35,298 nucleotides of DNA from Nitrospirae bacterium CG2_30_53_67 (GTDB taxonomy: Bacteria; CG2-30-53-67): the NCBI GenBank assembly GCA_001873285.1, contig MNYV01000125.1, forward strand, positions 1-35,298. Direction: 5' to 3'. Position numbers and translations under genes: made by a program. The notes beneath the pieces were generated by a model that saw only the letters and a program-made list of their open reading frames with translations, was not told the origin of the DNA and did not search any database. Shown here piece by piece: positions 1 through 35,298 of the stretch; positions within the stretch are counted from its first letter, which is position 1, and each line of letters opens with the position of its first letter.

Positions 1-55
1 GGCGGTCTTTGTCGGCCGGACCCGGCTGATTGATAATGTTCTGGTTCATCCTTAG
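1..55 (+). CDS. panC: 3' end of pantoate--beta-alanine ligase (partial)
   Basis: Frame from base 2 reads AVFVGRTRLIDNVLVHP*; the 'G.TRLIDN' motif is the PanC C-terminal signature. Confidence 0.8.
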   Translation, partial: AVFVGRTRLIDNVLVHP

Positions 56-216
56 TGGTCCTGTTCGTAAATATGGTAACGTACCGAGAGGGTCGTAGGG
101 CGGTCTCATCAAGGCGCGCGACTGAGGTGTACCCCTGTGGTACGCCGCAAGGAGCGGAACGCTGAAGAGACCGCCCTACGGCACTCGAATGCGACCGTAT
201 TTACGAATAGGGCCAC
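55..216 (+). mobile_element. MITE-like inverted-repeat element, copy 1 (162 bp)
   Basis: 22-bp imperfect terminal IRs GTGGTCCTGTTCGTAAATATGG / CCGTATTTACGAATAGGGCCAC; CTTAG at both 51-55 and 216-220; near-identical copy at 10764-10947. Confidence 0.85.
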
Positions 217-222
217 TTAGAA

Positions 223-798
223 TCAGAGGATCCTTACTCCCATCTCAGAAAGCATCTCGGTGAGCTTCATCATGGGAAGACCAACCACGTTGGTATAGCA
301 GCCTTGGATCCTTCGTACCAAGAGCATCCCCTTCCCCTGGATTCCGTAGGCGCCGGCCTTGTCCATGGGTTCACCGGTCGAGATGTAAGCCGAGATCTCC
401 CGGTCGGTCATCTCTTTGAAGAAGACCCGCGTGGTCTCTTGGCCGGTCATCATCTTGCCGCTTTCTGCTTCGATCAGGACCAGCGCCGTGATGACCTCAT
501 GGGACCTTCCGGAAAGTCTGCGCAGCATTTGGAATGCATCTTCCGGATCCTTGGGCTTGCCGAGAATCTCCCCGTCCAAGACAACGATGGTATCCGCTCC
601 GATGACGATCCCGGACGTAAGCCGGGAAGCCACGTCAGCCGCCTTTTCCCCGGCCAGGGTCCGTGCAACCTCAAGAGGCGATAAGCCGTCTTGATGCTCT
701 TCCTCAACGGAGCTGGGAATCACCTCAAAACGCAGTCCCACCTCTGCGAGCAGATCTCGACGACGCGGAGACGCGGAAGCCAGGATCAGTCTTTTCAT
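223..798 (-). CDS. maf: Maf/YhdE nucleoside triphosphate pyrophosphatase
   Basis: LILASASPRR, GADTIV, GEPMDKAGAYGIQG and NVVGLP motifs. Confidence 0.97.
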   Translation of the reverse strand: MKRLILASASPRRRDLLAEVGLRFEVIPSSVEEEHQDGLSPLEVARTLAGEKAADVASRLTSGIVIGADTIVVLDGEILGKPKDPEDAFQMLRRLSGRSHEVITALVLIEAESGKMMTGQETTRVFFKEMTDREISAYISTGEPMDKAGAYGIQGKGMLLVRRIQGCYTNVVGLPMMKLTEMLSEMGVRIL

Positions 799-1026
799 CA
801 GTATCCTTTAATTGACAAACCAATAAATTTTCTTTCCCATTCACACACCGAGCTCTCAGAATAATAAAAGTGCGACATCAAATCAATGGATTTTCTTTTT
901 TTTATTTTATGGGATGAATCTCATGGGGAAATATGTTATCTTTTCTTCAACGCATGATCCATATTACGGGTTGGCGCATGGGTCTTCAATCCTGCTCCAT
1001 ACCCTTTTTACAGGGACTATAAATTC

Positions 1027-2394
1027 ATGCCTTTAATCAACGAAAAAAGGTTGGACGAACATATCCGTTCCGTGAAGGAACCGTATGAAAAGAGTTTAGA
1101 ACGTTTGGTGGAAATCCCTACAGTCAGTTCCGACCCGGCATGCAAGCAAAATATCCGGAAGGCCGCGGTTTTGACGGCGGGAATCCTGAAATCGTTCGGC
1201 ATTCATGCGGAAGTTTTATGGACACCCGGCCATCCTGTGGTGATCGGGACCATGGGTACGAATAAAAAACATCGGACGGTTCTTATTTATAACCATCTGG
1301 ACGTGCAGCCTGCGGATCCATCGCAGTGGGACCAGGACCCATTCAAATTGACGATCCATGCCGGCCGATACGGCGGACGGGGCACGACCGACGACAAAGG
1401 CCCGGCCTTAACCGCCCTTTTTGCTGCAGCATACGCTCTGAAACAAGGGGTTCCCCTGAATTTCCGTTTTGTCTGGGAATTTGAAGAGGAGATCGGAAGC
1501 CCGAATTTTGAAAAAGCCATCCGATCAAGGAAAACCCTTCTCCAGGCCCATTCGATCATGGTTTCAGATACCGTCTGGGTCTTACGAAACAAACCCGCCA
1601 TCCCATACGGCATCCGGGGACTCCTGACCGCAAGCCTTTTTCTTGAAACCGGCAGCCGGGATGTTCATTCAGGATTGGCCGGAGGCGCGGCCAGGAACCC
1701 CATCGGAGAGCTTTGCAGGCTGATCACAGCGTGTTATGATCCTGTGACGGGCCGAGTGAAGATCCCCGGATTTTATGACGACATGCTGCCTCCAGGCAAG
1801 AAAGAACGGCGAAACTTCGAGGGGGTCGGCTTCAGGATTTCCGGCTTCAAGAAGGCGCATGGATTAAAGAAGATCCGTTTTGAGAAGACCGCACAGGTTC
1901 TAAACGCCATCTGGTTGAGGCCGACCTTCGAGGTTCACGGCATTGCAGGCGGATACACCGGGAAAGGGATCAAGACCGTGATCCCTCAAAAGGCAGAGGC
2001 CAAAATCAGCATGAGGCTGGTCCCGGGACAAGACCCGGGAAAAATCTTCTCTCAGTTTCGAGCTTTCGTAAAGGGTGAGAATCCTGACATCCATGTCCGT
2101 CCTGAAGCCTTTCTCGATCCCTATCTTTCCCCCGCAGATGGAGAGCACCTTCAAGCGGCTTCTGATGCCATGCAATTCGGATTTCAGAAAAAACCCGCCT
2201 TGATCCGGGAAGGAGGATCCATCGGGGCCGTGGTGAACCTAAATAAAATTTTTAAAATCCCTGTTATTTTCTTAGGACTCTCTCTCCCGGAACACGGGTA
2301 TCATGCGCCTAATGAATATTTTGAATGGACTCAGGTCACGGGAGGGATGCGAACCTTTGCACACTACTTTGAACGGATCAGCCGGATTATTTAG
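1027..2394 (+). CDS. M20/M25/M40 family metallopeptidase (dipeptidase-like)
   Basis: YNHLDVQP, GRGTTDDKGP, EEEIGS, DVHSG and HAPNE metal-binding motifs. Confidence 0.93.
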   Translation: MPLINEKRLDEHIRSVKEPYEKSLERLVEIPTVSSDPACKQNIRKAAVLTAGILKSFGIHAEVLWTPGHPVVIGTMGTNKKHRTVLIYNHLDVQPADPSQWDQDPFKLTIHAGRYGGRGTTDDKGPALTALFAAAYALKQGVPLNFRFVWEFEEEIGSPNFEKAIRSRKTLLQAHSIMVSDTVWVLRNKPAIPYGIRGLLTASLFLETGSRDVHSGLAGGAARNPIGELCRLITACYDPVTGRVKIPGFYDDMLPPGKKERRNFEGVGFRISGFKKAHGLKKIRFEKTAQVLNAIWLRPTFEVHGIAGGYTGKGIKTVIPQKAEAKISMRLVPGQDPGKIFSQFRAFVKGENPDIHVRPEAFLDPYLSPADGEHLQAASDAMQFGFQKKPALIREGGSIGAVVNLNKIFKIPVIFLGLSLPEHGYHAPNEYFEWTQVTGGMRTFAHYFERISRII

Positions 2395-2424
2395 CTGAGG
2401 GATCCGGATCCTGAAAGAACCGGT

Positions 2425-2886
2425 TTATCCCTTCTCTCTTTTTTGCTCTTGAACCTTGAGCCGGATCAGTTTGATATAGTCCATCACCCCGGCGATTTCC
2501 CGGTCCGGAAGATCCTCAATGATCTGAATGAGTTCTTCTTTCTTCCGGCTGAGTCTCGTATAACCGGGGATGCTCTCATGAAGCGAGCCGGGGAGGGGTT
2601 GCGCGCCTTCTCTCAAATCAGCGAGTCTTCGGTAATCCTCTTCATCCAGATACCCGGTCAATGTGTACAGGTAGGTGTAGTCCAATTTTAACGGCAAGGC
2701 CAGCTTTCTTAGGACCTGCGGGGTTGGGCGTTTTCTTTTCTTGTGGATGATCAGGGAGATCTCGGCTCGGGTCACGCCTGACAGGATCTCAAGTTTACGG
2801 AGTGACATCTTCGGACTGCGTCGTATGGCCTCCTTGATGATATCTCCCAGATTTTTCATCGAGCAATTTTTTCCATTAAAATTCAT
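2425..2886 (-). CDS. XRE/Cro-C1 family helix-turn-helix regulator (alternative start 2859)
   Basis: LGDIIKEA...MSLRKLEILSGVTRAEISLI...RPTPQVLRKLA..L.LDYTYLY..TGYL pattern typical of XRE repressors. Confidence 0.85.
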   Translation of the reverse strand: MNFNGKNCSMKNLGDIIKEAIRRSPKMSLRKLEILSGVTRAEISLIIHKKRKRPTPQVLRKLALPLKLDYTYLYTLTGYLDEEDYRRLADLREGAQPLPGSLHESIPGYTRLSRKKEELIQIIEDLPDREIAGVMDYIKLIRLKVQEQKREKG

Positions 2887-2970
2887 TGATTTGATTTAAA
2901 AATTAAGGCTCTTCTCCCATGTAGTGGGTAAAAAGGGTTCGAGGATTCCAGGGTTCAAGGGTTCAAGTGA

Positions 2971-3003
2971 ACCCCGTTAGAGAGACGAGCTCTCTAACGG
3001 GGT
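2971..3003. repeat. REP-like perfect hairpin
   Basis: ACCCCGTTAGAGA-N7-TCTCTAACGGGGT with GTGAA at both ends. Confidence 0.8.
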
Positions 3004-3061
3004 GAAATACTGAAACGCAAGCAAAATCTCCAGAGAAAAACACCGGCACCCTTAACCCCTA

Positions 3062-3215
3062 GTGTCGCGTCAACCTTGCAGTGCCTTTTGGTGTCACCCC
3101 CTCATCCTAACCTTCTCCCCATAGGGGAGAAGGGTTGTTTGAACGTCCTTCCCTTGGGGAGAGGACTGAGGTGAGAGGGAAAATGGGATACGTCATTTTA
3201 CACGTGACACGACAC
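3062..3215. mobile_element. MITE with GTGTCGYGTCA ends (IS630-like, TA target) carrying REP-like hairpins
   Basis: Ends GTGTCGCGTCA / TGACACGACAC, preceded by CTA; internal CCTTCTCCCC-ATA-GGGGAGAAGG hairpin and CCCTCATCCT...AGGTGAGAGGG arms. Confidence 0.65.
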
Positions 3216-3378
3216 GAGGACCCTCGGCCTTTTATGTTTTAGCACTTCACTTGACCCCTGGAATCCTTGACCCCTTGACCCCTTATGTTTTCACCCACTC
3301 TTTTGGAGATGATCCAAAATTAATATAACATTAAAGAAACTCACGGAATATGAAAACCCCAATAGATGAACAATAAAT

Positions 3379-3428
3379 GGTTGACAATATAACTCCATAA
3401 AAGTATAATTGGATATATATTGTTAACC
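3379..3428. promoter_or_regulatory. Inverted-repeat operator candidate overlapping the promoter
   Basis: GGTTGACAATATAACTCC (3379-3396) matches revcomp of GGATATATATTGTTAACC (3411-3428) at 15/18 positions. Confidence 0.55.
3381..3409 (+). promoter_or_regulatory. Perfect-consensus sigma70 promoter
   Basis: TTGACA (3381-3386), 17 bp, TATAAT (3404-3409). Confidence 0.85.
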
Positions 3429-3535
3429 ATCGTCAGGCCGTGATTTTCCCGCATAATCCATTAGATACATCCTGACTTATCGGAACATTTTGAATGATCT
3501 TGAGCGTTGAATCAAGAAAGGAGAGCAGGTGAAAG

Positions 3536-3730
3536 ATGATGGAATGCCGTGACTGCGTGTTTCACAATCTGAACTGTTCAGGAGAAGAGGCGGTTTTCAT
3601 TCTTGAGGTCTTAATACGAATCCGGCCTGACATCGAATCATACTGTGCGCTTTTTGATTCTGTCAGAATCGAGGCGTACCGCCAGTTGCAGGAATACCTC
3701 AGCGCACAGTCTCATGGGCCTGAAGATTGA
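3536..3730 (+). CDS. Small hypothetical protein with CxxC-x5-C and a fourth Cys (possible metal binding)
   Basis: 64-aa ORF, purine-rich RBS region (AAGGAG/AGGTGA) upstream, first gene after the strong promoter. Confidence 0.6.
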   Translation: MMECRDCVFHNLNCSGEEAVFILEVLIRIRPDIESYCALFDSVRIEAYRQLQEYLSAQSHGPED

Positions 3731-3798
3731 GAAGAAATTTCCAAGGCGGATATTTGAAAAACAAAGTCTGAATAAAGATCATTCATTGAGGCTGCGGT

Positions 3799-4998
3799 AT
3801 GCATTCACCTCTCGGTTTTTGGTTGATATTGAATGATTATCTCGACGGCACAAAATCACAAAAAAGGCGCTCCCTTTCGAGGCTTGTGGAGGCGGTTTCA
3901 AAGATTCCTTCCGCCGCCTCGATGCTCATGGATATACTAAGACCCCTTTCTGAGGATCATATCTCGGAACTCCTGCTCTCGATCGCCCAAAGGCTGGACC
4001 TTGAGATCCACAAAGTGACATGGGATCGGGAAGATTTTCAAAACGTGATGATCAATACGATCCGGTTCTACTCATCTGCGAATCAACTCGTAAAAGCGCT
4101 GCGGGAAAAAAGAGACCCTCCGAATCTTCACAGGCCTGCCCGATCCGCCGAATCCCCTGATCTTAACGGACTCTGGTCCAGAGAAAAGATCCGCGAGGCG
4201 CTGATCCAAATCTATCTGGAGAAAAAATGCAGCCGCAAGGCCGCGGCTGAGTCTCTCCTGACAACGTCTGCAGATCTGCGTCTCAGGATCTTCCCGCGCT
4301 TTGGGATCATTGAGAAAGCGCTGCAAAGGAGATGGATCGAGGATGCCGTGCTCGAATGTCCGGAAAAAATCGGAGAGGCGGCAGAGAGGCTCGGCATGAG
4401 CAGCCAAACCTTGAGAAAGAAGCTTAAGAAATACGGAATCCAAAGGCCCTTGCCGCCTAAAAAGATCCTGCATAAATTGGTGGACCGGCTCCCTGTTGTC
4501 CAGTGGTTCGAGGAGATGCATCACGGCACCGCTGAAACCACGGCAAAAGATTACAAATTTCGAAAATATTGTCTTCTCTTTTTCGGCTGCGTGGACAGGC
4601 TTTTTAACAAGGAATTTCGAACGGAAGAAGAGAAAAAATATATCCTGCGGTCATTGAGGCAATCCGCGAGCAGGAACCGGCGCCGAATTCATATTCTCTA
4701 CGATCAGCTTTTTGCCAGGCCGATCCCTTTCGATATCACAAAGGCTACGCGATACAAGTTCTGTAAAAGCATTCTCTATGAGATTTTTAAGTCACGATCT
4801 TCCGATGGAATGTTTGTGGATATCCTGCCGTCAGGAGATCCAAAGATGGATGAGATGATCTTATCACTTATGGTCTGGGCCCTGCGTCACTGGACCGAAA
4901 AGCCTATAAATTGGAAGGACTACCGCCGATGCGTCAGAACCGGACATCCTGTGCCGGATGTCCAAGAGAACCCTTCTCCTCTGCCGCGTCTTGCCTGA
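3799..4998 (+). CDS. Hypothetical protein with two central Fis-type HTH motifs
   Basis: 399-aa ORF; IEDAVLECPEKIGEAAERLGMSSQTLRKKLKKYGI is HTH_8-like, with a degenerate second copy IREALIQIYLEKKCSRKAAAESL. Confidence 0.75.
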   Translation: MHSPLGFWLILNDYLDGTKSQKRRSLSRLVEAVSKIPSAASMLMDILRPLSEDHISELLLSIAQRLDLEIHKVTWDREDFQNVMINTIRFYSSANQLVKALREKRDPPNLHRPARSAESPDLNGLWSREKIREALIQIYLEKKCSRKAAAESLLTTSADLRLRIFPRFGIIEKALQRRWIEDAVLECPEKIGEAAERLGMSSQTLRKKLKKYGIQRPLPPKKILHKLVDRLPVVQWFEEMHHGTAETTAKDYKFRKYCLLFFGCVDRLFNKEFRTEEEKKYILRSLRQSASRNRRRIHILYDQLFARPIPFDITKATRYKFCKSILYEIFKSRSSDGMFVDILPSGDPKMDEMILSLMVWALRHWTEKPINWKDYRRCVRTGHPVPDVQENPSPLPRLA

Positions 4999-5007
4999 AC
5001 GTATCCG

Positions 5008-5044
5008 GTTCGACCGGCTCACAGCCCTGAACTTGCCGAAGGGG
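5008..5044. repeat. Short REP-like repeat (TTCGAC.GGCTCA / CCTGA.CTTG.CGAAGG type)
   Basis: GTTCGACCGGCTCACAGCCCTGAACTTGCCGAAGGGG immediately after the stop at 4998. Confidence 0.5.
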
Positions 5045-5057
5045 CCGGTTTCTCTTA

Positions 5058-5121
5058 ACGGCCCTATTTTTCAATACGGCGGCATTCAATCGCCATACAC
5101 CTTATGGACGAACAGGACCCA
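5058..5121 (-). mobile_element. Degenerate, internally deleted copy 3 of the MITE-like family (inverted)
   Basis: ACGGCCCTATTTTTCAATACGGCGGCATTC and ACGAACAGGACC match the reverse complements of both ends of copy 1; TTA on both flanks (5055-5057, 5122-5124). Confidence 0.7.
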
Positions 5122-5274
5122 TTAGAAGGATTTACTTCTTCCGGTTTCTTCTCTTTGACGCCAGGGTCACCATATCGGATTTATTCCGATCCATTTTGGC
5201 CCTTTTCTTGGCTGTTTTAATCTTTCTCTTACGGGTCTTGGATGCCAACTCACCCTCCATCAGGTTTCAATCCC

Positions 5275-5571
5275 CTATCCATGTAGAATCCGAAAAGTTT
5301 TAAATTCTCCGGTATAGGGTTCTTCAGACATGTCAACATGGTTCACTTCGGCATAAGGAGGACCCTTCCGACACCATTTTGTAAACTCATAAAGGGTCTC
5401 TCCATCCCCTTCAGCCAGGACCTCCACGCTCCCATCGGCAAGATTCCTGACCCATCCTGTCAGGCTGCATCGAACGGCTTCCTCTTGTGTGCCGGCCCGG
5501 AAAAAGACTCCTTGAACCCTGCCATGAATAAGCAATCTTACTCGTTGTTTTTTTGCAGAAGCCATGATCAT
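5275..5571 (-). CDS. acyP: Acylphosphatase
   Basis: GRVQGVFFR and GWVRNL.DGSVE motifs, GPP.A.V. Confidence 0.96.
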   Translation of the reverse strand: MIMASAKKQRVRLLIHGRVQGVFFRAGTQEEAVRCSLTGWVRNLADGSVEVLAEGDGETLYEFTKWCRKGPPYAEVNHVDMSEEPYTGEFKTFRILHG

Positions 5572-5591
5572 TTAAAAAAAGATCCTCGGAA

Positions 5592-5789
5592 CTATTTCTT
5601 ATTCTCAGTCTCAATCTTTTTTTCTTTCTCCGGGGTCACATCGATTTCATCTTCGCCTTTGGTGGCTTTTTTAAAATTCTTGATCCCTTTTCCTATGCTG
5701 GTCCCGATCTCAGGAAGCTTCCCTGCGCCGAAAAGAACCAATACGATGACAAGGATGATCAAGAGCTCCATCCATCCCAATCCGAACAT
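5592..5789 (-). CDS. tatA: Twin-arginine translocase subunit TatA/E
   Basis: [40 protein letters not shown]. Confidence 0.97.
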
Positions 5790-5818
5790 ATGTCGCTCCT
5801 TGGAGGCTGCTGCCCTCT

Positions 5819-6427
5819 TTAATGGGTTTCGGAAAACTCCAATTTCAGGGCCTGGTACTCGTCCGGTGTATTGATATTCCGAATTGAACGAAGTTCAGGG
5901 TCAAATCGGACCATCTCCTTTTCCGCAATATACCTCACATGAAGGGAACTCACCAACTCGTGCAGGCTCCGTCTCCCCTGCCTCAGATGCCGCTCCATGG
6001 CGGACAGGCAATCCTTTTTATAAACGGCATGCAACGGATGGATCCGGGATCCTGGCCCCCTTTTCTCATCATGGATGACCGGTATAACCGCATCATATCC
6101 ATGGGCCAGATTCATCATATATTGAACCAAATCTCTTCGTATCAGGGGCATATCGCATGCCGCACAAAAATTTATTTCATCTTTGGCAGCCGCAACTCCT
6201 GTAAAAATTCCTGTGAGAGGCCCCCGCTCAGGCAGAAAATCCACCACCGTTCGTACAGGGAAGCCGGAATAAAGATCGGGTTCTCTGGTGACAATCATCA
6301 GTTCATTAAAGAGAGGAGCCAACGCCTCTATGACGGCCCATATGAACATTCTCCCCTTGCATGTCAGGAAGGCCTTGTTCCAGCCCATCCTTCTGTTTTC
6401 ACCTCCGGAAAGAATGATGCCCGCCAA
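5819..6427 (-). CDS. mobA: Molybdenum cofactor guanylyltransferase
   Basis: [33 protein letters not shown] and NINTPDEY motifs. Confidence 0.94.
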
Positions 6428-6465
6428 ATGTTTTCTCCATCGTCAGAAACAGCCCTGCATGGGCG

Positions 6466-6825
6466 TTACTTCATCTCCCTCACCTTAAGAAGCGACGTGA
6501 CTCCCTTCACTCCGCTCACACCCCTGGCAATGGTCATGGCCCTGTCGATCTCATCCTGGGAACGGACATAGCCGGAAAGGGTAACCTCCCCGAGGTTGGT
6601 ATCCACATCGATATTCAAGGCGCGTATATATGGATCCTGCAAGAGTCTTGTCTTGATGGATGCAGTAATCAAGGAATCATCGAACGCCTCCGGTATGGTT
6701 TTCTGATCCGTCCCCATCTTATAACCTGCCGTAGCCGCGCCTCCGATTAAGAGGGCTTCGCAACCCATGGTGAGAAAGGAGATCAGTAAAATCAAGGCGG
6801 TCATATTTCTAAGTTTTACACGCAT
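6466..6825 (-). CDS. BON-domain lipoprotein (OsmY-like)
   Basis: Lipobox-like LTMGC; DDSLITASIKTRLL...IDVDTNLGEVTLSGYV...GVSGV BON fold. Confidence 0.92.
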   Translation of the reverse strand: MRVKLRNMTALILLISFLTMGCEALLIGGAATAGYKMGTDQKTIPEAFDDSLITASIKTRLLQDPYIRALNIDVDTNLGEVTLSGYVRSQDEIDRAMTIARGVSGVKGVTSLLKVREMK

Positions 6826-6994
6826 GCTCTCTCTCCCAAATCAGCAGGTTATATTGCAAACAGCACCCTTGCCGGTTCTGTGAAAGATAGCAATTTTCTT
6901 TATAATTGTCAATGCCATTTCAATGCTGCAGCGCCTCATCTCTTGACACCTCTTTCTCCCTCTGTTATTCTGAATCCGCTTTTTGAGGAGAAAT

Positions 6995-7468
6995 ATGAAT
7001 CCCCTTGGGTTCGGCGTCATATTCGCGCTTCTTTCCGTGACCATCCCTTCTTATTCTGCCACGATCAACTGGGGTCCCTGGTCGGAAAATAAAGAAGCCC
7101 CTGTTATCGGAGAGGGATCGCCCTGTGATGAAAAAACAGAACCGGACGCCTGGAATCCTTTCGTTCGCTTCCTGGGCGGGGCTGTTCACGTTTTCCAGCA
7201 GTACATTTCTCCGGTTGACGGAGACCGGTGTTCCATGGCCCCGACGTGCTCACATTACAGTATCCAGGCCCTGCAAAAGCATGGAGCTTCCCTGGGGTTC
7301 ATGATGAGTGCGGACCGGATCGTGCATGAATATGAAGAACAGCGGTTTGTCCCTGTTCTCCGGGATGGCATGAGATCCCGGTTTTACGATCCGATCGAGA
7401 ATAATGATTTCTGGTTTGCCGAAGCGGTCCGTCACGACCCTCCTGAATCGCGCCGAACCGGGGAGTAG
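6995..7468 (+). CDS. YidD-like (membrane protein insertion efficiency factor) with N-terminal signal-like segment
   Basis: FQQYISPVDGDRCSMAPTCSHYSIQALQKHG YidD core; start 6995 or 6983. Confidence 0.85.
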   Translation: MNPLGFGVIFALLSVTIPSYSATINWGPWSENKEAPVIGEGSPCDEKTEPDAWNPFVRFLGGAVHVFQQYISPVDGDRCSMAPTCSHYSIQALQKHGASLGFMMSADRIVHEYEEQRFVPVLRDGMRSRFYDPIENNDFWFAEAVRHDPPESRRTGE

Positions 7469-8380
7469 GTGATGGAACCGAAAACCCGTAAGTTCGTTTT
7501 TTCAGTCATCTTGATTCTTATCAGTTTTTATACGGTCCTCTCCGCCCATGCCGATCCTTCCGGTTCTCTCGAAGCAGACCGCCTCATCGCTTTTGCAGGG
7601 AGTCTCATGGAAGAAAAGGATTATTACCGGGCCATTACCGAATACAAACGGTTCTTGTCTTATTACCCGGATGATGAACGGGCCTCTCTATGCCTTCTAA
7701 ATATCGCCATCGCCTATGAAAGCGGAGGAAAGACCGATCTGGCTGTGGAACAGTTTCAGCGGATTTATAAAAATTATCCTGGAACCCCCGTATCAGAAAG
7801 GGCTTACTATGAAATCGGGATTGCCTACTACACGGACGGACGATACGAAGATGCGGACAGGGCCTTTTCGGATTTTATAAAAAACTATCCGGACTCCACC
7901 CGCATGGATCCGGCGCGCCTATACCTGGGGTGGTCTCTCATTTACCTTGAGAAGCTTGATCGCGCCGCCGGTGTTTTTTCCGGCGTCAGCGAAAAGAGCC
8001 CCCAATATCCCGCTGCCCAAGCCTTATCCAAAGAGATGGCATCCGGCATGGCCCCTCCGGTCAAGTCTCCTCTTCTTGCAGGAATATTCTCCGCCGTCCT
8101 CCCCGGGGCCGGCCAGATCTATACGGGACGATGGACTGAAGGAATGACGTCATTCGTCCTGAACGGATCTTTTATCTGGGCCGCTTTTGAGCTCTTTGAC
8201 CGGGGGAGCGAAGCAGCCGGAACGATTCTCGGATTTTTTGAGACCGGATGGTACACCGGAGGGATCTTCGGCGCCGTAAATGACGCACACAAATTCAACC
8301 GGAAGGCAAGGATGGATTTCATTCAGAATCTAAAAACCCGATTTCCATTGCTTGCTGTAAAAGAAGGCGCAGGCTTTTAA
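7469..8380 (+). CDS. Exported TPR protein (BamD/YfiO-like repeats) with C-terminal hydrophobic KSP..AG..SA.LPGAGQ.Y domain
   Basis: Signal peptide ending AHA; repeated 'A..E(Y/F).R/D F..YP' TPRs; starts directly after the upstream stop. Confidence 0.88.
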   Translation: MMEPKTRKFVFSVILILISFYTVLSAHADPSGSLEADRLIAFAGSLMEEKDYYRAITEYKRFLSYYPDDERASLCLLNIAIAYESGGKTDLAVEQFQRIYKNYPGTPVSERAYYEIGIAYYTDGRYEDADRAFSDFIKNYPDSTRMDPARLYLGWSLIYLEKLDRAAGVFSGVSEKSPQYPAAQALSKEMASGMAPPVKSPLLAGIFSAVLPGAGQIYTGRWTEGMTSFVLNGSFIWAAFELFDRGSEAAGTILGFFETGWYTGGIFGAVNDAHKFNRKARMDFIQNLKTRFPLLAVKEGAGF

Positions 8381-8434
8381 AAAGAAGCGGGTTCCCGGCC
8401 TCGGGTCTCTGTGATCAAGAGCGCCGGAATGGGA

Positions 8435-9367
8435 TCATGCCGTGGCCTCGACAAAACCGCCGGCCGGAAGGCCGGACTTTTCGAGGACCGGGACCATGGG
8501 ATAAAGTTCTTCCCTGCGGGTGACATAATCCCACTTTTGCGGATGGTCAAGAATCTGCTGGACCAGCCTGGCATTCAAGGCATGTCCGGACTTCACAGCA
8601 TGGAAATGCCCGATGATCGGACATCCGACCAGGCTCAGATCTCCAATAGAATCGAGAATCTTATGACGGACAAACTCATCCGGATAACGAAGGCCTTCAG
8701 GATTCAAGATCCGATAGTCTCCGATCACGATGGCATTGTCAAGAGAACCACCCTTGGCGAATCCCATGGACTGAAGATATTCCACCTCTTTGAGGAAACC
8801 GAAGGTGCGGGCCCTGGCGATTTCACGAACAAAGGTATCTTCGCTTGCCCGGTAATAATAACGCTGTTTCTTCAGCATGGGGTGTTCAAAATCGATCTCA
8901 TAGGTAATCTCCGTCAGATCCGAAGGATAGATCGCGGCAAAACGGTCTTCATCCTTGATCTCAATCGGCTCACGAATCTTAATGAATTTCTGCAAATGGC
9001 TTTGCCTTCGGATTCCGGCGGATGTCAAAAGATAAATATAGGATGCCGCGCTGCCATCCATGATGGGAACTTCCGAGGAGTCGAGTTGAATCACGGCATT
9101 GTCAATCCCGAGGCCGGCAAAGGCAGCCAAAAGATGTTCGGCCGTCTTGATCTGGATACGGTTTTTACCCAGCGTGGTATTCAGACGGGTATCCACGACA
9201 TTCTTGGCGAGCGCCTGGATCTCCACCTCATCACGAATGTCGGTTCGTTTAAAAACAATGCCGGTATTTGCGTGAGCGGGAAGGATCTTGATCTGGACTT
9301 TCCGGCCGGAATGAAGACCCATACCGGAACATTCAATGGGTGAGGCGATGGTTCTCTGATATTTCAA
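8435..9367 (-). CDS. lpxC: UDP-3-O-acyl-N-acetylglucosamine deacetylase
   Basis: QRTI, G.GLHSG, EHLLAA, DGSA, ARTFGF and HKILDSIGDL motifs; TTG start at 9367 with AAGGAG RBS. Confidence 0.97.
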   Translation of the reverse strand: MKYQRTIASPIECSGMGLHSGRKVQIKILPAHANTGIVFKRTDIRDEVEIQALAKNVVDTRLNTTLGKNRIQIKTAEHLLAAFAGLGIDNAVIQLDSSEVPIMDGSAASYIYLLTSAGIRRQSHLQKFIKIREPIEIKDEDRFAAIYPSDLTEITYEIDFEHPMLKKQRYYYRASEDTFVREIARARTFGFLKEVEYLQSMGFAKGGSLDNAIVIGDYRILNPEGLRYPDEFVRHKILDSIGDLSLVGCPIIGHFHAVKSGHALNARLVQQILDHPQKWDYVTRREELYPMVPVLEKSGLPAGGFVEATA

Positions 9368-9415
9368 TCTCTTTCTCCTTTTAAAGACAAGTATGCATTT
9401 AAGTTTATAAATACT

Positions 9416-9432
9416 TGCAAGTTCTGTACCAA
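9416..9432 (-). promoter_or_regulatory. sigma54 (-24/-12) promoter of lpxC
   Basis: Minus strand TTGGTACAGAACTTGCA vs consensus YTGGCAC-N5-TTGCW. Confidence 0.7.
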
Positions 9433-9527
9433 ACAAGGCCTTAGGGGTTGATAATTTTTTTTACGAATAAAAACAATCGGTTATAAATCTTCTCAGGGCA
9501 ATTGCCCTTACATAAAATTCGGGGTGA

Positions 9528-9578
9528 TGTGGTAATTAAAACTCAATATCTTAAAAATACTGTGTCTTTTTTTGCACA
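9528..9578. promoter_or_regulatory. Paired enhancer-like sites (UAS candidates)
   Basis: TGTG-N10-CTCA (9528-9545) and TGTG-N10-CACA (9561-9578), 33 bp apart, about 100-150 bp upstream of the sigma54 site. Confidence 0.5.
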
Positions 9579-9593
9579 TACCTGAAACAAATC

Positions 9594-10736
9594 ATGATGA
9601 TGACAACACAGGTAGCGCTGACAAGCTGTCAGGATTACGAAGAAGCGGCCGTTGAAACATCCGTCCGGAACCTTCTTGATCTTTTGGGCGGGATCGGCGC
9701 TTTTGTGCATCCCGGAGATTCGGTGCTGATCAAGCCTAACCTTCTGGCTCCAAAACCGAGCGGGTCGGCCGTGAACACCCATCCGGCTGTGGTACGGGCC
9801 GTCTTAAAACAAGTCTTAAAGGCCGGAGGCCGGCCGGTCATCGGGGATAGTCCGGGGCTGGGAAGCGCGAAAAAAAATGCCGTACGTTGCGGAATAGACA
9901 AGATCGCCCGGGATCTTGAAGTTCCAATTATAGAGTTTAGAAAATCGGTCCTGGTGGGAAAGGCCGGTAAAAGTGGTTTCCCTCTTGAACTGGCGGAAGA
10001 GGCCCTGAACGCGAATGTCATCATCAATCTTCCCAAACTCAAAACCCACGGGCAGGTCCTGATGACTCTCGGTGTCAAAAACATGTTTGGATGCGTCATC
10101 GGGATACGAAAGGCCCAATGGCATTTAAAGGCGGGGGTCAACCGGGATGCGTTCGCAAAGATGCTCGTAGAAATCTATACCACCCTTTCCCCAGCGCTCA
10201 CCTTGATGGATGGAATCGTAGGGATGGAGGGAAACGGTCCTGGAAGCGGCACTCCGAGGCCGATCGGCCTCTTGGCGGCTTCTGCCGATGCTGTCGCCCT
10301 TGATGCCGTCATCATGCATCTGATGGGAATGGATCCTCTCCGCCTCCCGACCCTCCGTTCTGCAAAAAAATTGGGCGTGGGCGAGGTTTCTCTCAACCGA
10401 ATTGAGATCCTCGGAGAAAAGGCCGGAAAGATCGGCATACGGGATTTTAAATGGCCTGAATCGGCGGATCTGGAATGGAGGATCCCGGATTTTGTGATGA
10501 AGATGCTGAAGAGCAGCCTGAGCGCCTACCCGGAATCCGATCCCACTCTCTGCAAACAATGCGAGGTCTGTGTCAAGGCCTGCCCTCAGCAGGTCATCAA
10601 GATAGAAGGGGATCACCTGAGAATTGATACCCGACGCTGTATCCGATGCTTCTGCTGCCAGGAACTATGCCCGCATGGAGCCATGAAGACCCGTCAAGGA
10701 TGGCTGTTGAAACGGATCAAAAAAAGATCCTTGTAA
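9594..10736 (+). CDS. DUF362 domain protein with C-terminal 2x[4Fe-4S] ferredoxin domain
   Basis: VLIKPNLL, THP, IGDSP, INLPKLKTH, KNMFG, MEGNGP; two CxxCxxCxxxCP motifs. Confidence 0.93.
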   Translation: MMMTTQVALTSCQDYEEAAVETSVRNLLDLLGGIGAFVHPGDSVLIKPNLLAPKPSGSAVNTHPAVVRAVLKQVLKAGGRPVIGDSPGLGSAKKNAVRCGIDKIARDLEVPIIEFRKSVLVGKAGKSGFPLELAEEALNANVIINLPKLKTHGQVLMTLGVKNMFGCVIGIRKAQWHLKAGVNRDAFAKMLVEIYTTLSPALTLMDGIVGMEGNGPGSGTPRPIGLLAASADAVALDAVIMHLMGMDPLRLPTLRSAKKLGVGEVSLNRIEILGEKAGKIGIRDFKWPESADLEWRIPDFVMKMLKSSLSAYPESDPTLCKQCEVCVKACPQQVIKIEGDHLRIDTRRCIRCFCCQELCPHGAMKTRQGWLLKRIKKRSL

Positions 10737-10763
10737 GTCTCGTTTGAGTCTTCCGGGTACTAA

Positions 10764-10947
10764 GTGGTCCTGTCCGTAAATATGGCAACGTACCGACTTG
10801 TACTCGGTTTACCGGTAGAGGGTTGTAGGGCGGTCTCATCCCCGCGCGGGACTGAGGTGTACCCACTGTGGTACGCCGCAAGGAGCGGAACGCAGATGAG
10901 GCCGCCCTACGGCACTCGAATGCGACCGTATTTACGAATAGGGCCGC
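10764..10947 (+). mobile_element. MITE-like inverted-repeat element, copy 2 (184 bp)
   Basis: Same ends and core as 55-216, CTAAG at 10760-10764 and 10947-10951, plus a 21-bp internal insertion. Confidence 0.85.
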
Positions 10948-11039
10948 TAAGCAGCCGTTGCGATCCGTGCCGAAGAAAGGATCAAGGAGATAAAGCGTCC
11001 TCTTGAGGACGCTAAAAAACGCATGCAATCAAATTTTAT

Positions 11040-11068
11040 TTGACAATAACCACAATAAAGTTTATATT
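11040..11068 (+). promoter_or_regulatory. sigma70 promoter of tusA
   Basis: TTGACA, 17 bp, TATATT. Confidence 0.65.
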
Positions 11069-11117
11069 CCAAACTTGAGATTTTAACCCCATTTAACTAC
11101 ATCAAGGAGGAAAAGAT

Positions 11118-11348
11118 ATGCCGACTGCTGATAAGACACTGGACTGCAAAGGGTTAAATTGTCCTTTACCCGTTCTTCAAACCAAGAAGGCCATGGATGC
11201 CATGAACAGCGGCCAAATCCTGGAAATGTTGTCCACAGATCCCGGATCCAAAAACGATATCACCGCCTGGGCCAAAAGAACGGGAAATGCCTTGGTCGAG
11301 ACGGTTGAGGAAAGCGGCGTTTTCAAATTCTATTTAAAGAAGTCATAA
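11118..11348 (+). CDS. tusA: TusA/SirA family sulfur carrier
   Basis: LDCKGLNCPLP motif, TDPGS..DI.AW; AAGGAGG RBS. Confidence 0.93.
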   Translation: MPTADKTLDCKGLNCPLPVLQTKKAMDAMNSGQILEMLSTDPGSKNDITAWAKRTGNALVETVEESGVFKFYLKKS

Positions 11349-11561
11349 GCAAGATTCTCCCAGAGGTGTTTACTGAACCCCGTTCCACCAGACCCCCCGG
11401 CCTCGCTCCGCAAACCGGGTCGGGGAGGAGCGAGATGAACGGCAACAGGGTTCGCTGATCCTTCACACTGAGGACCCGGCAAAGCGTTATGATCCTCCTT
11501 CACTGATAAAGCTCCTGCAAGCGCCGGGAGGATGTCCTATCGCCTCGTTTTGGGAGCCGAT

Positions 11562-11936
11562 ATGAAAGAGCAGACAAAGCTCTTGATTATTCAGACCAGC
11601 GGTCTTAAAACACCTGAACGAATACCGGCAGGTTTTTTTATCGCAACCACCGCTGCGGCCATGAACATGGATGCGACCATTGTTTTTACGGTCAATGGGG
11701 CGACCATTGTTGAAAAAAAAGCCGCGGAGAAAATCACGGTCAAGGAGGGAGGGACCACGCTGAAATCATTTCTGGATCAGGCCATCGCGGCCGGCGTCAA
11801 ATTAATGGTCTGCCATCAGAGTCTGGATCTCCATGACCTTGAACCGGACAACCTGATTGACGAGGTAGAGGAAATCATCGGAGCCGCCGCTCTTCTTGAT
11901 ATGACCCTGGAAGCGGATATTATCTTGACCTTTTAA
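11562..11936 (+). CDS. DsrE/DsrF-like family protein (alternative start 11532)
   Basis: A..AAAM..DA.I.FT.NG, AGVKLMVC.QS and IIGAA..L DsrE-like motifs; GGGAG RBS before 11562. Confidence 0.85.
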   Translation: MKEQTKLLIIQTSGLKTPERIPAGFFIATTAAAMNMDATIVFTVNGATIVEKKAAEKITVKEGGTTLKSFLDQAIAAGVKLMVCHQSLDLHDLEPDNLIDEVEEIIGAAALLDMTLEADIILTF

Positions 11937-12016
11937 TAGCACACATCGGTTTTGCATGCCCTCTTATACAGGACAACATCACCCTTCATATCTTTATCTT
12001 TAAGGACAGTCTCTCC

Positions 12017-12679
12017 ATGGCCCTTTCCGGTGATATCAAAACCATGCCGGTCACCGATCTTTTGCAATGGATCGAGGCCGCCACGCAGACCGGAATCGTT
12101 GAGTTTGTCCGCGAAGGAGAATGGAAGAAGGTCTTCTTTCAGTCGGGCCGGATCCTATTTGTTTCCTCGTCCAGGGAAAATGAAAAGATCGGACAGTTCT
12201 TGATCAGGAAGAAACGGATCCGTGCAGGAGATCTCGAACGCTGCCTGGAGGAAAATGAGCGGACTGGAAAGAAACTGACGGAAATTCTGGAGGAGTGCGG
12301 CCTGATCTCGCATCAAGAGCTTTATGAACAGGTCATCTTGCTGATCAAGGACAACCTCTTTGATTTGTTCCTCTGGGAAGGGGGGAGATTTGAATTCACG
12401 GACCGAAAACTCCCCACAAAGGTCAAAGGGCCCCTTGCCTTGAAGACCGGACGGATCCTTTTCGAGGTCCTCACAAAAATAGATGAAAAACGCCGAAACG
12501 GCATGGGAAAAATTCAAGATCAAGAAAAAAAGTCTCCCGGTCGGAAAAAACTGCGGGGGCGAATCGTTTTTAAAGTGGATAATAACAAGTTTCCCCTTCC
12601 TGGATCCTATGAAAAAACAGAAATCTCCGGATTTAAAAAAATTGCGGGTGAAGACGATCAGGAGACGGAAGGTTCGTGA
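12017..12679 (+). CDS. DUF4388 (PATAN-like) domain protein
   Basis: MALSGDI..MP..DLLQWI...TG, VFF.SGRI, LF.W.GG.FEF pattern. Confidence 0.88.
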   Translation: MALSGDIKTMPVTDLLQWIEAATQTGIVEFVREGEWKKVFFQSGRILFVSSSRENEKIGQFLIRKKRIRAGDLERCLEENERTGKKLTEILEECGLISHQELYEQVILLIKDNLFDLFLWEGGRFEFTDRKLPTKVKGPLALKTGRILFEVLTKIDEKRRNGMGKIQDQEKKSPGRKKLRGRIVFKVDNNKFPLPGSYEKTEISGFKKIAGEDDQETEGS

Positions 12680-12699
12680 ACCCATTCAGTGGGAAGAGG

Positions 12700-13146
12700 C
12701 TATTTCTTCAAATTTTTCTCAATCATGGCGATGATCAGGTTCGGATCATAAGGCTTGAGCAGAAAGTCATCCGCGCCGGCGTCAAAACCTTTGTCTTCAA
12801 ATTCCACCTGTCCTTTTGCCGTCAGCATAATCACAACGATGTCTTGGGTCGCTGGGTTCTTTTTGATCTCGGCACAAACCTCATAACCGTTTTTATTCGG
12901 CATGTTAATATCCAGAAACATCATATCCGGTTTTTCCTGCGCAACGAGTTTCAGCGCTTCATCCCCGTCATTGGCTGTGATACACTCGTATCCTTCCTTC
13001 TCGAGCATGAAGGCCAAAGACCTGGAGATGAAAAATTCATCATCTACGATCATGATTTTTACGTTTTTCTTCAAACCACTGTTTTGAAATTCCATGAAGT
13101 CCGCGCCTCGTCGTATCCGGATAAACGGATAAACTTTCCCTAACAC
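12700..13146 (-). CDS. Single-domain response regulator receiver (true start probably ~13095)
   Basis: IMIVDDE, FLDINMP, MLTA and LLKPY motifs. Confidence 0.92.
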   Translation of the reverse strand: MLGKVYPFIRIRRGADFMEFQNSGLKKNVKIMIVDDEFFISRSLAFMLEKEGYECITANDGDEALKLVAQEKPDMMFLDINMPNKNGYEVCAEIKKNPATQDIVVIMLTAKGQVEFEDKGFDAGADDFLLKPYDPNLIIAMIEKNLKK

Positions 13147-13177
13147 TTTAATGTATTTTTAAAGGGATGTCAAACGG

Positions 13178-15196
13178 TTATTTAACGGCAACTTCATAGG
13201 GCTTGTTGCAGATGGATGACCTCAAAAAGGCTTCCACGACATCCGGAGCCAACTGGGTCCCGCTGCACCGCATGATCTCCCTCATGGCAGCCTCATGGCC
13301 CGGCCCCTTGCGGTAGGGCCTGTCCGATGTCATGGCATCATAAGTATCCGCTACAGCCAATATTCTGGCCGATAATGGAATCTCCTCCTCCCGAAGACCA
13401 TCCGGGTACCCTTTCCCATCATATCGTTCATGGTGATGTTTCATCCCGGGTATGATTTCCTCCATCTCTTTGATGTTCTCGACGATCTTTACGCCGCAGA
13501 CCGGATGGGTCTTCATAATCTCGAATTCTTCTCTGGTCAGCTTTCCCGGTTTGTTCAATATCGATTCCGGAATAGCGATCTTTCCAATATCATGAAGAAT
13601 GGCGGCCAGCTCCAGAGTTTCCATCTCGTGTTCGGGAAGAAGCATCTGATCTGCAATGGCCTTACTGTAGATGGAAACATTCTTGGAATGGCTGTGGGTA
13701 TAAGGATCCTTGGCATCCACCGCGGCTGCCAGGGCTATGATCGTATCTAAAAACAGGGTCTTCTGGTCCTCAATGAGCTTTGCATTGTCTACGGCAATGG
13801 CGGCCTGGTTACCGAGGGTATGAAGGAGTTCCACATCCTCATCGGAAAAATTTCCCGAAGAAATCTTGTTGACGACGGCAATCACGCCGATCGCTTCTCC
13901 TTTATGGAAGAAAGGAATGGCAAGAAGATTCCGTATGGGGACTACCCTCCCGTCTCTGAGAGGCAGATGTGTCAATGCGCCGGGTTTGTCCATTAAGAAT
14001 TTTTTACCCGCTTTCAGAATGTCCGGAAAAGGAACGTGATTTTTCCATGCCCGGCTATTCCCGTTTTCCAAAAAAGAGAGGCGGCTTTGTTCTTGCGATC
14101 CGACCTCGGCGGCGATTTCCTTGTAGTATACGGCGGCATCCTCGGCATTCGTCATATTTTTTGCATAGAGGCAGATCTTTTCAAAGAGCTTATCCAGATC
14201 GAGTGTGGCATTGATGGCCAGGCTGATCTTGTTGATTTGATCGATGATCACCGCTCGTTTTTCCAGGTTCTCGTAGGTGGACATCAGTTCATGCAGCGTG
14301 ATTTTCAACTCTTCCTCGGACTTTCTCAGCTTTTTCATGGACTGGGCATTCGCAATGGACACAGAGGCCTGGGCGGTCATCGCGCTGATCAGCTTGAGGT
14401 CATTCGACTTGAAGCATTCTTCAGTCGCCTTGTCCGACAAGTTCAGAACGCCGAGGAGCCGTTTTTCCTTCTGATCGTTTATGGTATAAAGCGGTATGGA
14501 AATAAAGGAGCCGGTCTTGTAAACGCCTTTTGAATAGATGGCAAGATCAGGGTGACGCTTGATATCATGCACGATCAGAGGGCTGCCGGTCTTCAGGATC
14601 TCGGCGCAGAGCGTGTCCGCGAGATCCAGGGTAAGCGACTGGAGTTCATCAGACACAAAACCGTATGAAGCTTCCGCCTGCAGATGCTTCCCATCCTCAT
14701 CCAGAAGAAGCACCGAGCCTCTTTCAGCATGCGTGATGGCAACGGCCTGATCCAGGATAATGGATGAAACGCGCTTGATATCATAGATATCCCCAAGGGC
14801 TTCGGACAACCGATAAAGCATGTTCATGGTTTGATAATTTTCCAGAAGCTCCATGGAGAGGCTCTCTATCTCCGCTTGGGTCTGTAAATGCCCTTTTAGA
14901 ACATCATACAATAATTGAAGGGCGTTCTCCAGATTTGCTGATTCTGAATCATCCTTTGAAAAACCTTTGATGATCAGGATGAGCGCGCTCCCTATCCGGA
15001 CCTCCTTGGTTTTAAAGGCGCAGGCAGAGAGATCCTGCGAACAGGCAACGGCATTCAATAGCATCTCATGCGTCGGAACATGAAGGATTTGCAGGGGAAT
15101 CCCTGATAGATGACCGACCTGGTCCAGCAGCGTCTTGATGCTTTGCCGGATCTTCGTGTTCCAGGGAATGATGGTCTCATTTTCTTGCATCATCAC
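13178..15196 (-). CDS. GAF-GAF-HD-GYP cyclic-di-GMP phosphodiesterase
   Basis: Two GAF-like regions; AKDPYT..HS, LHDIGK, HHERYDGKGYP, VADTYDAMTSDRPYR. Confidence 0.94.
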   Translation of the reverse strand: MMMQENETIIPWNTKIRQSIKTLLDQVGHLSGIPLQILHVPTHEMLLNAVACSQDLSACAFKTKEVRIGSALILIIKGFSKDDSESANLENALQLLYDVLKGHLQTQAEIESLSMELLENYQTMNMLYRLSEALGDIYDIKRVSSIILDQAVAITHAERGSVLLLDEDGKHLQAEASYGFVSDELQSLTLDLADTLCAEILKTGSPLIVHDIKRHPDLAIYSKGVYKTGSFISIPLYTINDQKEKRLLGVLNLSDKATEECFKSNDLKLISAMTAQASVSIANAQSMKKLRKSEEELKITLHELMSTYENLEKRAVIIDQINKISLAINATLDLDKLFEKICLYAKNMTNAEDAAVYYKEIAAEVGSQEQSRLSFLENGNSRAWKNHVPFPDILKAGKKFLMDKPGALTHLPLRDGRVVPIRNLLAIPFFHKGEAIGVIAVVNKISSGNFSDEDVELLHTLGNQAAIAVDNAKLIEDQKTLFLDTIIALAAAVDAKDPYTHSHSKNVSIYSKAIADQMLLPEHEMETLELAAILHDIGKIAIPESILNKPGKLTREEFEIMKTHPVCGVKIVENIKEMEEIIPGMKHHHERYDGKGYPDGLREEEIPLSARILAVADTYDAMTSDRPYRKGPGHEAAMREIMRCSGTQLAPDVVEAFLRSSICNKPYEVAVK

Positions 15197-15506
15197 ACCA
15201 GATAAAATATGCCGGGTTTTTTGTGAAAATCCATCCCTTCTATGGACAAGTCCATCAATCCATGGTCTTACAACAAGACAAAAATATGTTTTTCAACTTC
15301 ATGGCTGTCGGTCAATCCCATAGATCTTAAGAATCGTATCGGTTATATGAATCCATACCTTTAGTAAAACCTTCGGAATCGGCTGACTCCGGATCTTAAA
15401 AATCAAAATCTTGTCCCTTTCAATCTTTTTTAACGGCATGGAAATCGGCAAATTTAAAGAGATCTCAAGATCATAATTTTTGTAACCCATTAAAAAATAA
15501 AGTCTC

Positions 15507-15535
15507 TTGACAAAACACATAAAACATTTTAAACT
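15507..15535 (+). promoter_or_regulatory. sigma70 promoter of the LysM gene
   Basis: TTGACA, 17 bp, TAAACT. Confidence 0.6.
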
Positions 15536-15583
15536 TTTTAATAAGATAACTACCGTTCACGGCCTTTCAAAAAAGGAGAGATC

Positions 15584-16729
15584 ATGAAGATCGGTTCCAA
15601 GATGCTCATGCTTACTGTTCTCAGTCTATCTTTGTATCTCCTTTCCGGCAGAATCGGTTCGGCCGGAGCGGTTTCCGGTTCAGAAGGGGAGACGCATTCC
15701 GTCATCAAAGGGGACACCCTGTGGGACGTAACGGAAAAATATCTTGTAAACCCCTTTTTCTGGCCCAAAGTCTGGCAATACAATCCTCAAATTAAAAATC
15801 CTCACCTGATCTATCCCGGGGATCAGGTCCGAATTCCCAGCGCCGAAGAACTTAGGCGCATGGGAGCGGCTGAGCATCCTCAAACCACCACGGCCCAACC
15901 CTCACCGGAGAAAACCATTCCGGCCCAAGCCGTTCCGGCCCCAGCCGAACCGGCGATTGAAGGTCCGGTGGCCTACGTGGGAGGATACCTGGTGGAACGA
16001 GACCTTTTCGAATCGTCCGGGTTCATCCTCCCATCAGGAGAGAAAGCAGGAGAGGGGGTCATTGTCTCTACCTGGGAAGAGAAGGAAATGCTGACATACC
16101 GAGACGTGGTTCATCTGAGCCTGGGTTCACGGGATGGGGTCAAATATGGGGATCTCTTTCAGGCCGTCCATGTAGGGGAGGACGTGGTACACCCCGAAAC
16201 CCGGTATAAGATGGGCAAACAGGTCACCGTACAAGGAATCTTAAAGATCACATCCCTACAGGAAAATCTATCCACGGCCAGGATCATCAAGGCCTACAAT
16301 CCGATCATGGTCGGGGACATGGTCCGGGCGTATCATCCTCAGCCCTTGATCGGCCCGAACAATCTCAGTACCGAAGACAAGAGCATTCAAGGAGTCATTG
16401 TGCAGAATACCCTCGGCAAGTCCAATTTGGGGGTGCGGGACATGGTTTACCTCGATGTGGGAGCCGAAAATTCCGTGGCGCCCGGCGATCGGTTCATCAT
16501 CTATCGTGCCGGGCCCCCGCCCCAGGTCAGTGCGAAGGATGCCGCTCTATCCGGGATCCAGGCCAAGGATTTTCCCGTGGATATTATGGGAGAACTGGTG
16601 GTTCTGAATGCCATGAAAAATACATCGACAGCCGTGATCGTGGAAGAGCTATACGAAATCAACCCGGGGGACCATATCAAATATACCCCCCAATCCATTC
16701 CTCCTATCAAGAAATATGATATGGAATAA
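15584..16729 (+). CDS. Exported LysM peptidoglycan-binding protein (TsaP-like architecture)
   Basis: Signal peptide; HSVIKGDTLWD...NPFFWPKVWQYNPQIKNPHLIYPGD LysM; two C-terminal beta-rich repeats. Confidence 0.9.
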   Translation: MKIGSKMLMLTVLSLSLYLLSGRIGSAGAVSGSEGETHSVIKGDTLWDVTEKYLVNPFFWPKVWQYNPQIKNPHLIYPGDQVRIPSAEELRRMGAAEHPQTTTAQPSPEKTIPAQAVPAPAEPAIEGPVAYVGGYLVERDLFESSGFILPSGEKAGEGVIVSTWEEKEMLTYRDVVHLSLGSRDGVKYGDLFQAVHVGEDVVHPETRYKMGKQVTVQGILKITSLQENLSTARIIKAYNPIMVGDMVRAYHPQPLIGPNNLSTEDKSIQGVIVQNTLGKSNLGVRDMVYLDVGAENSVAPGDRFIIYRAGPPPQVSAKDAALSGIQAKDFPVDIMGELVVLNAMKNTSTAVIVEELYEINPGDHIKYTPQSIPPIKKYDME

Positions 16730-16743
16730 TGGAGCCCTTCTAC

Positions 16744-16776
16744 AAAGCCCGCCTTTCAAAACCGAAGGCGGGCTTT
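16744..16776. terminator. Bidirectional intrinsic terminator
   Basis: AAAGCCCGCCTT...AAGGCGGGCTTT hairpin between convergent genes. Confidence 0.85.
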
Positions 16777-16783
16777 GCATTCC

Positions 16784-17560
16784 TCAACGCGATAGAAAAT
16801 CTCTCCCCGATTCTTCTTCTGAAAGTTGAAAGGCGCCGGCCACTGCAAAGAGGAAAACGCTTTTTACGCCGGATTTCTTGAGGCGTCGCGCACATTCATT
16901 CGCTGTAGCCCCTGTGGTCATGACGTCATCCACCAGTAAAACCTTCCGGCCCTCGATCCTCTCCGGATTGGTGACATGAAAACATCCTCTGATGTTTTTA
17001 AGCCGTTCTTTTCCCCTGAGACCCACCTGAGGCCGGACCCGTTTCGTCCGGACGAGAAGATCAAGCGCCATGGGGATTCCCTTTGCTTTAGAAAGCTCCC
17101 TCCCCAAAACCACGGCCTGATTAAAACCCCGCCTGCGGAGGCGCAAGGTATCGAGCGGAACCGGCAGAATCAGGTCGGCCTCAAAAGGGACCTCTTTCAT
17201 GCAGTCCACAGCTCCACGGACCAGCCCCCTCCCCAGCCTCCAGTATCCACGGTATTTGAAAAGGTGGATGGCCTCTCTGACAGGTCCGGCAAAATAAAAA
17301 CATGCCTTGGCGCCGTCAAGATGAGTCTGCCGGAGCCTGCAGACGCCGCATCGAAACTTAGGATTCATCTCAAGAAGTTCCCGGGACGGCAGGGGGCGTC
17401 CGCACGTGGGACAACCATGCCCGGCGATCTGGATCATTTTCTGTAAACATGAACTACAAAAAGGAGGCGGCTCGCCTTCCTCGGTGTTTAAATCGACATG
17501 GCATATGGGACATTTGCCGGGCAAGACCAGATTCAGAAATTCTCTGACCCAGGAGAGCAT
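16784..17560 (-). CDS. comF: ComF family protein (double zinc ribbon + PRTase-like)
   Basis: Four CxxC pairs; RGFNQA and LLVDDVMTTGAT; start at MLSWV (17560) avoids overlap with gpmI. Confidence 0.92.
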   Translation of the reverse strand: MLSWVREFLNLVLPGKCPICHVDLNTEEGEPPPFCSSCLQKMIQIAGHGCPTCGRPLPSRELLEMNPKFRCGVCRLRQTHLDGAKACFYFAGPVREAIHLFKYRGYWRLGRGLVRGAVDCMKEVPFEADLILPVPLDTLRLRRRGFNQAVVLGRELSKAKGIPMALDLLVRTKRVRPQVGLRGKERLKNIRGCFHVTNPERIEGRKVLLVDDVMTTGATANECARRLKKSGVKSVFLFAVAGAFQLSEEESGRDFLSR

Positions 17561-17577
17561 GATGGAATCCCCGGACT

Positions 17578-19122
17578 TTAAAGAATAAGGCTTTTCCCGG
17601 TCATCTCCGCAGGCTGTGAAAGCGAAAGGAGGTTGAGCAGGGTCGGGGCGACATCGGCAAGAATCCCCTTCCCGCGAAGCCGCACACCTTTCTTCGTCAG
17701 GATCAACGGGACCGGATTCGTGGTATGCGCGGTAAACGGCTCTCCTGTATCCGGATTCTTCATCATCTCGCAATTGCCATGATCGGATGTGATCAGGAGC
17801 GCCCCGTTTTTTTTCTTCTGCAGGGTCTGATAAATTCTGCCGATGCATCTATCCACGGCCTCAACCCCCTTGACGGCCGCCTCATAGACGCCGGTATGCC
17901 CAACCATATCTCCGTTGGCAAAATTTAAGATCATGACATCAAAAAAGTTCCTTTCAATTTGCCGGATCACCTCATCAGTGACCAGAGGCGCGCTCATTTC
18001 CGGTTTTTTATCGTAGGTCTCCACGTCCCTCGGGGATGGGATCAGGATCCGTTCTTCACCTGAAAAGACTCTTTCTTCTCCTCCGTTGAAAAAGAAGGTG
18101 ACATGGGCGTATTTTTCGGTTTCCGAGATGCGAAGCTGTTTCAAACCCGCATGGCTGATGACCTCGGGAAAGATGTTTTTCAAACCAACCGGAGTAAAGG
18201 CAACGGATAGGGAGAAGGTTTTGTCGTATTCGGTCATGCAGATGTAATCAGAAAGATCCAGCTTTTCCCTGGGGAAGAAGGAAAAATTTTCTTGGGTGAA
18301 CGCCCTGGTGATCTCCCGGGCGCGATCCGCGCGGAAATTGTAAAAGATCACGGCATCGCCGGACCGGACCGTGATCGGGGCTGTTCCATTGTAGGAGATA
18401 CTCAAGGGTTTGACGAACTCATCCGTCTCACCCTTATTGTAGGCTGACTTGACCGCGGTTTCTGCATTCGGATAAGAGGCTTCTCCATGAACCATGGCCC
18501 GATAAGCAAGCGCAATCCGTTCCCACCGGTTGTCACGGTCCATGGCATAAAATCTCCCCATGACGGTCGCGATTTTTCCGACACCTATTCTTTTTTGAAC
18601 ATCCTCCAATTCTTGAATATACTCGATTCCGCTGGTTGGAGGGGTGTCCCGGCCGTCCAGAAATGCATGCACCCAGACCTTTGGAACCCCCTTGTTTTTT
18701 GCCAGATCGAGCAAAGCCCGGAGGTGATGGATATGGCTGTGGACCCCTCCATCGGAAAGGAGGCCCATGAGGTGCAAGGCGCTCCCCTTTCTGCATACCG
18801 CATCCATGGCTTGATTAAAGGCTGGATTTTCAAAAAACTCCCCGCTCTCAATAGATCGGCTGATCCTGACGAGATCCTGATAGACGACCCGCCCGGCCCC
18901 GATATTCTGGTGACCTACCTCGGAGTTCCCCATCTGACCGGGAGGAAGACCGACATCAAGACCTGAGGTCCCCATAAGGGCGGAAGGATATTCCTTGAAT
19001 AAAGAATCAAGCACTGGCGTATGGGCATCGGCAATGGCATTGTATGCTCCTCCCTCCCGATGCCCCCATCCGTCCAAAATCATCAACATAAGCGGCTTGG
19101 GGCGCTTGAATATTTCAGTCAT
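17578..19122 (-). CDS. gpmI: 2,3-bisphosphoglycerate-independent phosphoglycerate mutase
   Basis: [41 protein letters not shown] and DHGN motifs. Confidence 0.98.
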
Positions 19123-20455
19123 GATGGACTACGGTGGCCATGCGGGAAGGTGATGCCTCCTTGTCCGCATCGGGCAATTGAATGGTCAGTGTCTGAAGCT
19201 TCCCGCATCTCTTGCAGCATGGCATCCATTGATCCTGCTGATTTCCGCAATGGGTACAGGTATAGGGAACCAGGACCGGCCGGACAAAGTTTACAGACTC
19301 CCTGTATTCCAGGAAGGCTTCTTCAGTTCTTCCCCGTTTATGGTAAATATCCCCCAAAATCTGGCGCAGAATCGGGAAGCGAAGCCCCTGTTGAACGAGA
19401 TTTTCAAAGATATCCAGGGCATCATTGATCATCTCGAGACGATAATAAAATTTCCCGAGCAGGAATCTGAACATGGGATTTTCCGGGTATCGATCCATGG
19501 CCTCCTTGTAAACCAGAATACCGCTGGCAGGATCTTCGAGTCTTCGGTAATGTCCGTCCAGCGCCTCCAAAAAGACCACGGCGCTTGTCTCCTTGAATCC
19601 CCTTTTCCAGATCTTGACGGCTTCTTTCTGGTCACCCTGAGACTCATAGATCTCCCCGAGCTTGAGGTAGGGGGCGGCAAAGGTCCTGTCTGCCTTAATC
19701 AATTCGGAATAGTGTCTGATCAGCCTCTCCGGGTCGTTTTCAGCATGGAAAAGTTCCGCTCTCATGAACTGATAATAGTAAAGCCGCCTCTTCTCTTCGG
19801 AATCTTTCTTAAGATTCAGGTAATCCTTCTGCAGGGCATAGGCTTGATCCCATACCCCTTCCCGCTCGTACAAATCCCGGAGCTTGATAAAGGCCTCCAC
19901 ATTTTGATCATCGATCTTCAGGATCGTCCGGTAGACCTCGGCAGCCTCCGTCATCTGCCCGGACTGCAGATAGTCCTTGGCGAGAGCAAAAAGCACGGAA
20001 AGGTTCTCCGGCTCAATGGTCCGGGCCTTGGCATGAGAGCCGACGGCATCACGGAGATTGCCGTTATCCCGATAGAGTTCGCCGATCCGGAGGAGTGTCT
20101 CTATATGATGCGGATCCCATTCCAGAACTTTTTGAAAATTCTTTAATGCATCTTCTCTTTTTCTGCTGAGAAGATTATCAATCCCCTGGCGATAGAGATC
20201 CATGATTTTTGCTTTCTTTTTGAGCCGTCCCTTTTCCCGCCATTCTGCGAATCCCTTTCGGGCATCCCGGAAGACCACGGCCGTCATCATCAGGAATACA
20301 CCGGCGCCCATGGAGCTGATCATCAAGAGGCTTGTGGATATAGGGAAAACGGTTCCAGGGGTCAGATGCAGCTGAACCGTTTCAGGATTCAGATGAGAAA
20401 GATAGAGCATGACCACCACAAAAAACAATATCCAGAAAAAGATGCGATGGATCAT
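19115..20455 (-). CDS. LPS assembly protein: LapA-like membrane N-terminus fused to LapB-like TPRs and rubredoxin-type Zn site
   Basis: Two N-terminal TM segments around 'LNP..V.L.L'; TPR array; C-terminal CTHCG...W...CKRCG; AAGGAGG RBS before 20455. Confidence 0.8.
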
Positions 20456-20568
20456 CTTTCCTCCTTCAAAATTGATATTCATTTTTTATTTTTACTATGT
20501 CATTTTGATTTTTGATTCTTTATCTTTGATCTCATTAGCCGTTCAACCTTTTTACGAAAGAACCCTTA

Positions 20569-21039
20569 TTACCGATGATACCGTTTTCCTCTGAGTATGG
20601 TGAATCCCCTGTAGATCTGTTCAAGCAGGAGCAGCCGTGTGAGTTCATGAGTGAGGGTCATCTTGGAGAGGGATAGAATCCCATCCGAGCGTTTTCGTAT
20701 GGATCCGGAGACCCCTTCCGCGCTCCCTATCACAAAACTGACGCTCCTGACCGGAGCTTTGAGGGCCTCGTCCAAAAAACATGCAAAGGCCTCGGATGTC
20801 ATCCCCTTGCCCAGCCTATCCAGGAGAATCACCCTGTCCCTCGGATTCAGGCGTTTCAGGATCTTCTCCCCCTCCAGATCCAGGGACTTGCTTACATCTT
20901 CTCTGACCCCGGCTTTGACCCCTTTGATCCGGATCTCTTCCAAGGGATTGTAGACCCGAAGCTGCCTGATAAAATGTTCCGCCCCAATGCGGATGTAGTC
21001 GTCTTCGGTCCGTCCGATGGAGATCAGGCGTATCTTCAT
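20569..21039 (-). CDS. rlmH: 23S rRNA (pseudouridine1915-N3)-methyltransferase
   Basis: FVIGSAEG, SLSKMTLTHE..R..L.EQIYR...I..G..YH. Confidence 0.96.
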   Translation of the reverse strand: MKIRLISIGRTEDDYIRIGAEHFIRQLRVYNPLEEIRIKGVKAGVREDVSKSLDLEGEKILKRLNPRDRVILLDRLGKGMTSEAFACFLDEALKAPVRSVSFVIGSAEGVSGSIRKRSDGILSLSKMTLTHELTRLLLLEQIYRGFTILRGKRYHR

Positions 21040-21461
21040 GGCGCGTAGGAACTTAGGATTTGCTCCTGGGTCAGATGCGGAGCATCCCCCCAAAGTCGTT
21101 CCAGCCGGTAATACTGCCTGATTTCTTCCAAGAAGACATGCACCACCGTATCACCGTAATCCATGAGGATCCATCTCCCTTCAGCGGCGCCTTCGACATG
21201 ATCCGGCTCTATCTTCATCCTGGAGAGGGACATCTCGATTTCGTCGGCAATGGCCTTGACCTGCCGGGTTGAGGAGCCGCTGCAAATCACAAAGTAATCC
21301 GCAAAAATGGAGATCCCCGAAAGATCCAGAATCACCAGGTCTTGCGCCTTCTTTTCCAGGCTTGCCTTGATGCAAAGACCTGTCAGTATCCTGCTGTCTA
21401 TTTCCCGCCCTTTAACATCTATAGGTTTTTTAATTTTTCCGGTCTCATAAAGCAGGTTCAA
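21036..21461 (-). CDS. rsfS: Ribosome silencing factor
   Basis: KKAQD, ADYFVICSG, WILMDYGD.VVHVF and YY.LERLW motifs. Confidence 0.96.
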   Translation of the reverse strand: MNLLYETGKIKKPIDVKGREIDSRILTGLCIKASLEKKAQDLVILDLSGISIFADYFVICSGSSTRQVKAIADEIEMSLSRMKIEPDHVEGAAEGRWILMDYGDTVVHVFLEEIRQYYRLERLWGDAPHLTQEQILSSYAP

Positions 21462-22111
21462 AATTTCCTCTTTTCAGCATATAAACCGTTTGAAATTATA
21501 TACGATGCCACAGATTCCGGCAAGAGATATTTGACGGACCGCCCCTCCCGGATCCGGGCACGGATCAGCGTGGACGAAATTCCGATGGGAGTCACGTCTA
21601 ACAGGTAGAGAAAATGGCCATTGGGTAACGGGATCTGCCGGCTTCCCGGCTCGGCCCGGATCCCGAATATGGCCGTGAAGAAACCAAGCGTTTTCTCCAG
21701 GGAAAATCCGGGCCTGGAAATCACAATAAAATTGCACAGCCCGATCAGGCGCTCGGGTTCATGCCAGGTGTTGATCTCTGAAAAAACATCCGCCCCCAGG
21801 ATAAAGAAGAGCTCGGCGTCCTTCCCGTATTCTCTTCGGAAAGATTCCACGGTGTCCACCGAATAAGATAGACCGGGGCGTTGATGCTCAATGACGGACA
21901 GATCAAAATGGGGATTCCCCTCAACAGCGAGCCGGGTCATTTCCAAACGATCTTCTGCATCCATCCGTTCCGGCTCAGACTTGTGGGGCGGCCGGGCCGA
22001 AGGGACAAAGAAAATCCTTTCAAGTGAAAAACCCTCCCGGATCTCCTCCGCCACAATCAGATGTCCCAGGTGAATGGGATTGAATGTCCCGCCGAATATC
22101 CCGATACGCAT
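21458..22111 (-). CDS. nadD: Nicotinate-nucleotide adenylyltransferase
   Basis: GGTFNPIHLGH, PPHK, FILGAD and ISST.IR motifs. Confidence 0.97.
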   Translation of the reverse strand: MRIGIFGGTFNPIHLGHLIVAEEIREGFSLERIFFVPSARPPHKSEPERMDAEDRLEMTRLAVEGNPHFDLSVIEHQRPGLSYSVDTVESFRREYGKDAELFFILGADVFSEINTWHEPERLIGLCNFIVISRPGFSLEKTLGFFTAIFGIRAEPGSRQIPLPNGHFLYLLDVTPIGISSTLIRARIREGRSVKYLLPESVASYIISNGLYAEKRKF

Positions 22112-22154
22112 GGATGATGCCCGCTTGTTTTTTCGATGCCTTTAAAAATATCCT

Positions 22155-23411
22155 TCATTCTCGGATCTGCCCGTCCCCGTAGATGATGAACTTATAGGTG
22201 GTGAGTTCCTCAAGGCCCATGGGGCCTCTGGCATGAAGGCGGTTGGTGCTGATTCCGATCTCCGCACCGAGGCCGAATTCATAGCCGTCGGTAAACCGGG
22301 TCGAGGCATTGACATAAACAGCGGCGGCATCCACCTCCGTAAGGAAGCGCCTTGCCCCGGCATAATCGCTGGTCACGATGGCCTCGGAGTGCTGAGAGCC
22401 GTACTTTGTGATATGCTCGACGGCCTGCTCCAGCGAACTCACCACTCGGACTGATAAAATCAAATCATTATATTCGGTATACCAGTCTTGCTCCTCGGCC
22501 TCCTTGCACCCGGGAATCAACGCACGCGTCTTGGGGCATCCCCGGATTTCAACCCCTGCCTTGAAGAGACGTTTACCGAGACGCGGGAGAAATGAGCCGG
22601 CGATCTCTTCATGAACGAGGAGTGTCTCCATGGCATTGCAGACCCCGGGCCGCTGGCATTTGGCATTAATACAGATCTTCTCGGCCATATCGAAATCCGC
22701 ATAACGGTCCACATAGGTATGACAGACCCCCTTGTCGTGCTTGATGACCGGTATGGCGGAGTTCTCACAGACGGTCCGGATCAACCCTGCTCCCCCTCTT
22801 GGGATGATGAGATCGATATACCGGTCCATTTTCAGAAGATGCATGACCGCTTCCCGGTCAGGAACATCTATAAACTGAATCGCCCCGTCCGGAACACCCG
22901 CATCCCCGGCGGATTCCGCAAGAATCTTGGCGATCGCGGCATTGGAGCGGATGGCCTCGGAGCCCCCCCTGAGGACCACGGCGTTTCCGGCCTTCAGACA
23001 CAGGCTCGCCGCATCCGCCGTGACATTGGGCCTGGATTCGTAGATGATCCCAATGACCCCGATCGGAACACGGACCTTCCCGATCTGAAGATTGTTCGGC
23101 CTTTTCCACATCCGCATCACCTCACCTACCGGATCCGGGAGCGCCGCAACCTCACGCAGCCCCGCGGCCATGGCCTGGATCCTCTGGTCGTTGAGCAGGA
23201 GCCGGTCCATCATGGCCTTGGAAAGTCCTTTGCTTTCTGCGGCCTCCATATCCTTCCGGTTCTCCTCTTTGATGGAGCCCGCCTCGGTTTTTAGGCGTTC
23301 CGCCATCAGGAGCAGGGCCCTGTTCTTGGTCCCTGAATTCAGACTCACAAGCCTCCGGGAGGCTTCCCTGGCTTTTTGAACCTTCTTCTCCACATCTCCC
23401 TGCAGGCTCAT
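22155..23411 (-). CDS. proA: Glutamate-5-semialdehyde dehydrogenase
   Basis: IIYESRPNVT, CNAMETLL, NASTRFTDG, HARGPMGL; start MSLQ at 23411. Confidence 0.97.
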   Translation of the reverse strand: MSLQGDVEKKVQKAREASRRLVSLNSGTKNRALLLMAERLKTEAGSIKEENRKDMEAAESKGLSKAMMDRLLLNDQRIQAMAAGLREVAALPDPVGEVMRMWKRPNNLQIGKVRVPIGVIGIIYESRPNVTADAASLCLKAGNAVVLRGGSEAIRSNAAIAKILAESAGDAGVPDGAIQFIDVPDREAVMHLLKMDRYIDLIIPRGGAGLIRTVCENSAIPVIKHDKGVCHTYVDRYADFDMAEKICINAKCQRPGVCNAMETLLVHEEIAGSFLPRLGKRLFKAGVEIRGCPKTRALIPGCKEAEEQDWYTEYNDLILSVRVVSSLEQAVEHITKYGSQHSEAIVTSDYAGARRFLTEVDAAAVYVNASTRFTDGYEFGLGAEIGISTNRLHARGPMGLEELTTYKFIIYGDGQIRE

Positions 23412-23421
23412 ACCTCTCTCC

Positions 23422-25621
<2,200 letters not shown>

Positions 25622-25725
25622 TCATTTTCAGATGTCTTTAGGGAATCTTGAACATGCCGGGAATATTGAATCACATTCCTAACCCGGTTCTGCATTCGGG
25701 GCTGGCGCTCACTTGTCTTTTTCAC

Positions 25726-25771
25726 AAAAAAGGGGATCTGGTCTACCCTGTTCCGGTAACCCCAATCCCCT
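25726..25771 (-). terminator. Intrinsic terminator downstream of rpmA
   Basis: Minus strand hairpin with arms AGGGGATTGG...TTACC and GGTAGACCAGATCCCCT followed by a U run. Confidence 0.6.
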
Positions 25772-25820
25772 GAGATGTGGATGCTTTAAGTCCTGATGCG
25801 TGGACCAGGAGCGGATTTTG

Positions 25821-26081
25821 TCAGTTAGAAGCAGCGTATATGCTGATCCTTTTCTTGTCTTTGCCTTTTCTTTCAAAGGCAACAATGCCGTCAATCAGGG
25901 CAAACAGGGTATCATCTTTCCCTTTCCCCACATTGATGCCGGGATGGAATTGGGTCCCCCGCTGACGCACCAGTATGTTTCCTGCCCGGACAAGCTGTCC
26001 GCCGAAACGTTTGACTCCCAATCTCTGAGAGTTACTGTCCCTCCCGTTTCTTGAACTTCCTACGCCTTTTTTATGTGCCAC
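25821..26081 (-). CDS. rpmA: 50S ribosomal protein L27
   Basis: [20 protein letters not shown]. Confidence 0.99.
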
Positions 26082-26094
26082 GGCCTACTCCCAG

Positions 26095-26406
26095 TTAGGA
26101 TGCAATCTGAACGATCTTTAGCGCGGTAATTTCCTGTCGATGCCCCTGCCTTTTCCGGTACCCTTTTCGTCTTTTCTTCTTGAAGACCACGATCTTTTTC
26201 GCCCGGTCCATGGAAACCACTTCAGCCTTGACACGGACATTCTTAATATACGGCATTCCAAAGGTCGCAGCCTCGGCGCCGCCGAGCATGAGGACACGGT
26301 CGATTTCTATGGTATCACCGACTGAGGCATCGAGCCGCTCCACCTGCACGATATCCCCTTCGGAAACCTTGTACTGTTTTCCACCGGTTTCGATGATCGC
26401 ATACAT
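26095..26406 (-). CDS. rplU: 50S ribosomal protein L21
   Basis: MYAIIETGGKQYKV...KRRKGY....GHRQ. Confidence 0.99.
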   Translation of the reverse strand: MYAIIETGGKQYKVSEGDIVQVERLDASVGDTIEIDRVLMLGGAEAATFGMPYIKNVRVKAEVVSMDRAKKIVVFKKKRRKGYRKRQGHRQEITALKIVQIAS

Positions 26407-26503
26407 AAGATTTGCCCCTCAAACAACGATTTCTTTTTAGAAATTGTAAAAATAACAGAAAAAATATTCCTTTGTCAAGGAATTTCAAAAGGTTTCTAAA
26501 AAG

Positions 26504-27313
26504 TCACGGACTATGAAAGTTAACTCGCTGATATGATTGGCTTCTTTTCAGCACCCTGGCCATATCCGAATGGATCCTTCCATTGCTTGCGAGTACATCC
26601 CCTTTGTAGATGGAAAAAGCCTTCCCGCTGGTCAGGGTGACCTTTGCTCCCGCCTCCTTGAGGATCAGGCTTCCGGCCGCCATGTCCCATGGAGCGAGGG
26701 AGAACTCCCAGAACCCGTCAAATCTCCCCATGGCCGTGTAGCAAAGATCCAGGGATGCCGAGCCGTCCCTCCTCACAGCCTGGGCCTGAAGAACAAACTG
26801 GTTAAAAGGTTGAATGTTCTGCCCGGTCTTTTTCACATCGTAGGGAAATCCGGTTGATAGGAAGGAACCCTCAAGGCCGGCTGTCTTGGACGGGAAGATC
26901 TTCCTGCCGTTTAAATAGGCGCCCTTGCCCTTTCGCGCGGTAAAGAGTTCATCCCGGATCGGATCAAAAACCACGCCGAGGATGATCTCACCATCCGACT
27001 CCAAGGCAATCGATGTAGCAAAAAAGGGATACCTGTGGGCATAGTTGGTTGTCCCATCCAGCGGATCGATGATCCACCGGTAACCCGATGCAGTATGACT
27101 CTCCCCCCCTTCTTCAGCAAGAAATCCATGGCCGGGAAAATGTTCTCGAATCAGAGAGATGATCCGTTTTTCACAGCGATGATCCACATCCGTCACCAGA
27201 TTAGTCGGCTCCCCCTTGTAAACGATATGGTGATTTTTACAAAGATATTTTTTCTGTATCCTGCCGGAGGCCTTGGCTGCCTCTATGGCAACATCCAAAA
27301 AAAGTTTTTTCAT
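26504..27313 (-). CDS. suhB: Inositol monophosphatase family protein
   Basis: NLVT.VD, AEE, WIIDPLDGTTNYA and PWDMAAG motifs. Confidence 0.92.
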   Translation of the reverse strand: MKKLFLDVAIEAAKASGRIQKKYLCKNHHIVYKGEPTNLVTDVDHRCEKRIISLIREHFPGHGFLAEEGGESHTASGYRWIIDPLDGTTNYAHRYPFFATSIALESDGEIILGVVFDPIRDELFTARKGKGAYLNGRKIFPSKTAGLEGSFLSTGFPYDVKKTGQNIQPFNQFVLQAQAVRRDGSASLDLCYTAMGRFDGFWEFSLAPWDMAAGSLILKEAGAKVTLTSGKAFSIYKGDVLASNGRIHSDMARVLKRSQSYQRVNFHSP

Positions 27314-27360
27314 TCTTATCCGCTTTTTGAGGCATGATAACGGCCGCAGCCATCTGCGGA

Positions 27361-27603
27361 TCACGGCTGTCCGGAGCCCCATTCAGGATTTTTCTCCGCA
27401 AGAGTCTCCGACTTGATTCTATCGAAGATTCCAGCAAAATCCGAATGGCGCTTTTCCAGAAATGACTTCAAGGTCTCGATCTCGATCCGCAAGGTATCCA
27501 ATTCGCCGCGGTGGTCCAGTTTCAATTTATCCAATTCTTCCACAAGCACGCTAAGTTCCCTTTCCAGAAGAGAGATCCTTGTTTCAAGCTCTTTTTCTTT
27601 CAT
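27361..27603 (-). CDS. Small coiled-coil hypothetical protein
   Basis: 80-aa heptad-rich ORF with AAGGAGG RBS. Confidence 0.75.
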   Translation of the reverse strand: MKEKELETRISLLERELSVLVEELDKLKLDHRGELDTLRIEIETLKSFLEKRHSDFAGIFDRIKSETLAEKNPEWGSGQP

Positions 27604-27686
27604 GGCCCCCCTCCTTTCTTTTGATTAAGCGTCAAATCTTGTGGATAGAGTATACCACAGGATTCAGGAAGTTGCAGCGATCAGAA

Positions 27687-28922
27687 TCAGAACTCGTAAA
27701 TAAGGATTTTTGTCCCGCCGGCAAAAGGGCGCCATCCATCCCCAAGGATCAGGACCAGATCGTCTTTACCATTGTTATCCACATCTCCCACAGTGAGATC
27801 AAGAATCTTCCCGGATATGGGCTCCGTATCCCAGAATTCCGCCACATGACCATTGGCCAGGATCATATCTGCAACCCTGTTTCTTTTTAAAAGATGACGA
27901 ACCCCCCAGATGTCTGCCAAGGGACGATCAACAATCAGAAGGACCTCGTCCATTCCGTCCTTGTCAAAGTCACCGGAAAGAAATTTTTGAGGAATCCGGA
28001 CCCGTTTTCCCCCGGACTTCCCCTGATCATCGCCCGTATGGACCCGGAATGAAGATTGTTTGATCTCTCCAATGGAGACTCCCTTTGCTGTCTCCTTCAA
28101 ATCCGAAGAAAAGAAGCGGAGTCCTTCCGCATGGCTCAAAGTAACGTATGCGGCTCCGGCCGGATCACCGGTGAGATAACTCTCCGCATTAAAAATGTCC
28201 ACACCCTCAGGGAGCTCCATGGATTCCCCTTTTTTCACGGCGTTTCCATCCCAGAGGTAATGATACGTTTCCTTTTTCACGGAATGGAGGTCCTGCCCGG
28301 CGAGAACCGGACGGCCGTCCTCTCCGTGAAAGACCTTTAGATAAAGACCGGCATCGGCCTTATATAGCTGAAACCCGCCCTTCTCATAGGCGATGATCCC
28401 GGAGACGACCTCGTGGTCCTCTATGCCGGTAAAGAGGATCTCATCCCGGCCGTCTCCGTCAAGATCTTCGGCTGACAGCGATAAATAATGAATCCCCTTG
28501 TTCAGCTTGTTGATGGTTTCCATGGCCCTGCCTGAGTCCTCTCTTGACCAGAGCCGGGAAGAGAAGAACCCCCTTTTGCCTTCCTGGACCGAAGAAAAAA
28601 TCGGATGAAACTCTCCGTACCTCCACTGGACCATACTAAGCCGACGGCCGTCCGTGCCGATCAATTCATTCATCCCGTCCCCGTCTACGTCTCCGATGCT
28701 GGCAGACTCCAGGGAGAAATTCAGTTTTTTCTGCTTCCATATTTTTTTATAGATTTTCTTTTGAACGTAAGTAGGAATGGCTCCGATGTGCGGAGTCTCC
28801 TGCACCTCGGCGCCCTTGGATTCCGACGCAGGCGCCGCGTCTTCAGGGAATGCATTCGGGACCGGAGGCGCCATAAAAAAAAGGATGCAACTCCACAATA
28901 AAAATAAACGCAGTAATTTCAT
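27687..28922 (-). CDS. Exported FG-GAP/VCBS-repeat protein
   Basis: Signal peptide; four (G/E)D(V/L/F)D.(D/N)G..(E/D) repeats; ATGA overlap with the upstream gene. Confidence 0.88.
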   Translation of the reverse strand: MKLLRLFLLWSCILFFMAPPVPNAFPEDAAPASESKGAEVQETPHIGAIPTYVQKKIYKKIWKQKKLNFSLESASIGDVDGDGMNELIGTDGRRLSMVQWRYGEFHPIFSSVQEGKRGFFSSRLWSREDSGRAMETINKLNKGIHYLSLSAEDLDGDGRDEILFTGIEDHEVVSGIIAYEKGGFQLYKADAGLYLKVFHGEDGRPVLAGQDLHSVKKETYHYLWDGNAVKKGESMELPEGVDIFNAESYLTGDPAGAAYVTLSHAEGLRFFSSDLKETAKGVSIGEIKQSSFRVHTGDDQGKSGGKRVRIPQKFLSGDFDKDGMDEVLLIVDRPLADIWGVRHLLKRNRVADMILANGHVAEFWDTEPISGKILDLTVGDVDNNGKDDLVLILGDGWRPFAGGTKILIYEF

Positions 28923-31126
28923 CTAAGCTCCTCTATGACAGGAATCCTTTTGGACTGCAACTCTCGTTCCTCATGATCCGGAATGACACAAAACTCAAGC
29001 CGGATGAGCCGTTCGAAAACCGCGTGGGGAACCAGATGAATATCCCAGCATAAAACCAGGCAGGACCCCTGATAGATCTTTTCAAAACCCTCCTCGGAAA
29101 GGGATACGGTTTCAACCGGGAATCTCCACAAGGAGCAGGGGTGATCCAGGGAGATCTTAACCTGAATCCCTTTCCATTCATCGGTCAGGCAGACGGACTG
29201 AATCCCGTCCGTATCGCCGGCGCTTGCGAGAAAGGATGATTCCGGCTTCTCGTCATTCAGCAGATAATACCGGTCAGCGGCTGATCCGGCCAGAAGGGTC
29301 ATATTCCATTCTATGCCGAATCTCGCCATCAACTCCTGGCCGGAGAGGTTAAGAATTCGATAGCGCACCGTCAACATGGAATCCCCCGCCCGTCCATGAA
29401 CGGTCTTTGCGACCTGAACCTGCTGGGGAGGAGATGCGCCCTCGCAGGCTTGCACCCATCCGGTTCTTTCCAAGGCAACAGAGGCCTCACCAGCGGATTC
29501 TGTCTTCGTCGCGACATAAAGGCCTTGGACGAAATCGCCTCGCTCCATGTGTTTTCCTGACCGGAAGGATTCCATCCCTTCATCCGGCTTCATGAAATGG
29601 TCGACCAGGGATCTTTTTGGATACCGATCATACACAATCCGATCCGCCAGCCCTTCCTCCTTGGAAATAACCCTGTCGTGGATGGATTTTGCTCCTCCCC
29701 CCTTTTGTTCTTCCGTAGGGGCGCTTATGATATCCCGGTGGTAAAACTCGGGAACCCTCGTAAAGGTGTCCTGAAGATTAAAGGACCTGGGCTTGAAGTC
29801 CATCCCCATCAGCGTGCCTCCGAGGTGAGTGTCGAAAATAAGCGTATAACGCTCCGTGTTCATGATAGATTCGTTGATGCCGTCTTTGTCCAGATCACAA
29901 CGGATGATCTTGATCCATCCTTTCTCTCCAGGATGCATAGCCTGGTCGGCGATATATTCCGCACGGATCAGATGTTCATAGATACTGGATCTCAAATGAG
30001 GAAGATAGATCCCCCCGAACACGCCGTGCCAGTAGGCATCATTGCACTGGCCTTTCCATAACTCTTCGAGGGCTTCCGTTCTCTGCTTCCCCTTGAGCAT
30101 GTGATGGATCTTTTCGCTGATGTAGAGCATCTTCTTGTGCATCAAATTGCTCTCGGGATACTTGGAAAAAAAATTGCGCCAGAACCCCCCGCTCAAAAAG
30201 GGACGCGACATGTCTTCCAGCCCATGATCCTTGAGCTTCTGCTTCAGAACTCGGAACTCCTCTGAAGCATCGTAGATGAGGGACCATTCGCCCATCTCCA
30301 TGTAGGAGGATGTTGGAAGATAAATACGGCCCAGCGGCGGATGGGTGTCTATCACCTCGGAGAATAACTTACTCTCGATCCAGCCGCTGTTCTGCTCAAT
30401 GGCCTCAAAAAAACGATGGAGCCACCCCTCTTCGTAGACACTGTGATAGGTTCCCGGCCATGTGCCGAATTTTTCACCGTCATCCCCCATGACGGCAAGG
30501 GGCTTATCGCCGCTATCCAGAATTAACCGCAAGTAGGCCAGGGTCTCCTCCACCGGATGGAAAGGGATCAGATAACGGAGCTTCTCGCTCCCTGGAAAGA
30601 CCTTCAGGATCTTCCCTTTCTCTTCCGTGATGTAATATCCGAAGAGAGCCCTGCCCCTCAGCCCGGCCATGATAAAGTGGTGGTCATCCAGGACGATATA
30701 CTCGGCTCCGGCATTGTAAAGGGCCTCGGCCAGGTGAGGCTCCCAGACGCGCTCTGCAAGCCACATCCCCCGAGCCTCGGTATCGAAGGTTTCACGGATG
30801 AAGGAATTGAGCTTTCGTATCTGCCCCAATTTGTCGGAATCATAGAGGGTGGTCAGAATCGGCTCATAAAAGCCGCCGGACATCATCTCCACGCGGCCGG
30901 ACAACACCAGATCTCTGATCATGGAGGTGAATTCCGGATGGGTCCTTGCGAGCCACTCCAATAAAAACCCTGAATAGTGCAGGGTCACCTTGATACCTTG
31001 GTGCTCCTTCAATGCCAGCAGGAATGGGAGATAGGATTTCCGGTACGCGCTTTCGAGGACATGGGTGAAATTGCCAACCGGCTGATGGTTGTGGATGGCA
31101 AGCAAGAGAATGACTTTGTGATCCAT
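28919..31126 (-). CDS. GH57 alpha-amylase/4-alpha-glucanotransferase (DUF1925/DUF1926)
   Basis: HNHQPVGNF, GMWLAERVW, GDDGEKFG and QCNDAYWHG motifs; CAGGAG RBS before 31126. Confidence 0.94.
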   Translation of the reverse strand: MDHKVILLLAIHNHQPVGNFTHVLESAYRKSYLPFLLALKEHQGIKVTLHYSGFLLEWLARTHPEFTSMIRDLVLSGRVEMMSGGFYEPILTTLYDSDKLGQIRKLNSFIRETFDTEARGMWLAERVWEPHLAEALYNAGAEYIVLDDHHFIMAGLRGRALFGYYITEEKGKILKVFPGSEKLRYLIPFHPVEETLAYLRLILDSGDKPLAVMGDDGEKFGTWPGTYHSVYEEGWLHRFFEAIEQNSGWIESKLFSEVIDTHPPLGRIYLPTSSYMEMGEWSLIYDASEEFRVLKQKLKDHGLEDMSRPFLSGGFWRNFFSKYPESNLMHKKMLYISEKIHHMLKGKQRTEALEELWKGQCNDAYWHGVFGGIYLPHLRSSIYEHLIRAEYIADQAMHPGEKGWIKIIRCDLDKDGINESIMNTERYTLIFDTHLGGTLMGMDFKPRSFNLQDTFTRVPEFYHRDIISAPTEEQKGGGAKSIHDRVISKEEGLADRIVYDRYPKRSLVDHFMKPDEGMESFRSGKHMERGDFVQGLYVATKTESAGEASVALERTGWVQACEGASPPQQVQVAKTVHGRAGDSMLTVRYRILNLSGQELMARFGIEWNMTLLAGSAADRYYLLNDEKPESSFLASAGDTDGIQSVCLTDEWKGIQVKISLDHPCSLWRFPVETVSLSEEGFEKIYQGSCLVLCWDIHLVPHAVFERLIRLEFCVIPDHEERELQSKRIPVIEELR

Positions 31127-31322
31127 TCGTTTCTCCTGATCCGGCATTTTGCAGATTAAATAGAGAAGGATTATAATCAATGCCGTCTTTTAAATCAACC
31201 TCAGATTCTCATTCATTTTCATCCAGTTGACGTTGAAAGATCCGTTTCATTTGATCGTGATAAATTTCTAACGGGTCTGAAGGCTGGGGTGTTCTGGTGT
31301 AATGGGATAAAAAAAGTAAGTG

Positions 31323-31356
31323 AAAAAAAATGACCGGTCATTGAGACCGGTCATTT
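31323..31356 (-). terminator. Intrinsic terminator
   Basis: Minus strand TGACCGGTC-TCAAT-GACCGGTCA followed by T8. Confidence 0.85.
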
Positions 31357-31421
31357 CAAGAAAGGAGGACAGAACTTTATTAAGCCTGTGGTAAGGAGAC
31401 TCAATAAAGGATGTCTTGTAT
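31323..31421 (-). ncRNA. Candidate sigma54-dependent small RNA (~99 nt)
   Basis: sigma54 promoter directly upstream, 13-bp hairpin with two G.U pairs, three UCCU motifs, intrinsic terminator, no RBS-led ORF inside. Confidence 0.65.
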
Positions 31422-31431
31422 GATTTATATA

Positions 31432-31448
31432 TGCAAGCATGATGCCAA
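31432..31448 (-). promoter_or_regulatory. sigma54 (-24/-12) promoter
   Basis: Minus strand TTGGCATCATGCTTGCA; IHF-like AATCAA-CAGG-ATA at 31464-31476. Confidence 0.75.
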
Positions 31449-31683
31449 AAATAAAAATATTCGTATCCTGTTGATTTTTAAGAAAAATATCTTCCATGCA
31501 GTCTATCCTCACAGTGAATTTTCTGCTCATTTTCCTCCCCTCGGCAGACACCGCCCCTCCTTTCTCAGCATAACCTGTTGAAAAATAAACATTTAAAAGA
31601 TGCGCAAAAATGCGCCCCGGAAAGATCCTTTTTGAACATAGAAAAACACGATATCTTGTCAATGGTATATTTGAGAAATTTCA

Positions 31684-31712
31684 TTGACATACTGAAAACA
31701 GGTAGTTAGACT
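31684..31712 (+). promoter_or_regulatory. sigma70 promoter facing the cassette array (Pc-like role)
   Basis: TTGACA, 17 bp, TAGACT. Confidence 0.65.
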
Positions 31713-31814
31713 TTTGTATGTGCTGGGGCACAAGGATGTCAAGACGACGATCACGAATTGGGTTGCAAGCGAGATTGTGTTGATATTTGAATGGGTTGCC
31801 GATGGCTCGTAGAG

Positions 31815-31848
31815 ACGTATTTATCGGTATTAGCTGGCAACGTTATAT
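31815..31848 (+). other. attI-like recombination site (crossover G|TT at 31842/31843)
   Basis: GTTATAT core partly complementary (GTTAT/ATAAC) to R'' CCATAAC of cassette 1; no attC hairpin upstream of it. Confidence 0.5.
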
Positions 31849-31893
31849 ATAGCTAAAACAGCTGTCTATAGGTTTTTATACGGATCTGTATAT

Positions 31894-32703
31894 ATGGCCA
31901 TGAATAATATCGAACAAGAAGTAATTATTCTGAAAGCAGTCAAAGAGTTAATTGACTCAATGGTAAATTTTGAGCTGATGTCTCTGGAAGGAAACGACCC
32001 AGATTCAAATATCAGTTTCAAGTCAATGACTCACCAAATGTTTTTCAATATTATTCTGGTAGATTTCTTATCTTGTACTGACAAAAAAGGCCCAATTAAA
32101 CAAACGTCCTATTTGGGTGGTTTGCGCGTAATCTCAGATAGCCCAAGCTTTGATCAAGGAGATTCGATAATAGATTTAAAAATCGCAACACAGGAGTTCA
32201 AGGATTGGCTGGAACAGGAAGTTGAGGTCGATATTTGGTTACCTTCCATTGACAAGGAAACAAAGCTGAGTGTCACCAGGTTTAACTTTTTGAAAATGAC
32301 CGGTGATATATCGAAGCATAACTATCTTAGAGCAGTAGATGTGGCCGAAGAATTGAAAAATATTTTGGCCAAGAGTGGAGTTGACGTGGGGATAGAGGAA
32401 GCTTTATTGGCATTATCTGAATTTTATGAGCGTTTCCACACCGATATTCTAGGATACCACAGTAGCACAATCGCTGAGTTTCTTAACAATATAAGATGGG
32501 GCATTTACTATTACTTGCAGCCTAAATTCAAGAAAAGCATCGTTTGGGAAAGTAGGGAACCTCCCAAATACCGTTACACATATCCAAAAGACCTAAATTC
32601 TGAATTTGCCAAGGCATGCTATTGGGAATTAATGAATGAGGTTCGAAGTGAACCATATATGCGTAAATTCAAAGTAACGAAATGGTTAAAATTGAGATAT
32701 TAG
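31894..32703 (+). CDS. Integron cassette 1: AT-rich hypothetical protein (269 aa)
   Basis: Visibly AT-rich ORF ending 3 bp before attC1; no family recognised with confidence. Confidence 0.85.
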   Translation: MAMNNIEQEVIILKAVKELIDSMVNFELMSLEGNDPDSNISFKSMTHQMFFNIILVDFLSCTDKKGPIKQTSYLGGLRVISDSPSFDQGDSIIDLKIATQEFKDWLEQEVEVDIWLPSIDKETKLSVTRFNFLKMTGDISKHNYLRAVDVAEELKNILAKSGVDVGIEEALLALSEFYERFHTDILGYHSSTIAEFLNNIRWGIYYYLQPKFKKSIVWESREPPKYRYTYPKDLNSEFAKACYWELMNEVRSEPYMRKFKVTKWLKLRY

Positions 32704-32706
32704 GGA

Positions 32707-32797
32707 CCATAACAATTGTATTCACCAGACGGCGAGAAGCGTGGCGGCGCTGACGCGGCAAGTTCATTGGCGCCGCTGGTGATGCAGATCGTTCGAC
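32707..32797 (+). repeat. attC site 1 (91 bp)
   Basis: R'' CCATAAC, L'' ATTCACCA, L' TGGTGAT, R' GTTCGAC; the arms pair leaving two unpaired bases. Confidence 0.85.
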
Positions 32798-32813
32798 AAC
32801 AGGAGACTGAGAC

Positions 32814-33521
32814 ATGCCTCTCACAAGACAGGAATATAACGACCTAATCGCACGCAACGATGCGGAAGAGATATGTTTCATGTTCGACCCCACCCAGTGC
32901 AAGGATTTCCTGCTCAAGCTCGACAACGCTGAAGCTTTGTCGAAAACGGGCAAATCGCTCCGCTTCGAGTCGCGAGTCGTCCGGACCATCGTGCATTTTC
33001 TAGAGCCCGTTTCTCTGCTGGTGGCAATCGTTGCCGGTTTCGTATGGCTCAAGTGGTGGGGATTACTCATGGCGCCAAGTGTCTGTATTTTTTGGATCAT
33101 GATTAAATCGATGTCCTCAAGTGGCAGGCAGGGCATCATCGTCCCTTTCATTACATTTTCATTAGGAGTTGTCCTTATGGTTGTGTTTCGGGAACAAGGC
33201 CCGGCATGCATCACATTCATCCTTGCCCTGTCGCTGCTTTACCTTTCAGAAAAGATGCTCTATGCCCTTCCCGTAGTGTTTTTCTCATTTCTTGTTCGCT
33301 CGAATTACGAACTCGTGAACGTGGTGTATGACAAGCCGGTTGATGATTTCAACCGTGAGATGGACATCCCCCTGATGTGGCATGTTGAAACACCGGAAGG
33401 GAAGATTCCGCAGGCAAACCCGAAACTGCCTTCCCGACTCTTCTTGACGCTGTATGGTTTCTTCAACAAGGAATGCCGAACCAAGGCATTCAGCGGACGC
33501 AATAAACCGCGCCGCTGGTGA
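32814..33521 (+). CDS. Integron cassette 2: polytopic membrane hypothetical protein (235 aa)
   Basis: CAGGAG RBS; about four hydrophobic segments; stop lies inside attC2. Confidence 0.8.
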   Translation: MPLTRQEYNDLIARNDAEEICFMFDPTQCKDFLLKLDNAEALSKTGKSLRFESRVVRTIVHFLEPVSLLVAIVAGFVWLKWWGLLMAPSVCIFWIMIKSMSSSGRQGIIVPFITFSLGVVLMVVFREQGPACITFILALSLLYLSEKMLYALPVVFFSFLVRSNYELVNVVYDKPVDDFNREMDIPLMWHVETPEGKIPQANPKLPSRLFLTLYGFFNKECRTKAFSGRNKPRRW

Positions 33522-33536
33522 TGCAGATCGTTCGTC
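33475..33536 (+). repeat. attC site 2 (62 bp, apparently chimeric)
   Basis: R'' GCCGAAC pairs with the cassette start GTTCGAC (6/7); right arm is 26/26 identical to that of attC1. Confidence 0.8.
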
Positions 33537-33538
33537 GT

Positions 33539-33586
33539 ATACCAAGGACATCAAGAGTCGTATTGCCAAACGATCCCCATCATGTT
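33539..33586 (+). pseudogene. 5' stub of a RAYT/Y1 (HUH) transposase gene
   Basis: Reads (I)PRTSRVVLPNDPHHV, resembling the MPR.AR..(L)P..PHHV N-terminus of REP-associated tyrosine transposases; ATA in place of ATG. Confidence 0.55.
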
Positions 33587-33622
33587 GATTTCCTCTTTGA
33601 AAAAATCTTTGAAAAAATTTTA

Positions 33623-35044
33623 TGTAATCCCAAAATGATAATGTCCTATTTGGCCAAAGTAGAAATGTCCTATTCTGAGTTATAATGTTCTCTTTTACAA
33701 GGAGGGCATTGTGACGGAAAAGGACATGATCACCATGAGCAGAAAGGAATCGAGGAGGCTTCACATTATCCATCAGGCACTGGATGAGAAGATCACGCAG
33801 GTTGATGCGGCATCGGTTGTCGGTCTCACCGACCGTCAGATGAGGAGATTGATCAAGCGAGTTCGGGAAGAAGGCGACGGAGGCATCTGCCACAGAAGTC
33901 GCGGCAAGACGTCGAATCACCGGATTCCCAGGAAAATCAAAGACAAAGCCCTCAAGCTGTATCGGGAGCGATACAGCGACTTTGGCCCTACCTTGGCCAG
34001 CGAGAAGTTGTTGGAGAGCCATCAGATTGCGTTAAGTGATGAGACGCTTCGGCTTTGGCTCAACCAGGAGGATGTTCCTTACAGGAAGCGCAAGAAGAGG
34101 GCCCATCGACAGTGGAGAGAGAGAAAGAAGCATTTCGGGGAGATGGTCCAGATGGACGGCTCTCATCATGACTGGTTCGAAGGCCGGGGCCCGAAATGCG
34201 TGTTGATGGGATACATCGATGACGCCACGGGGAATGCGTACGGCCGGTTTTATGGCTACGAAGGGACCCTGCCTGCCATGGACAGTTTTAAGCGGTATGC
34301 CCAGTGCTACGGCATCCCCCAGATCGTCTATTTGGACAGACACTCCACGTACAAATCCACGGCCAAGCAGACCGTGGAAGAGGAGCTGACCGACAAGAAG
34401 CCCCAAAGCCAGTTTGAGCGGGCCTTAAGTGAGCTTGTAATAAAGGTCATCCATGCCCATTCCCCGCAAGCCAAAGGGAGAATTGAAAGGCTGTTTCGTA
34501 CCCTCCAGGATCGGCTGGTCAAAGAGATGCGGCTTGCCGGCATCCATACCGTGGAGCAGGCCAATGAGTTTTTAAAAAGGTGGCTGCCCGTATACAACAG
34601 AAAATTCAGGGTCACGGCCGCAGCCGAGGCTGATCTTCACCGACCCGTATTGCCTGCTCGGGAACTTGACAAGATCCTCTGTATCCAGGAAGAGCGCACC
34701 GTACGGAATGACTTTACCATAGCCCACAATGGCAAGCTCTACCAGATCGAAGAGCGGGTCAAGGCGAAAAAGGTCATGGTGGAAGAACGACTCGACGGCT
34801 CCCTGCATATCACCACCCCAAGCCAGGATCTTCGATATCGGGAAATCACCACGCTACCGGTCAAACAAGGATCAAAACCCAGGGTATCAACTCAGAGAAA
34901 AAGAGGATGGACGCCTCCCCCTGACCACCCCTGGAGACGACCTATTAAACGACAGCCAGGAACAAAGGAGCAACTACATCTGACTGGCTAAAACCGGACA
35001 TTTCTATCTTGGTAAGAATAGGACATTTCTATTTTGGCTTTACA
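33623..35044 (+). mobile_element. IS1202-family (ISNCY) insertion sequence, 1422 bp, 16-bp target duplication
   Basis: TGT...ACA ends with repeated AATGTCC(TATT) sub-repeats; CTTTGAAAAAATTTTA at 33607-33622 and 35045-35060. Confidence 0.92.
33711..34991 (+). CDS. IS1202/ISNCY-family DDE transposase
   Basis: N-terminal HTH, QMDGSHHDWFE, IDDATG, YLDRHS, PQAKGRIERLFRTLQDRL, C-terminal PPPDHPWR. Confidence 0.95.
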   Translation: MTEKDMITMSRKESRRLHIIHQALDEKITQVDAASVVGLTDRQMRRLIKRVREEGDGGICHRSRGKTSNHRIPRKIKDKALKLYRERYSDFGPTLASEKLLESHQIALSDETLRLWLNQEDVPYRKRKKRAHRQWRERKKHFGEMVQMDGSHHDWFEGRGPKCVLMGYIDDATGNAYGRFYGYEGTLPAMDSFKRYAQCYGIPQIVYLDRHSTYKSTAKQTVEEELTDKKPQSQFERALSELVIKVIHAHSPQAKGRIERLFRTLQDRLVKEMRLAGIHTVEQANEFLKRWLPVYNRKFRVTAAAEADLHRPVLPARELDKILCIQEERTVRNDFTIAHNGKLYQIEERVKAKKVMVEERLDGSLHITTPSQDLRYREITTLPVKQGSKPRVSTQRKRGWTPPPDHPWRRPIKRQPGTKEQLHLTG

Positions 35045-35060
35045 CTTTGAAAAAATTTTA

Positions 35061-35089
35061 TTGACGTCTCTCATTTACCCTGTTAATAT
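35061..35089 (+). promoter_or_regulatory. sigma70 promoter immediately right of the IS target duplication
   Basis: TTGACG, 17 bp, TAATAT preceded by TG-N. Confidence 0.5.
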
Positions 35090-35157
35090 CGAACGTTATG
35101 AATCCATAGGTGATTCTGTTATTTTTTATACTCATTTTTTCATAAGGAGACTCCCCC

Positions 35158-35298
35158 TTGAAAACCCAACATCAAATGAAAATCATGGTCTATTTATTCC
35201 TTCTGGCCGGCATCTTCCTTGCCCCGTCATCTCTATGGGCTGATGATCCGGTTAAAAAAGCCGATGGCGCCCAACAGCAGGAAAAAGCAAAAACCGAG
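35158..35298 (+). CDS. 5' end of an exported protein (partial; TTG 35158 or ATG 35176)
   Basis: AAGGAG RBS; MKIMVYLFLLAGIFLAPSSLWA-DDPVKK signal peptide; open to the window edge. Confidence 0.7.
   Translation, partial: MKTQHQMKIMVYLFLLAGIFLAPSSLWADDPVKKADGAQQQEKAKTE

Follow-up and report, generated by a model that had tools for sequence, protein, structure and literature searches.

A conserved, previously undescribed small RNA family with a predicted sigma-54 promoter and a 16S-tail-like seed in an uncultured Nitrospirae lineage

Introduction

Does an intergenic gap of 770 nt in the genome of an uncultured Nitrospirae bacterium contain the gene for an independent small RNA and, if so, what might this RNA do? 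The gap lies in contig MNYV01000125.1 of Nitrospirae bacterium CG2_30_53_67 (assembly GCA_001873285.1), of which positions 1 to 35,298 are called the window here. It separates a GH57 gene, whose interval ends at 31126, from a divergent 269-aa open reading frame (ORF) that starts at 31894. The original prediction, made from the sequence of the window, placed on the minus strand of this gap an enhancer-like palindrome, an IHF-like site, a sigma-54 promoter and an undescribed small RNA (sRNA) that carries anti-Shine-Dalgarno seeds and ends at an intrinsic terminator. When the sequence is re-read, every claimed element is found at its claimed position on that strand. Here we compare the locus with its counterparts in related genomes and weigh the sRNA reading against its alternatives.

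Architecture of the locus

The genes and elements of the region are listed below in descending order of position, which is the direction in which the minus strand is transcribed.

31894-32703, plus strand: divergent 269-aa ORF without a Pfam match.
31623..31638, minus strand: predicted upstream activator site 1, with the sequence TGTTCAAAAAGGATCT, some 210 nt ahead of the +1 position and kept in all aligned versions.
31601..31616, unstranded: predicted upstream activator site 2, which reads TGCGCAAAAATGCGCC on the plus strand; the same motif as site 1, inverted.
31524..31538, minus strand: conserved box GGAGGAAAATGAGCA (consensus GGAWRAAAWKGRRCA), a conservation island in the 10-sequence alignment.
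31464..31476, minus strand: IHF-like site AATCAACAGGATA, with AWTCAA-N4-WTA kept in 10/10 versions.
31432..31447, minus strand: predicted sigma-54 promoter TGGCAT-CATGC-TTGCA (-24 GG, -12 GC), with YGGCAY-N5-TTGCW in 10/10 versions and rpoN in the genome.
31323..31421, minus strand: predicted 99-nt small RNA, a conserved BLAST block that a covariance model scores at 107.3 bits (31423-31323).
31375..31409, minus strand: 5' hairpin of 13 bp with UCUCCUU in its loop; helix 1 is 97.3% paired and has one compensatory pair.
31356..31373, minus strand: invariant unpaired seed UCUGUCCUCCUUUCUUGA, identical in 10/10 versions.
31368-31359, minus strand: seed core CCUCCUUUCU, equal to the 16S rRNA 3' tail.
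31323..31357, minus strand: Rho-independent terminator hairpin with U8; 8/13 pairs show compensatory changes, and the helix is 99.2% paired.
31170..31198, minus strand: sigma-70-type promoter of GH57, TTGATT-17-TATAAT, which lies outside the sRNA and marks GH57 as a separate unit.
28919-31126, minus strand: GH57 gene (Pfam Glyco_hydro_57 with AmyA domains).

The predicted RNA thus consists of the 5' hairpin, the unpaired stretch UCUGUCCUCCUUUCUUGA and the terminator with its U8 tail, in this order. The hairpin has the 13 bp originally described, including two G.U pairs, which would turn into mismatches on the opposite strand. A terminator scan reports 31357-31327, with 13 pairs (six of them G-C) followed by T8. 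The U8 tail is accordingly as first described, and the stem, given originally as 9 bp, is best understood as nine G/C-rich pairs that A-U pairs extend to 13. The original count of three UCCU motifs needs correction, for there are four when UCCUCCU is taken as two overlapping copies.

Distribution among relatives

A BLASTN search with a 381-nt query (window 31680-31300) against 61 genomes gave matches with E < 1e-4 in the rest of the family (8/8 genomes) and in 0/52 genomes from elsewhere. For genera g2, g4 and g5 (six genomes), the alignments begin at query positions 260-272 and end at 357-372, which correspond to window positions 31421-31409 and 31324-31309. The stretch that can be aligned in these genera is therefore essentially the predicted transcript. 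In one further genome (G003), BLASTN aligned a 30-nt core alone (query 296-325).

A covariance model built from nine copies was used to search a phylum sample of 14 species genomes. It finds exactly one copy, scoring 88-111 bits, in each of the nine genomes of the window's family, and no copy in any of the five sister-family genomes. In the latter, hflX, which in most of the window's family lies upstream of the RNA (see below), is present in 5/5, but no sigma-54 element or similar RNA follows it. An exact 20-nt seed pattern has seven matches in the species-genome collection, all in family members. The same pattern occurs in five metagenome contigs, four of them identical to the window over the compared 135-nt core and one a new variant. 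Two contigs of 77.7 and 44.4 kb from one metagenome (L048 and L050) both carry the window-identical core, and could represent two strains or a duplicated region. The promoter and RNA alignments described below use a comparison set of 10 distinct versions.

Structure and strand of the RNA

The 99-nt RNA has a predicted folding energy of -36.7 kcal/mol (z = -8.0), and 0/200 shuffled sequences fold as well. When the 10 versions are aligned with MAFFT, 98.1% of the 259 cells that should be paired form standard pairs. Nine of the 26 pairs are changed on both sides, eight of them in the terminator and one in the 5' hairpin. The observed pairing and compensatory values are reached by 0/500 shuffles, and partners that are slid out of register give 16-57% pairing. 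The check for homologs and covariation that the original prediction had proposed thus yields a structured block with compensatory changes in relatives, and the RNA gene is far more than a chance arrangement.

At several pairs, some or all versions have G.U, where the other strand would give A.C. Together with the U tract, these pairs indicate that the RNA is made from the minus strand. In all 10 versions, promoter and terminator delimit 95-105 nt, and the terminator is followed by 6-8 U. The 24 sequencing runs listed as containing the sequence are all DNA runs.

The RNA does not belong to a described family as far as Rfam 15 is concerned, which has no match in the window at gathering scores, in agreement with the original proposal that the sRNA was undescribed. 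The best sub-threshold match is SorX (RF02784), which reaches 26.5 bits where its gathering score is 46.6. This match was rejected, as were those to STnc390, sX14 and mmgR, because all of them rest on the terminator and CCUCC. No description of the RNA turned up in a limited search of the open literature on sigma-54 sRNAs and on the lineage label of two relatives, under which papers on sulfur metabolism and taxonomy are found.

Promoter and activator sites

The 340 nt upstream of the RNA cannot be aligned among the 10 distinct versions except in a few islands. These are two inverted copies of a 15-16-nt motif, TGYGCAAAAWWGMAC, that lie a few bases apart, the conserved box, the AWTCAA-N4-WTA motif and the YGGCAY-N5-TTGCW motif. 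The last of these corresponds to the sigma-54 element TTGGCATCATGCTTGCA at 31448-31432 (minus strand). Its GG at 31446-45 and GC at 31434-33 place the predicted +1 position near 31421, and in 10/10 versions the conserved block begins 12 nt downstream of the C in the -12 GC. This constant distance supports the promoter that was originally proposed, and the retention of AWTCAA-N4-WTA is in keeping with a putative IHF site at 31464-31476. A sigma-70-like match that overlaps the element, TTGGCA-17-AATCAT, was rejected because its -10 part is not conserved.

A gene for sigma-54, rpoN, was found in 14/14 genomes of the phylum, and its Sigma54_DBD domain scores 203 bits in the window's own genome (G000). 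This genome also encodes 17 strong enhancer-binding-protein genes (Sigma54_activat matches of at least 130 bits) and three HU/IHF-family genes. On its contig C84 (2688-4110), a HU/IHF-family gene adjoins an enhancer-binding-protein gene. Matches to the -24/-12 pattern number 28 in G000, compared to 9.4 expected.

The two inverted sites were evaluated with a leave-out activator matrix, which was built from the relatives' sites only. With this matrix, no site in the 2.37-Mb G000 genome scores higher than 31601-31616 (20.3 bits). The site at 31623-31638 reaches 13.2 bits, and no other convergent pair in the genome has two sites of at least 10 bits within 45 nt. The promoter of the sRNA is the only one of the 28 sigma-54-like promoters in G000 with the activator motif upstream; the others score at most 9.7 bits. 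A weak pair of activator motifs on contig C158 has no -24/-12 element nearby. Since the motif accompanies just one of the 28 promoters, the activator looks dedicated to the sRNA gene, as judged from a genome that is 95% complete and with a promoter pattern that is crude.

The enhancer-like palindrome of the original prediction, GCGCATTTTTGCGC (31615-31602, minus strand), coincides with upstream activator site 2. Its interpretation gains from the motif's retention across aligned versions and from its top score in the genome; the companion site at 31638-31623 had been missed. A scan flagged the same palindrome as a terminator. However, its arms cannot pair in other genera, where the motif is nevertheless kept, so the palindrome is read as a probable protein-binding site.

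One further sequence in the sRNA's own promoter region, GAGAAAGGAGGGG (31553-31565, minus strand), is a complement of the seed, probably by chance, since relatives do not keep it.

Seed and proposed mechanism

The C/U-rich linker between the two hairpins of the RNA, originally noted as single-stranded, is invariant over 18 nt in every version and is predicted to be unpaired, with unpaired probabilities of 0.70-1.00 in its core. This 10-nt core, CCUCCUUUCU, exactly matches the 16S rRNA 3' tail in the same genome, a tail that reads ...GGAUCACCUCCUUUCUAAGG on contig C157. The RNA therefore presents the ribosome's anti-Shine-Dalgarno sequence together with flanks of its own. Hfq (PF17209) scores above the cut-off in 0/14 phylum genomes, while control genomes are positive. 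Because Hfq is absent, any pairing by the seed would be chaperone-free or would use an unknown protein.

We think it reasonably probable that the RNA is a sigma-54-activated, trans-acting sRNA that blocks ribosome-binding sites without Hfq and thereby represses translation. According to this model, an enhancer-binding protein would bind the two inverted upstream sites, and a DNA bend at the IHF-like site would help it to activate sigma-54 RNA polymerase at the -24/-12 element. Transcription would start near 31421 and stop at the intrinsic terminator, releasing a trans-acting RNA of about 99 nt. This RNA would display, between two hairpins, an 18-nt unpaired C/U-rich stretch that combines an anti-Shine-Dalgarno copy with specific flanks. 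The seed could then pair with the ribosome-binding sites of selected mRNAs without Hfq, block binding of the 30S subunit and repress translation. A more detailed proposal, that a dedicated activator serves this one promoter and that the sRNA out-competes the 30S subunit at extended Shine-Dalgarno sites (fadL-like, rplJ and a few dozen others), is speculative, and we rate it as rather doubtful. If it is true, the RNA would act as a brake on translation that a signal sets off and that needs no chaperone, in a phylum without Hfq.

Candidate targets

When a 24-nt seed window was run against G000, its 10,517 candidate start sites scored -13.6 kcal/mol on average (standard deviation 3.3). The top rows are the genes for an NrfD-type subunit (-32.4 kcal/mol), a HisF-like protein (-29.5) and an outer-membrane transporter of the FadL/TodX family (-27.8). 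Further down the ranking stand a MobA-like gene (-27.5) and the gene for ETF-alpha (-27.0 kcal/mol).

Pairing between the 18-nt seed and the FadL/TodX start region is retained in 7/7 orthologs found, at -22.6 to -24.8 kcal/mol. The start regions have three different sequences across genera, and pairing is kept in each. Seeds with shuffled flanks give -14.7 to -16.6 kcal/mol; 0-6 of 300 are as good in a given genome, and 0/300 for the sum. The 16S tail itself pairs with the same regions at merely -11.7 to -17.4 kcal/mol. For genera g3 and g4, a duplex is predicted that involves all 18 seed bases and covers the Shine-Dalgarno sequence and the start codon of the mRNA. The seven genomes correspond to only about four independent lineages. 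No FadL ortholog was found in G002 or G008, and the distant Toluene_X paralogs in these genomes pair less well. The FadL/TodX mRNA is the best candidate target, which we regard as a lead and not as a finding.

In G000, the FadL/TodX gene (contig C167, 3-1208) is cut by the contig end, leaving 402 aa compared to 468 aa in G001. Upstream of it, G001 and G003 carry a gene for a DUF302 protein.

Other high-ranking sites were rejected as conserved targets. Pairing to the NrfD-type gene is kept in G000, G001 and G002 only, and that to the HisF-like gene in genus g1 only and partly in G002. ETF-alpha pairs in 1/8 genomes, and its summed energy is matched by 52/300 shuffles. The MobA-like gene has no ortholog at 1e-20 in five genomes. 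Genus g4 has a site in a Porin_4 gene that other genera do not keep.

Two of these genes carry long complements to the seed. The NrfD-type start region (G000 C89, 16970-16990; G001 C14; G002 C272) contains a 16-bp seed complement that falls within the upstream coding gene, at its 3' end. The 5' UTR of the Porin_4 gene, which is located downstream of cheW, contains a perfect 16-nt seed complement (L106, 1498-1516, on contig C5 of G006; G004 C182, 2032-2046) about 110 nt before the start codon. At the corresponding spot, other genera have a purine-rich, Shine-Dalgarno-like site and short upstream ORFs, with weaker pairing.

A different kind of site is that of rplJ, whose conserved start site GAAAGGAGG pairs with the seed at about -21 kcal/mol in 6/6 genomes. 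This consistency implies that part of the signal reflects a strong Shine-Dalgarno sequence alone. The rplJ leader CUGUGAACAGAUUAGAGGAAAGGAGGA (L081, L185-L189) is nearly invariant across five genera.

On a genomic scale, G000 shows no clear excess of strong sites for the real seed over flank-shuffled seeds. At -25 kcal/mol or below, the real seed has three sites versus a mean of 0.3 and a maximum of 3 for the shuffled seeds; at -22 or below, it has seven versus a mean of 3.3 and a maximum of 12. Likewise, a 15-mer target pattern that tolerates G.U pairs has 144 matches in nine genomes compared to 133 for its reversed control.

The lack of a genome-wide excess is what might be expected if the RNA were a decoy or a protein-binding RNA. 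As a mimic of the 16S tail, it could titrate a factor that binds the tail or C/U-rich RNA (a nuclease, a maturation factor or another), or it could compete at all extended Shine-Dalgarno sites. A core that copies the tail exactly would fit such a role, as would an invariance over 18 nt that exceeds what most seeds need. The seed's pairing energies also correlate with the energies that the 16S tail gives (r = 0.62), and rplJ, with its canonical extended Shine-Dalgarno sequence, pairs in every genome compared. However, each RNA has a single full motif, unlike the known multi-site sponges for CsrA-type proteins, and no candidate protein partner was identified. Global competition is at odds with the finding that just 17/1497 crude start regions pair at -20 kcal/mol or below. 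The FadL site, moreover, makes use of flanks that are not part of the 16S tail and beats the tail by 5 to 11 kcal/mol. We consider the decoy reading unlikely.

Independence from neighboring genes

The sRNA gene has kept similar company in most of the family. hflX lies upstream on the same strand in 7/9 genomes and GH57 lies downstream on the same strand in 8/9, so that the ancestral order is, from these sequences, most simply hflX, RNA, GH57. The RNA is retained where either neighbor has been replaced, as with hflX in G000 and G001, and GH57 in G003, where a MutS-like gene takes its place.

The frequent position of GH57 downstream raises the possibility that the RNA is a cis-acting leader, in which case the sigma-54 promoter would drive GH57 through a conditional terminator. 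The original prediction had named this reading as one that would count against an sRNA. It is disfavored because a conserved sigma-70-type promoter that belongs to GH57 (TTGCTT or TTGATT, then TATAAT) stands between the terminator and the ATG, 57-83 nt before the latter, in 8/8 genomes. The gap from terminator to GH57 varies from 84 to 399 nt, and the GH57 start region pairs weakly with the seed (-6.4 to -14.1 kcal/mol). The terminator is strong and is kept by compensatory changes, the consensus has no alternative antiterminator fold, and G003 keeps the RNA upstream of a gene other than GH57. A leader function is thus very unlikely, and some read-through into GH57 may occur. The GH57 promoter itself is strongly conserved and has an extended -10 element (TTGMTT...TGNTATAAT; window 31170-31198 and L041-L047).

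The frequent position of hflX upstream would suit another reading, in which the conserved block is regulatory DNA that yields no stable RNA, or a 3' element of the ancestral hflX gene. The G.U pairs and the compensatory changes point instead to selection on an RNA fold from one strand. The unit also has its own promoter and persists in G000 and G001, where hflX is not adjacent. This explanation is, in our judgment, highly improbable.

In the relatives (L042, 43-1695, in G006; L041, L043 and L045-L047), the hflX product is about 550 aa long, with GTPase domains that begin near residue 205. Its first 200 residues are 65-68% identical between genera and look like a conserved N-terminal extension. 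In the window, positions 31894-34991 contain, in place of hflX, ORFs of 269 and 235 aa without a Pfam match and an integrase/transposase-like gene (33711-34991) with rve_3 and HTH domains. The replaced neighbor and the integrase/transposase-like gene suggest that this flank of the RNA gene has been rearranged.

The original statement that no gene lies between promoter and terminator holds in that no ORF there is conserved, and needs the qualification that a 103-aa ORF on the minus strand (59 aa from its ATG, 31530-31351) and a 56-aa ORF on the plus strand (31411-31581) overlap the region. That either encodes a small protein can practically be dismissed, even with a GGAGG before the minus-strand ATG: among ORFs of at least 20 aa in the 10 versions, none on either strand recurs in frame and length outside the window's genus, the meta51 and G003 versions have no ORF of this size overlapping the RNA, the genus partner G001 alone keeps a 53-aa plus-strand counterpart and the minus-strand N-terminus, the ATG is lost in genus g5, and there is no Pfam match.

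We conclude that the locus very probably encodes an independent small RNA. As a predicted transcript, it is a real, conserved and previously undescribed family of a familiar kind of regulator. To a promoter, structure, seed and terminator that are conserved, and to a unit that is independent of its neighbors, we add a mechanism, an activator and a target that are proposed from the sequences.

Comparison with known small RNAs

The unit would work like the sRNAs linked to sigma-54 and like the anti-Shine-Dalgarno sRNAs, and it belongs to none of their families. Among the former, the Qrr sRNAs of Vibrio are sigma-54-dependent, and their promoters are reportedly the main target of a dedicated activator, LuxO. 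The sRNA promoter described here would resemble them in being the sole sigma-54-like promoter of G000 that has the activator motif. However, Qrr RNAs depend on Hfq, which is absent here, the Rfam Qrr model gives no match, and the LuxO site differs from the activator motif found here. SorX, whose sub-threshold match rests on the terminator and CCUCC alone, is similar in having a CCUCC-containing linker followed by a terminator hairpin.

Closest in anatomy among the systems compared, as far as its published description goes, is CJnc230 (FlmE) of Campylobacter jejuni. This 98-nt RNA has two stem-loops around an unpaired anti-Shine-Dalgarno stretch, its expression is RpoN-dependent, and it directly represses mRNAs (PMC11187230). 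It is described as being cut out of the flgE mRNA (PMC11187230), whereas the RNA studied here has a stand-alone sigma-54 promoter with predicted activator sites of its own. There is no sequence relation, the taxa are unrelated, and the seed comprises 18 nt here compared to 12 in CJnc230.

The promoter resembles the Enterobacteriaceae promoters for GlmY and GlmZ, which are described as having the same layout of activator sites, IHF and sigma-54 (PMC3045617). The GlmY/GlmZ promoters carry three GlrR sites, compared to two inverted sites here. The RNAs also differ in function, since GlmY and GlmZ act by protein sequestration and glmS activation and not through an anti-Shine-Dalgarno seed, and they have no Rfam match here.

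An ultraconserved, unpaired anti-Shine-Dalgarno motif is also known from the alpha-r14 RNA NfeR1 of rhizobia, where it occludes the ribosome-binding sites of several mRNAs (PMC10746234). NfeR1 is described as having three hairpins with CCUCCUCCC in each loop, activation by LsrB, repression by NtrC and a promoter that lacks a sigma-54 signature (PMC10746234). That description sets it apart from the RNA studied here, which has two hairpins, one motif (CCUCCUUUCU) in the linker and a sigma-54 promoter.

Conclusions

With the RNA described here, this uncultured lineage would gain its first proposed regulatory RNA, which could seed an Rfam family. The RNA provides a testable module that is composed of conserved activator sites, a sigma-54 promoter, a predicted RNA of 99 nt and a candidate outer-membrane target. 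It would also offer a case of RNA regulation, predicted to operate without Hfq, in which the seed copies the anti-Shine-Dalgarno tail of 16S rRNA.
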